This document shows positions 1-47,061 of a stretch of DNA of 47,061 nucleotides, piece after piece. Origin of the DNA: an uncultured Clostridia bacterium. Lineage in GTDB: Bacteria; Bacillota; Clostridia; TANB77; CAG-508. Below the pieces are notes generated by a model. That model ran no database searches. It was given only the letters and a program-made list of their open reading frames with translations, and was not told where the DNA came from. Within the stretch, counting starts at the first letter, position 1. Every line of letters starts with the position of its first letter. The position numbers and the translations under genes are program-made. The stretch covers positions 1-47,061 of the forward strand of contig CALXJV010000002.1 of NCBI GenBank assembly GCA_944388715.1, in the 5' to 3' direction.

Positions 1-201
1 ATCTTTTTTTATCATTAAGAATGTATTGATGCTATTGTTCTTAAGAATTCATTATTTACAAAAGAATTGTTTTGAAGACATTCAAAAGTAAACGGTCAAC
101 AAAAAGACGTATTGAACTCTAGGAACATTTTTCACATATACAGAATTAACATGTCATCTCTTTGTTTATGTACAATATTACACAAGCAATATTGTATATA
201 A

Positions 202-1899
202 TCAATTTTTCTGTATTTCTTCCACATATAATTTATCATTTATCGCAACTATTGTGTATCTAGCTAATTTTTTTATATCTTTAATGTAACGTGTATCACA
301 ATATTTTTCTAATTGAAGCTTTGCTTCTTTTTGCTCAATTACTAATTTTTTCTCATCTTCTTTTTTTAGATATTTAAATTCTATTATTATAGAATAGTAA
401 CCTTTACCTTTTTCATTTTCTCTTGGAGAGATTATTAAATCGCTATATCCTCTTTCTATTTCCATTTCTGATTTTATATTATATATATCAAAGTTCATTG
501 CTATGCTATAAAATAATAGCTTGATATATTTTTCATCAAATCGTTCATAGTCTCTATTTGATAAATTTTTTAAATATTTTTCTACAGTTTTTACAAAAGT
601 ATCTATTTTTCCTTCTAATGCTATTTCTTGTAATATTTTATCATATTCACTTTCTTCTATTCTCAATTCTGTTTGTTTTTCTATTAATTCCAAAAAGTAT
701 TCTGCGTATATTTCTTTCATCACTTGGTTTGGTACTTTTAATTCTACTTTTCCTAATTTTTCTCCAACAATCGTTAAATAACCCAAGTAATATAACATAG
801 ATAATAATTCTCTTTCTCCAAATCTTATTTCTGGATTAAATTTTTGTGTTATTTTTGTTGATAATTTTTCTTCCAAGATAGTTTTCTCTATTATATCTAA
901 CCTATTTTCATTTTCACATAAACTAAGAATACTTCCTATTTTATTGTAGTCACTTGCTATATTTACATCAATTAGTTTTTCTGGTATTCTTCCTAATTCT
1001 ATATAACTGTTTAAAAAGTATAAACACATATTTGAATTATATATTTTTTCCTTTCCATATAAAGAAAATTTATATCCGTCATAATTTTTCTCCATTATTG
1101 GTAATATTTTTTCTTGCATTTCTTTATTTATATTTTGTTCTTTCACTATTTCTTTTACTTCTGTTTCTGTAAAGCCAAGCATTTCATTAAATCTTTCATC
1201 TTGAGATTTGTCTGAACTGATATTAAATCCTGATGTCATACTATCTAATGTTATAGGAGCAACTCCTGTTATGAATATTCTATCTACTACATTTTCTGTT
1301 CCTTTTTTAAGTATTTCATACCATTTTCTCACTTGTCCATTTTTTGAAACTAAACTTTTAAATTGGTTTGTTCTAAATCCTAATAGCTCATTTGCAAAAT
1401 GGTCATATTCATCTATTATTACATATATTTTTTCATTTTGTTTTTGTATAAAAAATGCTTTAAATAAATTATCTAATATATCTTCTGGTTCACTTTCTTC
1501 ATTTATATAAAAATCTAAATCATATTTTTCAATAAAAACTTTTATAGAAGATGTAATTTCTCTTTTAAAACTTGCCATTGTTGTTGTTTCATTTTTCGTA
1601 TTTATCCCTGAAAAATTAAATCTTAATATATGATAACTATTTCTTTGCTTAGTTGGATTTCTTCCTATATATGTTTTTCCAAATAATCTCTGAAATTTTT
1701 CTTCTTTTTTTATGTCATAATAATTTTCTAAAACACTTGTAAATAATGTTTTCCCAAATTTTCTTGGTCGTAAGAACATAATATATGGTTCTGACAAATT
1801 TTCTAATTTTTCTATATACATTGTTTTATCTATATAATAATAATTATTTTCTATTAATCTTTCATAATCACTTATCCCATATGGTAATTTTTTCATCAT
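202..1899 (-). CDS. AAA-ATPase domain protein with C-terminal PD-(D/E)XK nuclease-like domain
   Basis: 565-aa ORF. The N-terminal blocks MKKLPYGISDYERLIENNYYYIDKT, FLRPRKFGKT and IIDEYD match my memory of the 'predicted AAA-ATPase' family. The C-terminal ERGYSDLII...IIIEFKY block resembles the PD-(D/E)XK tail usually fused to that family. Confidence 0.7.
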   Translation of the reverse strand: MMKKLPYGISDYERLIENNYYYIDKTMYIEKLENLSEPYIMFLRPRKFGKTLFTSVLENYYDIKKEEKFQRLFGKTYIGRNPTKQRNSYHILRFNFSGINTKNETTTMASFKREITSSIKVFIEKYDLDFYINEESEPEDILDNLFKAFFIQKQNEKIYVIIDEYDHFANELLGFRTNQFKSLVSKNGQVRKWYEILKKGTENVVDRIFITGVAPITLDSMTSGFNISSDKSQDERFNEMLGFTETEVKEIVKEQNINKEMQEKILPIMEKNYDGYKFSLYGKEKIYNSNMCLYFLNSYIELGRIPEKLIDVNIASDYNKIGSILSLCENENRLDIIEKTILEEKLSTKITQKFNPEIRFGERELLSMLYYLGYLTIVGEKLGKVELKVPNQVMKEIYAEYFLELIEKQTELRIEESEYDKILQEIALEGKIDTFVKTVEKYLKNLSNRDYERFDEKYIKLLFYSIAMNFDIYNIKSEMEIERGYSDLIISPRENEKGKGYYSIIIEFKYLKKEDEKKLVIEQKEAKLQLEKYCDTRYIKDIKKLARYTIVAINDKLYVEEIQKN

Positions 1900-1949
1900 C
1901 TACCACTTCCTATCTCTTTTTATCTTTCTTTTACATTTTACTATATGCA

Positions 1950-1980
1950 AATAAAAATAGCAAGAAAATTCTTGCTATTT
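1950..1980 (-). terminator. Rho-independent terminator after the GH15 gene
   Basis: Stem AAATAGCAAGAA/TTCTTGCTATTT, followed on the minus strand by TTTTTATTT. Confidence 0.7.
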
Positions 1981-2021
1981 ATATTACTATTTGCTTTATT
2001 ATTTTTACTATTTTCTACTGT

Positions 2022-3986
2022 TTAATATTTATTTTTATACAACCTCTCTAACACAATTATAAACATTGCATGACTCCAACCTAAACCTATTACCCAGTTT
2101 GGTTTTAAAGTATTATTATCAATCTGCTCACCCAAGAAATAATGTTTTCCTGCTGTTTTTACTACAAAGTCAAAAGTTTCTTTTGCTTTTGTCTTTTCAC
2201 CTGCAGTAAGGTAATATAAAGTCATCCACAAATTTGCGATTGGCCATGGATTTCCATTCATATAATGGTCTTGTTCAAATCTTTGATAACCTCCAGTATA
2301 AGTTCTAAGACTCAAATTTATTTTTTCTACAGTATTCAATACTTTTCTTTCTTTAGGTTTAAACACATTAAATGGTTCTATTGCTCCCAATATACTTATA
2401 TCCATTTTTTTATCTTCTGTATTTCTAAAATAAGAATTAGTTTCTTTGTCATATAATTTTTCATCTATAAATTTCTTAATTTCTAATTGAAGGTATTTAA
2501 GTTCTTTTTCTGTTTTTGATACTTTTTCTTCTTTTAATCTATTATTATCAAAATCAGATATATTTTTATCTAATATTTTATACATTTTCATTATACATTC
2601 AAAAGCTGAATATATACTTGCTAATGAATAAAGATGGATTCCTTCATGCATTTCCCAAATATCATAGCTTACATGTATTTTTTCTTTATTAGCATAACTA
2701 CTTTTTTCTATTTCTTCTTTTACTATATCTTCTTTTTGATCTTTTATTTCTAGCCATTGTTTCACATATTTTTTCAAAAAGTCTACTGCTTTTTCACACA
2801 TCTTTAAATTGTCTTTTAAGAATTTATCTGATTTTGTATATTTGTAATGTTCATAAACTCCATATACTACACTTGCTGTTTCATCTATTTGATATCCCCA
2901 ACAAGGAGCTAATTTTCCGTCTGTGAAAAATCTTTGTTCCCACATTCCGTTTTTACTTTGTGTTTTTTTACAAAATACTTTATAAAATTTCTCTGTTTCT
3001 TTTTGCATGTTTAAAATATCCATTGCTCTTGTAATAAATACTGCATCTCTTGGCCAGCAATAAGCATATCTTCCACATTTGGTAAAATATTCGTCTATTT
3101 CTGGTGAAGCTATGATTCCTCCTGTTTCTTGATTTGTTAATAATGGTAATAATAAGATTGTTCTTTTATAAATTTCATATATTTTTTCTTCATAACTATT
3201 TTCTGATTCTTTCAAGTTTAAGCCATTATGTGTTTTTACATATTTTCTCCAATATGCTCTTGTGGCTGTACATTCTTTATTTAAATCTTTTCTTCTTATT
3301 CTATCTATTTCATCTTCTATTTCTGATACGTTTTTATTTTCGTCAACTAAAATACATATTTCAATTGTTTTCTTTTCATTTGGATGTATTGTTCCTATAT
3401 TATAGCTTATACTTGAATCATTTGACATTCCGATGTAATCTTTATCATGTATTTCTGTTCTTTTTATTGTTTCTTTACTTCCATTTATTTGATGTTTATC
3501 TATTTTGTATTCTTTTGCAAATGTTGATACAACAAAATCATGCGAATATTGAAACATTCCATTATCTATTACTTTACAACTTACATGGTTATTTTCACTT
3601 GATAATAGCTCTGAATGTATATAAAATCCTATATCTAAATCGATTTTACTTTCATTTATAAATGTATATCTTTTTAATAATACATTATCTTCTTTTATTA
3701 ATGCACAATCAGTTTGCAACATTGTCAAATTAAAATATGTGTTGGTAATCTCTGTGTTTAGGACATTTGTATCTGTGTCATAATATTGTTTATATACATT
3801 GTTTATATCATCATGTAAATATATTAAATCAGAATTATTTACTTTTACTCCTGTATGGAAAAAATTTATATATTGCCTATTTTCTCTTGAAGGAAAATAT
3901 AATCTTTGTAATTCTCCTTTTGAAGTAAATGTTACTAACATTTTTTTATTTCCAATAATAGCTTCATTTAAATACTTATTTTCCAT
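2022..3986 (-). CDS. Glycoside hydrolase family 15 (glucoamylase/glucodextranase-like)
   Basis: 654-aa ORF with GH15-type blocks CWPRDAVF, GYQIDETASVVYG and DIWEMHEGIHLYSLAS. Confidence 0.8.
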   Translation of the reverse strand: MENKYLNEAIIGNKKMLVTFTSKGELQRLYFPSRENRQYINFFHTGVKVNNSDLIYLHDDINNVYKQYYDTDTNVLNTEITNTYFNLTMLQTDCALIKEDNVLLKRYTFINESKIDLDIGFYIHSELLSSENNHVSCKVIDNGMFQYSHDFVVSTFAKEYKIDKHQINGSKETIKRTEIHDKDYIGMSNDSSISYNIGTIHPNEKKTIEICILVDENKNVSEIEDEIDRIRRKDLNKECTATRAYWRKYVKTHNGLNLKESENSYEEKIYEIYKRTILLLPLLTNQETGGIIASPEIDEYFTKCGRYAYCWPRDAVFITRAMDILNMQKETEKFYKVFCKKTQSKNGMWEQRFFTDGKLAPCWGYQIDETASVVYGVYEHYKYTKSDKFLKDNLKMCEKAVDFLKKYVKQWLEIKDQKEDIVKEEIEKSSYANKEKIHVSYDIWEMHEGIHLYSLASIYSAFECIMKMYKILDKNISDFDNNRLKEEKVSKTEKELKYLQLEIKKFIDEKLYDKETNSYFRNTEDKKMDISILGAIEPFNVFKPKERKVLNTVEKINLSLRTYTGGYQRFEQDHYMNGNPWPIANLWMTLYYLTAGEKTKAKETFDFVVKTAGKHYFLGEQIDNNTLKPNWVIGLGWSHAMFIIVLERLYKNKY

Positions 3987-4126
3987 TTTATTTTCTCCTT
4001 TTATTAGTTATTTATAACTTAGCTTTCAAAAATACAAATTCATAAGGCATGGAAGCATATATGTATACACTATCGTATCTTAAATAGAATTTGACATAGC
4101 CCAAATTGTAATTATCTTTTTAAATA

Positions 4127-5770
4127 TTATCCTTCAATCACATTCAAAATCTGTTTTTCTAAGTCTTTTATCTTTTCATTAATTCTGAATATGTCTTCAT
4201 CTCTCAAATTTTCATCTTGTAAATCTTGATTTACATAGACTTCCATATCTTTTAACTCGTCTTTTAGTTTTCCTAATCTTTGTAATACTTCTGACTTAAT
4301 AGTTTTATTTACTTTTCTTTGTATCTTATTAGTCATTACTATTTCATCATTAAACTCGTAAGTTTCTCCAAATTCTGGTATTGTAACCCCTATACCTGTT
4401 TCTGTTATAATCTTATCAGCTAATACATCTTGAGATTCTGGTTCTCCATGTACTAAAAAGATATGTTTTGGTTTCTTTATATAAGAATATATACAATTCA
4501 TTAATAATTCTTGGTCAGCATGTCCTGAATATCCTTCTATATATTCTATTCTTGCATTTACTGCAATTTCTTCTCCAAATATTTTTACTGTTTTTGCTCC
4601 ATTTACTATACTATATCCTAATGTTCCTGGTGCTTGATAACCAACAAAAAGTATTGTACTTTTAGGATTCCACAAATTATGTTTCAAATGATGTTTTATT
4701 CTTCCTACTTCACACATACCACTTGCTGATATTATTATACTTGGTGTTTGGTCTTCATTTAGTTCTTTTGATTCTTCTGCTGTTCTTGTAAATTTTAATC
4801 CTGGAAATTCTAGTGGGTTATCTCCTCTCATTATTTCTTCTTTTGTTTCTTCATCAAATAGTTCTGTATTTTCTCTAAATACTTCTGTTGCAGATATTGC
4901 AAGAGGACTGTCAACAAACACTGGGACTTTCATTAATCTTTTATATTTTCTTCTAAATTCATCGTCATCATGTTCATCTTTTAAATTATTAATTTCATAT
5001 AATATTTCTTGTGTTCTTCCAACTGCAAATGATGGAATTACAACTGTTCCTCCATTGTCTAATGTTTCTGAAACTACATCTAAAAAGATTTGTGCTTTTT
5101 CATCATTTCTCATATGTAATCTGCTTCCATATGTTGATTCCATAACAAGAAAATCTGTATCTTCTATCATCGTTGGAGGACTTAGAAGTGGTATATCATT
5201 ATTTCCAATATCTCCAGTAAATACTGTCTTGGTTTCTTTATCTCCTTCTTTTACCCACATCTCTATTATGCTTGAACCTAACATATGTCCTGCGTCATTA
5301 AATCTCACATGTATTTCTGGTGTTATTTCTATAATTTGATCATATTGGACAGGTTCAAATATTTCCAAACATCTTAGTGCATCTTCTGCTGTGTATATTG
5401 GATCTATTGGTTCTTCACCTTTTCTTTTTCTTTTTTTATTTTTCCATTCTGCTTCTGTTTCTTGTATATGTCCACTATCAGGTAACATCAATGCACATAA
5501 ATCACATGTTGCTTTATGGGCATATATTTTATTTCTAAATCCTTCATTATATAATTTAGGTATTCTTCCTGAATGGTCTATATGTGCATGTGTTAAAAGC
5601 ATAAAGTCTATTTCTGTTGGATTAAACTCAAATTCTTGACTATTTTCCATTTCTTGTTCAGCTTTTCCTTGCCACATACCACAATCAACCAAAAATTTTT
5701 TACCAGCACCTTCAACTAAAAAATTTGACCCTGTTACTGTTCTAGTTGCTCCTAAAAATGTAACTTTCAT
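4127..5770 (-). CDS. MBL-fold beta-CASP hydrolase (RNA-metabolising metallo-beta-lactamase family)
   Basis: 547-aa ORF with HAHIDHSG (HxHxDH), ESTYG and SGHADQ motifs. It has a C-terminal coiled-coil tail of about 90 aa. Confidence 0.8.
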   Translation of the reverse strand: MKVTFLGATRTVTGSNFLVEGAGKKFLVDCGMWQGKAEQEMENSQEFEFNPTEIDFMLLTHAHIDHSGRIPKLYNEGFRNKIYAHKATCDLCALMLPDSGHIQETEAEWKNKKRKRKGEEPIDPIYTAEDALRCLEIFEPVQYDQIIEITPEIHVRFNDAGHMLGSSIIEMWVKEGDKETKTVFTGDIGNNDIPLLSPPTMIEDTDFLVMESTYGSRLHMRNDEKAQIFLDVVSETLDNGGTVVIPSFAVGRTQEILYEINNLKDEHDDDEFRRKYKRLMKVPVFVDSPLAISATEVFRENTELFDEETKEEIMRGDNPLEFPGLKFTRTAEESKELNEDQTPSIIISASGMCEVGRIKHHLKHNLWNPKSTILFVGYQAPGTLGYSIVNGAKTVKIFGEEIAVNARIEYIEGYSGHADQELLMNCIYSYIKKPKHIFLVHGEPESQDVLADKIITETGIGVTIPEFGETYEFNDEIVMTNKIQRKVNKTIKSEVLQRLGKLKDELKDMEVYVNQDLQDENLRDEDIFRINEKIKDLEKQILNVIEG

Positions 5771-5827
5771 AAGATTCCTCCTTGTACTAAAAATTTATAG
5801 AATATTAATCTATCAACATTCTACCTA

Positions 5828-6268
5828 GCAATTTTGAAATTGTGAATGTTAACATTATTATTTACATCCTCAAATTTATTTTATAGAATGTATATATATT
5901 AATATTGAATGAATTTCGAATGTGATTGGAGAATGATTAGAAAATCTTAAATAATTTTTAGAACAAAAGCGACATGATTTATTCACTTTATCATTTTAGC
6001 TAACTAATATGTCGCGTTTTTGTTCGTGTGCCAATTTTACGTAAGTAAAATTGTGTACAACTAATTTTAATATATTAGAAAGTTTTTGTAACTTTCTAAT
6101 ATATTGTAAATGTTCGCGCCGAGCATAGCGAGGGCTAAGTGAAAGGGTGCCATAAAATTATTTTAGATTTTCTTATCTTTCGTATTGAGCCGAGAAATTC
6201 ATGAAATATTAATATATATACATTGTTATAAAGCATTTAAATTATAAATTGCACATATTAACCCTTAT
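5828..6268. repeat. Long imperfect foldback element E1 (core arms 5881-5960 / 6153-6231)
   Basis: Arms of about 80 nt pair at roughly three quarters of positions when aligned by eye. They enclose three internal hairpins: 5961-6025; 6032-6053; and 6069-6105 with a perfect 16-bp stem. A GC-rich block lies at 6113-6151. The element fills the whole intergenic region. Confidence 0.7.
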
Positions 6269-7852
6269 TTAAGTAAAAATTTTTATCTTTTTATTAAACT
6301 TTATTTCTAAATCCTTTTTATTTATATTTCCCATTTCTTTTATTTCTATTTTTTCTTCAAAAACATCATCATCAAAAAATTGAATATAATATTTATCTTT
6401 TTCCTTTATCAGTTTTATATAGATTTCTTCTAATGAAATTGCTCTTATATTAAAGATGTTTTTTAATATTTCATCATCTATTTCTTCTTTTTTAGATATT
6501 GGAATTATCACTTTTAATTCCTGTGCTTTTTTTATTAATATCTCTCTGGTTTCTTTTAATTCTTTGTCTAATTCCTCAACTTCATTTATATTTTTTTCTT
6601 CACTAAAAGGAAGTAAGCAGTAATATCTAAATTCATAAATATAATCTAATATTTCAGATTTATTTTCAATTTTACTAATGATTGTTTTATAACATTTTAA
6701 AAAGATTTTTTGTAATTTAATTGTCATTTTATTTATTTCTTTTTCTAAGTCTTTTATATCTAATAATTTTAAATATTCATATTTTTCTTCTAATTCCTTT
6801 TTGTATTGTACAAATTTTTTAGGATTCATTAATTGATTAAGTCTTTCTATTTCTTCTATTTTTTCTGCTCTTTCATCAGCCATTAATTTAGATAATATTC
6901 TTGCACTAAATATTTTTTTCTGCAATGGTAATTTTTCATTTCTTTTTATATATTCTTTTTGAAGCATTTCTTTATTATTTACAGTTTCATCTATGATTTT
7001 TATTTCTTCTGTTAGTTCTCTTTTTTGATCTGTTATCATTTGTATAAATTGTTGTCTATTATCAATCTTATCTAATTTTTCTTCAATTTCTTTCTTTTGT
7101 TTTTCATATTCTTCTCTTTCTTTTGGATTATATTTTAATTCTAAAAGCATTGATAATTTTTTCATTATTGTTATAAAATCTTTTTGATTTTTTGCTCCAT
7201 ATTTTTCTTCAAATCTAATTTTAAACATTTCCATATAATCTATTATAAATTCTTTATTGTCTATCCATTTTTCTAAAAAGTCATATCCTAATAACATTCT
7301 TAAATTTTGATATAACAGATTATAATTAACACTTTCTATTTCATTTCTAATTGTTGTCCAAGAATATCCATTAAAGTCTCTTAATGGTTCGACTGTATCA
7401 ATATTATTTCCAAAATTAATAGCATTTGATAAAGTCTTGTCGATTATTTGATAATCATCTTTTATGATTTTGTCGTTTTTACTTATTTTTGCTATACAAT
7501 ATAATAATTTTCTTTCTATTGGATAACATATAATTCTTTTTATATCTTTCTCTACTAAAAATGTTCTGTCTCCTAAGATTTCATTTGCTTCTGAATTCAT
7601 TCTACATATTTTAATATTTTCACAATTTTCTTTTATCATTGTAATAAATCTTGTGATATATTCTTCCTTTGTTTCTACATGTCTTTTTACTTTCTCATAA
7701 TCTTTATATGAACTTTCTATTTTGTATAATATATTAAGGAGAAGATTTTTCGCATTTTCATCAAAGGTTTTCTTTTCTAATATACTTTCAAGTTCATTCT
7801 TATAATCTCTCTTTACTATTTTATTTAATAGCTTTTCTTTTTTCTTTTGCAT
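6269..7852 (-). CDS. Uncharacterised K/E-rich, coiled-coil-rich protein
   Basis: 527-aa uninterrupted ORF. I recognise no motif. The RBS-like sequence AAGGAGAGGAAA precedes the ATG. Confidence 0.6.
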   Translation of the reverse strand: MQKKKEKLLNKIVKRDYKNELESILEKKTFDENAKNLLLNILYKIESSYKDYEKVKRHVETKEEYITRFITMIKENCENIKICRMNSEANEILGDRTFLVEKDIKRIICYPIERKLLYCIAKISKNDKIIKDDYQIIDKTLSNAINFGNNIDTVEPLRDFNGYSWTTIRNEIESVNYNLLYQNLRMLLGYDFLEKWIDNKEFIIDYMEMFKIRFEEKYGAKNQKDFITIMKKLSMLLELKYNPKEREEYEKQKKEIEEKLDKIDNRQQFIQMITDQKRELTEEIKIIDETVNNKEMLQKEYIKRNEKLPLQKKIFSARILSKLMADERAEKIEEIERLNQLMNPKKFVQYKKELEEKYEYLKLLDIKDLEKEINKMTIKLQKIFLKCYKTIISKIENKSEILDYIYEFRYYCLLPFSEEKNINEVEELDKELKETREILIKKAQELKVIIPISKKEEIDDEILKNIFNIRAISLEEIYIKLIKEKDKYYIQFFDDDVFEEKIEIKEMGNINKKDLEIKFNKKIKIFT

Positions 7853-7872
7853 TTTCCTCTCCTTTCTTTTAG

Positions 7873-7930
7873 AGTCTTAGTGGATAGACCTTTAAATTCC
7901 TGTTTTTAGAAACTTTGAAACAAATCCCTA
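7873..7930. repeat. Degenerate copy of the TAATCCCT/GTCCC repeat (family B)
   Basis: TAAATTCCTGTTTTTAGAAA...AAATCCCTA aligns with CTAATCCCTGTTTTTAGGAA...TAATCCCTA of the copy at 42260-42318. Confidence 0.35.
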
Positions 7931-8075
7931 ATTCATTGTATTTTCAAATTATTTTCTTCTAACGGCAAGATTTTTTCAAAATAGTAATATTTCCTTCTTT
8001 TTTCATTATATCTCTCCGTATATTTTGATATTTGAATTCATGGCTAAAAAGAATTTTGCAATTCTTAAGGCGTTA

Positions 8076-8134
8076 CAAGGTCCGTCCCCTGTTCCCTGAT
8101 TTTAGGGATTTTTAGGACCGTCCCTAAATCCCTA
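8076..8134. repeat. Family B intergenic repeat, copy B1
   Basis: CAAGGTCCGTCCCCTGTTCCCTGATTTTAGGGATTTTTAGGACCGTCCCTAAATCCCTA. Its last three bases are the complement of the ftsK TAG stop codon. Confidence 0.8.
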
Positions 8135-10570
8135 TTCTGTTGTAGTACTACTTCCCATTTTAAGTTCATTTAATTTGTCTAAAGTCATTAGTACTTCTCT
8201 AGGTTTACTTCCTTGATATCCTGATATTACTCCTCTTTCTTCCATTTGGTCTATAATTCTACCAGCTCTTGCATATCCAACTTTAAATCTTCTTTGTATA
8301 AATGATGTTGATGCTTGTCCAGTTTCTACTACTGTTTGAATTGCGTCCATTAAAAATGGATCTGTTTCATCATCTTCTGATTGTTCTTGTGCTAATTCTT
8401 TATCTGTTTTATTACTATTTTCTATACTTTCCAATATGTCTTCACTATATGTAGCTGTTCCATTAGATTTTACAAAGTCTACTATTTTTTCTACTTCTTC
8501 ATCAGATACAAATGCTCCTTGTACTCTTGAAGGTTTTGGTGCTCCAGAAGGGAAAAATAACATATCTCCTTTTCCTAAAAGTTTTTCTGCTCCTACTGTA
8601 TCTAATATTGTTCTTGAGTCTACTTGTGATGATACTGCAAAAGCAATTCTAGATGGAATATTTGCTTTTATTAATCCTGTGATTACATCAACAGATGGTC
8701 TTTGTGTTGCAATTACTAGATGCATTCCTGCTGCTCTTGCTTTTTGTGCTAATCTACATATTGCTTCTTCAACATCTTTTGCTGCTACCATCATTAAGTC
8801 TGCTAACTCATCAACTATGATTACTATTTGAGGAAGTTTTCCTACTCCTTCTTCTTTTTCTATTAATTTATTATATCCTTTTAAGTCTCTTACCCCTTTT
8901 GTTGCAAATTTATTATATCTGTCATCCATTTCTTGAACAGCCCAAGCCAATGCTCCTGCTGCTTTTTTAGGGTCTGTTACAACTGGTATTAATAGATGTG
9001 GTATTCCATTATATACAGATAATTCAACTACTTTTGGATCTACCATTACCAATTTTACTTCACTTGGTTTGGCATTATATATTATACTTGTTATTATTGT
9101 ATTTATACATACACTTTTTCCAGATCCTGTGCTACCTGCTATTAATACATGTGGCATTTTTGCAATATCTGCAAGTTGTGGGTTACCTGCTACATCTTTT
9201 CCTAATGCTATTGTTAGTTTTGATTTATTGTTTTGGAATTCTTCACTTTCTAGTACTTCTCTTAAGTGTACTGTTTCTTTTTCTTTATTAGGAACTTCAA
9301 TTCCAACTGCTTGTTTTCCTGGTATTGGTGCTTCTATTCTTATTGTTTCTGCTGCTAGATTTAGAGCTATATCATCTGCTAAATTAGCAATTTTACTAAC
9401 TCTTACACCTTCTGCTGGTTTTAATTCATATCTTGTAATTGCTGGTCCCACTGAAACATTTTCTACTTTTGCTGATACTCCAAAACTGTATAGGGTTTTT
9501 TGTAATTTAGTAGCTGTGTCTGTTAATGCTTTTGCCCCTCCTTTTAGTGGTTTTGCTTTAGCTTTACTTAATAATTCTACTGGTGGGTATTCATAATGTT
9601 CATCTTCAACTACCATTGCATGTTCTAGTTGAAGAACTTCTCTTTTCTTTTCTTCTTTCTTTTCTTCTTCTTGTTTAAATAAATTGTTTTCTATAACATC
9701 TGGTTCCATTTGTTTTTTACTATCTCTTGTTAATGGTTCTAAATCATCTTTTGAATGATCATATTTCTTTAATTTTTTTGGATTTTCTTGTTCATCTAGT
9801 ATTCTTCCTCCAAAATTAATCTTTATTTGGTTTTCCATTTGTTCTTTTTCTTCTTTTGCTTTTGCTATCTTCTCTGCTTTTATTCTTGCTCTTTCTTCCA
9901 TTCTTTCTTCACGTTCTCTTTTTCTTCTCTCTTGAGCTGTTTCTTTTATATTTTCTTTTTTTCTTTCTTCTCTTTCTTCTAGTCTTTCCTCTTTTCTCTC
10001 TTCAAATCTTTCTACAAATCTATTTATTAAATCTGTCATACTTATTCCAAATGTGAAAACTAAAAATACAACCGCTATTCCTATACAAAGTATTACTGCT
10101 CCGACATCTCCTAATAATTTTGCTAATGGAACTGCTGCTACTGCACCTATTGCTCCTCCTCCTTTACTTTGTGAGCCTAAATAGTATGCATCTTTTACTA
10201 CTTCTGATAGTTCTTTTCCTGATTGTAATTCTCCACTAGAAATCTGGAATACACTAAACAAGACAGATAAACTGACAATAAATATTACATATTGTATAAG
10301 TTTAGATGTCAATGTGTCTCTTTCATCTGTTGCAAGTTTTATTCCTATTGCAAAACCTCCTATTGGAAGTATATATTGCATTATCCCAAACATTCCTCCT
10401 AATATCTCATTTAATTTTGCACCAATTACTCCAGATTTAGTATATATTAAAACACCTAATAATAAACTTAGCATAATTATAACTACAATAGCTAAATCTA
10501 ATTTACTTGCTGTTTTTTTGCTTTTTTTGTATCTTCTTTTTTTTGCCATTTCTATCATCCCTTCTGCCAC
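8132..10570 (-). CDS. ftsK: DNA translocase FtsK/SpoIIIE
   Basis: N-terminal transmembrane (TM) segments, a K/E-rich linker, Walker A GSTGSGKS, and a C-terminal winged-helix gamma domain ([22 protein letters not shown]). The true start may be the ATG at 10549 (MAKKRRY). Confidence 0.9.
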
Positions 10571-10860
10571 ACAAACGTATAAAATTCACTTCGCGAAAAC
10601 TTTTCTCTACATTTCTAATTTTACTATATTTATTTAAGTTTTTAAAGAAATGTAAAAATTTGTCGACGCGAAAAATTGCGTAGCAATTTTTATATGTAAC
10701 GTTGTTTCTAATCGAATAAGAAAAACTTGATTTTTCTTTTGAAAATAAAATATTTTATTTTCTCTTTGAGCCTAAGCACCTTAATCACTTTCTATAATTT
10801 ATTAAAAGTCAGAAATCAAAAGTCCTAGTTTCTTTGACTTCTGAATCTGACTTCTGATTA

Positions 10861-11364
10861 CTATTTTAATTCTTTTCTACTATTTTGTATAGTTTTTATA
10901 GTATCTTGCAATGAAATTTCCATTAATTTTAATGCTTCTGAAATGTTTGTTTCTAGTTTTTCTAATGTTTCTTTCATTACTTCTTCTGTATTCCCTAATA
11001 AACTATCTGCATATTCTTTTGTTCCTTTTGATATTTCTCTTGACATTTCGTTTGCTGTTTCTATGATTTCTGTTTTTTGATCATATGCTTTTCTTGTAAT
11101 TTCGTGTTCATCTATCATTGCTATTATTCTATTTTCTGCCTCTTTTACTATTCCATCTGCTTCTTTTTGTGCTTCTACTAATATTCTTTGTCTTTCTTCT
11201 TTTACCCATTTTGCTTGTTTTAATTCATCTGGTAATTTTATTCTAATTTCTTTTATTAAATCTAACATTTCATCTTTATCTACAACACTTTTGGCAGAAA
11301 AAGGTAAATTCCTACTTCTTTCTAATAAATCCTCTAAAGTTTCTAATAGTGTAAAAATCTCCAT
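10861..11364 (-). CDS. Coiled-coil protein of unknown function
   Basis: 167-aa ORF with heptad-like E/K-rich sequence. It lies directly downstream of rsmD. Confidence 0.55.
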   Translation of the reverse strand: MEIFTLLETLEDLLERSRNLPFSAKSVVDKDEMLDLIKEIRIKLPDELKQAKWVKEERQRILVEAQKEADGIVKEAENRIIAMIDEHEITRKAYDQKTEIIETANEMSREISKGTKEYADSLLGNTEEVMKETLEKLETNISEALKLMEISLQDTIKTIQNSRKELK

Positions 11365-11378
11365 GGTTTTGCCCCTTT

Positions 11379-11936
11379 CTAAGTCCTATATTTTTTTAAG
11401 AATATAAGATATGCTCTTCCATATTTTCTAATATCTTCAATCTCACAATCTATATTATTTATTTTTTCTATTATTCTCTGTTTATCATCTGTCTCTATTA
11501 TTATAATTGAATCTTCGTTTAAGCATTCTTGTTCTATTATTAGCTTTGTAGCTTCAATTGCAAAGTTAGTTTCATATGGTGGATCTAAAAAAACAATATC
11601 TATTTTTTCATTTATTTTGTCTTGTATAAGATTTCTAAAATCAGTATTAAATATTATTGCTTCATTTTCAAAATGTGTCTTTTCTGTATTTTTTCTCATT
11701 ATTTCACAAGCCTCTTTTGATTTATCACATAGGATAGCTCTTTTTGCTCCTCTGCTTAATGCTTCTAGACCAATTGCTCCACTTCCAGAAAATAAATCTA
11801 AAAAGGTTGAGTCTTGTATTCTGTTTTGAATAATATTAAATAGTGATTCTTTTACTCTATCTAATGTTGGTCTTGTATTTTCACCTTTTAATGTATATAA
11901 TTTTGTTCCTCTTGCTTTTCCTGATATTATTCTCAT
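11379..11936 (-). CDS. rsmD: 16S rRNA (guanine966-N2)-methyltransferase RsmD
   Basis: MRIISGKARG...TRPTLDRVKESLFNII...DLFSGSGAIGLEALSRGA...FLDPPY. The start was moved to the ATG at 11936, which follows GAAAGG. Confidence 0.85.
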   Translation of the reverse strand: MRIISGKARGTKLYTLKGENTRPTLDRVKESLFNIIQNRIQDSTFLDLFSGSGAIGLEALSRGAKRAILCDKSKEACEIMRKNTEKTHFENEAIIFNTDFRNLIQDKINEKIDIVFLDPPYETNFAIEATKLIIEQECLNEDSIIIIETDDKQRIIEKINNIDCEIEDIRKYGRAYLIFLKKYRT

Positions 11937-12055
11937 ATTAAAACCTTTCTTTACTATTAACATTTTAAACCATTTTCGCTCAAAGTCAATAGAATTAATA
12001 GAAATGTAACATACATTTAACAGTTTTGTAATATATTACCTGTTTTGTAATGTAC

Positions 12056-12088
12056 AAAAAGACCATCTAATTTTTTTAGATAGTCTTT
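12056..12088 (-). terminator. Rho-independent terminator after divIVA
   Basis: On the minus strand: AAAGACTATCTA-loop-TAGATGGTCTTT followed by TTGT. Confidence 0.6.
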
Positions 12089-12154
12089 AGTAATTAATAT
12101 TTAATTTATTTTTGTTCCAAATCTAAAATCTATTTTTTAGTATTTCTTATAAGA

Positions 12155-12607
12155 TTAATCTTCTTTGTTAACATCTTTTAATAATTCTAATTGAGATATT
12201 AAAAGTGATTCCATTTTAGCTTTGTATATATCAAATTGTTTTTTTACATCATCTAATTCTTTTGTTTTTAGTGTTATTTCATTTTCTAACTCTTCTGCTT
12301 GTTTTTTCGCTGAACCTTTTGCTTCATTTATTATTTGATCTGCTTGTTGTTTAGCTACATTTTTTATATCCTCTGCTGTGGTTTGTGCCATAACCAAAGT
12401 ATCTTGTAATGTTTTTTCAATTGTTTTATAATGCTCTAAACTTTTAGTTAATTCATCTACTTTTGTTTTTAATTCAGTTACTTCTTTATAGTTTTTGCTA
12501 TAGTCTAATGTTAAGTCATCTAAAAAATCGTCTACTTCTTCTACATTGTATCCATTCATCATTTGTTTAGAGAATTTTTTATTTTCTATATCTAATGGTG
12601 TAATCAT
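12155..12607 (-). CDS. divIVA: Cell-division protein DivIVA
   Basis: N-terminus MITPLDIENKKFSKQMMNGYNVEEVDDFLDDL followed by coiled coil. Confidence 0.85.
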   Translation of the reverse strand: MITPLDIENKKFSKQMMNGYNVEEVDDFLDDLTLDYSKNYKEVTELKTKVDELTKSLEHYKTIEKTLQDTLVMAQTTAEDIKNVAKQQADQIINEAKGSAKKQAEELENEITLKTKELDDVKKQFDIYKAKMESLLISQLELLKDVNKED

Positions 12608-12652
12608 ATTTCCTCCTTACAGAAAGGCACAAAGACCCCTTGATTTTTTTAA

Positions 12653-13138
12653 CTAATTTAATCCATTGTTTTTAAGCCATGAAACTGATAGCTTGCTTTT
12701 TATTTCTTCTCTAGCCATTTCGTTTGTAATTTCATAATTTGATGGTGCTACTAAGAATATAGAATTAGATACTTTTTGAATATATCCATCTAAGGCATAT
12801 ACTCCTCCACTTATAAAATCTACAATTCTTCTTGCTACATCTTTATTTACATATTCTAAATTTACAATAACTGATTTTCTTTCTTTTAGGAAACTACAAA
12901 TTTCATCTGATTGCTCAAATGTTGTTGGTTGAGATATAACCATCTTTATTGCGTTTGGTTGTCCTTGTTGCATATTTACAACTTTATTGTTATTGCTATT
13001 TCTTTTTCCAAATATTTTTTTATCTTCTTCCTCTTCTTCATTTTCATAATCATAGATATCTTCATCTTCATATTCTTCTGGTTCAGCTGAGTCCATTCCA
13101 AATAGTCCCCAAACTTTATCCATTAATGCTCCTGACAT
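12653..13138 (-). CDS. sepF: Cell-division protein SepF
   Basis: The MDKVWGLFG N-terminus, an acidic linker and a C-terminal VVNLEYVNKDVARRIVDFISGGVYALDGYIQKVSNSIFLVAP block are typical of SepF. Confidence 0.85.
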   Translation of the reverse strand: MSGALMDKVWGLFGMDSAEPEEYEDEDIYDYENEEEEEDKKIFGKRNSNNNKVVNMQQGQPNAIKMVISQPTTFEQSDEICSFLKERKSVIVNLEYVNKDVARRIVDFISGGVYALDGYIQKVSNSIFLVAPSNYEITNEMAREEIKSKLSVSWLKNNGLN

Positions 13139-13232
13139 AAAAAAACCTCCTAATTTACTTCATTTGTATTCATTTGTACTAAGTATCTACTTTTTTTCCT
13201 AATATGTCAATAGTTTTTTAAAATGTAATATT

Positions 13233-13261
13233 ATTTTAATATTTTTGTAACATTTTTGTAA
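13233..13261 (-). promoter_or_regulatory. Putative sigma-A promoter for sepF
   Basis: The minus strand reads TTACAA-17 nt-TAAAAT, about 95 nt upstream of the sepF ATG. Confidence 0.45.
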
Positions 13262-13326
13262 TATTTAGCTCATAATATAAAATCATATATAATATATTTT
13301 TTCTATTTTGTTATGTGACGTGGAAT

Positions 13327-13630
13327 GGATGTACGTCGCCAATTTCATTAAGTTAAATATTGTAAAAAATGCTATAAGGGAAATATATAATATAAAAAAT
13401 GAACGATTTTGCGTATCTAAATTTGAATTAGAAATTCTTAAAGAAAAAAAGGTGTGATATGCACGGTACTCTCGATAAGAGAGGGTCTGAGTGCAAGAAC
13501 ACCTCTTTTTCTTTCAGAATTTCTTTGAAAATTTAGCTTATACAAAATTGTGAATGACTTTATATTATATATTTCCCTTTTAGTCTCATTCTTTACTAAC
13601 CATTAACTTATTGAAATTGGCGACATCGCC
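13327..13630. repeat. Long imperfect foldback element E3
   Basis: Arms of about 120 nt (13334-13455 / 13499-13628) pair around the GC-rich apex GATATGCACGGTACTCTCGATAAGAGAGGGTCTGAGTGCAAGAAC. The arm sequence resembles E1. Confidence 0.75.
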
Positions 13631-14913
13631 TATTCTACTTTACTTAAGTCTGGATTTAATATTATTTCATCATATAGTGCTATCTTTTTATATGATATTA
13701 TTTCTTCATTTGTAAATCCTAGTTCTTTTAATTCTTCTGTATCATATGGTTCTACAATAGAATATTTTTCTCCTTCTTCTTTTACTTTAACTAGAATTTT
13801 ATTCAAATATCCAGCTCTATTTTGCACCACATATGCCAAATCATCTTGTTTTGCAATAGCCTGATTAGGAATTTTCAATCCAGTTTCACTCCACCAAATC
13901 AAATCAAATGAAATTTTCCTATAACTTAATAATTCCTCAACACCTTTTTCTATTTTCAAAACTAGTACTCTATCTCCATTTTCCTCTTGTAGAATGTAAG
14001 TTATCTCTGCTGAAACTTCTGAACCACTTGGCAATCTTACTTTTACATCATCTCCTACTTGTGCACTCTGTGCCTGTTCTGTATTTGTTACTGTTGCAAT
14101 ATAACAATATGTATTATCAACAATTTTTCCACTTTCTTCACTAGTAGACACTACTTTTCCAGTTTTCAAATCCAAACTTTCTAAATATTCTTTTGTCAAA
14201 GTAGAAAGACATTCTTCTGTTGGTTTCAACACATCTTCTAATCCATCAACTTTATATGATACCACTCCACTTTTACTGGAATTTACATATTCAGCTCCGG
14301 AATTTAGTTCATTCTCATAATTTTTTCTTTCTTCAATTAATTGTTTTAAATATGAACCTTGTGGACTTAAATCTCCAGCAATATTAGCTTTTTTGGTAAT
14401 CAATTCATTAATTTCTTTTTTGTATTCTTCTAATCTTGTTGTATCATTAACATTACTTATTTCTAATAATTTTTGTTCAATTTGTGTTTCTATAGATTTC
14501 ATATCACTTGTAAATAAGTCTGTTTCATTAGTCATTGCTTCTTGTATTTTTGTATCTAATTCTGCAATTTTTTCTTTCAATGAATCTTCATTTTTTGTAT
14601 AATATCTAAATACTGCTTCATTAACAGCAACTTTTTCTCCTTCTGTTTTTATTTTTTCCATTCCATTTTTATAATTTTGTCCTTGTATAATCGTCTCATC
14701 TCTTATTACATATCCTACATCTGTTTCTTCTGAATACAATGTTCCTTCTTCTACTGTGAAAATATCTGTCGGTTGCTTGATTAATAAATATATTGTATAA
14801 GCTAGATATATTGCTATTAGTCCTATAACTATATATATAATTATTTTTTTATTTAATTTTTTCTTTTTTCTCTCTTGTTCTTTTTCTAAAAACTCTTTTT
14901 TCTCTTCTTCCAA
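13630..14913 (-). CDS. Single-pass membrane protein with coiled coil and barrel-sandwich-like region (HlyD-like)
   Basis: 427-aa ORF with a TTG start after AAAGGA. It has one N-terminal TM segment (IIIYIVIGLIAIYLAYTIYLLI). The family assignment is tentative. Confidence 0.5.
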   Translation of the reverse strand: MEEEKKEFLEKEQERKKKKLNKKIIIYIVIGLIAIYLAYTIYLLIKQPTDIFTVEEGTLYSEETDVGYVIRDETIIQGQNYKNGMEKIKTEGEKVAVNEAVFRYYTKNEDSLKEKIAELDTKIQEAMTNETDLFTSDMKSIETQIEQKLLEISNVNDTTRLEEYKKEINELITKKANIAGDLSPQGSYLKQLIEERKNYENELNSGAEYVNSSKSGVVSYKVDGLEDVLKPTEECLSTLTKEYLESLDLKTGKVVSTSEESGKIVDNTYCYIATVTNTEQAQSAQVGDDVKVRLPSGSEVSAEITYILQEENGDRVLVLKIEKGVEELLSYRKISFDLIWWSETGLKIPNQAIAKQDDLAYVVQNRAGYLNKILVKVKEEGEKYSIVEPYDTEELKELGFTNEEIISYKKIALYDEIILNPDLSKVE

Positions 14914-15090
14914 TTGTTTATCATTCCTTTCGATTGAATGTTAAAAACGTGTGAAAACACCAAAAATACACGCTTTAATACCTCTAAAGAAATCTATCCA
15001 CTTTTTATATTCATAGTATTACTATTAAAACTAATTTTAAATAAAATTATATTTAATACATTATAAATATTTTTTGTAAAACGTCTGAGA

Positions 15091-15134
15091 TGTGTCCCTT
15101 TTGGACATTTTTTGTCCATTTTAACACGTCCCCA
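15091..15134. repeat. Solo arm of the GGGGACGTG palindromic repeat
   Basis: TGTGTCCCTTTTGGACATTTTTTGTCCATTTTAACACGTCCCC matches the right arm of the 31704-31820 palindrome at about 40 of 43 positions. It overlaps the last codons and stop codon of miaA. Confidence 0.75.
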
Positions 15135-16047
15135 ATGACCTAATGATAATTTCAATGTTTCTTTGTATACCATCTTCTGCATTTAGCCATATTGTTTGTT
15201 TATTTTTCCTAAACCACGTCAATTGTCTTTTTGCATATCTTCTAGTTTCCATTTTTATTTTTTCTATCATTTCTTCTTTTGTATATATTCCATTAAGATA
15301 ATCTACAACTTCTTTATACCCTAATCCTTGCATTGCTGTTGGGAATTTACTGTATTTATTTAAAATTTTTTTTACTTCTTGTATTAATCCTTGTTCAAAC
15401 ATAATATCTACTCTTTTATTTATTCTTTCATATAGCTTTTCTCTATCCCAGTTTAATGCAAATACTTTATAGTCATATTCTACTTCTTTTTTTCTAGATT
15501 CAATTTCTTGTTCTGTTTTTGTTTTTCCTGTTGCATGATAAATTTCTAACACGCGTAATATTCTTTTTTTATCAGTGGGACTTATTTTTTCTATTGCTTT
15601 TGCATCTATTTGTTTTGCTTTTTCATATAATGTTTCTAGTCCTTTTTCTTGAACTTCCTCTTCTAATTTTTTTCTATATTCTTCATCTAATTTTATATCT
15701 TGATATTCAATTTCATAAATCAAACTATCTATATATAGTCCTGTACCGCCTACAACAATTGGATTTTTTCCTTTTTCTATAATTTCTTTTATTGCTTTTT
15801 TGGCATCTTTTTTATAATCTGCCACACTGTATCTTTTTTCTGGTGATACATATCCTATCAAATAATGCTTTATTCCTTGCATTTCCTCTAGTGTAGGCTT
15901 TGCTGCCCCTATATTCATGTCTTCATATATTTGCATTGAATCACATGATACTATTTCTCCATTTATTTTTTTTGCTAGTTCTATTGATAAAGCTGTTTTT
16001 CCTGATGCTGTTGGTCCACATATTACTATTACTTTATTTTTCTGCAT
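15121..16047 (-). CDS. miaA: tRNA dimethylallyltransferase MiaA
   Basis: VIVICGPTASGKTALSIELAK P-loop and full-length MiaA-like sequence. The start was moved to the ATG at 16047, which follows GAGGTG. Confidence 0.9.
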   Translation of the reverse strand: MQKNKVIVICGPTASGKTALSIELAKKINGEIVSCDSMQIYEDMNIGAAKPTLEEMQGIKHYLIGYVSPEKRYSVADYKKDAKKAIKEIIEKGKNPIVVGGTGLYIDSLIYEIEYQDIKLDEEYRKKLEEEVQEKGLETLYEKAKQIDAKAIEKISPTDKKRILRVLEIYHATGKTKTEQEIESRKKEVEYDYKVFALNWDREKLYERINKRVDIMFEQGLIQEVKKILNKYSKFPTAMQGLGYKEVVDYLNGIYTKEEMIEKIKMETRRYAKRQLTWFRKNKQTIWLNAEDGIQRNIEIIIRSLGTC

Positions 16048-16474
16048 CTTGCACCTCATTATATATATTTATTATTCCTTCTTGTGTACTTTTTAGATAT
16101 CCTTTTTCTGCAAATATGCATATTACAAATATTATCAAAATTATTACTATTCTTTTTTTAGCTTGGTCTTTTTCTATTTCTTCTTCAAGTATTTTATCAA
16201 ATAAATTTGCTATAAATGGTAAAAATATCAAAGAATTTAGACCTGTAAAAATGATAAGTAATGTATTTTTTACTGTCTTTTGAATTTCTTCGCTTGGATA
16301 TATAACATTTGTATTAGAAAAATTATATATCAATAATGTTATTAAATATATGACTAGCAAGCCAACTATTATGAAAATAATTTTTCTTGGTTTTTCTATA
16401 TTACCTAGATTATGCCATATCCATATAATGCTGATTATAAATATCAGAACTGCTACAATTGTAATTACTGTCAT
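16034..16474 (-). CDS. Small polytopic membrane protein, unknown function
   Basis: 146-aa ORF with about four hydrophobic segments, sited between mutL and miaA. Confidence 0.55.
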   Translation of the reverse strand: MTVITIVAVLIFIISIIWIWHNLGNIEKPRKIIFIIVGLLVIYLITLLIYNFSNTNVIYPSEEIQKTVKNTLLIIFTGLNSLIFLPFIANLFDKILEEEIEKDQAKKRIVIILIIFVICIFAEKGYLKSTQEGIINIYNEVQDAEK

Positions 16475-16501
16475 TTCTTTTCTCCTTCTAAACTCAAATA
16501 T

Positions 16502-19102
16502 TTATTTTCTGGCAAATTTTCTTTCTATATCATATTTAGTCATTTTTATAGCTGTTGGTCTTCCATGTGGGCATGTAAATGGATTTGGTAATGATAATAG
16601 TTTGTCCATTAGACTTTCTACCTCTTTTCTATCTAATGCCATATTTGCTTTTACTGCTGCCTTACATGCTACTGTTGCAATAAATTTTTCTTCTTTTTCT
16701 TGTTTTGCTGTTCTTGCTACTGTATTTATTTCATCTAATGTTTCTAAAAATAATTCCTTTGTATCTAAATCAATACAAACAGTTGGTACTCCTGTTAGTT
16801 TAATTGTATTTTCTCCAAATTCTTCTAGTGTAAATCCAGCTTTTTCAAACATTTCCATATTATCTTTTGCTATATCCATTTCTTTATGTGTTAATGTTAT
16901 TACATCTGGTAATAATAGCAATTGAGAATCTTTGCTTGATTCACTATAATAATTTTCTTTTACTTTTTCGTACATAATTCTTTCATGTGCTGCATGTTGG
17001 TCTATAATATACATTTCCTGTTCTATTTCTATTATTATGTATGTTTTAAATACAATTCCTACAAATTTGTATGTTGGTTTTTGGTATTCTTCTATTCCTT
17101 CAAAAACTGATACATTATCTTTTAATATATCAACATCTGTTTCTTCATCTTTTTTCTCTGTTTGTTCTTCTACATCTTGTATTGGCAATCTTCCAAATAG
17201 TTTTGCATACATTTCATTAAAATCATCTGAAACTACTTTAGGATTATCATTTAATTGTTGCATTTTTTCTTTGATTTCTTTGAATTCTTGTTTTATTTCT
17301 GGATTTTCTATTTGTTCGATAATTTTATCTGTCTCATCTTTTGTCTCATTATTTTTTTCTGAGTTATCCACTGTTTGTTCACTATTTGTTGATTCTTCAT
17401 TCTCTATTTTATTATTTGCATCTACTTGATTATTATTACTTTCCGCGTTCTTATTGTCCTCACTGTTTTGAGTCTCATTATTATTTTCTTCATTTGCCTC
17501 TTTTTGAATATCATTATTTTCTTCTGAAATTATAGAAATTCCTTCTATATTTTCCTGTACTTTTTGTGGTTCTTCTTGCATTTTTTCGTTCTCATCAGAT
17601 TCTTTTGTTTCAACATCACTATTTTCCAAATCAGATATAGTATTCTCTTCAGAATCTGCATTTATTGTATAATGTTCTTTTTCCTCTTCTATTATTTCTC
17701 CTTTAAGTTCAACATTTTTTTCTTTTAATTCACTTTCCAAGTTTTTCTTCATCTCTTTTAGTTTTGCTAATATGTCTGATGTATCAATAGGTTGTCCTAT
17801 ATTTAATTTTGCATCTTTGTTATTATCTCCAACATTATTTTTTGCATTATATACATCTTCTATAATATTTGAACCTGTTTTATTATTTCTCTCTTGATAT
17901 ACTTCTTCTATTGCATTTGTTTTTATTTTACTTTCTGCATCTGTATAATTTTCAATTTGTTTTTCATTTTGTTTTCTGAATGCAAATAGTCCTCCTGTAT
18001 TTTGTCTTTCTTGTTTTTCTTCTTTTAGATTTTTTAGTCTTTCTTCAAAAGTTAACTCTCTTGAAAATTCTGTTTTTTCCTGATGTAATGTTTTTTCTGA
18101 ATTTGCTACTAATTCTGTTTTTAATAAAGTATCTTTTATAGCATGATATACTGCTTGGAATATTTTATTTTCTTCTTCAAATCTTACTTCTAATTTCGCT
18201 GGATGGACATTTACATCAACTTTTGCTGGATTCATTTCTATATTTAATATTACAAATCCGAATTTTCCTATTGGAATTAATCCTTTATATGCTTGTTCTG
18301 TTGCAGCAGTTAATGTTTTATCTTTTATATATCTTTTATTTACAAAAAATAATTGTCTGGTTCTATTTGAACGAGCAATCTCTGGTTTACCAACGACACC
18401 TACAATGTTTATATCTTCATATTTATATGAAACTTCCATAATTCCATTTGCAATATCTTTTCCATATATGCTATAAATTACACTTTTTATATCTCCATTA
18501 CCATTTGTTTGAATAACAGTTTTTCCTGTATTTATTAATTTTATAGCAATATTAGGATTTACTAATGCAATTCTTGTTATTACATCTTCTACATATCCTG
18601 ATTCTGTGTAATCTTTTTTTAGAAATTTATATCTTACAGGTGTATTAAAAAATAGATTTCTTACTGTAATTGTTGTTCCTGTTTTACAACCTGTTTCTTC
18701 TTTTTCTAATATATTTCCAGCTTCTACAACCACTCTATATCCAATTTCTTGATCTTGTGTTTTTGATACCATTTCTACATTAGCAATTGCTGAAATACTG
18801 GCTAATGCCTCACCTCTAAACCCCATTGATGTTACTGTATCTAAATCATCTGCACTTCTTATTTTGCTAGTTGCATGTCTTTCAAATGCGATTTCTAAAT
18901 CATCTTGGGCTATTCCTTTTCCATTGTCACTTACTTTTATATATGATATTCCTCCATTTTTTATTTCTACTGTTATATTGGTTGCTCCTGCGTCTATAGA
19001 GTTTTCTACCATTTCTTTTATTACTGATGCTGGTCTTTCAATAACTTCTCCAGCAGCTATTTTATTTATTGTTAATTCATCTAATAATACAATATTTCCC
19101 AT
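16502..19102 (-). CDS. mutL: DNA mismatch repair protein MutL with expanded low-complexity linker
   Basis: N-terminal GHKL block KIAAGEVIERPASVIKEMVENSIDAG and C-terminal dimerisation/endonuclease region (DQHAAHERI, FTCPHGRP). The start was moved to the ATG at 19102, which follows AAGGAGGA. Confidence 0.9.
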   Translation of the reverse strand: MGNIVLLDELTINKIAAGEVIERPASVIKEMVENSIDAGATNITVEIKNGGISYIKVSDNGKGIAQDDLEIAFERHATSKIRSADDLDTVTSMGFRGEALASISAIANVEMVSKTQDQEIGYRVVVEAGNILEKEETGCKTGTTITVRNLFFNTPVRYKFLKKDYTESGYVEDVITRIALVNPNIAIKLINTGKTVIQTNGNGDIKSVIYSIYGKDIANGIMEVSYKYEDINIVGVVGKPEIARSNRTRQLFFVNKRYIKDKTLTAATEQAYKGLIPIGKFGFVILNIEMNPAKVDVNVHPAKLEVRFEEENKIFQAVYHAIKDTLLKTELVANSEKTLHQEKTEFSRELTFEERLKNLKEEKQERQNTGGLFAFRKQNEKQIENYTDAESKIKTNAIEEVYQERNNKTGSNIIEDVYNAKNNVGDNNKDAKLNIGQPIDTSDILAKLKEMKKNLESELKEKNVELKGEIIEEEKEHYTINADSEENTISDLENSDVETKESDENEKMQEEPQKVQENIEGISIISEENNDIQKEANEENNNETQNSEDNKNAESNNNQVDANNKIENEESTNSEQTVDNSEKNNETKDETDKIIEQIENPEIKQEFKEIKEKMQQLNDNPKVVSDDFNEMYAKLFGRLPIQDVEEQTEKKDEETDVDILKDNVSVFEGIEEYQKPTYKFVGIVFKTYIIIEIEQEMYIIDQHAAHERIMYEKVKENYYSESSKDSQLLLLPDVITLTHKEMDIAKDNMEMFEKAGFTLEEFGENTIKLTGVPTVCIDLDTKELFLETLDEINTVARTAKQEKEEKFIATVACKAAVKANMALDRKEVESLMDKLLSLPNPFTCPHGRPTAIKMTKYDIERKFARK

Positions 19103-19279
19103 CGTTTCCTCCTTCTTGTAATCATTTACACTATTGGTCATATTATATCATTATCTCATTAAATTTGTATAGTTTTTTGCAAAGAATTTAAAAATTTGTT
19201 ACTATTTAGTCGTTAATATTCACAGTCTTAAATTTTTTCTATAGAACGTATATGTTAATATCTAACTGCGAATTATTTT

Positions 19280-19308
19280 TTGACATTTTACATAAAATGT
19301 TATATAAT
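19280..19308 (+). promoter_or_regulatory. Consensus sigma-A promoter
   Basis: TTGACA (19280-19285), a 17-nt spacer, then TATAAT (19303-19308). Confidence 0.6.
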
Positions 19309-19357
19309 ATAATTGTAGCTCGTAAATATTTTACATTTTGAAAGGAGAAAACAGCTT

Positions 19358-19519
19358 ATGTTTTCAGGAGCAAATTGCCCTTTGGGCGATGAAAAAAGAT
19401 GCCCTGGGCATCAATTAAGAAACAAATATGGTCAGATAGTAAATGACTGTGCTTTTTGCAAAAAAAGCAAAGATAGGATACTTCCGACCATAACGGTAAC
19501 ATCTATTAATAATAAATAA
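19358..19519 (+). CDS. Unannotated 53-aa Cys-rich small protein (putative zinc-ribbon-like)
   Basis: An ATG lies 8 nt after AAAGGAG. The product is MFSGANCPLGDEKRCPGHQLRNKYGQIVNDCAFCKKSKDRILPTITVTSINNK, with four Cys arranged CP-x7-CP...C-x2-C. A consensus promoter lies upstream and a terminator downstream. Confidence 0.55.
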   Translation: MFSGANCPLGDEKRCPGHQLRNKYGQIVNDCAFCKKSKDRILPTITVTSINNK

Positions 19520-19535
19520 GATTTACCGTTGTTTT

Positions 19536-19578
19536 CCCCCAGCAGATGACTTTCACAGTCTTCTCTGGGGTTTTTATT
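19536..19578 (+). terminator. Rho-independent terminator of the small ORF
   Basis: CCCCAGCAGATGAC-TTTCACA-GTCTTCTCTGGGG followed by TTTTTATTT. Confidence 0.65.
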
Positions 19579-19584
19579 TATATT

Positions 19585-22500
19585 TTATTCTACACTTTTC
19601 AAACTTCCTATCATATCAATTTTCTTTAGTGCAAAATATGTAACAATATTAACAATAATTGAAAATACTAATGTAATTGCCACAGCATATACATAACTTA
19701 ATGGATAAATAACTTTTTCGAATCTCAATATATTAATTTCACAAGTACCTAATATATAGAAATTTAAGAAATATCCTGCTATTAATCCCAACACTATACC
19801 TATTATTGTTAAAAGAATTGTTTCTCTAGTTATATAATCATATACTTCTCTATCATAAAATCCTAATACTTTTATTGTTGCCAATTCTCTTATTCTTTCA
19901 CTAATATTAACATTAGACAAATTGTACAACACTACAAATGCCAATAGACCTGCTGATATAATCAAAATTACAACTACATAATTTAAAGAATTCATTGTAT
20001 CATCTAGTGTTTTCATTGTAGTTTTTGTTAAAGTTACTGTTGATACTTCATTTTTAGCTACCATTTCTTGCATTACTGTTTCTTCTTGTTCTTCTGTTAA
20101 ATCATTATCTTGAATTAATAATACATTTGTACTATATTCTTCTCCATAAATTTGCTGGTATAATTCTTTTGACATATATACATAATGGCTAATATAGTTC
20201 TCTGTAATTCCTACAATTTTTATTTCTTTTTCTATATCATCATTTGTAGTTACTTTTATTGTATCACCTACTTTTGCTCCTATTAATTCAGCCAATTTAT
20301 CTGTTATAATAATTCCTTCCTCTGACAATTCAAATTTTTCTTTTGTCTTTACATCTCTTAGTTTTATCATTTTGTCGATTTCATTTTTATCATTTGGTAC
20401 AACAATTTGAACTGTTTCACTTTTATCATCTTTTCCTGCTGTTCCTGATTCCATATATGTCTCTAATATATCTTTGATTTCTTCTTTCTGTCGTAGTTCT
20501 TCTGTATAACTATTTTTTTGTTCGGCAGATAATGATGTTTTTAAACTTACCATAATATCATAGTCAAATATATCTTCATATTGATTTGGTAATATTGAAG
20601 ATATAGAATCCTTTAAACCAAATCCTGCAAGTATTAATGAAGTACATCCCATAATACCTATAATTGTCATTAGAAATCTTTTTTTGTATCTAAATATATT
20701 TCTTACTGTAACTTTATGAGAAAATTTTAATCTTTTCCATATAAAGTTGATTCTTTCTAATAAAACTCTTTTTCCATATTTAGGTGCTTTTGGTCTTAAT
20801 AAGTTTGCTGGTGTCTCTTTTACTTCTCTTAATATTGTATATAAAGTTGCTCCTACAATGCAAATATATATTAATCCTAATCCTAATGAAGAATACTGAT
20901 GGTTGAATGATACAATAAATTCTGGTAATGTATACATCATTTCATACATATCCCATATAATTCTAGGTAATAGTTGAAATCCTATATTCATTCCTATTAC
21001 GCCACCAACTATACATGCAAGACTTGAATAAATTAGGTATTTTAACATGATGTGAAATTTATTATATCCTAATGCTTTTAAAGTTCCTATCTCTTGCCTT
21101 TGCTCTTCTACCATTCTGGTCATTGATGTTAACGATACTAATGTAGCAATTGCAAAAAATACGATTGGAAATACAACACTAAGACTTTCTATGCTTTCCG
21201 TATCTTGTATATAACTGCTATATCCTGCATTTTGTTCTCTGTCTAATATGTACCACTTAGCCTTTTCAATTTCCGATACTTTTTCTTTTGCATCTATTAA
21301 TTTGCCTTCTGCTTCTTCTATTTTGCTATTAAATTCTGCTCTTGACTTTTCTAATTCTGCCTCCGCATTTGCTATCTCTTGTTTTGAAGATTCCAATTCT
21401 TTTTTTGCATTTGCAATTTGTGTATTTGTTTTACTTTTGGTTTGCTTTAATGTAGCTTCTTTTTTGGCTAATTCACTTTTTGCATTATTAATCTGTGCTT
21501 CTGCATTTTTCAATTCCGCTCTTCCACTTGTTATTTGATTATCTATCTCTGTTATTCCTGCTTGTACTGATTGCCTATTATTTTCATATACTTGCTTATT
21601 TGCTTGTAACTGTGCAATTTCTTGATTTATTGCCTGAATTTCTTCATCTGTCTCAGCTGTTTCTAATTCGGCTTGCTTTTCAGCTATAGAATTTTCTGTT
21701 ATTTTAATTGCATTATTTATATTATCTAATGTGCTTTGCAAACCTGCTTTTTGCTCTTCTGCTTGTGCAAAGCCTTTTTCTGCTTCTATTTTTTGATTAT
21801 TTAATTTAAGTGCATTTTTAGCAATCTCTGTTTTACCATTTTCTATTTGTGTTTCTGCATTTGCAAATTCTCTTTTAGCTTTAGTTTCATTACTACTAAT
21901 TTCAGATTCAGCACTTGCTATTTGTGCTTTTCCTTCATTAATTTTATTTTCTGCATCCTGAATTTGTGTCTCTCCATTTTGCTTTTCTGTATTGAATTCT
22001 TCTTCTGCCTTAGCAATTTCTTCATTAGCTTCATTTATTAGCTCTTGATATCTTGCATTTTCCCTTTCTTCTTTTATCTCTTCTATCTTATTTTTAGTTT
22101 CTTCCACATAATCTTCATACTTATTACTAGCTGTTTGGTATTTTTTTGCATTTTCCAATGTTATATATATTTCTGTATATACTTCTGAATTTACATTTTC
22201 TTTATTTATATATATAGTAATCAATTACACCTGTTCCTAATTTTGTACTTCCTCTTTCTCTTGATATATATAAAGGACTTTGTACAACACCTACAATTTT
22301 TAAACTTTTATTCTTTAGATATTCTTCCTCTTCCCCTTCTGTCTTTTCTGGCTCAATCTCAATAGTGTCTCCTATTTTTTTATCAGTTTCTTTTAGAAAA
22401 CCTTCTTCTACAACACATTCATCTACATTTTCTGGCATACTTCCTTCTACTAATACAGGTTTGTTAACATCATCTACACATAAAATTTTAGAAACAATTT

Positions 22501-22807
22501 CTTTATCAGTTGTTTTTATTATTCCATCTTTACTGTATGTTCCATAAACATTCTCTACATTTTCTATATTTGATAATGTATTAATATCATCATTTGTTAA
22601 ACCTAATGTAGACATTATTTCTATGTCATATACATTCTGGTTTTTGTAATATGTATCAATAGAATCAACCATATCTGGTGAAGAAGCTCTCAATCCTGCA
22701 AAAAAACCAACACCTAATAAAGCCATAAGTAATATGGATATAAATCTTTTATATGATTTTACGATTTCTTTGAATGTATCTTTTAACAAAGCCCTTTTAA
22801 CCTTCAT
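19585..22807 (-). pseudogene. MacB/FtsX-type ABC transporter permease split by a frameshift
   Basis: ORFs 22202-22807 (N-terminal TM segment plus extracellular domain) and 19585-22224 (coiled-coil insert plus two FtsX TM bundles) overlap in different frames at a TA-repeat tract (22208-22216). Adding one TA unit gives the continuous reading ...VIDYYIYINKENV... Confidence 0.7.
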
Positions 22808-22833
22808 TTGTATCACCTCCAAGATTTTGGATG

Positions 22834-22895
22834 AAACGTTAGGGACGTGCTAAATCGTACCAAAATGGAACGATTTAGCACGTCCCTAACGTTCC
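22834..22895. repeat. 63-nt palindromic repeat, family A1, copy 1
   Basis: AAACGTTAGGGACGTGCTAAATCGT-ACCAAAATGGA-ACGATTTAGCACGTCCCTAACGTTCC, sited between the ABC ATPase stop codon and the permease RBS. Confidence 0.9.
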
Positions 22896-22897
22896 AT

Positions 22898-23599
22898 TTA
22901 CCATTCTATGTTTTCTACTGGAATTGGATTTTGATTTATCTCAATACTTTCTGCAGTTCCATTTTTAAATCTAATAATTTTATCAGCCATAGGTGCAATT
23001 GCTCCATTATGAGTAATTATAATAACTGTCATTTTTTCCTTTCTAGCAGTATCTTGCAATAATTTTAGTATTTGCTTACCTGTTTTATAATCTAACGCAC
23101 CTGTTGGTTCATCACATAATAATAGTTTTGGATTTTTAGCAATAGCTCTTGCAATTGCAACTCTTTGTTGCTCTCCTCCTGATAATTGTGATGGGAAATT
23201 CTTTTTTCTATCAGCTAACCCTACTTTTTCCATAACATCATCTGGACTTAATGAATCTTTACAAATTTGTGTAGCAAGTTCAACATTTTCAATTGCTGTT
23301 AAGTTTTGTACTAAATTATAAAATTGAAATACAAAACCAATATCTTCTCTTCTATATTTGATTAACTCTTTATTTTTTAATTTTGCTACATTTTTTCCAT
23401 CAACTATTACATCTCCTGAAGTCACACTATCCATCCCCCCTAATATATTTAGTGCTGTTGTTTTTCCAGCTCCAGAAGGACCTACAATAACTACTAATTC
23501 TCCTTTTTCTATTGAAAAGTTTGTGTTATCTAATGCTTTTATTGTAATTTCTCCCATTTTATATTCTTTACATACATTTTTAAATTCTATATATGACAT
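22898..23599 (-). CDS. ABC transporter ATP-binding protein (MacB/LolD-like)
   Basis: Walker A GPSGAGKT, signature LSGGEQQR and Walker B LLLCDEP. The start was moved to the ATG at 23599 (MSYIEFKNV), which follows GGGAGGAG. Confidence 0.9.
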
Positions 23600-23615
23600 A
23601 ATAACAACTCCTCCC

Positions 23616-23671
23616 GGGATTAGGGGACGTTCCTTCAATCCCTGTTTTTAGGGATTAGGGGACGGACCTTC
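23616..23671. repeat. Family B intergenic repeat, copy B2 (inverted relative to B1/B3)
   Basis: GGGATTAGGGGACGTTCCTTCAATCCCTGTTTTTAGGGATTAGGGGACGGACCTTC. Its reverse complement aligns with B1 and B3. Confidence 0.8.
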
Positions 23672-23863
23672 TATTATTATATTTATTTTTTCGTTATTCT
23701 TTCCTTTTTTGGATATTATATCACATCAATTTTAAAAGTTGAAGGAAAATTTTATTATTAATAATAAAAATTAAATAGAATTATATAAATTCATAAAATC
23801 TTAACTTTTTTATTATTGTAAAAACATATTTATTGATATATAATTGAAAAAAAGAATATAGAG

Positions 23864-24565
23864 GTGTTTATGAAATTATTTAGGAAACTTTTATTAATTA
23901 TTTTTATATTAATTTTAATAGCAATTATTATTCTAGGCACTATAGGATTTGTTACTTATTCAAAAGCTTTAGATGAAGAACCTCTTTTAACTAGAACAGC
24001 TAAAGTGACAGATGATGAGCATTATGTTCCATTTAATGATTTACCTAAAGATTATATTAATGCAGTTATTTCTGTTGAAGATAGAAGATATTATGACCAT
24101 GGTCCTGTTGATTTTATTGGAATCGCAAGAGCTCTTTGGACAAATTTCAGAACTGGAGAACTTCGTGAAGGAGGTAGCACTATAACTCAACAAGTTGCTA
24201 AAAATTTAGTATTTTCTCAAGAGGAAACTTTGACTAGGAAATTAGGCGAATTGTTTGCTGCTTTTGATATAGAAAAAAATTTTTCAAAGGATGAAATTTT
24301 TGCTTTATATGTTAATAGTGCTTATTTTGGAGATGGATATTATGGTATTTATGATGCAAGTATGGGATATTATGGCAAAGAACCTAAAGATTTAAATTTA
24401 GATGAAGCTTCAATGTTAGCTGGTGTTCCTAATGCACCTTCTGTATATGCTCCAACTGTAAATCCAGATTTAGCAAATGAAAGACAAGCTCATGTTTTAA
24501 ATACTATGGTTGAAAATGAATATATTACACAAGCACAGGCTGATGAAATTATAAATAGCAAATAA
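23864..24565 (+). CDS. Monofunctional peptidoglycan glycosyltransferase (GT51)
   Basis: N-terminal TM segment, then the EDRRYYDHGPVD, GGSTITQQVAKN and RKLGE motifs of GT51 transglycosylases. There is no transpeptidase domain. Confidence 0.85.
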   Translation: MFMKLFRKLLLIIFILILIAIIILGTIGFVTYSKALDEEPLLTRTAKVTDDEHYVPFNDLPKDYINAVISVEDRRYYDHGPVDFIGIARALWTNFRTGELREGGSTITQQVAKNLVFSQEETLTRKLGELFAAFDIEKNFSKDEIFALYVNSAYFGDGYYGIYDASMGYYGKEPKDLNLDEASMLAGVPNAPSVYAPTVNPDLANERQAHVLNTMVENEYITQAQADEIINSK

Positions 24566-24586
24566 TTGATGAGGGAATTTTGCTTC

Positions 24587-25636
24587 TTACTTAATTTTCC
24601 CTCCTCCTAAAACAATTCCTTCTTCATCATAAAATACAACAGACTGTCCTGGTGTTATTGCTCTTTGTGGTTCTTGAAATATAACTTTTGTTTTATTATT
24701 TTCGTTAATTACTTTTGCCTTTGCTTCTTTTGCTCTATATCTAATTTTTGCAAAACATTCTATTCCTTCTTCTAATCTATTTTCTACATTGATAATCCAA
24801 TTCAAGTTAATAGCTTCTAATTCACTATTATATAACTCTTTCTCTGTACCAACAATTACTTGATTTTTATCAATATCTAATTTTATTACATATAAAGGTT
24901 CTTTATATGATATTCCTAAACCTTTTCTTTGACCTATCGTATAATTAATTAATCCATTATGCATTCCTAAAACTTCACCTGTTGTTAAAACAATTTTCCC
25001 TTTTTTAGGTTGCTTTTTCATATTTTCTTTTAAAAATCTTTGATAATCATCATCTTTTATAAAGCATATTTCTTGACTATCTTTTTTATTTGCAATTTCT
25101 AATCCATATTCTTCTGCTAATTCCCTTGTCCTGTCTTTGCTTATATTGTCTTGTAAAGGAAATATTATATACTCTATTTTTTCTCTAGGCATGGTATATA
25201 AAAAATATGTCTGGTCTTTTTTCTCTTCATTAGATTTTCTTAAAACATATTGTTGATATTTTTCAGAATATTCTTTTTTAGCATAATGTCCTGTTGCTAT
25301 ATATTTACACCCTAATTCTTTTGCTTTTTCATAGAAAACTCCAAATTTCAGGTATTTGTTACATTCTACACAAGGATTTGGTGTTTTTGCGTTTTCATAT
25401 TCTTTTATAAATTTATCTATTACTTGACATCTAAATTCTTTTCTGCAATCAAAAACATGATGTTCTATCCCTAGTTTTTTACATACATTTTTCGCATCTT
25501 CTATTGATTGCTCATTTGGTTCTTCTAATAAATTCATTGTACATCCAATTACTTCATATCCTGTCTTTTGTAAGAGAATTGCAGATACAGAGCTATCTAC
25601 TCCTCCACTCATTCCTAATAATACTTTTTCTTTCAT
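24587..25636 (-). CDS. mnmA: tRNA 2-thiouridine(34) synthase MnmA
   Basis: PP-loop GMSGGVDSS and full-length MnmA-like sequence. Confidence 0.9.
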   Translation of the reverse strand: MKEKVLLGMSGGVDSSVSAILLQKTGYEVIGCTMNLLEEPNEQSIEDAKNVCKKLGIEHHVFDCRKEFRCQVIDKFIKEYENAKTPNPCVECNKYLKFGVFYEKAKELGCKYIATGHYAKKEYSEKYQQYVLRKSNEEKKDQTYFLYTMPREKIEYIIFPLQDNISKDRTRELAEEYGLEIANKKDSQEICFIKDDDYQRFLKENMKKQPKKGKIVLTTGEVLGMHNGLINYTIGQRKGLGISYKEPLYVIKLDIDKNQVIVGTEKELYNSELEAINLNWIINVENRLEEGIECFAKIRYRAKEAKAKVINENNKTKVIFQEPQRAITPGQSVVFYDEEGIVLGGGKIK

Positions 25637-25769
25637 AAAATTTATATCCTCTCTTATTTTATAGTAAGTTCTTTAACTAACTTATACTAAAAATTCAAAT
25701 TTCATGTAAATAAAATTTGTGTACAACCATTTTAATTATATGAAATAGTTTATATTTTTTGTTACCAAT

Positions 25770-26030
25770 TTAATCTATCTTATATTTTTCTTTAATTTCT
25801 TCTAAAGCTTTTGATAATTGATCTGGGCATGATGTTCCTTTTGTACCACATGGAATTCCTTTTAATCTTCTTATTGCTTCATTTATATTCATACCTTCTA
25901 TCAATCTTGAAACTCCTACAGTATTTCCTGCACATCCTCCAATAATTGTTAATTTTTTTATAATATTTCCATCTAATTCAATTATCATCTCTCTTGAACA
26001 AACTCCACTTGGTTTATATCTATACTCCAT
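25770..26030 (-). CDS. TSCPD-domain small protein (TIGR03905-like)
   Basis: SGVCSREM...GGCAGN...GIPCGTKGTSCPDQL. The start was moved to the ATG at 26030, which follows GAAGGAGG. Confidence 0.75.
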   Translation of the reverse strand: MEYRYKPSGVCSREMIIELDGNIIKKLTIIGGCAGNTVGVSRLIEGMNINEAIRRLKGIPCGTKGTSCPDQLSKALEEIKEKYKID

Positions 26031-26053
26031 TTTTTCCTCCTTCAAAATTTTTC

Positions 26054-26096
26054 AAAAAGAAAATCCAGTTCACTGAACTGGATTTTCTTTTTTTAA
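26054..26096 (-). terminator. Rho-independent terminator after the PIN-domain gene
   Basis: Near-perfect 14-bp stem GAAAATCCAGTTCA/TGAACTGGATTTTC, flanked by A-run and T-run, so it could work in both directions. Confidence 0.7.
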
Positions 26097-26105
26097 AAAG
26101 TTAAT

Positions 26106-27155
26106 TTAATATATAATATCAGTTATTTTATCTTTTATACTTTCATCAATCCATTCATCAATATACATTTTGTTCAATCCAACATATTCTTTATCTTGTT
26201 TCAAAATTTTTCCATCTTTTATATTTAATTTAACTACATGTATTGACCCCTTTCGCGCTACAGGAATAACTAATATAATTTCTTCTATTGATTGTTCTAT
26301 TTGTTGTTCATCTGGTTCTATTTCTTTATATTCTCCTTCTTTCAAATAAAATACTTTAGCATTATCATTATATCTTTTTACTATTACATTTGTTCCTTCT
26401 AGAGAAATTTCTATACCTCCCTCAGAATAAGTATTATCTCTTTTCCTTTTAGAATTTAAAATTTTTTCTTCTTGGGTAATAGATTTTTTTTCTATATTGG
26501 TAGTTTCAAAGACCTCATCAGCTACATTATTTTCTTTTCTTTTTAAAACAAATTCAACTGGTTTATATAGAATATACTCTAATCCAAAAGCATCTGCCTT
26601 ATTTGCCAATATTGTGTCTGCTGTCAAAATCGTTGGTCTCTTGGTTGCTTCTGTAATCGATAAATATTGGATTATTACATCATCTGGATACATATTTTTT
26701 TCATATCCAGCAAATGGAATCAAATGATATTTTTCTTTATCTACTAGAAATAAATTAGAATACCATCTGATTTTTTCTGCCATTTTCCTAGAATATAAAT
26801 CTTCTTGATTTATATCCTTTTTCTTGTCCATTTCATTCAGGGTTGACAATAATATAATGACATTCTTTGCATTTTCAATCAATTCAATTGTTTTGTCATG
26901 TCCAAAAACACATGTATCAATTATTAACTTGTTCAAATCTACATTTTGTGATGCAATAAATTCAAACCTTTCTTCTGAACACATTGAATCTCTTTTTTGT
27001 AGGATACTTTCGTATTTTTCTGCTACTTCGTCTTCACAACCTAATTTTCTAAAATATCCTTTTGATGGTTTATACGGAAATCCTATTACTTTCTTCCGTA
27101 TTTCTTGTGATGATTTTCCTTCCTTTATTAACTTTTCTACTAGTTCTTTCTTCAT
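26106..27155 (-). CDS. PIN-domain protein with unassigned N- and C-terminal regions
   Basis: The acidic pattern IIDTCVF...LSTLNEMD...PDDVII...LTADTILANKA resembles PINc/YlaK-type PIN domains. The C-terminal ~110 aa match nothing I recognise. The start was moved to the ATG at 27155. Confidence 0.5.
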   Translation of the reverse strand: MKKELVEKLIKEGKSSQEIRKKVIGFPYKPSKGYFRKLGCEDEVAEKYESILQKRDSMCSEERFEFIASQNVDLNKLIIDTCVFGHDKTIELIENAKNVIILLSTLNEMDKKKDINQEDLYSRKMAEKIRWYSNLFLVDKEKYHLIPFAGYEKNMYPDDVIIQYLSITEATKRPTILTADTILANKADAFGLEYILYKPVEFVLKRKENNVADEVFETTNIEKKSITQEEKILNSKRKRDNTYSEGGIEISLEGTNVIVKRYNDNAKVFYLKEGEYKEIEPDEQQIEQSIEEIILVIPVARKGSIHVVKLNIKDGKILKQDKEYVGLNKMYIDEWIDESIKDKITDIIY

Positions 27156-27270
27156 TAAGTAAGTCACCCTTTTCTTTAATAAAAACTTTTTTATTAAACT
27201 TCATTTACATTTGCTAGTTTATATTTTACCATATTTAATCTAGATATTCAAATAATTTTCTTCGTTACTC

Positions 27271-29016
27271 CTATTCAACATCTAATTTTATATGTACATC
27301 TTTTAATTGTTGTTCAGAAACTACTGATGGTGCTCTCATTAATAAATCTCTTGCTTTCTTATTCTTTGGAAATGCAATAACTTCTCTAATATTTTGAGAA
27401 TCAGCTATTAACATTATCATTCTATCTATTCCAGGTGCAGCACCTGCATGTGGGGGTGTTCCATATTGGAAAGCATTATATAATGCACCAAATCTATTTT
27501 TCACATCTTCTTCACTATATCCTGCTATTTCAAATGCTTTTACCATTATTTCTGGATTATGATTTCTAACTGCTCCTGATGCCATTTCATATCCATTACA
27601 TACTAAATCAAATTGATAGGCTAATATATCTAATGAGTCTTTGTTTTGTAAAGCTTCCAATCCCCCTTGTGGCATTGAAAATGGGTTATGGCTAAAATCA
27701 ATTGTACCTTCATCAGATAATTCATACATTGGAAAGTCTACGATGAAACAGAATTTATATACTCCTTTTTCTATCAAATCTAGTCTTTTTCCTAATTCTA
27801 TCCTTACTAATCCTGCTATTTTTTGAGCTTTTTCAAATTCATCAGCAATAAAGAAAATACTTGAATTTTTTTCTAATCCATATTCGTTTTCCAACTTTTC
27901 TTTTATTTCATCTGTTATGAATTTTGCAATTCCTCCTTGTATATTTCCTTCACTATCTAATTTTGTCCATGCTAATCCTTTTGCTCCTACTTCTTCTGTT
28001 ACTGCAAATTCTCCCATTTTATCAAAGAATTTTCTTCCTTGTTCTGCTCCATTTGGTACAATAATTGCTTTAATAGTTTTGTCTTTAAAAGCATTGAAAT
28101 CTGAATTTTCAAATAATTTTGTTACATCTTGTATAATTAATGGATTTCTTAAATCTGGTTTATCAATTCCATATTTCTCCATTGCTTCTTTATATGGTAT
28201 ACGTAAAAATGGCCCTTTATCTACTTTCCAATTTGTAAATTTTTCAAAAGTAAGTGGAACTACATCTTCTATTACTTTAAATACATCTTCTTGAGTTGCA
28301 AAACTCATTTCAAAATCTAATTGATAAAATTCTCCTGGTGCTCTATCAGCTCTTGGATCTTCATCTCTAAAACATGGCGCAATTTGATAGTATTTATTAA
28401 ATCCTCCAACCATTAATAATTGTTTAAATTGTTGTGGTGCTTGTGGAAGAGCATAAAATTCTCCTGGATTTAATCTACTTGGCACTAAATAATCTCTTGC
28501 TCCTTCTGGTGATGAATTAGCCAAAATTGGAGTTTGAATTTCTGTAAATCCAAGTTCATCCATTCTATCTCTTATTGTTTTTAATACTTTTGAACGCAAT
28601 AAGATATTATTATGCAATTTTTCATTTCTTAAATCTAAAAATCTATATTCTAATCTTAAATCTTCTCTTACTTCTTGGTCTGTATTAATTTCAAAAGGAA
28701 GTACGTTTTTACATTTTCCTAATACTTCTATTTTCTTTGCTATAACTTCTATATCTCCTGTTTTCATATGTGGATTTTTACTTGCTCTTTCTACAACTTC
28801 TCCCACGATGTGAATACAGCTTTCTGTATTTAATTCTTTTACAATTTTTTGTAATTCTTCATCATTTACTATAATCTGTGTAATTCCAAATTCATCTCTT
28901 AAATCTATAAATGTCATTCCCCCTAAATCTCTTATTTTTTGAATCCAACCAGCAAGTTCTACATTTTCTTTTACATTTTTTATTGTTAATTCTCCACATG
29001 TTTTTGTTCTATACAT
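27271..29016 (-). CDS. aspS: Aspartate--tRNA ligase
   Basis: MYRTKTCGEL N-terminus, class II motifs (FRDED, GGLDR-like GIDRM), full length. Confidence 0.92.
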   Translation of the reverse strand: MYRTKTCGELTIKNVKENVELAGWIQKIRDLGGMTFIDLRDEFGITQIIVNDEELQKIVKELNTESCIHIVGEVVERASKNPHMKTGDIEVIAKKIEVLGKCKNVLPFEINTDQEVREDLRLEYRFLDLRNEKLHNNILLRSKVLKTIRDRMDELGFTEIQTPILANSSPEGARDYLVPSRLNPGEFYALPQAPQQFKQLLMVGGFNKYYQIAPCFRDEDPRADRAPGEFYQLDFEMSFATQEDVFKVIEDVVPLTFEKFTNWKVDKGPFLRIPYKEAMEKYGIDKPDLRNPLIIQDVTKLFENSDFNAFKDKTIKAIIVPNGAEQGRKFFDKMGEFAVTEEVGAKGLAWTKLDSEGNIQGGIAKFITDEIKEKLENEYGLEKNSSIFFIADEFEKAQKIAGLVRIELGKRLDLIEKGVYKFCFIVDFPMYELSDEGTIDFSHNPFSMPQGGLEALQNKDSLDILAYQFDLVCNGYEMASGAVRNHNPEIMVKAFEIAGYSEEDVKNRFGALYNAFQYGTPPHAGAAPGIDRMIMLIADSQNIREVIAFPKNKKARDLLMRAPSVVSEQQLKDVHIKLDVE

Positions 29017-29105
29017 TTTTATAATCATTCCCTTCTAAGGCATAAATCTAGTTGAATAAGAATTACGTCTTTCAACTTTATTTCCTTGTTTGTTTTTTCT
29101 TACAT

Positions 29106-29134
29106 ATATTACCACAAATCCCCTTATTTTTCAA
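29106..29134 (-). promoter_or_regulatory. Putative sigma-A promoter for aspS
   Basis: The minus strand reads TTGAAA-17 nt-TAATAT, with TGG immediately 5' of the -10 (extended -10-like). Confidence 0.5.
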
Positions 29135-29205
29135 TGGATATATAAAAAATACTTCAATTCATGTTACTATGTATTGTGTTTTTATATATTAGAAAGTTAG
29201 TATAA

Positions 29206-29241
29206 CTAAAAAAGAAGCCAACAAATTGTCAGCTTCTTTTT
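29206..29241 (-). terminator. Rho-independent terminator after the tandem-HD gene
   Basis: On the minus strand: AGAAGC-loop-GCTTCT followed by TTTTTTAG. Confidence 0.65.
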
Positions 29242-29245
29242 GAGG

Positions 29246-30517
29246 TTAACCGGTTCTTGTTACTACTTCTACGATATTACTAATTGATAATATATGATAT
29301 TGCATTATATCTATCTGGTTAGCATATTGTGGAATAATAATTTTGGCATATTCACACATTGGAACTACATATTCTTGGTTCTCTCTTGTGTAAGCTTTCA
29401 TTTCTTCATAAGTAGCTTTTGCCAAAAACGTGCACGTATGTGCTCTGTTAGAGAGTTTCTCCAAAATTGCTCTTGGCTCCTTCTTGATTCTCTCATAATA
29501 GTCCTTAAGTGGCATATCTTTGTTAGAAACAATGTCTACAATCCTTGTTACTTCCGGATCAATATCACTATTTTTAACATCTTCATCACTTCCCCAGTGT
29601 GCTTTTTCATGCAGTAATGCCACTGCATTAGTTATATCATCCATAATTCCTAAAGTTATTAAATATGAACTTACTCTTAATGGATGAATAACAAATGGAT
29701 CACCACTTGTTCTAAAGTTTCCCTTATAAAGGTTTTGTGCCATAGACAATGCTATATATGTATTTTGCATTTTTTCCTTTTTAGCACTAACCTCTATAAA
29801 ATCAATCATTTCTTGATAATTTTCTGTATTCTTTGTAATCATCTCTTTCATTTCTAAAATAGATGCCAAAGATTCACAGATTGAAACAATTAAGTTTTCT
29901 AATATTTTTATTACATTAGAAAACTGTGGATACATCATTTTTCCCCCTGTACACAATAGTGGATATATATATTTGTTTACCTCGCGAATATATTTCTTTT
30001 TTCTTTCTTTATTAAATACCTCCATTGTTGTACAGTTATTTGCCCGGTCTGCAAGCTTGATTAATGTAGTCATCCATCTGCTCAAGATAACCATATAATA
30101 TTCATCAGGATCATATGATTTATCTTTTGAAAGTATATTTACATTAATCCATACTTCTCTATCCAAATGATATACAACTACAAATTCTATTCCCTTATTT
30201 GGAAGGTCACAGTCCTCTATCACATCATGCAACACCGCTGTAGCATATAAAACGTCAAGTTGATGTTTTATCCATTGGTTACTTTTTTCTGGGTACCACT
30301 TTCTTAAATATGTCTCCACACTTAGGAGAATTAAAGTTTTACACACCATCAAAGGATGTATAATATATGGCTCTCCTGAATCCCTATATTGTCCTTGATG
30401 ATATTTTACTGCAAGTTCCAATGCAATAATTAAATTCCGCATGTTATTAATTATTGCATATTTTTTCAAATAATTATATTCAATTTGCCAATCTAAACCG
30501 GTCGATTTATTCATCAT
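29246..30517 (-). CDS. Tandem SpoT/RelA-type HD (ppGpp-hydrolase-like) domain protein; second copy degenerate
   Basis: N-terminal half: HQGQYRDSGEPYIIHP, LHDVIEDC, KLADRANN. C-terminal half: YKGNFRTSGDPFVIHP, LLHEKAHW, KLSNRAHT. Confidence 0.65.
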   Translation of the reverse strand: MMNKSTGLDWQIEYNYLKKYAIINNMRNLIIALELAVKYHQGQYRDSGEPYIIHPLMVCKTLILLSVETYLRKWYPEKSNQWIKHQLDVLYATAVLHDVIEDCDLPNKGIEFVVVYHLDREVWINVNILSKDKSYDPDEYYMVILSRWMTTLIKLADRANNCTTMEVFNKERKKKYIREVNKYIYPLLCTGGKMMYPQFSNVIKILENLIVSICESLASILEMKEMITKNTENYQEMIDFIEVSAKKEKMQNTYIALSMAQNLYKGNFRTSGDPFVIHPLRVSSYLITLGIMDDITNAVALLHEKAHWGSDEDVKNSDIDPEVTRIVDIVSNKDMPLKDYYERIKKEPRAILEKLSNRAHTCTFLAKATYEEMKAYTRENQEYVVPMCEYAKIIIPQYANQIDIMQYHILSISNIVEVVTRTG

Positions 30518-30724
30518 TTCTACCTCCTTTTTATGAATCTAGGATTTCCAAATTCCGACAATATTATACATTATTATTTGCTTTATGTCAATCAGATTAT
30601 TCATACTATAACTTAACCCTCTTGAAGTTTTTTTTGTTTAATGTTATTATATTTCTAATAGGATATACAAAAGTCATTAAAATTTCACGTAAGTATCCTA
30701 TAATATAAATACAATACATTCAAA

Positions 30725-31693
30725 ATGAAGGGAATGATTTTTTATATGAAACAACCAGAATTCGATTTTTATGATAAAACAAGTCTTAAATCATACAATT
30801 TAGATAAAACCATGAGATATCAATTAGACATGTTAGACACACTAGATGTTTTCACAAGAAAACACTGTGAAAATGTAGCCTCTTTAACTTGTAGGCTTTG
30901 TGAATATTTACACTGTAACAAAGGTTTTACAGAATATTGTACAATATGTGCATATTTACATGATATTGGAAAATTATTTATACCACCTTCAATATTACAA
31001 AAACCTGGAAAATTAACTGATGAAGAATATGAAGTTATGAAAACACATACTACTTTAGGCTATGAAATGTGTATGAAGGATTTAAAACTACGACCTTATG
31101 CAGCTGGTCCTTTATACCATCATGAAGCTTTAAATGGTTCAGGTTATCCTCAAGGTTTGACCAAAAAGGATATTCCTTATGAAGGTCAAATTATAAGAGT
31201 TGCAGATGAGTATGATGCCATTGTAAGTAAAAGACAATATAAATCCCATGTTGGTATATCTGATACATTAAAAATTTTAATTGATGAAACAAAACCTTCT
31301 GTTACTCCAGACTACTCTGGAAGCTTGGGCCATCTTGCAGAAGAAGTTAAACTTGGTAAAAGTAATGCTGTTATAGTTCGTACTTTATTTAAAGTTGTTA
31401 TTGATGATATTGGTTACGAAATTACTTGTACTCAAGGTTATCTTGATTCTTTATCTGATGATATGAAAAGATTTAAAAAGATGGAACAATATAAAGAAAA
31501 AATGGATAAAGCTAAAAAAGATAAAGATAAAAATTATTACTTAGAAGGTATTAAAATATTATTAAAACCTGGTGAAACAGTAGAAAATTTTGAGCAAATT
31601 CATCAAGAATATATTGAAGCTTATGATACAAGAAAAAAAATTATTGATAATCTATATAGTGAAATTAAAAATATTAAAAAATTAAAAGTTTAA
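30725..31693 (+). CDS. HD-GYP domain protein (cyclic-di-nucleotide phosphodiesterase family)
   Basis: YLHDIGK, HHEALNGSGYPQGL and RVADEYDA motifs. The alternative start at 30746 (MKQPEF) is also possible. Confidence 0.8.
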   Translation: MKGMIFYMKQPEFDFYDKTSLKSYNLDKTMRYQLDMLDTLDVFTRKHCENVASLTCRLCEYLHCNKGFTEYCTICAYLHDIGKLFIPPSILQKPGKLTDEEYEVMKTHTTLGYEMCMKDLKLRPYAAGPLYHHEALNGSGYPQGLTKKDIPYEGQIIRVADEYDAIVSKRQYKSHVGISDTLKILIDETKPSVTPDYSGSLGHLAEEVKLGKSNAVIVRTLFKVVIDDIGYEITCTQGYLDSLSDDMKRFKKMEQYKEKMDKAKKDKDKNYYLEGIKILLKPGETVENFEQIHQEYIEAYDTRKKIIDNLYSEIKNIKKLKV

Positions 31694-31703
31694 TAGGTTA
31701 ATA

Positions 31704-31820
31704 GGGACGTGTCAAAATGGACAAAAAATGGTCAAAAGGGACAGGTCAATAAGCTACTAATCTTTAACAACTATTGACCTGTCCCTTTTGACCATTTTTT
31801 GTCCATTTTGACACGTCCCC
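31704..31820. repeat. 117-nt palindrome with perfect 48-bp arms (family A2)
   Basis: 31704-31751 is the exact reverse complement of 31772-31819, with a 20-nt spacer. It lies between the convergent HD-GYP and mazF genes. Confidence 0.95.
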
Positions 31821-31830
31821 AACAACCCAA

Positions 31831-32181
31831 TTATTCTTCCAGCCCAAAGCTTACTCCCAAGGCATTGTTTACTTCATTAATTATTCTTTCGTCATCTATA
31901 TGACCTATTTTTTCTTTTAATCTACTTTTATCTATAGTTCTTATCTGTTCTGCTAAAACTACAGAATTGTTTTTTAATCCACAGCTTTCTGAATCAATCT
32001 CTATATGTGTTGGTAATTTATTTTTTCCTGTCTGTGAAGTTATTGCTGCTGCAATTACTGTTGGACTATATTTATTTCCTAAATCATTTTGTATAATTAG
32101 TACTGGTCTTACTCCTCCCTGTTCAGAACCTACTACTGGGCTTAAGTCTGCATAAAACATATCTCCTCTTTTTATTACCAT
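31831..32181 (-). CDS. mazF: MazF/PemK-family endoribonuclease toxin
   Basis: [32 protein letters not shown]...[10 protein letters not shown]...LPTHIEI...[16 protein letters not shown]. The start was moved to the ATG at 32181, 8 nt after AGGAG. Confidence 0.85.
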
Positions 32182-32255
32182 TTTTTTCACTCCTAATACT
32201 GTTATATTATCAAGTATGTGTTTTATTTTAAATATTAGTCATAGTAAAGTTATAA

Positions 32256-32861
32256 TTATTTTAACTTCACTTCTCTATATAATATGTAAACTGATGTGTT
32301 TTTGCTATTATCTTTTATTTCCATTTTAGTAGGTTTACCTGTTTTTTTATCTATATATAATGTTTGATATCTAGTATATTTATTATTTTCATTTTCTGTA
32401 TTTAATATTATTTCATCATCATCTTCTTCATATATTTGTTTTTTATTTAATTTATAATTTTCTATAAATGTATTTAAATCTAGGCAATTGTCTGTCATAT
32501 ATTCATAATCATTATATATTTTTGACATATTTATTTTACTATTTTCAACTTTTAATTCATTATCTTTTTTAGTGATTTTTATTCCTTGTATATTTTCTGG
32601 TTCTATTATTTCTTGTTCTGATATATCTGGAAATATGTATTTTTGTTTAATCGTATATCTATTAGTATTTTTATTACTCTTAACTTCTACTTCTATTACT
32701 GTTTCATATGAACTAATATTTAAAATATTATCAATTATTTCTTGACTAGTACTATTATTTCCAATTTTAAGTTTTTTACTCTTATTTATATAAAAAAATA
32801 TGCAAATACAAATTATGATTATAATAATAACTATTATTATTTTTCTTAATAATTTACTCAA
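32256..32861 (-). CDS. Membrane-anchored LolA-fold-like protein (YdcC/GerS-like)
   Basis: 201-aa ORF with a TTG start after AGGAGG and an N-terminal TM segment. The beta-rich body carries the ...SYETVIEVEVKSNKNTNRYTIKQKY... pattern. The assignment rests on pattern and synteny memory only. Confidence 0.4.
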   Translation of the reverse strand: MSKLLRKIIIVIIIIIICICIFFYINKSKKLKIGNNSTSQEIIDNILNISSYETVIEVEVKSNKNTNRYTIKQKYIFPDISEQEIIEPENIQGIKITKKDNELKVENSKINMSKIYNDYEYMTDNCLDLNTFIENYKLNKKQIYEEDDDEIILNTENENNKYTRYQTLYIDKKTGKPTKMEIKDNSKNTSVYILYREVKLK

Positions 32862-32880
32862 AAAAGCCTCCTATTCCCGA

Positions 32881-32957
32881 TAAAAAAGTAGCAAGAAATT
32901 TATTTATTTTACATTATCAAAATAGAATTTTTATAATGTAAAAATAATTTCTTGCTA
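32881..32957 (-). terminator. Long-stem terminator after dus
   Basis: TAGCAAGAAATT...AATTTCTTGCTA closes a hairpin of about 70 nt, followed on the minus strand by CTTTTTTAT. Confidence 0.55.
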
Positions 32958-32966
32958 AATTTTATT

Positions 32967-33941
32967 CTAGAGACTTTTAAAATATTCATCTAACTTATTT
33001 ACCAATTCTTCTTTTGTTTCTATCTGATTGATAGAGTTTCTAAATTCACTTGAATTTTTTAAGTTTTTTGTATACCAAGCTATATGTTTTCTTAATTCTT
33101 TTACTGCTATTTCGCCTTTTTCTTCAACTGCTAAATCTATATGTCGTTTTATCACTTCCAATTTTTCTTGATTATTAGGTTCTTCTATTTTTTTACCATT
33201 TTCTAAGTATTCTATAATTTCTTTAAATATCCATGGTCTTCCAAAAGAACCTCTACCTATCATAATTCCATCTACGCCTGTATATTCAAACATTATTTTT
33301 GCTGTTTCTCCATCTATTACATCTCCATTTCCTATTACAGGAATTTTAACATTTTCTTTTACTTTTTTTATAATATCCCAATCTGCTTTTCCTGTATAGA
33401 ATTCACTTCTTGTTCTTCCATGTACAGTTATTGCAGATATTCCTACTCTTTCTGCTATTTTAGCAATTTCAACTGCTACTATATTTTCTTTATCCCAACC
33501 TTTTCTTATTTTCAATGTAACTGGAACTGTTGATTTATTTACAACTGCTATTAAAATTTTTTCTGCTTTTTCTAAATCTAATAATAGCTTACTTCCATCT
33601 CCATTTTTTACAACTTTTGGTGCAGGGCATCCCATATTTATATCAACTATATCAGCAATTTTACTAACTTGTTCTGTGGCATACATCATAGATTCTTCAT
33701 CACTACCAAATATTTGCATACTTATTGGTCTTTCTTCTCCTTCTGTATTTAATAATCTTTTGGTTTTCAAATCATTATGAAACATTGCTCTAGAACTGGC
33801 CATTTCTGTACATACCATACCTGCTCCATATTTTTTACATATTATTCTAAATGGTCTGTTTGTTACATCTGCCATTGGTGCTAATATTAAATTATTGGGT
33901 AATTCCACATTTCCTATTTTTAGTTTTTTTATATAATTCAT
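32967..33941 (-). CDS. dus: tRNA-dihydrouridine synthase
   Basis: LAPMADVTNRPFR, DINMGCP and HGRTR motifs. The start was moved to the ATG at 33941 (MNYIKKL), which follows AAGGAG. The ORF-track extension reads through a repeat. Confidence 0.85.
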   Translation of the reverse strand: MNYIKKLKIGNVELPNNLILAPMADVTNRPFRIICKKYGAGMVCTEMASSRAMFHNDLKTKRLLNTEGEERPISMQIFGSDEESMMYATEQVSKIADIVDINMGCPAPKVVKNGDGSKLLLDLEKAEKILIAVVNKSTVPVTLKIRKGWDKENIVAVEIAKIAERVGISAITVHGRTRSEFYTGKADWDIIKKVKENVKIPVIGNGDVIDGETAKIMFEYTGVDGIMIGRGSFGRPWIFKEIIEYLENGKKIEEPNNQEKLEVIKRHIDLAVEEKGEIAVKELRKHIAWYTKNLKNSSEFRNSINQIETKEELVNKLDEYFKSL

Positions 33942-33964
33942 TTTTTCTCCTTTAAAAGACAAAG

Positions 33965-34086
33965 TGGGACAGGTCATAAAATGTATTTTTATTTCGACAA
34001 AATGTGACAAATTTTATTATTAGAAATATAATAAAATCAATAATTTTGGATTTGACTAGTAAAAATACATTTTATGACCTGGTCCA
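33965..34086. repeat. Inverted-repeat element (family A3) with GGGACAGGTCAT termini
   Basis: TGGGACAGGTCATAAAATGTATTTTTA (33965-33991) pairs with TAAAAATACATTTTATGACCTGGTCCA (34060-34086) at 25 of 27 positions. The ~68-nt centre contains GACAAAATGTGACAAA. Confidence 0.7.
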
Positions 34087-34096
34087 TATTGTCTTT

Positions 34097-35203
34097 TTAT
34101 TGTACAAATATTGTTTTTTTTCTTTTTCCACTTATATTTAATAAAAGTCCTATACATATAAAGTTTGTAATTAGTGAACTTCCTCCATAACTTATAAATG
34201 GTAATGGTACACCTGTTATTGGTAATAGTCCCATAACCATACCAATATTTTCTAAGACATGGAATAGAAATATTCCTGTAATCCCAATAGCAATTAACGA
34301 ACCTGCTCTATCTTTAGCTGTTTTTGCAATATAGATACATTTAGTTATCAAATATACATATAGTAATATTATTCCTCCAGCTACTATAAATCCCATTTCT
34401 TCTCCAATAACAGAATATATAAAGTCTGTTGTTTTAGGATATAAGAATCCTAGCTGTGTTTGGTTTCCTTTTAATAATCCCATTCCTGTTAGTCCGCCTG
34501 AACCTATTGCTATTTTTGATTGGATTATATTATATCCTGATCCTCTAGGGTCTGATTCTGGGTTTAAAAATACGTCTATTCTTTCTTTAGCATGTTCTGG
34601 TAACACAAAGTTATATAATAGTGGTACTGCAATTACAATTAGTAAAATTGTTCCTATAATATATTTTTTATCTAGCCCTGCTGAAAATAGCATAAGTGCC
34701 ATCGCTACTATATATGCTAATGCTGTTCCATAGTCTGGTTGCATAACTATTAATAAAATTGGTACTCCCACTACTGCTAATGCTATTGGTAATCTACTTA
34801 TTCTATTTATTTCATCTTGCCCTTTATGTTGTATTTTTAAAATTGTATATGTTAAAAATAGAATTACAAATACTTTGGCAAATTCACCAGGTTGCAATGA
34901 AAACGCTCCTATATTAAACCAGCTTGTGGCTCCATTAATTGGAGATGTAAATAATACTCCTATTAATAATATTATAAATATGCCATATAATACTGGTGAT
35001 GCTTTTAATAATAAATTGTAGTCTATAAACATTACTATTACCATAGCTATTAAACTAACTACAAGCCATATTATTTGCTTTGTAAATTCATCATATTCAG
35101 TTTCTTGTGTGGCAGAAAATAATGCAACTATTCCTATTATACACAGAATAATTGCAGTAATTAAAATTCCCCACTCCATATTTTTTAATTCTCTTTTTCT
35201 CAT
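34097..35203 (-). CDS. rodA: SEDS-family peptidoglycan polymerase, RodA-like (FtsW/RodA/SpoVE)
   Basis: Polytopic protein with the GYNIIQSKIAIGSGGLTGMG and PKTTDFIYSVIGEEMGF blocks. It sits downstream of minDE. Confidence 0.8.
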   Translation of the reverse strand: MRKRELKNMEWGILITAIILCIIGIVALFSATQETEYDEFTKQIIWLVVSLIAMVIVMFIDYNLLLKASPVLYGIFIILLIGVLFTSPINGATSWFNIGAFSLQPGEFAKVFVILFLTYTILKIQHKGQDEINRISRLPIALAVVGVPILLIVMQPDYGTALAYIVAMALMLFSAGLDKKYIIGTILLIVIAVPLLYNFVLPEHAKERIDVFLNPESDPRGSGYNIIQSKIAIGSGGLTGMGLLKGNQTQLGFLYPKTTDFIYSVIGEEMGFIVAGGIILLYVYLITKCIYIAKTAKDRAGSLIAIGITGIFLFHVLENIGMVMGLLPITGVPLPFISYGGSSLITNFICIGLLLNISGKRKKTIFVQ

Positions 35204-35345
35204 TAAATCACTCTTTTTCTATTATTTTTTTTGATTTAATTTTTCTTTAGTTCTTCTTTGTCTGCAATTTTTAAATCTTATTAGTTATATTATTTTTGTT
35301 TGTGTTTTAATCAATACATTTATTTTACAACAGTTTTATTTTTTA

Positions 35346-36065
35346 CTATTTATTATACTTTTTATTTTTATGTTCTTTTTTATATTGTTCATTTGTTTTT
35401 TGCTTTTTATAATCATTTTTACTTTCTTTATTCCAATTTTGATTTTCTTTTTCACTTTTATTTTCTTTATTTGAATCTTGATTTTCAGTATTTTTGTCAT
35501 TGCTATTTATTTTTTCTTCTTCATTTCCATTATCTTTTGGCTTTTCTTGATTTTTTTCTGAAACATCATCTGCTACATTTTCGTTTGTGATTTCTTTGTT
35601 TTCTATTTCAGTTTCTTTTTCTTCTACATTATGCTTTTCATTTGTTTGTCCTTCATTATTTTCATTATTTTGCTCTGACTTCTTATCATTTTCTTTGCTT
35701 TGTTTTTCCTCTTTTTTATCTTCATTTTCTTTGGTTGCTTCTTTTGGTTTTTCTATTTTTCTTGCATCATTTTTTATGTTTAAAATTGGTATATTCGCAT
35801 ATAAAGCTGGAGCCCCATTTGTACCATCTTCATTTTCTTTATTTGTCAGCCTTACATCTATTGCTCCTTCATCTATATCTATATATTTTTTTATTACTTC
35901 TATTATTTCTTGTTTCATTAATTCTAAAAAGTCTGCTGAAACATTTGCTCTATCTTGCATAAGAACTAAATGTAATCTTTCTTTTGCAGTATTTTTTGAA
36001 TTTGATGCTACTTTTTCTTCTTTTTTTCTTAATTTATTAAAGAATTTCATTATGCCTTCAAACAT
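35346..36065 (-). CDS. minE: Cell-division topological specificity factor MinE with ~150-aa low-complexity C-terminal extension
   Basis: A MinE core of about 90 aa (AKERLHLVLMQDR...IDVRL...YANIPI), then a K/E/N-rich tail. The start was moved to the ATG at 36065, which follows GGAGGG. Confidence 0.8.
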   Translation of the reverse strand: MFEGIMKFFNKLRKKEEKVASNSKNTAKERLHLVLMQDRANVSADFLELMKQEIIEVIKKYIDIDEGAIDVRLTNKENEDGTNGAPALYANIPILNIKNDARKIEKPKEATKENEDKKEEKQSKENDKKSEQNNENNEGQTNEKHNVEEKETEIENKEITNENVADDVSEKNQEKPKDNGNEEEKINSNDKNTENQDSNKENKSEKENQNWNKESKNDYKKQKTNEQYKKEHKNKKYNK

Positions 36066-36094
36066 TATTAAATTTCCCTCCAACTTTTTGTTTA

Positions 36095-36889
36095 TTATGA
36101 TTTTTTAAATAGTCTTTTTAGTCTTGCGAAAAAACCTTTTTCTCTTCCTGGTATTGTTACCTCTATTTTTTCTCCTAAAACTCTTTTTGCTATTTCTATA
36201 TATGCTTTTCCTGATGGTGCTCTTCTATTTTGAATTACAGGTTCTCCCTTATTTGTTTGTGTAATTATATGCTCATCATCTGGTACAACACCTATTAAAT
36301 CTATTGATAATAAATCTACAATATCATCAACATCCATCATTTCACCTTTTCTTACCATGTTTGGTCTTATTCTATTAATAACTAATTCTGGATTTTTTAT
36401 TTCTGATGATTCTAGAAGTCCTATAATTCTGTCTGCATCTCTTATTGCTGATATCTCTGCTGTTGTAACTACTATTGCCCTGTCTGCTCCAGCAATTGCA
36501 TTTTTGAATCCTTGCTCTATTCCTGCTGGACAATCTATTAATATGTAGTCAAATTCTTCTTTTAATCTTCCTACTAAGTTTCTCATCTGTTCTTCATTTA
36601 CTGCGCTTTTATCTCTTGTTTGGGCTGCTGGTAATAGGTATAATTCTTTGAATCTTTTATCTTTTATTAATGCTTGTCTTAATTTACATTTTTCTTCTAC
36701 AACATCTACTATATCATATACTATTCTGTTTTCTAGTCCCATTACAACGTCTAAATTACGTAGTCCTATATCTGTATCTATTAGTACTACTTTTTTCCCT
36801 TCTAATGCTAAACTTGATCCTAGATTTGCTGTTGTAGTTGTTTTTCCTACTCCACCTTTCCCTGATGTTATGACAATTACTTCTCCCAT
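36095..36889 (-). CDS. minD: Septum site-determining ATPase MinD
   Basis: SGKGGVGKTT deviant Walker A and a C-terminal amphipathic helix (FFARLKRLFKK). Confidence 0.92.
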   Translation of the reverse strand: MGEVIVITSGKGGVGKTTTTANLGSSLALEGKKVVLIDTDIGLRNLDVVMGLENRIVYDIVDVVEEKCKLRQALIKDKRFKELYLLPAAQTRDKSAVNEEQMRNLVGRLKEEFDYILIDCPAGIEQGFKNAIAGADRAIVVTTAEISAIRDADRIIGLLESSEIKNPELVINRIRPNMVRKGEMMDVDDIVDLLSIDLIGVVPDDEHIITQTNKGEPVIQNRRAPSGKAYIEIAKRVLGEKIEVTIPGREKGFFARLKRLFKKS

Positions 36890-36934
36890 AATTTTCCTCC
36901 TTAGGATTTAAAAACACATATTTTTGATGTGTAT

Positions 36935-36963
36935 ATCATATAACGAAATACATAAAATGTCAA
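36935..36963 (-). promoter_or_regulatory. Putative sigma-A promoter for minD
   Basis: The minus strand reads TTGACA-17 nt-TATGAT. Confidence 0.55.
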
Positions 36964-37123
36964 TGATATTTCGTGCTAAAATTACAAAAATATTGCTAAA
37001 ATATTACAAAATTGTTACATCATTCTATTTTTTACTTTAATAATGTATCTCCGTAAATCTTTACTGGATGTTCTCCTTATCCTTTTTTTAGTCCCTAATA
37101 AATTTTAACAATTCCAATATACA

Positions 37124-37170
37124 TATAAAGCCCTCAACTTTATTCAATATAATTGAAATAAAATTGAGGC
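37124..37170 (-). terminator. Terminator after the pilin-like gene
   Basis: On the minus strand: GCCTCAA...TTGAGGGC hairpin followed by TTTAT. Confidence 0.55.
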
Positions 37171-37233
37171 AATCTTTATTACTATCTTAAATTATGGCTA
37201 ACTACATTATAGTTAATATCTTATAATAATTTT

Positions 37234-38652
37234 TTATTCAACAATTTTATGCATGTTTTCTTCACTAGTTCCATCTGCATTTTCTACTGTTGTAATTTCA
37301 ATTTCAGGTCTTATTGAAACCACTGGTCTAAGACCAACCTCTTGATAATTATCATAATAATTATACCCATGTGAAACTGTAAAAGGTTGTCCTTGTAACG
37401 CTTTATCATTTATTGTACAAATTCCAAATTTAGCATTGGTATCTACTACATTAACAAAACGAGAAGCAATCCAATATTCTTTTCCAGTTCCAAAAATCAA
37501 ATCATATACCACACTACTTTTAAAGTTTTCTTCTGAAGTAGGCCAATCAAATCGGTAAAATGTCTGTGTTACAGTTAAGCTTTGACTCGCTTCGGCCATT
37601 TCCTCTTTTGCTCCAGTATTACGTCCATCATCGCTTGTATCTATCCCATCTGTTTTTACACTTTCTGTATCTATACCACTACCATTTTCTTCAGCATATA
37701 AACTTGGATAAACGTTTCCTTCTACCTTTTTTGATTTTCCATATTGTACTCCAGTTCCTTTTCCATAAGAATCTCTTTCACTTTTTCCCTTATCACTTAA
37801 CCAATATTCTATATCTTTTATATTTATATTCCTTGCTTCTACTCCTAAAGAACTATTACTATAAAAATGATTGCATATGCCATTTATAACCAGAACTCCA
37901 TTATTATATCCTAAATATCCACCAAAATGTGGTCCCCAATATGTAGAAGTTTCGCTTATCAAATCTACTGTTCCATCTTCATGAATATTCAATATTCTCC
38001 ACTTCATTCCTTCTACTTGAGTTATCTCTACATCTCCATCAGTATATCCACTTGTATTTTGTGATAAATAATATGTACTAGCAGAGTCATAAGTGTAATT
38101 TACATAGTCTCCTATTTCTAATCCTGGTCTTACTTCTGTTTCTATTTCAACTATATTTACTGCCTCTTCATCCTCTTGTGTATAATCTGTATAATACATC
38201 TTTGTTGTTCCATTTTCATTAACCCCTACACCTTGTACATAAAATATATTATGACTCTTTTGATTTATTACATATATATCCATTAATTCTGATTGGTCAA
38301 TACTGTTATTCTCTTTATATTTTTCATAATCTTTACCATAATTCAATGTTAAACCATCTAAAGCTTTTAAATCTATAATCAAAAATCCATTCACATCATC
38401 ATTTGCCCCTAATGGAAATCTTGATAACATACTTGTATTTGTATATTGAGTACTTGCTGGCAATGCACCATATTGTGAATAATATAATGAAATTTTATCT
38501 CTCAAATTTGAAATATCATTTTGCATATTTGTCAAGTTTTTTACATATATACTATCTTTTGCTGAATAAACTAGCATTCCTGTAACAATCAAAATTATTA
38601 TAACAGCAATTGATAATGTAATTACTGTAATTCCTCTATTCTTTTTTATCAT
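37234..38652 (-). CDS. Large protein with prepilin-like N-terminus (no Glu5)
   Basis: The N-terminus MIKKNRG/ITVITLSIAVIIILIV looks like a class III signal but has Thr at +5. The 440-aa extracellular body ends with the pattern EYWIASRF...GLRPVVSI. Confidence 0.5.
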   Translation of the reverse strand: MIKKNRGITVITLSIAVIIILIVTGMLVYSAKDSIYVKNLTNMQNDISNLRDKISLYYSQYGALPASTQYTNTSMLSRFPLGANDDVNGFLIIDLKALDGLTLNYGKDYEKYKENNSIDQSELMDIYVINQKSHNIFYVQGVGVNENGTTKMYYTDYTQEDEEAVNIVEIETEVRPGLEIGDYVNYTYDSASTYYLSQNTSGYTDGDVEITQVEGMKWRILNIHEDGTVDLISETSTYWGPHFGGYLGYNNGVLVINGICNHFYSNSSLGVEARNINIKDIEYWLSDKGKSERDSYGKGTGVQYGKSKKVEGNVYPSLYAEENGSGIDTESVKTDGIDTSDDGRNTGAKEEMAEASQSLTVTQTFYRFDWPTSEENFKSSVVYDLIFGTGKEYWIASRFVNVVDTNAKFGICTINDKALQGQPFTVSHGYNYYDNYQEVGLRPVVSIRPEIEITTVENADGTSEENMHKIVE

Positions 38653-38689
38653 TTGAATACCTCCAAAACTTCTTTAGTATAGTTTACTA

Positions 38690-39385
38690 TTAAATCAATT
38701 TATTTTCAATAGGATTTTTTAGATTTTTTAGTTCATAATCTATATTTTTATACAAAATTTTTCTATTTTCATATATTATTTTTTCTCTGATTAATATTCC
38801 CCATAAAAACATTATTGCTAAAAAAATTGCAATATTCCTTAAAAATAAAATGACTATACTAGCAAATATTGTTAATATTATCAATGTAATAAAAGAAATA
38901 TTATATATGTAATCTTCTGCTAGATGTTTTCCATTTAAAAGATATATTATGCCTTTCAATATTCTACCTCCATCTAGCGGATATATTGGTAATATGTTAA
39001 ATATTATTAATAATATATTAGAATAAATCATCAATAATTTGTCATTATAACTAAGATTTGCAATATTGATTATAGATAATATACCTATTATTAACACATT
39101 TGTTAAAGGTCCTGCACATGCTACAAAAATTTTTTTGACTTCTAAAAGATTTCCTTTTTTTATTTTTATATTATAATCTTTTTCTTTTATCTTAAATTCA
39201 ATAGAAACACCAAGTGGTCTTATTTCAATCTTTTCTGGTTTCATTCCTACTATCAAACCAGCAATCAAATGACCAAATTCATGTATTATTGCAAATATCA
39301 TTATCATTGCATATATTTTTATCTGATTAGTTATAAGGAATAATATTATTAATATAAATATTTTTAAATCAATCCTAAATCTCAT
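38690..39385 (-). CDS. M50 site-2 protease (SpoIVFB-like)
   Basis: HEFGH zinc motif inside a TM segment, a second NILPIYPLDGGRI motif, and a polytopic topology. Confidence 0.8.
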   Translation of the reverse strand: MRFRIDLKIFILIILFLITNQIKIYAMIMIFAIIHEFGHLIAGLIVGMKPEKIEIRPLGVSIEFKIKEKDYNIKIKKGNLLEVKKIFVACAGPLTNVLIIGILSIINIANLSYNDKLLMIYSNILLIIFNILPIYPLDGGRILKGIIYLLNGKHLAEDYIYNISFITLIILTIFASIVILFLRNIAIFLAIMFLWGILIREKIIYENRKILYKNIDYELKNLKNPIENKLI

Positions 39386-39496
39386 TTTCTCCTGTATGAC
39401 TACTTCCCATCATACACTCCTTGTAAAATATTTAGGTTTTTGTAAGGCTATTACCTATAAACCTATAATCAAATTGCCCCTTCTTATAAATTACAT

Positions 39497-39632
39497 ATTC
39501 TTTCTTCTACTGTCATTGCTCTTTCCAGAACAGTAGCGAGCTTTCTTAAACATTTTTCCTATTCAATAACAAAACACCTCTTCCTTAGTTTCTTGTTAAA
39601 CTATATGTTTGGAAAAGATGTTTTATTCATTT
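39497..39632. repeat. Duplicate of the M23-peptidase promoter/RBS/first codons, interrupted by a 43-nt insert
   Basis: 39497-39527 is identical to 41665-41695 (31 nt). 39571-39632 is identical to 41700-41761 (62 nt). The insert lies at 39528-39570. Confidence 0.9.
39600..39628 (-). promoter_or_regulatory. Possible sigma-E-type promoter (duplicated copy) upstream of the M50 protease gene
   Basis: The minus strand reads GAATAAA-14 nt-CATATAGT. I recall the sigma-E consensus as ZHATAXX-14-CATACAHT. Confidence 0.3.
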
Positions 39633-39760
39633 GAAATTAAAATATTTAATTTTTTCACTCTGAATTATATTACTAGAAAATTCATAATATTTCTTTCAAA
39701 TATTTGGTTTTTAATTTCACTTTAAGTTATATAGCTGGATAAATAATTTTACAATATTAG

Positions 39761-40090
39761 CTATTTAATTATTAATAGAATTAATTGTATAAAAATTATT
39801 ATACTGGTTATATATGCGTATTTTTTTAATTTTTTATTTATTTTAGAATTTATTATAACTTCTTTCTCTGACTTCTCTACTTTTTCTATATAATCTAATA
39901 CTAACATTTCTGCTTCTTTTACAGCATATCTGTTACTTTCTTCCTCTTCTTTCTTTTTCTCATTGTTTTTATTTATCTTTTGAAATTTCCTTATCATCTT
40001 ATTTGATTTAAAAACTACATATGCCTCTTTTACAATATTAGATGGTAAATCTTTTAAAATTATCATATTTTTTGAATCTAAATCTTCCAT
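39761..40090 (-). CDS. Small tail-anchored membrane protein, unknown function
   Basis: 109-aa ORF. The body is K/E-rich and the C-terminal TM segment is YAYITSIIIFIQLILLII. Confidence 0.5.
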   Translation of the reverse strand: MEDLDSKNMIILKDLPSNIVKEAYVVFKSNKMIRKFQKINKNNEKKKEEEESNRYAVKEAEMLVLDYIEKVEKSEKEVIINSKINKKLKKYAYITSIIIFIQLILLIIK

Positions 40091-40150
40091 AAATACCTCC
40101 TTTGTTTCCTATGTATCTGTATTAATTATTTCCATATTTTTTCAACTTAT

Positions 40151-40210
40151 ACAAAAAAATATAAAACAACTGGGATATTGTAAATGTACTTACAATATCC
40201 CAGTTGTTTT
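40151..40210 (-). terminator. Strong rho-independent terminator
   Basis: Perfect 21-bp stem AAAACAACTGGGATATTGTAA/TTACAATATCCCAGTTGTTTT, followed on the minus strand by a T-run. Confidence 0.8.
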
Positions 40211-40219
40211 ACATTTTTT

Positions 40220-40750
40220 CTAGTCAATTTTTTCTATATCTATTCTTGCTTTTTGATATTCTATATCTTCTATTGAAACTCCTAATAGTTTTAATGTGTC
40301 TCCAGAGTTTAGCCTCAATATTACAGTGCTAGTTAGAGTAATCCTATTATTTACTAAATCTTCTAATACTGGTCCATCATTAAATGTACTATCTATTGGA
40401 ACATCATTAGCCGATAATACTGCATTAAAGTTAAATGAACCTGCACCTTCTTTTATTCCAAATAATTGATATGATATTTGATAAATTCCTGTTTCATTAA
40501 TTGTTATTGCATCACTTCCCTCTTCATGTGTTAGTGCATTTCCTACTACAATATCATTTTGACTGAACTTTATTGTTGTTGTTCCTTGTTGTGTGTTATC
40601 TCCTTGTACAGCAATTGCTGTTAGTATATCTTTTTGTTGATTTTGATTGCTTAAAATTACTATTAAAACTATTGTTGTTAAGATAATCATACCAATTATA
40701 AATATTATTGAACATTTTGTAGCTTGATTAAATTCACAATTACAATCCAT
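40220..40750 (-). CDS. Membrane-anchored protein with C1q/TNF- or BclA-C-terminal-like jelly-roll domain
   Basis: N-terminal TM segment, then ...ITINETGIYQISYQL...ITLTSTVILRLNSGDTLKL..., a pattern seen in C1q/BclA-CTD folds. The start was moved to the ATG at 40750, which follows GGGGGA. Confidence 0.4.
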   Translation of the reverse strand: MDCNCEFNQATKCSIIFIIGMIILTTIVLIVILSNQNQQKDILTAIAVQGDNTQQGTTTIKFSQNDIVVGNALTHEEGSDAITINETGIYQISYQLFGIKEGAGSFNFNAVLSANDVPIDSTFNDGPVLEDLVNNRITLTSTVILRLNSGDTLKLLGVSIEDIEYQKARIDIEKID

Positions 40751-40805
40751 AAAAATCCCCCTATATATTATATGAGAATTTTTACTGCATGTTATTTGGG
40801 ACATT

Positions 40806-41696
40806 TTACAATTCTAGAATTTTTTGAGGATCTACCGTTCTTTCTGATATTCTAATTTCAAAATGCAAATGTGGTCCTGTTGAATTTCCTGTAGAGCCAA
40901 CTTCTGCTATCTCTTGGCCCTGTGTTATTTGATCTCCTTCTTTAACATATATGTTATTACAATGTGCATAAATTATGCTTACTTCACCTATTTGTATTTT
41001 TAAATGTTTTCCATAATCCCCCTCTTCCGAAACCAAAACCACTTGCCCATTTGTAGCTGATTTTATCTTAGTTCCAGTTGTTGACGCTATATCAGTCCCT
41101 GTATGATTTTTAGGTACACTCCCAGTTGCTGTATCTCTAAAACCATAAATTGAACTTATAGTCCCTTCTACCGGTTTTATAAAGCTTGTCGTATTTTTTA
41201 CATTTAAAATATCTTGTTCTTCTTGTGATAAATTTTGATTTTTCTGCGTTTCTTGATTTGTTTCTTCTGGTTGCTTAGTCTCTTCTACAGCTCCTCCAAT
41301 ACCATTATTGTTTAGATTTTCTTCCACAGCATTTGTATTTTGTCCTTGATTGTCCTCTTGACTTCCTTGTTTATTAAAAAGGCTCATAATATAATTTTTA
41401 GTATCTCTATACAATTTTGTAAAATCAATATCCTGAGATATAATTTCATTTACTTTATTTATAAAGTCTTCTGAAAATATATATTTATTATTTTGAATTG
41501 TATAAATTACTAAATATATACATGTGCAAATTATAAGTTGAATTACGATTTTTTTTAATAACTTTATATCCTTTTTTTCTTTTTTTTCGCTCTTTTTTTC
41601 TTCCGAAACTATGGTTAAACCTTCATTTCTTTTTCTTCGTTCATATATTTCTTCTGCTCGTCTAATTCTTTCTTCTACTGTCATTGCTCTTTCCAT
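40806..41696 (-). CDS. Membrane-anchored M23 (LytM) metallopeptidase, SpoIVFA/SpoIIQ-like
   Basis: One TM segment, a low-complexity linker, then an intact HTGTDIA ... GPHLHFEI zinc-ligand motif pair. Confidence 0.85.
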   Translation of the reverse strand: MERAMTVEERIRRAEEIYERRKRNEGLTIVSEEKKSEKKEKKDIKLLKKIVIQLIICTCIYLVIYTIQNNKYIFSEDFINKVNEIISQDIDFTKLYRDTKNYIMSLFNKQGSQEDNQGQNTNAVEENLNNNGIGGAVEETKQPEETNQETQKNQNLSQEEQDILNVKNTTSFIKPVEGTISSIYGFRDTATGSVPKNHTGTDIASTTGTKIKSATNGQVVLVSEEGDYGKHLKIQIGEVSIIYAHCNNIYVKEGDQITQGQEIAEVGSTGNSTGPHLHFEIRISERTVDPQKILEL

Positions 41697-41761
41697 AAAA
41701 AAACACCTCTTCCTTAGTTTCTTGTTAAACTATATGTTTGGAAAAGATGTTTTATTCATTT
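41665..41761. repeat. Parent copy of the duplicated promoter/5' segment
   Basis: Identical blocks shared with 39497-39632. It includes the RBS AAGGAAGAGGTG and codons 1-11 of the M23 gene. Confidence 0.9.
41729..41757 (-). promoter_or_regulatory. Possible sigma-E-type promoter of the M23 peptidase gene
   Basis: The minus strand reads GAATAAA-14 nt-CATATAGT, about 30 nt upstream of the RBS. Confidence 0.35.
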
Positions 41762-42259
41762 AAATTTAATATATTGTTTCTCTATTTATTCTAAAATATG
41801 GTAAGCTATTTCCGTCTGATGTTATAAATAATACGCCATTCCCCCCTATTCCTTCTGAATCATTTCCAAATATTTGTATAATATTAGTTACATCTTTAAC
41901 TTTATCTATAAAAAATACTAATTACTATTTTTAGTAATTAGCTTCTAATTCTCACGATTAATTCACCTTTTATTTTTTAATATCAATTTTTTTCATCCTC
42001 TCAATTATTAATTTTTATCCATCATATAATCCATGTTTATATATGATTTCTCTAAAAAGTCATCTATCTCATAGTCAATTTTCTCCGTATGAAAAAACCT
42101 CCAATTTTTTCTGATTAACATTTTAATACATTAACCAATAAATATTGGAAGTTTATTGTCTTATAATTTTTTCATTTATAGCTTTGGTTGCTGATTTTTC
42201 ACTTTTTCTATGCCTATTTTCATAGAGTTTATAGGATTGTAAATTCAAAAGTATTTTTT

Positions 42260-42318
42260 CAAAGTCCGTCCCCTAATCCCTGTTTTTAGGAATTTTTAGG
42301 ACCGTCCCTTAATCCCTA
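42260..42318. repeat. Family B intergenic repeat, copy B3
   Basis: CAAAGTCCGTCCCCTAATCCCTGTTTTTAGGAATTTTTAGGACCGTCCCTTAATCCCTA. Its last three bases are the complement of the spo0A TAG stop codon. Confidence 0.8.
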
Positions 42319-43140
42319 TGCTGATTTTAATTCTAGGCGTAACTTGTCAGCTATCATTGCTATAAATTCGCTATTAGTTGGCTTTCCTTTTACTGCTGAA
42401 ATTGTATATCCAAATATATTTTCTACTACTTCCTGTTGTCCTCTTCCCCATGCTACTTCTATAGCATGACGAATTGCTCTTTCTACACGACTAGGAGTTG
42501 TATTAAATTTGTGAGCTATTTGTGGATATAAACTTTTTGTTATTTGATTAATTACATCAATATCATTTACAACCATTATTATAGCCTCTCTTAAATACTG
42601 ATATCCTTTTATATGTGCTGGTACACCAACTTCATGAATTATATTTGTTACTAGTGCTTCTAAATTTTCTTCTGTTTTAGTACCATCTTGAGAAATTTCT
42701 ATATACTGAGGTTTTGATTCTCTTGATATAAAATTGTTATTAGTATTTTGCGTTGCTGGTTTATAAAATTTAAATTCCCTAATTCTTTGTATTAATACTT
42801 CAATGTCAAATGGTTTTACCACATAGTATTGTGCTCCTAATTCTATAGCTCTTTGAGTTATTTTATCTTGTCCAACCGCTGATAGCATTATGCAAATTGG
42901 ATTTTTACTTATTTTTATTTTATTAATATTTTCTAAAACACCTAATCCATCTAAATGTGGCATAATTACATCTAATAAAATTACATCTGGTACTGTATTT
43001 GCAATTATATCTATCACTTCTGTTCCATCTTTGGCTCTTGCTATAACCTCCATATCTTCTTGTGCATCAATATATGATGCTAATGTCTGACTGAATTCTT
43101 GATTATCATCTGCTATTAAAACTGTAATCTTTTCTTTCAT
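42316..43140 (-). CDS. spo0A: Sporulation master regulator Spo0A
   Basis: Receiver domain (LIADDN...[14 protein letters not shown]) plus the Spo0A-specific C-terminal DNA-binding domain ([28 protein letters not shown]). Confidence 0.93.
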
Positions 43141-43254
43141 TTGTTCCTCCTCTATTTAAATAAATTGTAAAAATTTTACAGTTCAAATTATATTATTACA
43201 GATAATAAATTGCAATAAAAACTGGTAATTTTTTCCAATTATTTTATAAAACTC

Positions 43255-43893
43255 TTATTTTTTTATACTTTTCTCTATATATTTTTTAGATAATACTTTT
43301 AGATCCAATAAATTAATATTTTTTAATTCATAATCCTTTAATAATCTCTCTTTTTTATCCTCTTCCATTTCTATTTTACAAACAATTTCTTCTGTATAAC
43401 AAGTATCTTTTATATTTATATCATTATTTTTACAGTAATATTTAAATTTTTCAAAATTGCTGTATTCTAAAGTCGCTTGGCACTCTGTACCTATTATAAG
43501 CTCTAAAAGTTCACTTTCTTCTATTGCTTTTAATAAACTATCTGAATAAGCTCTAACAAGTCCTCCTGTACCTAATAATATTCCTCCAAAATATCTTGTT
43601 ACAACTATTAATACACCTACTAAATTATTTTTCTGTAAAATATTGAGCATTGGACTTCCAGCAGTTCCAGATGGTTCTCCATCATCACTAAATCTTTCTA
43701 TTATTTTTTCATCTTCTAATACGCGATATGAAATACAATTATGTCTTGCATCAAAATATTTCTTTTTTATCTTTTTTATTTCTGCTTCCGCGTTTTCTTT
43801 TGATGAGACCTTTATAAAATTAGCAATAAATTTTGATTTTTTTACCACTATTTCTGTTTCTATATTATTTTTTATTGTTAGAAATTTATTCAT
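43255..43893 (-). CDS. IMPACT/YigZ-family protein
   Basis: KKSKFIANF...ARHNCISYRV...DDGEPSGTAGSPML blocks. Confidence 0.8.
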   Translation of the reverse strand: MNKFLTIKNNIETEIVVKKSKFIANFIKVSSKENAEAEIKKIKKKYFDARHNCISYRVLEDEKIIERFSDDGEPSGTAGSPMLNILQKNNLVGVLIVVTRYFGGILLGTGGLVRAYSDSLLKAIEESELLELIIGTECQATLEYSNFEKFKYYCKNNDINIKDTCYTEEIVCKIEMEEDKKERLLKDYELKNINLLDLKVLSKKYIEKSIKK

Positions 43894-43910
43894 TTTTTAC
43901 CCTTTTCCTT

Positions 43911-43938
43911 GGAACATCTCAGATACACTAAACGTTCC
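43911..43938. repeat. Short GGAAC...GTTCC element related to the repeat family
   Basis: GGAACATCTCAGATACACTAAACGTTCC shares the word TCTGAGATGT (reverse complement) with the region at 15081-15098 and shares GGAACGTT with family A1. Confidence 0.3.
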
Positions 43939-44058
43939 ATAAATTGATGTAATATATTTGTCTCCATAATATAGAAGATTTTCATTTTAAAAAATTTAAA
44001 AATACTAGCTCTCCTATATTAATAATAATTTTTACCCTTCGCTGATTATCAGAACTTT

Positions 44059-45327
44059 TTAACCTGCTCCTAACATCCCAGCTACATATCCTGTAGAATA
44101 TGCAATTTGCAAATTAAATCCTCCTGTATAAGCGTCTACATCTATTATTTCTCCTGCAAAATACAATCCTTTTACTTTTTTTGATTCCATTGTTTTCGGA
44201 TTTATTTCTTTTGTATTTATTCCTCCACTTGTAATAATCGCTTCTTCTATTGGTCTAAATCCTTTAATTTCCACATTAAAAGATTTAATTGTTTTTATTA
44301 ATTTTTCCCTTTCGTTTTTCGTTATTTCATTAACTTTTTTATTAGAATTTATTTGTGTTCTTTTTATGATTATTGGAATTAGTTTTTGTGGAAATAATTT
44401 ATCTAAACTATTTTTAAATTGCTTATTTTTAAACTCTTCAAAATCTCTTAATATTCTATCATTTAATTTTTTACTATCTAATGCTGGTTTTAAATCTATT
44501 TCCAAAACTATTTTTCTCTCGTTAAACAGTTTATCTATATTTTTATATCTAACCAAATGTGCTGAAGAACTTAAAATTGTAGGACCAGATACTCCAAAAT
44601 GTGTAAATAGCATTTCTCCAAAATCTTCATAAATAGCTTTATTTTTTTCTATATCTTTTAATGTTATTCCTACATTTCTTAAACTTAATCCTTGCAATTC
44701 TTTACATTCATTTTTATTATATCCCTCTAATGGTACCAATGATGGTTTTATTTTCACAATATTGTGTCCTAATTTTTCTGCTAACATATATCCATCACCA
44801 GTTGAGCCTGTTAATGGATAACTTTTTCCTCCCACTGCAAGAATTACATTATCTGATTTCAAAATTTCTTTATCAGTCCTTATTCCTACTATTTTATTAA
44901 TTCCATCTATATTTTCTATCAATATTTCTGTTGCCTTTGTGTTATATTTTATTTCTATATTTAGCTCTTTTATTTTTTTAGTAAAACATTTTAGAACATC
45001 TACAGATTTATCTGTTACAGGAAAAATTCTATTTCCTCTTTCTTCTTTTACTTCTAATCCTTGTTTTCTTAAAAAGTTGATAATATCTTTGTTGGTATAT
45101 TTTTTATAAGCACTATATAAAAACATTCCATTTCCAGGTGTATTTTTTATGAATTCATCCATTTCTAATGAGGAAGTTATATTACACCTTCCTTTTCCTG
45201 TTATCAATAGTTTTTTTCCTAGTTGATTATTTTTCTCTATTATCAAAACTTCGTTATTATTTTCTTTTGCCGTTATTGCTGACATCATTCCAGCAGGTCC
45301 TCCACCTATTACAATTACTTTACTCAT
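44059..45327 (-). CDS. HI0933/BaiN-like NAD(P)/FAD-dependent flavoprotein
   Basis: VIVIGGGPAGMM dinucleotide fold, GKKLLITGKGRCNIT and YFAGEIIDVDAYTGGFNLQ. The start was moved to the ATG at 45327. The ORF-track extension MLNRSILVRFSTSPTF is read from a repeat. Confidence 0.85.
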   Translation of the reverse strand: MSKVIVIGGGPAGMMSAITAKENNNEVLIIEKNNQLGKKLLITGKGRCNITSSLEMDEFIKNTPGNGMFLYSAYKKYTNKDIINFLRKQGLEVKEERGNRIFPVTDKSVDVLKCFTKKIKELNIEIKYNTKATEILIENIDGINKIVGIRTDKEILKSDNVILAVGGKSYPLTGSTGDGYMLAEKLGHNIVKIKPSLVPLEGYNKNECKELQGLSLRNVGITLKDIEKNKAIYEDFGEMLFTHFGVSGPTILSSSAHLVRYKNIDKLFNERKIVLEIDLKPALDSKKLNDRILRDFEEFKNKQFKNSLDKLFPQKLIPIIIKRTQINSNKKVNEITKNEREKLIKTIKSFNVEIKGFRPIEEAIITSGGINTKEINPKTMESKKVKGLYFAGEIIDVDAYTGGFNLQIAYSTGYVAGMLGAG

Positions 45328-45341
45328 GAAAATTCCTTTCT

Positions 45342-45404
45342 GGAACGTTGGGGACGTGCTAAATCGTACCAAAATGGAACGATTTAGCACGTCCCCAACG
45401 TTCC
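45342..45404. repeat. 63-nt palindromic repeat, family A1, copy 2
   Basis: GGAACGTTGGGGACGTGCTAAATCGT-ACCAAAATGGA-ACGATTTAGCACGTCCCCAACGTTCC with perfect 26-bp arms. Confidence 0.9.
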
Positions 45405-46640
45405 ACTATTTTTCATTTCTTCTATTGCTTTTAATACGCCATATTTCCCATATTCATATGTTAATCCGCCTTGCATATATGCTATATATGGTTCTCTTAA
45501 TGGTCCATCACAACTAAGTTCTATTGTTGAACCTTCTGTAAATGTTCCCGCTGCCATTATTACTTCATCCTCATATCCTCCCATAGGACTTGGCTCTGGT
45601 ACAACATTTGAATCTATTGGTGATCCCTTTTGTATTCCTTGACAAAATTTAACTAATTTTTCTGCTGTTCCTAAATTTATTGTTTGTACTATATCTGCTC
45701 TTTCTTCATCATATTTAGGCTCTACATCATATCCTAACTCTTCTAAAATGCTACTAGCAAATATTGCCGTTTTTACACTACTTGCTACAACTTGTGGTGC
45801 AAAAAATAATCCCTTTAATAAATTTGTATTTTGGTTTAATGATGGACCTATTTCTTTTCCTATTCCTGGTGCTGTTAATCTTTCTGCACATAATTTAATT
45901 AGATGTTCTTTTCCCACTATATAGGCACCACTTGTTGCTATTCCTGCTCCTAAATTTTTCATTAAAGAGCCCACTGCTATATCAGCACCTACTTCTATTG
46001 GTTCTCTATCTTGAACAAATTCTCCATAACAATTGTCTACCATTATAATTACTTCTTTGTTTACTTCTCTTATTGCTTTTATTACTTTTTCTATTTTTTC
46101 TATTGTTAAACTTTTTCTTGTTGAATATCCTCTTGATCTTTGAATTTCAACTAATTTAACATCTTTTTTGGCTAATCTTACTTTTATTTTTTCTATGTCA
46201 AAGTCATTATTTACTAATTCTATTTGTTCATATTTTATACCATATGCTTTTAAAGAACTTTCACTTACTTCTTTTCCTATTCCTATTACTGTTTGTAATG
46301 TGTCATATGGTTCTCCTGTTATGCTTACCATCATATCATTTGGACGTAATAATGCAGATAGAGTTATCGCTAAAGCATGTGTTCCTGATATAAATTGTGC
46401 TCTAACTAGACTGTCTTCTGCTTTAAATATTTTTGAATATATTTCTTCTATTTTGTTTCTTCCTACTTCATCTATCCCATATCCAGTTGATGTTGCTAAA
46501 TGCATTTCTTGTAGATTACATTCTTGAAATGCTTTTATTACTTTTATACTATTTTTACTACATATTTCTTCGATTTTTTTGAATTGTGGTTCTATTTTTT
46601 TTTCTATATTTTTTGATAATTCCACTAAATCTTTATTCAT
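45384..46640 (-). CDS. PLP-dependent 'aluminium resistance'/YnbB-like (Met gamma-lyase family) protein
   Basis: STGYGIDEVGRNKIEEIYSKIFKAEDSLVRAQFISGTHAL is typical of the family. The last 6 codons and the stop codon lie inside the repeat. Confidence 0.75.
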   Translation of the reverse strand: MNKDLVELSKNIEKKIEPQFKKIEEICSKNSIKVIKAFQECNLQEMHLATSTGYGIDEVGRNKIEEIYSKIFKAEDSLVRAQFISGTHALAITLSALLRPNDMMVSITGEPYDTLQTVIGIGKEVSESSLKAYGIKYEQIELVNNDFDIEKIKVRLAKKDVKLVEIQRSRGYSTRKSLTIEKIEKVIKAIREVNKEVIIMVDNCYGEFVQDREPIEVGADIAVGSLMKNLGAGIATSGAYIVGKEHLIKLCAERLTAPGIGKEIGPSLNQNTNLLKGLFFAPQVVASSVKTAIFASSILEELGYDVEPKYDEERADIVQTINLGTAEKLVKFCQGIQKGSPIDSNVVPEPSPMGGYEDEVIMAAGTFTEGSTIELSCDGPLREPYIAYMQGGLTYEYGKYGVLKAIEEMKNSGTLGTC

Positions 46641-46771
46641 TTTTTTAATTTATTCCTCCTATACACTATCTTTTTATGTATTTTGTTTTTTACTTTATAA
46701 ATCTGTCAATATTTTACTATATTTTACGTAAATTATCAATAACTATATCAATTTTTCTGTGCATCTAAATT

Positions 46772-46810
46772 TTTTGCATTATAGGAAATGCAATTTCCTA
46801 TAATGCAAAA
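46772..46810. repeat. Perfect AT-rich palindrome
   Basis: TTTTGCATTATAGGAAAT-GC-ATTTCCTATAATGCAAAA. Confidence 0.6.
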
Positions 46811-46850
46811 AAACAGCTATTATAGTTAATATAAACACTATAGCTGTTTT
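46807..46850 (-). terminator. Rho-independent terminator after rpsR
   Basis: On the minus strand: AACAGCTATAGT...ACTATAATAGCTGTT followed by TTTTT. Confidence 0.7.
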
Positions 46851-46860
46851 CTATTTTTGA

Positions 46861-47061
46861 TTATTTTTGTGCATATGGTAATAAAGCGATATGTCTTGCT
46901 CTTTTAATAGCAATTGTAATATCTCTTTGATGTTTAGCACATGCTCCTGTAGTTCTTCTTGGTAAGATTTTACCTTTATCACTTATGAATTTTCTTAGTT
47001 GTTCAGGATTTTTATAATCTAATACAAAATTTTTATCACTACATAATAAGCATACTTTTTT
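46861..47061 (-). CDS. rpsR: 30S ribosomal protein S18, 5'-truncated by the window edge
   Basis: The minus-strand frame reads [66 protein letters not shown]. It is not in the ORF track because the start lies outside the window. Confidence 0.9.

Follow-up and report, generated by a model that had tools for sequence, protein, structure and literature searches.

An intergenic foldback in an uncultured Clostridia bacterium is a nested composite of three dispersed hairpin repeats

The stretch of DNA analysed here (the window) comprises 47,061 nucleotides of a contig from an uncultured Clostridia bacterium and has a G+C content of 27%. Pfam scans indicate a chromosomal context, with FtsK, SepF, DivIVA, MutL, MiaA and AspS among the matches. 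No transposase or reverse transcriptase family was detected among the 30 window ORFs scanned, three of which have no Pfam match, and the same scans reveal no integrase or recombinase near the foldback element E1. As an earlier note had proposed, E1 lies between a beta-CASP-like gene (beta-CASP/RMMBL, 4127-5770, minus strand) and a gene of unknown function, a 527-aa ORF without Pfam match (6269-7852, minus strand).

The earlier note, made from the sequence alone, described E1 as a long imperfect hairpin that encloses three further hairpins and has a GC-rich apex, and folding of both strands bears this out, with z-scores of about -9 to -10. The region 5771-6268 folds at -133.6 kcal/mol on the plus strand (z -9.0) and at -125.9 kcal/mol on the minus strand (z -10.1), and none of 100 shuffles folded as well. 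The outer arms pair as claimed: 5887-5917 and 6194-6224 are 94% complementary over 31 nt, 5931-5958 and 6154-6181 are 89% complementary over 28 nt, and blastn finds the arms 79% complementary over 80 nt (E 1e-11). Among the inner hairpins, 6069-6084 and 6090-6105 form a perfect stem of 16 bp, and the hairpins at 5961-6025 and 6032-6053 are present as well. The pairing said to reach 5828/6268 stands only in part: 5828-5841 does pair with 6239-6252, but comparison with relatives places the limits of the element at about 5848-6262. Outside these limits, the segment 5791-5820 (Table 1) is a relic of an earlier event or a duplication at the E1 site. This segment adjoins the ribosome-binding site of the beta-CASP gene.

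Many weak inverted repeats occur in AT-rich DNA, and at 27% G+C the window might yield self-complementarity by chance, or E1 might be an inert one-off palindrome. We consider either next to impossible: the z-scores of foldbacks in the window range from -9 to -19, an inverted-repeat scan of the other long window spacers found no comparable foldback, and more than 100 homologues with covarying stems exist.

Table 1. Parts of E1 and related sequences in the window.
Positions	Strand	Feature	Basis
5791-5820	+	Direct repeat of the 3' outer arm 6195-6224, diverged (80%)	Direct repeat family D1, inverted repeat I1; comparison with L001
5848-5886	+	Left arm of the outer degenerate type-1 MITE; begins GTTAACATTATTATTTACATCC	Alignment with L084 298-560
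5887-5917	+	A unit, 5' outer stem arm (AATGTATATATATTAATATTGAATGAATTTC)	Pairs with 6194-6224 at 94%; same arms in L084
5918-5931	+	Conserved bulge on the 5' side with a short helix, GAATGTGA-UUGG-AG	Invariant columns in A1 and A2
5932-5960	+	5' arm, middle and inner stems; semi-conserved TTAGAAAATCTTAAAT at 5937-5952	Pairs with 6153-6181
5961-6107	+	B unit, three-hairpin repeat in the A apex	Missing from near-identical copies; standalone copies elsewhere
6108-6152	+	A unit, GC-rich apex, AAAUG-UUCGC(variable mini-hairpin)GUGAA-AGGGUGCC	Family conservation; helices 5-7 covary
6153-6181	+	3' arm, inner and middle stems; ATTTTAGATTTTCTTA at 6160-6175	Pairing, covariation
6182-6193	+	3' internal-loop sequence GTATTGAG and CCGA	Invariant in A1 and A2
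6194-6224	+	A unit, 3' outer stem arm	Pairing; kept in close relative L001, where the remainder of the element is missing
6225-6262	+	Right arm of the outer type-1 MITE; ends ...CACATATTAAC	L001 at the same place: ...CATGTTAC
13341-13622	+	E2, more distant second family member; core 13403-13551	Model match; foldback missing from L001
19212-19262	+	Truncated third copy: type-1 repeat end (GTTAATATTCACAG) and start of an E1-like 5' arm, coreless	
25698-25751	+	Fragment like B hairpin 2, with the conserved TGTGTACAAC after the hairpin	blastn, 79.6% over 54 nt, E 9e-7

E1 is a composite of three separate hairpin repeats nested one inside another, not one designed multi-branch RNA; the branched, long-stemmed architecture pointed out in the earlier note results from the nesting of a B unit in the apex of an A unit, which itself lies inside an older MITE, and the three inner hairpins are the separate repeat B. 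The A unit, the B unit and the outer MITE each constitute a separate dispersed repeat family.

The outer layer is an old, degenerate MITE with terminal inverted repeats, which we call type 1. The consensus of its terminal repeat is GTTACAATTCACAG, and the close relative of E1 at L084 298-560 has the ends ATTACAATTCACAG...CTGTAAATCGTAAC. Type-1 elements measure 40-217 bp without a core and 260-488 bp with one. Their target duplications are 8 bp long, with AAACTAAA in L195 and 7 of 8 positions matching in L089, L180, L173 and L011. The same A core is found inside three different classes of terminal repeat. In the 2.3 Mb covered, with about 20 kb per genome, no ORF is enclosed by a pair of terminal repeats, and a search for terminal-repeat pairs or core halves 0.7-4 kb apart recovered no convincing autonomous copy.

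The B unit spans 147 nt and consists of the hairpins 5961-6025, 6032-6053 and 6069-6105. It is missing from the otherwise near-identical copies in L084, L013 and L020. A homologue of B occupies another position of the apex in L005, and the orthologous copy in L003 has no B. Standalone copies, with hairpins that covary, were found in L013 (9771-9963), L082 (3906-4048) and L051 (20178-20289). The B insertions replace 2-4 nt of their target.

The family of the A unit had not been catalogued before; its members are widespread among uncultured Clostridia of gut and rumen. The earlier note had allowed for an element without homologues beyond this genome; they are in fact abundant: the A core pattern matches at least 120 stretches of metagenome DNA, and 109 of the cores are distinct. 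Searches with nhmmer and a covariance model found 17-18 A copies in 80 syntenic loci totalling 1.5 Mb, several contigs carry two or three copies each, and in other genomes the arms of E1 have matches at different loci. The copies are always intergenic, never inside ORFs; they lie in either orientation and contain no ORF. Their length is about 190-330 nt, that of the A unit of E1 being roughly 190 nt. All-against-all clustering of the proteins encoded next to A copies revealed no recurrent family (the largest cluster holds 6 of 363 proteins, all housekeeping) and no transposase among them. A search of PLSDB and INPHARED with the A core gave no match. The long hairpins and a TAGCG motif had suggested a single-strand promoter or origin of a plasmid or phage (Frpo/ssi, sso), a candidate rejected on the housekeeping and cell-division Pfam context and the lack of a plasmid or phage match. 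Such sites lie on conjugative or rolling-circle plasmids, where they precede leading-region genes or serve as lagging-strand origins.

The pattern of conservation in the A unit is inverted relative to that of a classic MITE, whose ends are best conserved: the centre is most conserved and the arms are free. The core comprises an 8-nt bulge (GAAUGUGA), a UUGG:CCGA helix, an AG/GUAUUGAG internal loop, a stem containing AGAAWUUCU, and an apex of the form UUCRC(mini-hairpin)GUGAA. In E1 the UUGG pairs with the CCGA at 6190-6193 through an invariant U.G wobble, which is found in 95 of 100 distinct sequences in the counts for helix 2. The apex mini-hairpin is of the xC-GNA-Gx type on the S strand (the window plus strand) in 54 of the 109 cores, and an exact GCGAAGC occurs in 28 cores on the S strand versus 7 on the other. 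GCGAAGC is known as an extraordinarily stable DNA mini-hairpin found at single-stranded DNA (ssDNA) priming origins (PMC13037366). The comparison with Rfam that had been proposed recovered no match at gathering threshold in the whole window (release 15), and E-value scans of E1, E2 and the uninterrupted copy in L084 gave only sub-threshold hits, nearly all of them to generic hairpin models of the microRNA type. As the A core is absent from Rfam, it would be a new motif if it were an RNA. Nor did we find a hairpin MITE described from Clostridia in the literature.

Covariation, the lack of which had been named as a sign of an inert repeat, is strong in the A helices: 46 of 52 pairs show double changes, among them 28 of the 29 pairs in helices 3 and 4 of the model. 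In the core model 90.2% of the cells pair, compared with 63.8% in shuffles, and the covariation score is 0.578, compared with 0.165 in shuffles and 0.08-0.16 in slid controls. These counts derive from a hand-annotated seed, a covariance model built on it and the resulting model-based alignment; RNAalifold applied to a plain MAFFT alignment of 104 copies returned no structure. In 96 of 99 copies the S strand gives the more stable fold, the mean difference being 12 kcal/mol, and the proposed count of arm mismatches is biased towards the same strand (301 G.U versus 70 A.C). We had taken the gene-sense strand for the functional one, and this was reversed by the folding energies and the mismatch counts. 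The copy-specific outer stems alone display a weak bias (31 G.T versus 18 A.C), so much of the strand bias could be inherited with the core. Together, the covariation, the abundant homologues and the strand-biased mismatches indicate that a single-stranded structure, of RNA or of ssDNA, is under selection.

If the structure were RNA, the A core would be a structured non-coding RNA transcribed from the window plus strand (a small RNA gene borne on a mobile cassette, or else an RNA that the element requires for propagating itself), and the DNA foldback would be a by-product. The strong covariation of all A helices, the clear strand asymmetry with its invariant U.G wobble, a conserved bulge and internal loops typical of protein-binding RNAs, and GC-rich islands in AT-rich DNA are all consistent with this, as is a 10/12 sigma-70-like match reading into E1 on the plus strand (TTTACA-17-TAGAAT, 5861-5889), which is made up of the type-1 repeat and adjacent sequence. 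However, promoter-like matches are no commoner than in shuffles, no terminator was found and the number of terminator-like sites is that expected by chance, each copy has its own sequence upstream of the core, and the copies have no fixed orientation relative to the flanking genes. The outer stems of A units are nearly perfect, with up to 65 bp and no gap, and entire foldbacks measure as much as 466-488 nt; perfect stems of 40-65 bp and foldbacks of about 470-490 nt would be substrates of RNase III and look like young DNA palindromes. It is as a hairpin of DNA, not of RNA, that GCGAAGC stands out. A retron, a bridge RNA and an omega RNA were each rejected: no reverse transcriptase or transposase is nearby, and here the loops are conserved while the stems vary, the reverse of guide-carrying RNAs. 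We thus regard an RNA as unlikely, though it deserves serious consideration. The earlier note had offered a structured non-coding RNA or a foldback MITE, and the analysis lends good support to the MITE-like alternative.

The 31-nt inverted repeats 5887-5917 and 6194-6224 could also be taken for the boundaries of an invertible, phase-variable promoter, as they flank 276 bp upstream of a gene in a geometry like that of known invertons. Complementarity spans the whole element, however, and not two short boundary repeats; the repeat is dispersed over many unrelated spacers in different orientations, no recombinase lies nearby, and across the copies the fold of only one strand is favoured. An inverton is therefore highly improbable.

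The kinship that had been claimed between E1 and the region 13327-13630 is confirmed, since a covariance model from unrelated copies matches both on the plus strand, with 69.5 bits at 6059-6203 and 45.6 bits (E 3e-9) at 13403-13551. The second region is a stronger foldback than E1, with z-scores of -16 and -19. Its element, E2, sits in the loop of a terminator-like hairpin after a HlyD-family gene and is flanked by ACGTCGCC (13333-13340) and ACATCGCC (13623-13630), which are possibly its 8-bp target duplication. In L001, whose flanks are about 95% identical, the whole of E2 (282-288 bp) is missing and the hairpin loop carries ACATCACC at that place.

Presence and absence of elements between genomes about 95-99.5% identical reflect recent gain or loss. 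L031 carries a 215-bp copy that is missing from L097, with flanks 99.5% identical and no target duplication, and the more distant L044 has a copy at the same site. A foldback of 486 bp in L068 has no counterpart in L047 (97.8% identical), and L067 retains a stump, TCGGTTCAATACATAAT, where L072 has a full copy. The 'empty' alleles of L001 (at E1), L047 and L067 keep the 3' arm, which makes them deletions or ambiguous cases and not clean empty sites. Comparing E1 with L001 and L068 with L047 had raised the idea that the outer stem is an inverted duplication of the flank. This idea is weakened by L001 and L067, which retain genuine element sequence and are thus deletion derivatives.

Time and again, newer units are located at an older hairpin's apex or loop; in L133, L091 and L121, for example, A units lie inside the apex of E2-like cores. 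That units lie centrally in multi-copy composites could be a matter of survivorship and not of targeting. The ends of A and B units are not sharply defined, their boundaries differ between contexts and there is no consistent target duplication, so the core may have spread by hairpin copy-choice or recombination and not by true transposition.

The position of the copies relative to genes bears on a possible role in the host. The distance from A copies to the stop codon of one neighbour is shorter than that to the other neighbour's start codon; if both flanking genes run opposite to the folding strand, the medians are about 90 nt and about 160 nt, respectively. A stop codon directly adjoins both E1 and E2, and a copy is present in the HlyD-sepF spacer of several species. 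The folding strand is antisense to neighbouring genes in 35 cases versus 21, a weak excess that is uncorrected for shared ancestry and opposite to the prediction of the IS608 lagging-strand-template model. Such positions, the placing of E2 within a terminator-like hairpin and the occurrence of GCGAAGC-type mini-hairpins at ssDNA priming sites (PMC13037366) would suit cis-acting intergenic hairpins adopted by the host as bidirectional terminators or insulators, as protection of mRNA 3' ends, or as signals for ssDNA priming or processing, and retained on that account. Close relatives nevertheless do without the element at orthologous sites, the stems are not followed by a T-run, and a terminator needs no conserved bulge and loop sequence. 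The preference for gene ends is equally well explained by insertion into terminator loops and by selection against promoter hits. We consider a host role improbable.

With moderate confidence, we favour the explanation that E1, in the chromosome of a low-GC gut bacterium, is a nested composite of three non-autonomous mobile hairpin DNA elements whose mobilisation in trans requires a single-stranded hairpin. An old MITE (5848-5886 and 6225-6262) would have received the A unit (5887-6224) at its centre, and the A unit would later have received the B unit (5961-6107) in its apex. The plus-strand hairpin, most likely as transient ssDNA, may be the substrate of an enzyme encoded elsewhere in the genome, which would recognise the conserved bulge and loops. 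If only the copies that keep the fold propagate, covariation would be explained without any host function. Hairpin loops may be the preferred or best-tolerated landing sites, and insertion into them would build ever longer foldbacks.

More tentatively, the A unit, and perhaps B, might represent a new kind of element: a gene-less ssDNA hairpin replicator that is recognised by its central bulge and loops, not by its ends, and integrates specifically at the apices of other hairpins, such as terminator loops, MITE centres and other A units, without a fixed target duplication, giving rise to fractal and ever longer foldbacks. A core that is a new structured RNA on such cassettes would be equally novel. 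Either form of novelty seems to us rather doubtful. If apex targeting and recognition of the centre hold true, they would provide a new propagation route for gene-less DNA, and a source of hairpin-mediated deletions, terminators and promoter displacement beside housekeeping genes.

The serial insertion of small hairpin repeats accounts for a foldback of 400 nt. In uncultured gut Clostridia with small genomes, short intergenic regions are remodelled by such repeats, even between genomes that are 99.5% identical. Covariation support for the A core is on a par with that of many curated RNA families. In annotation these elements should be masked or modelled, as they may otherwise be mistaken for riboswitches or small RNAs in screens for GC islands in AT-rich genomes.

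Several bacterial MITEs fold as hairpins, including Correia/NEMIS in Neisseria, RUP and BOX in pneumococci and ERIC in enterobacteria. Like them, the elements in E1 are small (100-500 bp), ORF-less, intergenic, multi-copy, variable between strains and able to form long hairpins, and the outer layer has the classic features of terminal inverted repeats and 8-bp target duplications. Unlike them, the A unit is conserved at its centre and copy-specific in its arms, shows no definable fixed ends or duplication and has helices that covary across subfamilies, and the units are repeatedly found at the apex of other hairpins.

REPINs, which are doublets of REP sequences, are mobilised by RAYT/TnpA-REP tyrosine (HUH Y1) transposases; REPs are palindromes of 20-40 nt with a conserved 5' tetranucleotide, and REPINs, of about 100 nt, are thought to act as ssDNA, their mobilisation in trans depending on an enzyme whose single gene copy lies elsewhere (PMC3116915, PMC8266576). 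The elements described here are likewise non-autonomous, intergenic hairpin repeats with compensatory changes that persist within a lineage. The A unit differs in being one symmetric hairpin of 190-330 nt with a complex central core and not a REP doublet, and its host belongs to the Clostridia, whereas REPINs have been described in proteobacteria. Neither the window nor the surroundings of A copies revealed a RAYT gene, which in REPIN systems is often flanked by REPs.

In derivatives of the IS200/IS605 family (PATEs) and other single-strand 'peel and paste' elements, the subterminal hairpins of the two ends differ, and insertion takes place 3' of a fixed target of four or five nucleotides without duplication. 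Strand-specific recognition hairpins, hairpin or REP-like targets, apparently precise loss and the lack of a duplication at L031 versus L097 recall these elements. The whole A unit is, by contrast, one symmetric hairpin, its orientation trend is not that of lagging-strand-template activity, and the two cleanest junctions (immediately after GATGTAC and TAATATTT) share no target motif. The attC sites of integrons, of 57-141 nt and with RYYYAAC/GTTRRRY boxes, lie at the 3' end of gene cassettes with an integrase adjacent. They resemble the A unit as ssDNA hairpins with one active strand, in which structure (bulged bases, a variable terminal structure) is conserved more than sequence; the conserved sequences of A are different, the flanking genes are housekeeping genes and Pfam scans recover no integrase family. 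Finally, some elements prefer to insert into or beside existing stem-loops: IS1397 and ISKpn1 choose loops in REP palindromic units, and the class C group II introns choose sites after intrinsic terminators. These elements are autonomous and encode a transposase or a reverse transcriptase and the A and B units encode nothing, but the insertion at stem-loops is alike: E2 in a terminator loop, B in the A apex, and A in MITE centres and A-type apices.

The long hairpin that an earlier note described in the spacer upstream of the beta-CASP gene is real. Both pairs of inverted arms were recovered, the weaker outer pairing extends to 5828/6252, and all three inner hairpins are present. The E1 region folds at -133.6 kcal/mol on the + strand (z -9.0 against shuffles) and at -125.9 kcal/mol on the - strand (z -10.1). 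The second element, E2, is a cleaner foldback (13300-13640, z -16 and -19), and none of the window's other long spacers contains a comparable one. The window has a G+C content of 27%, carries almost every gene on the - strand, and its Pfam families (FtsK, RsmD-like, DivIVA, SepF, MiaA, MutL, MnmA, AspS, RodA/FtsW and others) are typical housekeeping and cell-division genes. No transposase, integrase or reverse transcriptase families were found among the 30 window ORFs scanned. By FtsK orthologues the window groups with uncultured gut 'Clostridium sp. CAG'-type Clostridia MAGs, and the locus L001 of a relative matches it at ~95% DNA identity. At that same identity and in the same position, L001 aligns with the region of the 527-aa ORF, which is therefore not part of the element.

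Features of the window and of relatives' loci (window coordinates unless a locus is named)
Feature	Position	Strand	Remarks
beta-CASP/RMMBL gene	4127-5770	-	adjoins E1 spacer
E1 spacer	5771-6268		498 nt, between beta-CASP/RMMBL gene and 527-aa ORF
E1 degenerate ends	5848-5869; 6252-6262
Promoter-like match	5861-5889	+	10/12, reads into E1
A unit	5887-6224
First arm pair	5887-5917; 6194-6224		31 nt, 94%
Second arm pair	5931-5958; 6154-6181		28 nt, 89%
B unit	5961-6107		three inner hairpins
Inner stem	6069-6084; 6090-6105		perfect, 16 bp
527-aa ORF	6269-7852	-	adjoins E1 spacer; no Pfam match
FtsK-527aa spacer	7871-8151		no alignment with L001 12420-12589
REP-like motif GGACCGTCCC / TTTTTGGGGACGGAC	7905-7931 / 8102-8128		in FtsK-527aa spacer
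sepF upstream region	13139-13265	-	127 nt; three ATATTACAA-like motif copies, sepF leader
Promoter-like site	13210-13182		TTGACA-17-GATACT, within sepF upstream region
E2	13341-13622
Length difference	14955-15077		window 124 bp longer than L001 between MiaA and HlyD-family genes
Truncated third copy	19212-19262	+	MutL-FtsX spacer; lone type-1 repeat end GTTAATATTCACAG plus a 5' arm like that of E1/L084, unrelated sequence beyond
B-like fragment	25698-25751	+	spacer 25636-26106; resembles B hairpin 2 plus conserved TGTGTACAAC linker
201-aa ORF	32256-32861	-	no Pfam match
472-aa ORF	37234-38652	-	no Pfam match
Standalone B copies	L013 9771-9963; L082 3906-4048; L051 20178-20289
L001 extra sequence	L001 8426-8645		~220 bp; second copy of upstream-ftsK region (window 10572-10736), 83% identical

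E1 is a three-layer nest. The innermost layer, the B unit, is not present in copies whose remaining sequence matches E1; among these, L084 298-560, from a close relative, is nearly identical to E1 on either side of the B gap. A B homologue occupies a different apex position in L005, while the orthologous L003 is without B. In the standalone copies of B the hairpins covary and the linkers GTGTGC...TGTGTACAAC are conserved. Beyond the A unit, the hairpin repeat that forms the middle layer, both E1 and L084 have the termini of a classic MITE with consensus terminal repeats GTTACAATTCACAG...CTGTGAATTGTAAC. These outer elements measure 40-217 bp without a core and 260-488 bp with one; an 8-bp target duplication is seen in L195 (AAACTAAA), and 8-bp duplications with 7/8 matches in L089, L180, L173 and L011. 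The ends of E1 itself are degenerate, and this copy is therefore old.

Nesting is the rule in this hairpin family. The identical A core type occurs inside three different terminal-repeat classes. In L133, L091, L121 and others, the apex of an E2-like core holds an A unit in opposite orientation, and this core itself lies within the terminal repeats of the outer MITE class (type-1), resulting in foldbacks of ~460-490 nt. E2 sits in the loop of a terminator-like hairpin that follows the HlyD-family gene. That units repeatedly lie at the centre may mean that hairpin loops are targeted, or it may instead reflect survivorship, because a composite stays foldable only with central insertions.

The E1 arms have matches at differing positions in other genomes. 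Iterated nhmmer and covariance model searches recovered 17-18 family copies in 80 FtsK loci (1.5 Mb in total). A search pattern built from the two best-conserved motifs matched at least 120 stretches of metagenome contigs, human-gut assemblies among them, with 109 distinct cores, and had no match in viral contigs. PLSDB and INPHARED searches gave no match, nor did Rfam at gathering or relaxed thresholds, also when an uninterrupted relative was the query. Every copy lies between genes, in one or the other orientation to them, and no protein family recurs beside the copies: of 363 neighbour proteins, the largest cluster takes in 6, and these are all housekeeping. The REP-like motif also occurs in L047, L068, L095, L112, L145 and others; outside this genome it makes up the terminal repeats of a further foldback class and is present in tandem copies.

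Orthologous sites record gain or loss of copies. The whole E2 foldback is absent from L001, which has ACATCACC in a hairpin loop at the point where the window has ACGTCGCC...ACATCGCC flanking E2; the junction is compatible with an 8-bp duplication, though it can also be read without one. A 215-bp copy in L031 is absent, with no duplication, from L097 (flanks 99.5% identical). L044, more distant from L031 than L097 is, carries one at this site; L097 therefore represents precise loss, or gain was repeated. A 486-bp foldback in L068 is lacking in L047. L067 still has a stump of the core, and in L001 the 3' 70 nt of E1 persist, so that hairpin-associated deletions are common and these two loci are not clean empty sites. 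The short HlyD-sepF spacer is a hot spot of such changes: across several species (L031, L044, L072/L129, L056 and the window) different family members occupy it, and L097 (99.5% vs L031) and L001 (95% vs window) have none. The region upstream of sepF is 77-93% identical across ~70 species-level loci, far above the rest of the spacer, and is probably a conserved promoter-operator region.

From the outside to the apex, the best-folding strand of the A unit (S strand, the window + strand) first shows an outer stem that differs from copy to copy. An 8-nt bulge (GAAUGUGA) and a UUGG:CCGA helix, in which one U.G is invariant, come next; AG faces GUAUUGAG in the internal loop that follows, and beyond it lie a middle stem containing UUAGAAWUUCUUAA, a variable inner stem, and the apex AAAAUG-UUCRC[variable mini-hairpin]GUGAA-AGGGUG. 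When 110 hits (100 distinct) are aligned by the model, standard pairs fill 90.2% of cells, compared with 63.8% when shuffled and 38-50% with partners slid; both sides changed in 46 of 52 pairs, and a covariation score of 0.578 compares with 0.165 in shuffles and 0.08-0.16 in slid controls. An alignment fitted to the model favours the structure; however, invariant motifs serve as its anchors, and the margin is wide. In 96 of 99 unique copies the S strand has the more stable fold (mean difference 12 kcal/mol), and paired columns contain 301 G.U against 70 A.C (206 vs 51 with the invariant wobble left out). The presence of both genomic orientations, pooled here, speaks against a mutation bias linked to replication or transcription. 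The strand bias of the copy-specific outer stems is weak (31 vs 18), and part of the signal was therefore passed on with the core.

An RNA role of the A core is possible, and the promoter-like match reading into E1 would agree with it, but such matches are no commoner than chance, and a search of the copies found no terminators. The free gene orientation, the copy-specific sequence upstream of the core and the near-perfect stems over 40-65 bp favour a hairpin at the DNA level that must stay intact for propagation. Of the 109 cores, 54 carry the apex xC-GNA-Gx on the S strand, 28 of them as exactly GCGAAGC (other strand, 7). GCGAAGC is an extraordinarily stable DNA mini-hairpin present at single-strand priming origins (PMC13037366), a suggestive but not decisive pointer to DNA. 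The A and B units lack both defined ends and a consistent duplication, and 2-4 nt of target are replaced where B is inserted, so copy-choice between hairpins could account for the spread in place of transposition. Between the structured ncRNA and the foldback MITE proposed earlier, the MITE is better supported. The DNA-level hairpin favoured here resembles REPINs, for which hairpin integrity has likewise been proposed as a requirement for propagation (PMC3116915). The family is new and well structured, with an unusual architecture of a conserved centre and units nested at hairpin apices, and it falls within a known general kind, the non-autonomous hairpin repeats.

Follow-up and report, generated by a model that had tools for sequence, protein, structure and literature searches.

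Between two minus-strand genes of an uncultured gut Clostridia bacterium, one encoding a HlyD_2-family membrane-fusion protein (13630-14913; Pfam HlyD_2 match, 4e-52) and the other SepF (12653-13138, followed by DivIVA), lies a long palindrome, here called E3. Its position raises the question of whether it serves one of its neighbours, by terminating the hlyD-like transcript or by regulating sepF, or is not particular to this locus at all. A sequence-only reading of the window (the whole stretch of DNA analysed, 47,061 nt) had in addition grouped E3 with a second foldback, E1. The analysis described here leads to a different answer. E3 is neither a dedicated sepF riboregulator nor half of a two-member E1/E3 family, and belongs instead to a repeat family that can be documented in uncultured gut Clostridia; it is probably one copy of a repetitive, mobile, non-coding foldback element of a MITE/REPIN-like kind, non-autonomous and part of a REPIN/TIR-repeat ecosystem.

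The hairpin and its locus

The palindrome is a 290-nt foldback (window 13335-13624). A repeat finder places its complementary arms at 13335-13455 and 13499-13624, with nested sub-arms of 22 nt (95% complementarity), 25 nt (96%) and 53 nt (72%), and the RNA fold of the 321-nt stretch 13320-13640 is a single hairpin of -130 kcal/mol on the plus strand and -123 kcal/mol on the minus strand, compared with about -50 to -54 kcal/mol for 100 dinucleotide shuffles, none of which folds as well (z = -16.0 and -16.8, respectively); the DNA fold gives z = -13.5. The foldback with arms of about 120 nt that had been recognized from the sequence alone is thereby confirmed (z about -16), as is the CTCTC/GAGAG mini-hairpin in its apex (CTCTC 13469-13473, GATAA loop, GAGAG 13479-13483), which is enclosed by TGCAC (13460-13464) and GTGCA (13491-13495). 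The parts of the element and of its surroundings are as follows.

13182-13210, minus strand: predicted sepF promoter, TTGACA-17-GATACT, outside the element; its sequence is kept in element-free species
13320-13328, unstranded: older small hairpin around E3, the half that comes 3' on the gene strand; its helix is formed by GTGGAATGG and, at 13630-13638, CTATTCTAC
13335-13383, unstranded: left outer arm ("Y" layer), starting GTCGCCAATTTCATTAAG and pairing with 13572-13624
13384-13571, plus strand: the 188-nt core ("X" layer), conserved across copies as a hairpin of imperfect pairing whose three internal loops are likewise conserved; plus is the strand on which G-U replaces mismatches
13451-13504, plus strand: type-A apex module, consisting of TGCAC, GGTA, CTCTC, GATAA loop, GAGAG, GGTCTGA and GTGCA, with a purine-rich internal loop beneath
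13572-13624, unstranded: right outer arm ("Y" layer), ending AAATTGGCGAC, complement of 13335-13383
13630-13638, minus strand: other half of the older small hairpin, comprising the stop codon of the HlyD_2-family gene (13630-13632) and its last codons

The outer arms of E3, of 51 and 55 nt, pair imperfectly and are interrupted by several mismatches and short gaps. It had been stated that the element ends one base into the stop codon of the upstream gene, but the palindrome itself ends at 13624, 5 nt from the stop; the stop codon is overlapped only by the outer 9-bp helix (13320-13328/13630-13638), which is also present in the element-free sister species.

The hlyD-sepF spacer measures about 128 nt in some 60 species and 491 nt in the window. 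In the closest species, represented by the sister MAG CAKNJL01 (locus L042; HlyD-like protein 95% and SepF 98.8% identical), it is 215 nt long, lacks the element and shows no trace of the core; there the small hairpin reads GTAAAGTGGAATAG, 15 nt, then CTATTCCACTTTAC. The two states of the site are:

Empty (L042): GTGGAATAG GGGGGTGAT^GTACAT CTATTCCAC
Filled (window): GTAGAATAG GCGAT[GTCGCC ... 290 nt ... GGCGAC]GTACAT CCATTCCAC

In the alignment with the sister species the difference between filled and empty site is exactly the palindrome, so that E3 sits in the loop of the small hairpin, the left arm of which is the end of the gene. Among metagenome contigs of the window's own species, all those that span the spacer (six of the eight retrieved) contain E3, and the other two stop at or within it. 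On the gene strand, the right junction, GGCGAC|GT, almost repeats the left one, GGCGAT|GT, and the flanks GGCGATGT and GGCGACGT are 7/8 identical, yet they consist partly of palindrome sequence. E3 may have been gained in the lineage of the window or, alternatively, lost from the sister species by slippage between these 7/8-identical GGCGAYGT junction repeats, which would excise it cleanly; the extra 87-nt segment of the spacer is present in none of the outgroups that might distinguish the two. A derivation of the outer arms from the neighbouring DNA, as inverted repetitions of it, was rejected, being true just for the outermost 9-14 bp at the E3 locus and failing for another locus, L008, when compared with its empty orthologous sites.

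For the neighbouring genes, E3 adds a very stable 290-nt hairpin 5 nt past the hlyD-like stop and leaves the conserved sepF promoter intact; as the sequence-only reading had it, the element lies upstream of this predicted promoter, at a distance of about 125 nt. Its position between stop codon and promoter is what would recommend a hairpin peculiar to this locus that terminates the hlyD-like transcript or, as a leader structure, regulates sepF. Yet a scan of 13050-13750 detected no terminator-like site on either strand and no U-tract, and the core turns up again at over 100 unrelated loci. Nor does anything in the sequences compared link E3 specifically to sepF, since about 60 related species, the closest included, have the same gene pair and keep the same promoter region without the element. 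An explanation of this kind is hardly credible. With no terminator-like site between the hlyD-like stop and the sepF promoter, read-through RNA would carry near-perfect duplexes of 22-25 bp, and these would plausibly be cut by RNase III or stop exonucleases, as a side effect and not as a designed control of sepF.

Core, apex and outer layers of the repeat family

E3 is the sole copy in the 47-kb window, and its core is 95% identical to the consensus of the copies in the sister MAG. Its apex 19-mer occurs 15 times in that one GTDB MAG, CAKNJL01, which together with further copies holds at least 21. A core-arm 20-mer matched at least 108 stretches, and among the matches listed all but one fall in related uncultured gut Clostridia MAGs, the exception being a chance match in a coding region. 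In all, 99 unique copies were recovered, and the 79 copies that were typed come from 21 GTDB MAGs and the window's own species. The earlier claim that E3 belongs to a repeat family is thus borne out on a far larger scale than was proposed, with over 100 loci spread across 21 or more related MAGs of a low-GC clade of uncultured gut Clostridia. A viral contig collection contains no exact match to the family, and a phage origin was set aside on that ground. At gathering thresholds, no family of Rfam 15 matches the window; at permissive E-values, the window and a related locus give weak matches to generic microRNA-precursor hairpins only, which were taken as noise. With a size of 290 nt, E3 falls within the range of MITEs (under ~500 bp, non-coding); its full length folds back in the manner of terminal inverted repeats, but the ends vary between copies, and the family is dispersed in many copies, with filled and empty sites at the same positions.

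Across the family the core is about 189 nt long, begins with TATA(G/T)AATATAAA and ends with the complement of that start. In 62 aligned copies, two mid-arm segments, GATTTTGCGTATCTAAATTTGAA and GAAAATTTAGCTTATACAAAAT, are near-invariant; they flank conserved internal loops, so that the core arms are not mirror images of each other, and this asymmetry is kept across copies. The arms also hold a conserved 20-nt segment in inverted orientation, and the purine-rich internal loops are invariant, for example GAGGAAUG opposite AGAGGCUC. That conservation acts at the level of the nucleic acid and not of a peptide, as had been argued before, agrees with these data: a small peptide encoded in the core was rejected because the arms differ between copies by 1-nt indels, which break the reading frames.

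The expectation that the apex would prove to be the conserved core failed, because it is the mid-arm segments that are invariant and the apex is the most modular part of the element. Four types were distinguished: A, the form found in the window; B, with GAGGAATGCTCATTTTGC ... GCAACAATGAGAGAGGCTC; C, a third form; and D, in which the tip is replaced by a nested hairpin insert of about 180 nt. Some cores have lost their centre. K-turn and sarcin-ricin readings of the apex were discarded, as the sequences, compared by eye, misfit the consensus, and the SRL-like GGUACGAGAGGGUC of L003 arose by deletion.

Outside the core, the paired ends are variable. In the window and in the sister MAG the outer arms are 40-100 nt long; they differ strongly between copies and pair near-perfectly within a copy, with 49/49, 88/88 and 89/89 positions as examples from the sister MAG. 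In most other species the core is bordered by short linkers that do not pair and then by AAAAAGGGATTTTGGGGACGGACTCATTTTTCCCTTTTT units in inverted orientation, outside which a further TGTCCAATTGGGGACGTTTCTGTTTGGGACATTTT layer is sometimes present. A number of linker sequences are shared by different copies, and they can be found to the left or to the right of the core. The outer repeat pairs (W-W, V-V) also occur alone, with short or unrelated contents. No target-site duplication or target motif was found that is consistent across copies.

Covariance models built from E3-type apexes (R1 and R2) score 82-107 bits on E3. The apex-only model, R2, is specific (82.2 bits, E 1e-21; the next match in the window has 12 bits), whereas R1, which includes the long AT-rich stem, matched every AT-rich palindrome in the window and was uninformative for E1. 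The homology of E1 and E3 on which their proposed grouping depended was not recovered: the best BLAST match between the two covers 19 nt (E about 0.1), and neither covariance model gives a match near 6105-6160, where an apical motif of E1 had been reported, even at E <= 10. What the arms of E1 (5887-6224) do match is the insert in the tip of type-D apexes, at 88% over 74 nt for L183 and at 84% over 37 nt for L101 and many further copies; its centre matches another, different repeat. By these matches to the ~180-nt insert, E1 is another layer of the same repeat ecosystem as the E3 core family.

The genomic placement of the copies is extragenic and biased to the 3' ends of genes, as in REPIN/TIR repeats. 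For the 60 copies that have an open reading frame to the left and to the right, the neighbouring genes are tandem in 34 cases, convergent in 25 and divergent in one. The core begins at a median of 67 nt past the upstream stop codon, which means that the outer arms start at the stop; among the 16 copies considered in the sister MAG, 10 overlap a stop codon or have one at a distance of 0-21 nt, and E3, as noted, lies 5 nt past one. Many copies occupy orthologous positions in different species. At one such locus, compared in five species, the element directly follows the same stop codon, with the core in forward orientation in three species and inverted in two; as two species with opposite core orientation share the left linker, the core flips in place. 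Comparable changes are recorded elsewhere: L152 has had its right half converted so that it complements the left exactly, in L133 the apex is inverted relative to the arms, one locus carries a type-B apex in one species and a type-D apex in another, and a single site holds a full element in L114 and a single repeat unit in L159. Dispersal, 3'-end bias, presence and absence with exact boundaries, vertical persistence, in-place flipping, deletion and refilling of tips and perfecting of the palindrome are all shown by these comparisons.

Pairing, strand bias and possible roles of the core

Several lines of evidence indicate that pairing within the core is maintained. In the alignment of type-A apexes, 95.7% of cells pair and both partners have changed in 15 pairs, a number that none of 500 shuffles attains (4.9 +/- 1.2) and that compares with 2-7 in slid controls; the 62-copy alignment has 53 pairs, 16 of them with compensatory changes. 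The inner apex helix covaries among the forms CTCTC/GAGAG, CTCGC/GCGAG, CTTTC/GAAAG and CTCAC/GTGAG. A tally of pair types in the 62-copy alignment gave, for the window's plus strand, about 112 G-U cells against 7 A-C cells, with two columns supplying most of the G-U, and this strand of the core is antisense to the genes in 25 of the 34 copies between tandem genes. The core arms are 95.2% identical between orthologues, 95.3% between paralogues within a genome and 92.3% in other pairs, and are therefore too conserved for this comparison to separate vertical descent from homogenization; between orthologues their identity (~95%) equals or exceeds that of the flanking, mostly coding DNA (82-95%). 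Within the window's species, one of 188 core positions is polymorphic as compared with 7 of 196 in the rest of the spacer, in a small sample. Pairing is thus maintained and the core is constrained. It does not follow that RNA is the functional molecule, since in DNA palindromes compensatory changes arise without any selection when replication switches template from one arm to the other.

These observations bear directly on the possibility that the ~190-nt core functions as a structured RNA, whether in cis, within the 3' UTR of the upstream gene, or as a small RNA with its own transcription, and is simply carried about by palindromic repeats or embedded in them. The two-sided changes (15 against 4.9 in type A, 16 of 53 pairs in the 62 copies), the invariant internal loops with their purine-rich GAGGAAUG/AGAGGCUC pair, the G-U pairs that favour one strand (~112 against 7 cells), the 25:9 bias in orientation relative to the flanking genes, the persistence at the same locus through several speciations with ~95% core-arm identity and the low polymorphism of the core (1/188 against 7/196, a small sample) would all be compatible with such an RNA. 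Several points speak against it. Template switching mimics compensation, and one conversion of this kind was seen (L152); the G-U excess comes mainly from two alignment columns; the favoured strand is mostly antisense to the neighbouring genes, so that a role in the 3' UTR would use the strand that pairs worse; and the inversion of the core between orthologous loci argues against a cis role that depends on orientation. In the linkers, inspected by eye, no consistent promoter-like motif precedes the core, no terminator was found, and no Rfam family matches. We regard a functional RNA as an unlikely explanation for the family.

A role for the host at the level of DNA, in which the element would form a cruciform or a protein-binding site at gene ends that organizes supercoiling or insulates transcription units, would account for the strict 3'-end placement (one divergent copy in 60) and for the long vertical retention at orthologous sites, and the inverted 20-nt segments of the core arms can be read as paired protein-binding sites. 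E. coli BIMEs, for instance, bind gyrase or IHF; precedents of the BIME/REP kind are cited in PMC6006769. Against this, even closely related species differ freely through gains, losses and deletions of copies and no locus seems to depend on its copy, the conserved asymmetry of the arms would be unexpected in a symmetric double-stranded site, and no candidate binding protein was identified. Such a role appears quite improbable.

The Y1 transposase and comparison with known systems

A candidate for the enzyme that would mobilize the repeats was identified in related genomes. In L171 a 239-aa open reading frame (237-956), enclosed by two inverted GGGGACGGAGATTTTGACAA units, matches Pfam Y1_Tnp at 6.6e-12, has a C-terminal HTH and scores 83 bits, against a cut-off of 80, with the NCBIfam model for REP-associated tyrosine transposases. 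In six related genomes, one of them the sister MAG, inverted TGTCAATGGGGACGGAGATTTTGACAA borders the Y1 gene; the gene of the sister MAG (L196, 1501-2217), like those of its relatives, lies between GGGGACGGAG repeats; in three of the six loci examined it adjoins a tRNA gene. The flanking repeats of TIRtrons and TIRYT systems share the motif GGGGWSAS, according to the outline given by Di Nocera et al. 2013 (PMC3733652), and the Clostridial gene and its repeats fit the TIRtron/TIRYT type of that paper and subclass 2.1 as sketched by Quentin et al. 2018 (PMC6006769).

The connection of E3 itself to this enzyme would be less direct. Only the outer GGGGAC layers have a motif in common with the flanks of the transposase gene, and it is on this shared motif that their putative tie to the Y1 enzyme rests. 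The GGGAC motif is present on both sides in 45 of 73 copies, which therefore have the two inverted motif-bearing units characteristic of REPIN/TIR elements, and on neither side in 22, E3 among them; as the arms of E3 are without GGGGAC, its link to the Y1 gene is by family association only. The 47-kb window contains no transposase gene, and in about 1.5 Mb of family loci no protein-coding element is bounded by the core or by Y-type arms. An autonomous version, in which a gene splits the core arms, was also looked for, and the candidates proved to be truncated or tip-deleted copies only. Mobilization by the Y1 enzyme, taken as a separate claim, is a possibility that we rate at somewhat less than even odds.

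If E3 is, as we consider probable, a copy of a mobile foldback element, the family could have been shaped in the following manner. Copies would spread as folded single-stranded DNA that is handled by the Y1 transposase, and the single-stranded tips of existing hairpins would be preferred landing sites, a preference that would explain the nesting of hairpins within hairpins. The complementarity of the arms might be upheld by intrastrand template switching or arm-to-arm conversion and not by selection alone, and the core may be conserved as a requirement in cis. The conservation of the core, its asymmetric purine-rich loops, the G-U bias of one strand and the 25:9 orientation nevertheless hint at a role beyond selfish spread. 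A more speculative proposal, which we hold to be on the doubtful side, is that the ~190-nt core is an undescribed structured module, active as folded single-stranded DNA or as RNA, and the true functional unit of a Clostridial Y1/TIRYT repeat system, riding between GGGGAC repeats, flipping, and both occupying and offering hairpin tips, or else a novel non-coding RNA that repeats of this type have spread in many copies. If the core were indeed the functional unit, these genomes would record layered, single-strand transposition targeted to hairpin loops.

Among known systems, the closest resemblance is to REPINs and REP-BIMEs with their RAYT (TnpA-REP) enzymes. As these are outlined in PMC3116915 and PMC6006769, they too are extragenic, non-coding hairpin repeats located mostly at the 3' ends of genes in tens of copies per genome, are retained vertically at orthologous sites and are accompanied by an IS200-like Y1 gene that is flanked by related inverted repeats. 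REPINs, however, are about 100 nt long and consist of two short REPs and a spacer, whereas most copies of the E3 family have a conserved core of ~190 nt between the repeat units, with further elements nested in its tip, and E3 has no recognizable REP/TIR motif. The hosts differ as well: the E3 family belongs to Clostridia, whereas the REPIN literature that we found covers pseudomonads and enterobacteria. TIRtrons and TIRYT systems, as summarized in PMC3733652 and PMC6006769, share with the E3 clade a Y1 transposase with a C-terminal HTH, G-rich inverted flanks close to GGGGWSAS (GGGGACAG or GGGGACGG in the E3 clade, often with G at position 7, where the summarized motif has A) and the dispersal of the same repeats as singles, dimers and clusters. 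In that summary form, TIR repeats come without the long conserved core, the layered nesting and the variable paired arms of the E3 family.

Foldback MITEs such as ERIC/IRU, Correia/NEMIS, RUP and bcr1 are similar in being small, non-coding and folded into a hairpin over their full length. They are described in outline in PMC3733652 as gene-adjacent and co-transcribed, with the ability to stabilize or destabilize mRNA. Typical MITEs, in contrast, have conserved termini, a freer interior and a defined target-site duplication, whereas the E3 family has a conserved interior, variable termini and no consistent duplication. Insertion into the loops of REP palindromes is practised by IS1397/ISKpn1 and by some members of IS110/IS1111, which are protein-coding and have known transposases. 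A preference for the centre of a palindrome like theirs would explain the hairpin-in-tip nesting, but the layers of the E3 family, unlike those insertion sequences, are all non-coding.

Hairpin repeats that are tied to Y1 transposases are, then, a known kind of system; for the combination of a long conserved core, variable paired ends and layered nesting, in Clostridia, we found no description in Rfam or in the literature searched, in which the REPIN/RAYT accounts that we found concern mostly Proteobacteria and TIRYT systems are described only briefly. Elements of this sort break short-read assemblies and can be mistaken for regulatory RNAs. The family should also be useful for asking what the Y1 transposase recognizes, and with nesting, flipping, tip deletion and perfecting side by side it is a good data set for the survival and evolution of long palindromes in bacteria. 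Set against the known foldback elements, it inverts the usual logic of MITEs, in that the interior is conserved and the paired ends are variable.

Core inversion and arm replacement in the E3 family

E3, the foldback between the hlyD-like gene and sepF, is one copy of a multi-copy family, and comparison of the conserved core of this family among related uncultured Clostridia MAGs shows rearrangement within the element itself. At one orthologous locus, the core lies in the forward orientation in three species (L101, L137 and L183) and is inverted in two others (L165 and L184). Since L101 and L184 have the same left linker despite their oppositely oriented cores, the core flips in place, within the terminal inverted repeats that bound it. 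Compared with L155:4859-5048, L152:3412-3601 has lost the original right half of its apex and stem, and a perfect inverted copy of the left half stands there instead. This replacement has erased the conserved asymmetric loop and is direct evidence of either arm-to-arm conversion or template switching.

E1 (window 5887-6224), the foldback that the sequence-only reading called a homologue of E3, is a nested, composite palindrome. In other species, members of the E3 core family with a type D apex carry an insert of about 180 nt there (L183:5617-5797, L101:3276-3312), and it is this insert that the arms of E1 match. The centre of E1 (about 6013-6104) matches another repeat, which is found in L139, L110, L090 and L009.

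Gene ends, the sepF upstream region and contig ends

Two convergent open reading frames at L005:6490-6872 enter the arms of the palindrome and share the element-encoded final codons GAA A/GTG GAA CAT TAG, so that the repeat provides the C-terminal residues and the stop codon of both genes. At the element-free locus of the sister species (L042:5160-5205), the final 14 nt of the hlyD-like gene (GTAAAGTGGAATAG) recur inverted 15 nt downstream, with 14 of 14 positions matching, and it looks as if a palindrome had been extended outward into the gene terminus; this inverted repeat is absent from the more distant species with spacers read. Two features of the window belong here:

13320-13328 and 13630-13638, counterpart of the L042 inverted repeat
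13224-13274, three ATATTACAAAA-like boxes at a spacing of 11 nt, immediately upstream of the predicted sepF promoter

Because the boxes are kept in all nine related species with spacers read, seven of which are more distant, they are likely to represent a real sepF regulatory site. Two metagenome contigs from the species of the window (L020 and L021) end at or just inside the E3 element, as would be expected if the repeat disrupts assembly from short reads.

Other palindromes of the window and the Y1 transposase

Further palindromes and a single repeat arm occur in the window, with the following neighbouring genes:

31696-31827, palindrome with 56-nt arms (GGGACGTGTCAAAATGGACAAAAAATGGTCAAAAGGGACAGGTC) and a spacer of only 20 nt, with an HD-domain gene on one side and a MazF/PemK-like toxin gene on the other
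31831-32190, the MazF/PemK-like toxin gene
about 15085-15140, lone arm of the GGGGACGTG... repeat (the repeat that forms the 31696-31827 arms), partner absent, overlapping the miaA-like stop codon
15121-16059, minus strand, the miaA-like gene
22831-22897 and 45341-45405, near-identical pair of intergenic 65-nt palindromes, in which a 3-nt loop separates the arms (TGGAACGTTGGGGACGTGCTAAATCGTACCA)

Arms of the 31696-31827 type enclose a complete E3-type element in four loci of the sister MAG, and a lone arm of the 65-nt type immediately adjoins an E3-family copy in that MAG (L141). Of six loci inspected for the REP-associated (TIRYT-type) Y1 transposase gene and the repeats around it, three (L193, L196 and L197) have a tRNA gene directly adjoining this unit, upstream of the transposase gene. 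The MAG CALXHG01 has two copies of the transposase gene (L198 and L199). The palindromes at 22831-22897 and 45341-45405, for their part, look like REPIN-type GGGGAC repeats.

Follow-up and report, generated by a model that had tools for sequence, protein, structure and literature searches.

To our knowledge, work on RAYT/REPIN systems has dealt almost exclusively with Proteobacteria, and for the Group 1 RAYTs (TIRYTs), the largest and least understood group, we know only of reports of modest repeat families. RAYT-like genes with long terminal inverted repeats (TIRs) and not GTAG REPs on their flanks were named TIRtrons, encoding TIRYTs (Di Nocera, De Gregorio & Rocco 2013, PMC3733652). Many TIRtron TIRs share the motif GGGGWSAS, and some of the TIR families are "moderately abundant" and dispersed, occurring as dimers or clusters (PMC3733652). 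TIRYTs form subclass 2.1 of the TnpA-Y1 transposases and carry a C-terminal helix-turn-helix (HTH); the Y---NP motif is the signature of class 2 (RAYT) (Quentin et al. 2018, PMC6006769). The same proteins are the Group 1 RAYTs, which occur in Clostridia and whose flanking 16-mers are modestly repeated, with about 12 occurrences (Bertels et al. 2017, PMC5581495).

The window analyzed here is a stretch of 47,061 nucleotides of DNA from an uncultured Clostridia bacterium with a G+C content of about 26%. It harbors a palindrome at 31704-31819 whose two arms (31704-31751 and 31772-31819, 48 nt each) are 100% complementary and separated by a 20-nt spacer (31752-31771). An initial annotation had described the left arm as the exact reverse complement of the right arm, and recomputing the arms and the spacer gave the same result. 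The inverted repeat extends imperfectly to 31696-31827 (56 nt per arm at 95%; GGTTAATA... / ...CAACAACC). The 117th base of the palindrome is an extra C at 31820, which completes the end word CGTCCCC of the right arm; the opposite position, 31703, is an A. Read on the + strand, the left arm comprises the outer word GGGACGTGTC, the stretch A4-TGGAC-A6-TGGTC-A4, the inner word GGGACAGGTC and AATA. The loop, AGCTACTAATCTTTAACAAC, is the sole asymmetric part of the palindrome. Each arm contains three A-tracts (A4, A6, A4) whose centres are 10 nt apart, so that the A-runs are indeed spaced at roughly one helical turn, as had been noted before. An 8-bp unit, TTAATAGG, is present in two tandem copies at 31690-31705 (+ strand) and spans the stop codon of the upstream gene (31691-31693) as well as the first GG of the element.

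The palindrome is located between two convergent genes, and the families to which both had been assigned are backed by Pfam matches. Upstream on the + strand lies an HD-GYP gene (30725/30746-31693, 315-322 aa; PF13487 HD_5 and PF01966 HD; motif HHEALNGSGYP), downstream on the - strand a mazF gene (31831-32181/32190, 116-119 aa; PF02452 PemK_toxin). Folding the palindrome as RNA gave -89.4 kcal/mol for the + strand and -102.4 kcal/mol for the - strand, with z of about -18 against shuffled controls. As single-stranded DNA it folds with -58.3 kcal/mol (z -17.7), and none of 200 shuffles was as good. Since the palindrome is also present in at least 10 independent metagenome assemblies, an assembly artefact is ruled out, even though a number of contigs break off within it. 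A scaffold from sample ERZ28614028 matches the window identically over 21831-42181. A search of the whole window against Rfam 15 at the gathering score returned zero matches, and E-value searches of two regions just generic hairpin (miRNA-like) matches below threshold. Plasmid and phage collections contained no match to the palindrome, nor viral contigs any to the arm pattern.

The arm of the palindrome is a multi-copy, near-identical and strictly intergenic repeat. By genome scan a 22-mer of the arm was found in at least 23 stretches belonging to about 10 MAG species of uncultured Clostridia. One of these MAGs, CAKNJL01, represents the same species as the window, its HD-GYP protein being 98% identical to that of the window. 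Here arms are located at many unrelated loci with 100% identity over 47-51 nt, and the loci collected contain at least 18 arms at 95% identity or more. Identical arms bracket 20 to ~265 nt of cargo, resulting in elements of 82-367 bp; single arms occur as well. The flanks of 12 full elements were checked for direct repeats of 2-9 bp, and no target-site duplication was found. The words GGGGACG/CGTCCCC lie outside ORFs in 121 of 127 cases in DNA that is 86% coding, in a sample biased to the HD-GYP/mazF spacer. Several contigs end inside an arm. The initial annotation had proposed a dispersed family with TIR-like ends and had suggested counting its copies. A single copy at a strictly conserved position, which would have spoken for a locus-specific structure, is clearly not what we found, so the dispersal reading stands.

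Each element contains four GGGAC words in a fixed layout (an outer and an inner word per arm), which is kept across divergent subtypes. In other species the terminus of the arm extends to GGAACGTT-R-GGGACG and folds into a short local hairpin, GGAACGTT-R-GGGACGTGYCAA-ATCGTTCC. In many relatives a local hairpin of the arm exposes GGGGACG in its loop; such a hairpin is missing from the arm of the window species. In CAKNJL01 we further found composites of ~360 nt (L012, L013, L014, L141), in which arms of the palindrome's family enclose a variable palindromic layer and a core of ~200 nt. The loop of the palindrome resembles the outer ends of this palindromic layer; the palindrome may therefore be a deletion derivative of a larger composite, a likeness that is suggestive only.

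Further members of the family are located in the window itself. The word GGGACGTG occurs seven times (15125, 22842, 22879, 31704, 31812, 45351 and 45388) compared to 0.05 occurrences expected. At 15093-15135 (+ strand) there is a solo right arm, 93% identical to the arm of the palindrome, which provides the last codons and the stop codon of a miaA-like gene (15121-16059, - strand). Between two - strand genes, at 22831-22897, there is a short palindrome that belongs to a sister subtype, GGAACGTT-R-GGGACGTGCTAAATCGTACC; its arm type matches the RAYT-flanking TIRs of other species. The second copy of this subtype, at 45341-45405, has 31-nt arms at 97% and is located between a stop codon and the ribosome-binding site of the next gene. 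Recurrence of the terminal word at 15091-15134, 22834-22895 and 45342-45404 had been claimed before and holds for all three elements, with the correction that positions 22842 and 22879 read TAGGGACGTG and not GGGGACGTG. Similarly, of the inner word, which was said to recur at 33965-34086, we found GGGACAGGTCA exactly at 33966-33976, while the partner arm at ~34075-34084 reads GACCTGGTCC and is imperfect.

A third subtype, AGGGATT-GGGGACGGTCC-AATCCCT, is represented by a unit at 8066-8135 that immediately follows a - strand stop codon and has GGGGACG within a short hairpin, by two direct AGGGATTAGGGGACG units at 23613-23672, and by another pair of units at 42261-42320 after a - strand stop codon. 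The element at 33954-34097 is related: its 38-nt arms share GNCAAA-N-GGGACAGGTCA-TA with the inner end of the palindrome's arm. They bracket a 68-bp segment (33992-34059) whose orientation differs between strains that share an identical HD-GYP protein, and the element carries a predicted promoter. All copies of the family in the window are intergenic, most of them directly after the stop codons of - strand genes. Altogether the 47-kb window contains 7 GGGAC-type elements.

A transposase gene between arms of this family was found in related species. A scan with the terminal-hairpin consensus returned more than 115 genome stretches. In one of them (L162) ileS and an ABC ATPase gene are separated by a 1.2-kb unit that consists of a left arm, an ORF of 251 aa and a right arm. 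The ORF matches Pfam Y1_Tnp with 36.2 bits (cut-off 23) and, at its C-terminal residues 216-249, HTH_11 with 28.5 bits (cut-off 25). Among NCBIfam models the REP-associated tyrosine transposase scores best, with 62 bits under a cut-off of 80. When 11 relatives were aligned, neither HxH nor Y---NP varied. The best solved relative of the profile built from this alignment is E. coli TnpArep (PDB 4ER8, E = 8e-4), and profile positions 186-249 match wHTH regulators; searching the PDB with the single sequence returned nothing. The suggestion of the initial annotation to search for a RAYT was thus borne out in related species, where arms of the family lie on both sides of a RAYT-type Y1 transposase gene.

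We collected 216 homologues of this transposase at E ≤1e-10. The order ileS-RAYT-ABC with flanking family arms is present in every context examined (L197, L261, L263-265, L266-269, L270-273, L274, L278 and L359), and decayed versions of it in L276 and L361. The RAYT gene is single-copy and syntenic, with the arms as its TIRs, in at least 7 related species. Bracketing of the gene by long TIRs was seen in L162, L266, L270, L274, L278, L359 and L205. The left TIR of L263, GGGACGTGTCAAAATGGACATTTTTTGTCCAAAAGGGACAGGAC, is ~82% identical to the arm of the palindrome by hand count and has the same two-word layout, the first 19 nt and the last 12 nt being near-identical. In CASEIX the RAYT-flanking arm has at least 13 further dispersed copies at 88-98%. 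A second RAYT paralog (27% identity), found in one MAG, has its own arm subtype, GGGGACGTTTC...GGGACACAT. Among more distant metagenomic relatives with enough flanking sequence, inverted repeats bracket the gene in 54 of 65 cases, and in about 50 of these 54 the repeats contain (G)GGGAC(G/A), for the most part within a short hairpin's loop. One RAYT context examined in another species is a 5'-truncated pseudogene.

The RAYT of the window species itself was not found: the contexts of P0012, P0027, P0035, P0010, P0050, P0028, P0015, P0039 and P0066 all belong to other species. The link of the palindrome to the enzyme therefore rests on arm homology, at ~82% to the nearest RAYT-flanking TIR. Searches with phmmer using approximate IS608 TnpA, YafM, Hin and XerD queries gave no matches among the ORFs of 0.8-1.4 Mb of loci, and the first 0.83 Mb of loci contained no large elements bounded by matching GGGAC ends.

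Taken one by one, most features of TIRtrons recur in our family. A Y1/HUH transposase with Y---NP and a C-terminal HTH is present, here read in related species; its gene is low-copy, and what flanks it are long TIRs and not GTAG REPs. Of the words in the TIRs, the inner one, GGG(G)ACAG/GGGGACAC, fits the motif GGGGWSAS (GGGG-A/T-C/G-A-C/G), and the outer word GGGGACGT departs from it at positions 7-8. The TIRs are also a dispersed family that often forms dimers or clusters; family and gene occur together in CASEIX, and in the window species the family was found. As protein, HTH, TIRs and a dispersed family are all present, with the motif in the inner word only, we filed the palindrome as a REPIN-like TIR dimer of a TIRYT element. 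The initial annotation could not place it in any named repeat family; in our analysis it fits the TIRtron/TIRYT class (PMC3733652). There are also differences: the published examples give no TIR families from Clostridia (PMC3733652), the density observed here looks much higher than "moderately abundant", our elements are nested in several layers with conserved cargo, and at least 7 species share the synteny of the RAYT locus.

A comparison with REPINs and their RAYTs (Bertels & Rainey 2011, PMC3116915) and with the REP/BIME sequences of E. coli and TnpArep (4ER8) gives a similar picture. Two inverted units form one long hairpin; the repeats are extragenic, high-copy and mostly located after gene ends, with singlets occurring too; and they are partnered by a Y1 transposase that is single-copy, inherited vertically and flanked by the matching repeat. 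Mosaic structures and tandem copy-number variation between strains, as described below for one allele, are reminiscent of BIMEs. In contrast to classical REPs and REPINs the elements do not end in a GTAG tetranucleotide. Furthermore, the units measure ~48 nt compared to 20-40 nt and are not themselves palindromic in the window species, the arms are perfectly complementary, and the RAYT is of a different group with an added HTH domain. The CGTC-tagged REPs (PMC3733652) likewise occur mostly as head-to-head dimers, and the end word CGTCCCC contains CGTC; however, they are 20-40-nt hairpins with stems of 8-9 bp and a CCA tail and have no known transposase.

We therefore consider it likely that the palindrome is a non-autonomous, REPIN-like element made of two head-to-head TIRs of ~48 nt, which would belong to a RAYT-type (HUH/Y1) transposase gene of the TIRtron/TIRYT class, a Group 1 RAYT, within its lineage of uncultured gut Clostridia.

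In order to assess the variability of the locus, the orthologous HD-GYP/mazF spacer was compared across 73 species. The nearest sister species (85-90% protein identity) have a spacer of 30-70 nt with a plain arrangement of A-run, hairpin and T-run, e.g. AAAAGAGGATTTAA..TTAAATCCTCTTTT. GGGAC..GTCCC palindromes of other kinds are located in this spacer in 10 of the 73 species, and 60 of them have none. Judged from the sister species, the ancestral state of the spacer is a plain terminator. Presence/absence polymorphism, which the initial annotation had proposed to look for, was detected even within the species: among same-species contigs with identical MazF there are at least 4 alleles. Allele A is the 117-nt palindrome (window, L104, L105). 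Allele B spans 201-265 nt and is composed of AGGGATTGGGGGACGGTCCTT units, the count of 28-nt tandem units differing between copies (L024, L106, L107, L109, L110, L113), and its building unit is the AGGGATT-GGGGACGGTCC-AATCCCT subtype described above. Allele C is a stub of 30 nt (L108), and allele D a 75-nt hybrid in which the termini of the palindrome surround one type-B unit (L111, L112). The contig of L113 ends inside the element.

On contigs with identical HD-GYP protein the palindrome is present wherever the position is covered; L120 and L122 have contigs that stop within it, and L123 diverges after ~25 nt. At the left junction the 8-bp unit TTAATAGG is present once, twice or three times depending on the strain. 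We considered it as a target-site duplication and ruled this out, the repeat being a one-sided tandem whose count of 1-3 indicates slippage. No clean pair of empty and filled sites was found: at every compared locus the spacer is replaced and not simply interrupted. The same applies to the HD_4-aspS spacer, where the comparison again showed a replaced segment. Gene conversion between copies could explain part of the allelic pattern.

The alleles bear on the most viable of the alternatives, according to which the palindrome would mainly serve, independently of a transposase, as an array of protein half-sites or as intrinsically bent DNA for a nucleoid protein or regulator. This idea had been raised in the initial annotation. 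The three A-tracts per arm phased at 10 nt are in line with it, and so are the four GGGAC words whose fixed layout is conserved across divergent subtypes. However, the two-word layout is also that of the TIRs of the RAYT gene, and in other strains alleles without A-tracts or the 30-nt stub fill the same spacer, so that the site has no conserved binding requirement. We regard this explanation as unlikely and not needed to account for the palindrome.

Sequence variation between copies provided information on how the arms evolve. When 12 elements were compared to the family consensus, 20 substitutions were identical in both arms, and 12 were found in one arm, the latter mostly stemming from two rearranged copies. 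For example, a C-to-G change is present in both arms of L013, and L012 and L014 from the same MAG keep the C. The loop differs by one SNP in L104 and other strains. In L117 the 20-nt loop is precisely inverted, and the outermost base of the right arm is also changed to match the left arm. In addition, the 5-nt loop of a small internal hairpin was flipped between samples. Taking together the shared substitutions, the flipped loop, the terminal base of L117 and the 5-nt flip, the concerted arms point to pairing within one strand, combined with template switching or repair; the same data would fit selection for pairing.

The inverted loop could also be explained if the palindrome were a substrate of a site-specific invertase, i.e. 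a miniature or degenerate inverton with GGGACAGGTCA as the recombinase site as in the element at 33954-34097. Besides the loop of L117, the 68-bp segment (33992-34059) also occurs either way round, and each of the two flipped pieces borders on GGGACAGGTCA(A)TA. Against this, ~1.4 Mb of loci contained no serine or tyrosine recombinase, and a spacer of 20 nt is too short for synapsis by looping, a limit known from Hin and Fim-type systems. The changed base in the right arm of L117 fits template switching or conversion better than a conservative crossover, the loops of small internal hairpins flip too, and inversion alone leaves the dispersal of the arms unexplained. A scan of the 20-nt loop for a promoter found none. 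We consider an invertase substrate quite improbable, somewhat more so than the half-site array.

Even less probable is a classical MITE, a deletion derivative of an insertion sequence with a DDE transposase that is mobilized at its TIRs by cut-and-paste. Long perfect TIRs, variable internal cargo and solo ends would be expected of such an element, and the GGGG termini are presumably reminiscent of the inverted repeats of the Tn3 family. Like Correia/CREE, ERIC, RUP and bcr1, our elements are small, non-coding, bounded by TIRs, intergenic and strain-polymorphic, and MITEs are able to supply terminators or promoters. However, MITEs stem from DDE insertion sequences and generate target-site duplications, and no duplication of any length was found at the 12 full elements. 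None of the elements above 400 bp with matching TIRs in the loci collected carries a DDE gene, the sole protein found between such arms is the Y1/HUH transposase, and the plasmid and phage collections are devoid of matches. Of the label "MITE/REP-like" in the initial annotation the REP-like part is thus supported, with a RAYT as partner, and the DDE-type MITE is not.

The weakest alternative, a merely long, locus-specific bidirectional intrinsic terminator without mobility or family, has in its favor that a simple hairpin occupies this convergent spacer in 60 of 73 related species and that the inner hairpin has an A-run on one side and a T-run on the other, but it is hardly tenable because it is contradicted by the copy number of the arms (the species has identical arms at no fewer than 18 further loci), by several unrelated alleles in the spacer within the species, and by the arms flanking a transposase gene in relatives.

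Several other candidates were dropped. The ends do not fit the RYYYAAC/GTTRRRY of integron attC sites, the GGA words are paired in the stem, which speaks against CsrA decoys, the words are almost never located in genes as would be expected for DNA-uptake sequences, and for Tn3-type inverted repeats the 5-bp duplication is missing. Boxes for parS, Noc and CodY were considered and likewise dropped.

Being a REPIN-like TIR dimer does not preclude a function at the 3' ends of the neighboring genes. On either strand the stem is built of layers in which a GC word is followed by a T-run (GUCCC-UUUU, GACCA-UUUUUU, GUCCA-UUUU), with AAAA and TTTT bordering the inner stem GGGACAGGTCAATA/TATTGACCTGTCCC. 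Scanning the palindrome for a simple terminator consensus reported none because the loop comprises 20 nt. Since the palindrome sits where sister species have a plain bidirectional terminator, and since GC words and T-runs are nested in layers, it probably acts as a putative bidirectional terminator or insulator of both convergent transcripts. A perfect RNA stem of 48 bp could be a target of RNase III instead.

From the comparison with known systems the following course of events can be envisaged for the REPIN-like element. On single-stranded DNA, e.g. the lagging-strand template, both arms would snap into a 48-bp hairpin. At the foot of this hairpin and close to its tip, the transposase would recognize the words GGGGACG / GGGACA. 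E. coli TnpArep cleaves and rejoins REP single strands in vitro. By analogy to TnpArep and to TnpA of IS200/IS605, the transposase may cut and rejoin the strand, by which the element would be moved or copied. Intrastrand pairing with template switching or repair would keep the arms identical. Hairpin-templated repair may sometimes flip the loop, delete one arm to leave a solo arm, or admit nested central palindromes. At the HD-GYP/mazF locus the element would finally have taken over the role of the lost bidirectional terminator.

The density of the elements, their nesting in multiple layers, the allelic turnover at single loci and the syntenic RAYT locus go beyond published descriptions. A Firmicutes lineage that is abundant in gut metagenomes thereby becomes available for joint study of the enzyme, its TIRs and a large, strain-polymorphic and recently active population of repeats. 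Terminators are replaced by these repeats, assemblies break at them, and strains that are otherwise near-identical come to differ in their alleles. They explain contig breaks and apparent rearrangements in MAGs of the clade and could serve as strain markers.

A more far-reaching interpretation, which we put forward tentatively and hold to be doubtful at present, is that a Group 1 RAYT/TIRYT has given rise to a population of REPIN-like elements that is much denser and more modular than those described, and which would act as a strain-variable, genome-wide layer of 3'-end and promoter control and not as passive repeats. The host lineage concerned consists of gut Clostridia with small genomes and 26% GC. 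Shells with GGGGACG ends would overwrite ordinary terminators, swap alleles between strains, flip their centres and carry nested passengers. Among the passengers would be an invertible promoter upstream of dus and the ~200-nt multi-copy core. With its conserved asymmetric, covarying centre this core could be a structured RNA or a true recognition module. In the window the conserved core and its variable palindromic layer are located at 13335-13625 on the - strand, inside a different shell with GGCGAC ends.

Strain comparison revealed both orientations of a 68-bp segment (33992–34059) in the spacer between ftsW/rodA and dus. The segment is enclosed by the arms (33954–33991 and 34060–34097) of an invertible element spanning 33954–34097, a repeat related to the 117-nt palindrome. 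The orientation of the window is shared by the compared loci L111, L114, L116 and L118, whereas the reversed orientation was found in L104/L115, L117, L106–L110 and L024. Within the segment lies a sigma-70-like promoter with an 11/12 match (GTGACA-17-TATAAT), which points away from dus in the window orientation and towards dus when flipped. At the same position between ftsW/rodA and dus, sister species feature a plain terminator only. At the position corresponding to 34093 of the window, L106–L110 and L024 have three tandem GTTTGTCG units adjoining the element's right arm, which the window lacks. In style, combining a T-run with a GNC word, the units are the same as the arms of the palindrome.

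Copy number also differs at the left edge of the palindrome itself (31704–31820). Here an 8-bp unit TTAATAGG (31690–31705), overlapping with the HD-GYP stop codon and the first GG of the palindrome, is present once, twice or three times depending on the strain. At the end of each arm there is also a perfect, outward-facing TTGACA, and the flanking sequence contains a weak -10-like hexamer at a spacing of 17–18 nt (31808–31837 on the plus strand, 31715–31687 on the minus strand). Promoter-like TTGACA/-10 matches in the region of the palindrome are no more frequent than in shuffled sequences.

Other elements of the window likewise vary between strains. A second nested element with AT-rich TIRs and a GC-rich centre (5771–6268) occurs in three allelic states: a 93-nt solo arm, a form of approximately 354 nt and a 498-nt form, the latter carrying an extra 144-nt insertion in the centre. 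In other species (L072, L101), a core related to this element is located between ftsW and dus, enclosed by shells with GGGGACG ends. For a core of approximately 200 nt, with one copy in the window at 13335–13625, some strains contain a copy while others have a different element in its place. Altogether 27 copies were found in L012–L014 and L134–L155. Their centre, GCACTCAGACC-CTCTC-loop-GAGAG-TACCGTGC, is asymmetric and conserved, the apical loop is variable, and a perfectly palindromic outer layer individual to each copy surrounds them. In the flanking stems, two-sided changes indicating covariation were observed at 33 of the 80 predicted pairs. The core may represent a structured RNA; a match in Rfam was not found.

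The RAYT gene, a Y1/HUH transposase gene flanked by arms of the palindrome's family in related Clostridia, is decayed in some species (L361–L363, CASEPL and others; L276). One decayed gene of the L361–L363 set encodes a 173-aa 5'-truncated product without the HUH region and its right arm is shortened; in L276 the left arm is lost and the right arm contains an insertion.

Regarding the genes next to the palindrome, mazF is directly preceded by a YdcC-family gene with a gap of 65 nt (31831–32861). Since no antitoxin-sized ORF is located between the two, no mazE is visible beside the toxin gene. Upstream of HD-GYP we found a synteny break between strains (approximately 30520–30720): the window, L104 and L105 contain an HD_4 (RelA/SpoT-like) gene and aspS, L106–L112 a NUDIX gene and the pyr operon.

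Follow-up and report, generated by a model that had tools for sequence, protein, structure and literature searches.

Inverted doublets of short palindromic units, and compensated changes in the hairpins that they form, have been described for REPINs (PMC3116915). In REP/BIME elements, a conserved tetranucleotide, usually GTAG, lies immediately 5′ of the palindrome, and in both the IS200/IS605 and the REP systems the sites are defined by hairpins, stem mismatches and guide/target complementarity (PMC8266576). REPs of E. coli that lie no more than 15 nt from a stop codon stall ribosomes and down-regulate, according to work cited in PMC12306157. Shufflon sfx architecture has also been described (PMC11852207). 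Here, we studied a stretch of 47,061 nt from an uncultured Clostridia bacterium (the window) which contains two near-identical 63-nt palindromes. We propose, with a probability of about 0.7, that the 63-mers are two copies of a small non-autonomous mobile repeat with GGGGACG boxes which occupies short intergenic spacers, is REPIN-like, would spread via a single-stranded hairpin intermediate and would act as a hairpin on the transcript.

The window has a G+C content of 27%, and nearly all of its genes are on the minus strand. Housekeeping genes in it include ftsK, miaA, mutL, mnmA, aspS, minDE, ftsW/rodA, dus, spo0A, divIVA and sepF. The closest named relatives of its ynbB-like protein are those of 'Clostridium sp. 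CAG:575' and 'Clostridium sp. 27_14' (84% identity), and the host is an uncultured, Spo0A-positive gut Clostridia lineage which is kin of 'Clostridium sp. CAG:575'. Neither the window nor the flanks that were fetched encode a transposase or recombinase, and their Pfam matches include no Y1 transposase family. CAG:575-type relatives carry a Transposase_31 gene (YhgA/Rpn-like PD-(D/E)XK; L052:3697-4353 and L054:3700-4356); these relatives have no GGGACG elements in the 21 kb read, and there is no apparent link between the two. An 85-nt direct repeat (39562-39646 and 41691-41775, 94% identical) lies directly upstream of two minus-strand genes, one of them an M23 peptidase gene, and looks like a duplicated leader or promoter segment. 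The region of a small TSCPD-domain gene (25714-26097) is mostly absent in L066 and L067 through several adjacent deletions.

Copy A (45341-45405, no strand assigned) lies between the ynbB-like gene (45384-46640, minus strand), whose stop codon is inside copy A in the window strain, and the gene of an HI0933-like flavoprotein (minus strand, start at about 45327). Its part from 45342 to 45404 reads GGAACGTTGGGGACGTGCTAAATCGT / ACCAAAATGGA / ACGATTTAGCACGTCCCCAACGTTCC, with 26-bp arms and no mismatch. Pairing goes one position further outward (T/A at 45341/45405) and also inward, as CCA and TGG in the apparent loop pair across one A.A mismatch, which gives a stem of 31 positions with an AAA loop; a repeat finder returned 31-nt arms, 97% complementary, with 3 nt between them. 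Copy B (22832-22896) has the common centre and differs by one compensated G-C to A-T pair, and the arms of the two copies are 26-31 bp long. With a 4-nt insertion it extends over 22828-22896 (no strand assigned), between the stop codon of an ABC ATPase gene (22898-22900) and the start of an FtsX-type permease gene (about 22807). On the sense (minus) strand, the predicted RNA folds of copies A and B have energies of -54.2 and -49.3 kcal/mol, with z about -13 to -14. The permease, of FtsX/MacB type (19585-22822), is split into ORFs of 206 aa and 879 aa that overlap by 23 nt; it is a single ORF of 1074-1079 aa in L012, L061 and L063-L067 and is split also in L062. The split in the window strain is a frameshift or an assembly error.

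A first-pass annotation of this DNA had reported the near-identical palindromes with perfect 26-bp arms in copy A, and this was borne out: the 39-nt core has two exact matches in the window and none in 100 shuffles. The same centre in copy B, with G to A in the left arm, C to T in the right arm and pairing kept, was found as reported. The 63-nt copy B begins at 22833 instead of 22834, and the compensated pair, which is real, had been given as the arm difference while a third difference, GGAACG versus GAAACG close to the left end, was overlooked. Comparison with four other strains shows that the latter is best explained by a 4-nt insertion of ATGA in copy B at about 22831-22834 (TCAT on the sense strand), by which the terminal TGG/CCA pairs are displaced; the alternative of an uncompensated substitution, with G.U on the sense strand, was considered and rejected. 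Both copies had also been placed 15-30 nt upstream of the ribosome-binding site of the next gene. The distances measured are 2-3 nt for copy A, where AAGGAA is followed by the ATG at 14 nt from the palindrome, and about 14 nt for copy B, where GGAGGTG begins; the downstream cistrons begin 14-26 nt after the hairpins.

Each 31-nt unit forms a small hairpin of its own, in which a 7-bp stem, TGGAACG/CGTWCCA, closes a 17-nt loop, TTGGGGACGTGCTAAAT, that carries TTGGGGACGTG. The stem of the right unit is perfect, that of the left unit has one A.A mismatch, and AAA lies between the two. In the 63-mer, two such units make up an inverted doublet, which folds into one hairpin of roughly 30 bp, a REPIN-like architecture, and all six boxes of each doublet are GGNACG hexamers. 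Other subfamilies carry GGGGACG in the loop of stems of their own (TGTCCA/TGGACA, GATGATTT/AAATCATC, AAAGGGAAA/TTTCCCTTT and TAGGGATTT/AAATCCCTA). At the Clostridial loci, 15 of 35 GGGACG sites are in a loop that is closed by a perfect local stem of 6 bp or more, compared to 5.8% of 3000 random positions; when arms are folded alone, most subfamilies give z of -2 to -4.5.

The window contains 13 GGGACG sites where 0.72 are expected, and 11 of these lie either within the arms of copies A and B or in other intergenic elements that are palindromic or repeated. The 63-nt subfamily is low-copy, with two members here, and at least eight palindromic elements of the window have the GGGGACG box, which several palindrome families have in common. 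A sister element of the GGGACGG type has inserted 2 nt downstream of the stop codons of spo0A (80 nt; 42234-42313, minus strand) and ftsK (a second copy; 8073-8131, minus strand); 8073-8139 and 42257-42323 form a 67-nt repeat pair with 88% identity. A related GGGGACG element (23620-23673, plus strand) is in the 5′ leader of the ABC ATPase gene and is kept in all strains. The spacer of the convergent HD-domain and mazF-like genes is filled by a 132-nt palindrome with arms of 50-56 nt (TAGGGACGTGTCAAAATGGACA...; 31696-31827, no strand assigned), and a solo half of its family (15093-15160, minus strand) overlaps the 3′ end of miaA. Another palindrome, with 38-nt arms and the GGGACAGGTC motif (33954-34097, no strand assigned), follows directly after the stop codon of the ftsW/rodA-type gene; it is possibly a distant relative, and its membership in the GGGGACG family is uncertain. 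Doublets and solo halves both occur in the window, and the superfamily, with at least eight elements in 47 kb, is palindromic, repeated and extragenic in the sense used for REP/BIME. Rfam gave no match in the window; at the E-value threshold there were just generic miRNA-precursor hairpins, far below the gathering threshold. A covariance model built from the 63-mer variants found no further copies in the window.

Two observations concern the surroundings of these elements. The MazF/PemK-like toxin gene (119 aa), whose stop codon adjoins the 132-nt palindrome, lies downstream of a 201-aa ORF (31831-32861 for the region) that is without a Pfam match and is assigned to the YdcC family in the contig table. 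In the transglycosylase/ABC spacer, at about 23784, strains differ by an 86-nt AT-rich indel (L063:3574-3659; L064:3552-3637), the start of which (GAAATATTAATATATATACATT) matches one arm of a 31-nt inverted repeat pair (5887-5917 / 6194-6224); this indel may be a second, unrelated small mobile element.

Eight of nine elements overlap a stop codon or begin 0-4 nt after one, the exception being the element at 23620-23673. The offset is 2 nt from the TAG of ftsK and of spo0A, 1 nt from the TAA of the ABC ATPase gene, and 0 nt from the TAG of ynbB and the TAA of ftsW; the 132-nt palindrome is 2 nt from the TAA of the HD gene and 3-4 nt from the TAA of the mazF-like gene. In miaA, the stop codon is within the element and the last residues are element-encoded (…SLGTC*). 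This adjacency persists in spacers of 207-619 nt; for those three long spacers, we estimate by hand a chance of roughly 5/L each and a joint chance of about 1e-5. In the window strain, ynbB reads into the palindrome and its product ends in ...GTLGTC*, because its A-run lacks one base relative to L042, in which the TAG comes before the element (418 aa in the window strain and 411 aa in L042). Thus the unrelated genes miaA and ynbB (15121-15140 and 45384-45410) end in the same element-encoded LGTC, followed by the TAA of the element. The solo GGGACG boxes that adjoin stop codons are on the sense strand.

We compared both junctions and the sister-element sites among strains and relatives. At junction A (ynbB/flavoprotein), all same-species assemblies carry the palindrome (L030, L031, L041, L042, L045 and L046), and the contigs L045 and L046 begin inside it, since assemblers break at repeats. 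In L059, whose YnbB is 91% identical, the junction is empty (...GAAATGAGAAAATAA|AAGGAAGGAAATTTTTGTG). In L058 (89% identical), another GGGGACG palindrome of 115 nt lies between the stop codon and the same AGAAAGGAATTT, and the more distant relatives L050 and L052-L057 have no palindrome at this junction. At junction B (ABC ATPase/permease), strains with identical MnmA carry the 63-mer with or without the 4-nt insertion, and the CGTCCC box of one strain has a C to T change. A different GGGGACG palindrome of roughly 100 nt (TGTCCATTGGGGACGTTTCC...) is found in L066 and in the MAG locus L012 (94% identical). A third insertion site of the 63-mer, copy C, was found after a 241-aa gene in L046 and L012; copy C as a clean empty/occupied pair was rejected, as the downstream flank differs too. 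The 241-aa gene lies between spo0A and the M23 peptidase gene in some strains (L042:6251-6976; L046:3369-4094), and the window retains just its last ~150 nt (41759-41909).

The sister element at spo0A is an 80-nt presence/absence polymorphism among contigs with an identical Spo0A protein. The site is occupied in the window, L041, L043 and L044 (...CAGCATAGGG|ATTAAGGGACGG...ACAATCC|TATAAAC) and empty in L042 and L045-L047 (...CAGCATAGGG|TATAAAT), with unambiguous boundaries, and comparison of the occupied and empty alleles shows no target duplication. Likewise, there are no direct repeats flanking the four 63-nt insertion sites. The 5′ flank of the ftsK copy, CAGAATAGGG, is near-identical to the 10-nt sequence at spo0A, and the only two exact occurrences of CAGNATAGGG in the window are the two sister-element junctions (spo0A and ftsK). 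The sister element thus lands directly 3′ of ...ATAGGG, which contains the stop codon. The motif at spo0A is part of the native coding region (...S A stop), so the element inserted at a site that already existed. This target rule derives from the two sites of the sister element, one of which pre-exists in the empty alleles, and the empty site known for the 63-mer is that of a diverged lineage (L059). Taken together, these results show that the GGGGACG-box elements are insertions and that they are polymorphic between strains and lineages. Both palindromes are inside co-directional gene pairs, and the first-pass annotation treated them as a feature of operon-like junctions; they are not locus-specific, because the empty sites, the replacement by sister elements and the strain polymorphism point to interspersed insertions.

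The compensated change between copies A and B was then set in a larger sample of seven distinct variants from four insertion sites (A, B, C after the 241-aa gene, and D in L027) and their strain alleles. Three pairs are changed on both sides, namely T-A to C-G at 1/65, T-A to A-T at 8/58 and G-C to A-T at 10/56, and 95.9% of cells are paired, with four to five one-sided changes in the same variants. The covariation score was reached by 1 of 500 shuffles and the pair count by 13 of 500, and slid controls gave 0. When the doublet of a Micropruina MAG (see below) was added, there were 11 two-sided pair changes, a number reached by none of 500 shuffles. The unit stems are invariant within the 63-nt subfamily and so are uninformative there; support for them comes from the comparison between subfamilies. 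These results show that palindromy has evidently been kept through compensated changes in this small sample. The view in the first-pass annotation that the paired change reflects selection or conversion at the level of the hairpin holds in part, in that pairing, and not the primary sequence alone, is maintained; compensated arm changes have been described for mobile palindromes such as REPINs (PMC3116915). For a mobile, hairpin-forming repeat the paired arm change is expected and not surprising. The finding is real and its earlier interpretation was right in spirit; the object is an interspersed mobile palindrome.

Three of the four clear one-sided changes give a sense-strand G.U, which is not significant. 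The G.U cases are too few to separate selection at the RNA level from constraints of DNA-level repair or transposition, and the upkeep of pairing may act on RNA, on single-stranded DNA during transposition, or through repair within the palindrome.

Alternatively, the palindromes could be dedicated cis-acting RNA elements that stabilise the intercistronic region, serve as an RNase III site or modulate translation termination; they would then be kept by transcript-level selection for this function and not for mobility. The position of both copies, 0-1 nt after the stop codon of a co-directional gene pair and just upstream of the next ribosome-binding site, would suit such an element, as would the extreme stability of the predicted RNA hairpin, the G.U changes and the sense-strand orientation of the solo boxes at stop codons. 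We nevertheless consider this reading unlikely, because close relatives with the same genes have the junctions empty or otherwise occupied, strains of one species differ in whether they carry the sister element, and copy C (L012/L046) is in the opposite orientation relative to the upstream gene. In addition, members of the family are found between convergent genes and in a 5′ leader, and no Rfam family matches. Function and mobility are compatible, and this alternative largely overlaps the transcript half of the explanation by a mobile repeat.

To determine how far the mobile repeat extends beyond the window, we searched 185,579 species-representative genomes with the central 17-mer. This gave 29 matches, of which 26 are chance matches, two are in a related MAG, at two loci, and one is in a Micropruina MAG. 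Box patterns gave no match in three viral-contig scans, and six-frame translations of the palindrome gave nothing against 5.8 billion proteins, a search for copies inside called ORFs. When 72,556 plasmids were searched by BLAST with the 63-nt and 132-nt elements, nothing useful came up, and no parent IS was seen in the window or the loci either. The 63-nt subfamily is therefore young, low-copy and confined to this lineage, as the 17-mer is limited to the related MAG and the viral, plasmid and protein searches add nothing to it. The GGGGACG-box superfamily is older than the 63-nt subfamily; a GGGGACGGACC remnant follows spo0A in L055.

The Micropruina MAG is an Actinobacterium with 72% G+C, and its locus has the whole layout TGGAACG-ac-GGGGACG-gttctttt-CGTTCCA-AAA-TGGAACG-aaaagaac-CGTCCCC-g-CGTACC. 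Since the search imposed just the 17-mer and not the flanking boxes at the same spacing, we estimate a chance probability on the order of 1e-7 for these boxes. The 8-nt spacers differ between the Clostridia and Micropruina, yet they stay complementary. The array (L024:100-264, minus strand of the locus) consists of the doublet and then three tandem 34-nt solo units with the A.A-type mismatch, and it is at the contig end, with about 25 nt between it and the stop codon of the ABC-transporter-like gene that precedes it. A two-arm pattern scan of metagenomes found just a high-GC family (TAAAGGGGACGTGGCAAATTAAG...CTTAATTTGCCACGTCCCCTTTA), which is unrelated-looking and whose match may be forced, as GGGACGTG was imposed by the search pattern. 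The contigs of this family (L032-L040; JGI Ga0209916, Ga0209941 and Ga0164242) have 61-69% G+C and carry compensated variants. Its elements are at most 20 nt from the stops of long ORFs, often supply the TAA, and have a partial copy of the head (TAAAGG) 3-4 nt upstream.

A bolder idea, which we regard as speculative and rather unlikely, is that the 31-nt unit TGGAACG-N2-GGGGACG-N8-CGTWCCA, with six GGNACG boxes per doublet, a conserved A.A mismatch and a free complementary 8-nt spacer, would be the recognition module of an undescribed and horizontally spread hairpin- or site-specific DNA enzyme. This enzyme would be common to Firmicutes and Actinobacteria and would target stop-codon sequences with T(A/T)GGG-like heads. 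It would account for GGGGACG-headed palindromes on gene ends in at least two phyla and for their replacing one another at the same point.

The same layout can be read as sites of a tyrosine recombinase, with inverted 7-bp boxes (GGGGACG/CGTWCCA) around an 8-bp spacer in the form of a core site, that would spread or rearrange by site-specific recombination and not by transposition. A box-8 bp-box layout common to the Clostridia and Micropruina, in which the spacer differs, is consistent with this, as are the specific pre-existing target without duplication and the finding of different elements at exactly the same point. There is also a weak match between the Micropruina unit (L024:121-148) and NC_024975.1 (85615-85642; L060), with a 21-nt exact run, GTCCCCCACGTACCGGAGTGG; the site is apparently an sfx recombination site inside the IncI/K pilV shufflon, but the BLAST E-values of 0.01-0.1 are at chance level. 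The centre of the window copies agrees with what we take to be the sfx consensus (a 7-bp core and a 12-bp right arm) at only 12 of 19 positions in a manual alignment, which counts against this reading. Moreover, there is no recombinase gene near any element, the orientation of the centre is constant across all junction A and B assemblies with no sign of inversion, and the R/L box consensus of attC (GTTRRRY/RYYYAAC) is absent. We therefore hold recombinase sites to be improbable, more so than a dedicated RNA element. Resemblances to a Tn3-type inverted repeat, CIRCE, parS, a CtsR-box and an ECF promoter were dropped for wrong spacing or orientation and for want of any support.

An intrinsic terminator or attenuator would fit a strong hairpin in an intergenic spacer, and chance or an assembly artefact might also be invoked, but all of these are very improbable, since no sense-strand U-tract follows either hairpin (the next bases are GAAAGGAAUUUUCAUG and UCCAAAAUCUUGGAGG), there are just 14-26 nt between the hairpin and the downstream cistron, more than 10 independent assemblies contain the same sequence, and shuffles contain no match to the 39-nt core.

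With the mobile repeat as the preferred explanation, spread would proceed through a single-stranded hairpin intermediate, by analogy with described systems. The mobilising enzyme is presumably encoded elsewhere in the genome, with HUH/Y1 transposases (RAYT or IS200/IS605 type) and other recombinases as candidates; an enzyme that recognises the hairpin would select for complementarity of the arms. Copies inside operons would be co-transcribed and would form a hairpin with a predicted energy of about -50 kcal/mol, 0-1 nt after the stop codon. By analogy, a hairpin abutting the stop codon may impede the terminating ribosome, block exonucleases or be an RNase III site, and in this way it would uncouple the expression of the flanking cistrons.

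Work on REPIN-like hairpin repeats has been almost confined to Proteobacteria; these elements indicate that such repeats diversify and turn over in uncultured gut Clostridia with reduced genomes as well. Co-occurring strains with occupied and with empty alleles of the same gene junctions are a natural system for the effect that a 30-bp hairpin on a stop codon has on an operon. In addition, metagenome assemblies break at the elements and gene ends are altered by them (miaA and ynbB end in LGTC*), which is relevant to the annotation of such MAGs. If the conservation of the boxes across phyla is true, it would point to an unrecognised mobilising enzyme. The tight targeting of stop codons, the natural allele series and the Micropruina match add to the interest of the family.

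Among described systems, REPIN and REP/BIME elements (RAYT, TnpAREP; Pseudomonas and E. coli) are alike in being short extragenic palindromes with several related families per genome. As in REPINs, two inverted units a few bases apart form one long hairpin, and singlets and tandem clusters occur beside the doublets. Compensated changes, the lack of target duplication and the many copies near stop codons are also common to both (PMC3116915, PMC8266576, PMC12306157). In contrast to the unpaired 5′ GTAG of REPs, the Clostridial motif GGGGACG is inside the paired arm or the unit loop. A GTAG head is absent 5′ of the palindromes, where the flanks are TAG|T, TAAA|T, AAAC|G and GAG|T. Unlike RAYT/REP systems, which have been described mainly in Proteobacteria, the elements studied here are in a low-GC Firmicute, with a low-copy subfamily and no linked RAYT gene. 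Because GTAG is absent and the link to RAYT is by analogy, we call the elements REPIN-like and not REPINs.

Similar to IS200/IS605 elements and their miniature derivatives (PATEs), the sister element, at its two sites, has inserted directly 3′ of a specific short sequence without duplication; the Clostridial elements also resemble them in DNA hairpins with mismatches and in having no classical terminal inverted repeats with duplication. IS200/IS605 ends carry two different subterminal hairpins, whereas a single perfect palindrome is found here, and no tnpA/tnpB gene was seen. Neisseria Correia elements, pneumococcal BOX/RUP/SPRITE and enterobacterial ERIC carry terminal inverted repeats and duplicate their target (TA for Correia and RUP), and some of these co-transcribed MITEs have known parent IS elements. 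They form long transcript hairpins that can be cut by RNase III or alter mRNA stability, and they are present or absent between strains. The Clostridial elements resemble them as small palindromic insertions in operons with presence/absence between strains, and differ in having no detected duplication or parent IS. Lastly, like the E. coli REPs near stop codons, they place a stable hairpin by the stop codon of the upstream gene, here beginning 0-4 nt after it. This adjacency is far tighter and more general, with eight of nine elements compared to about 11% of E. coli REPs in PMC12306157.
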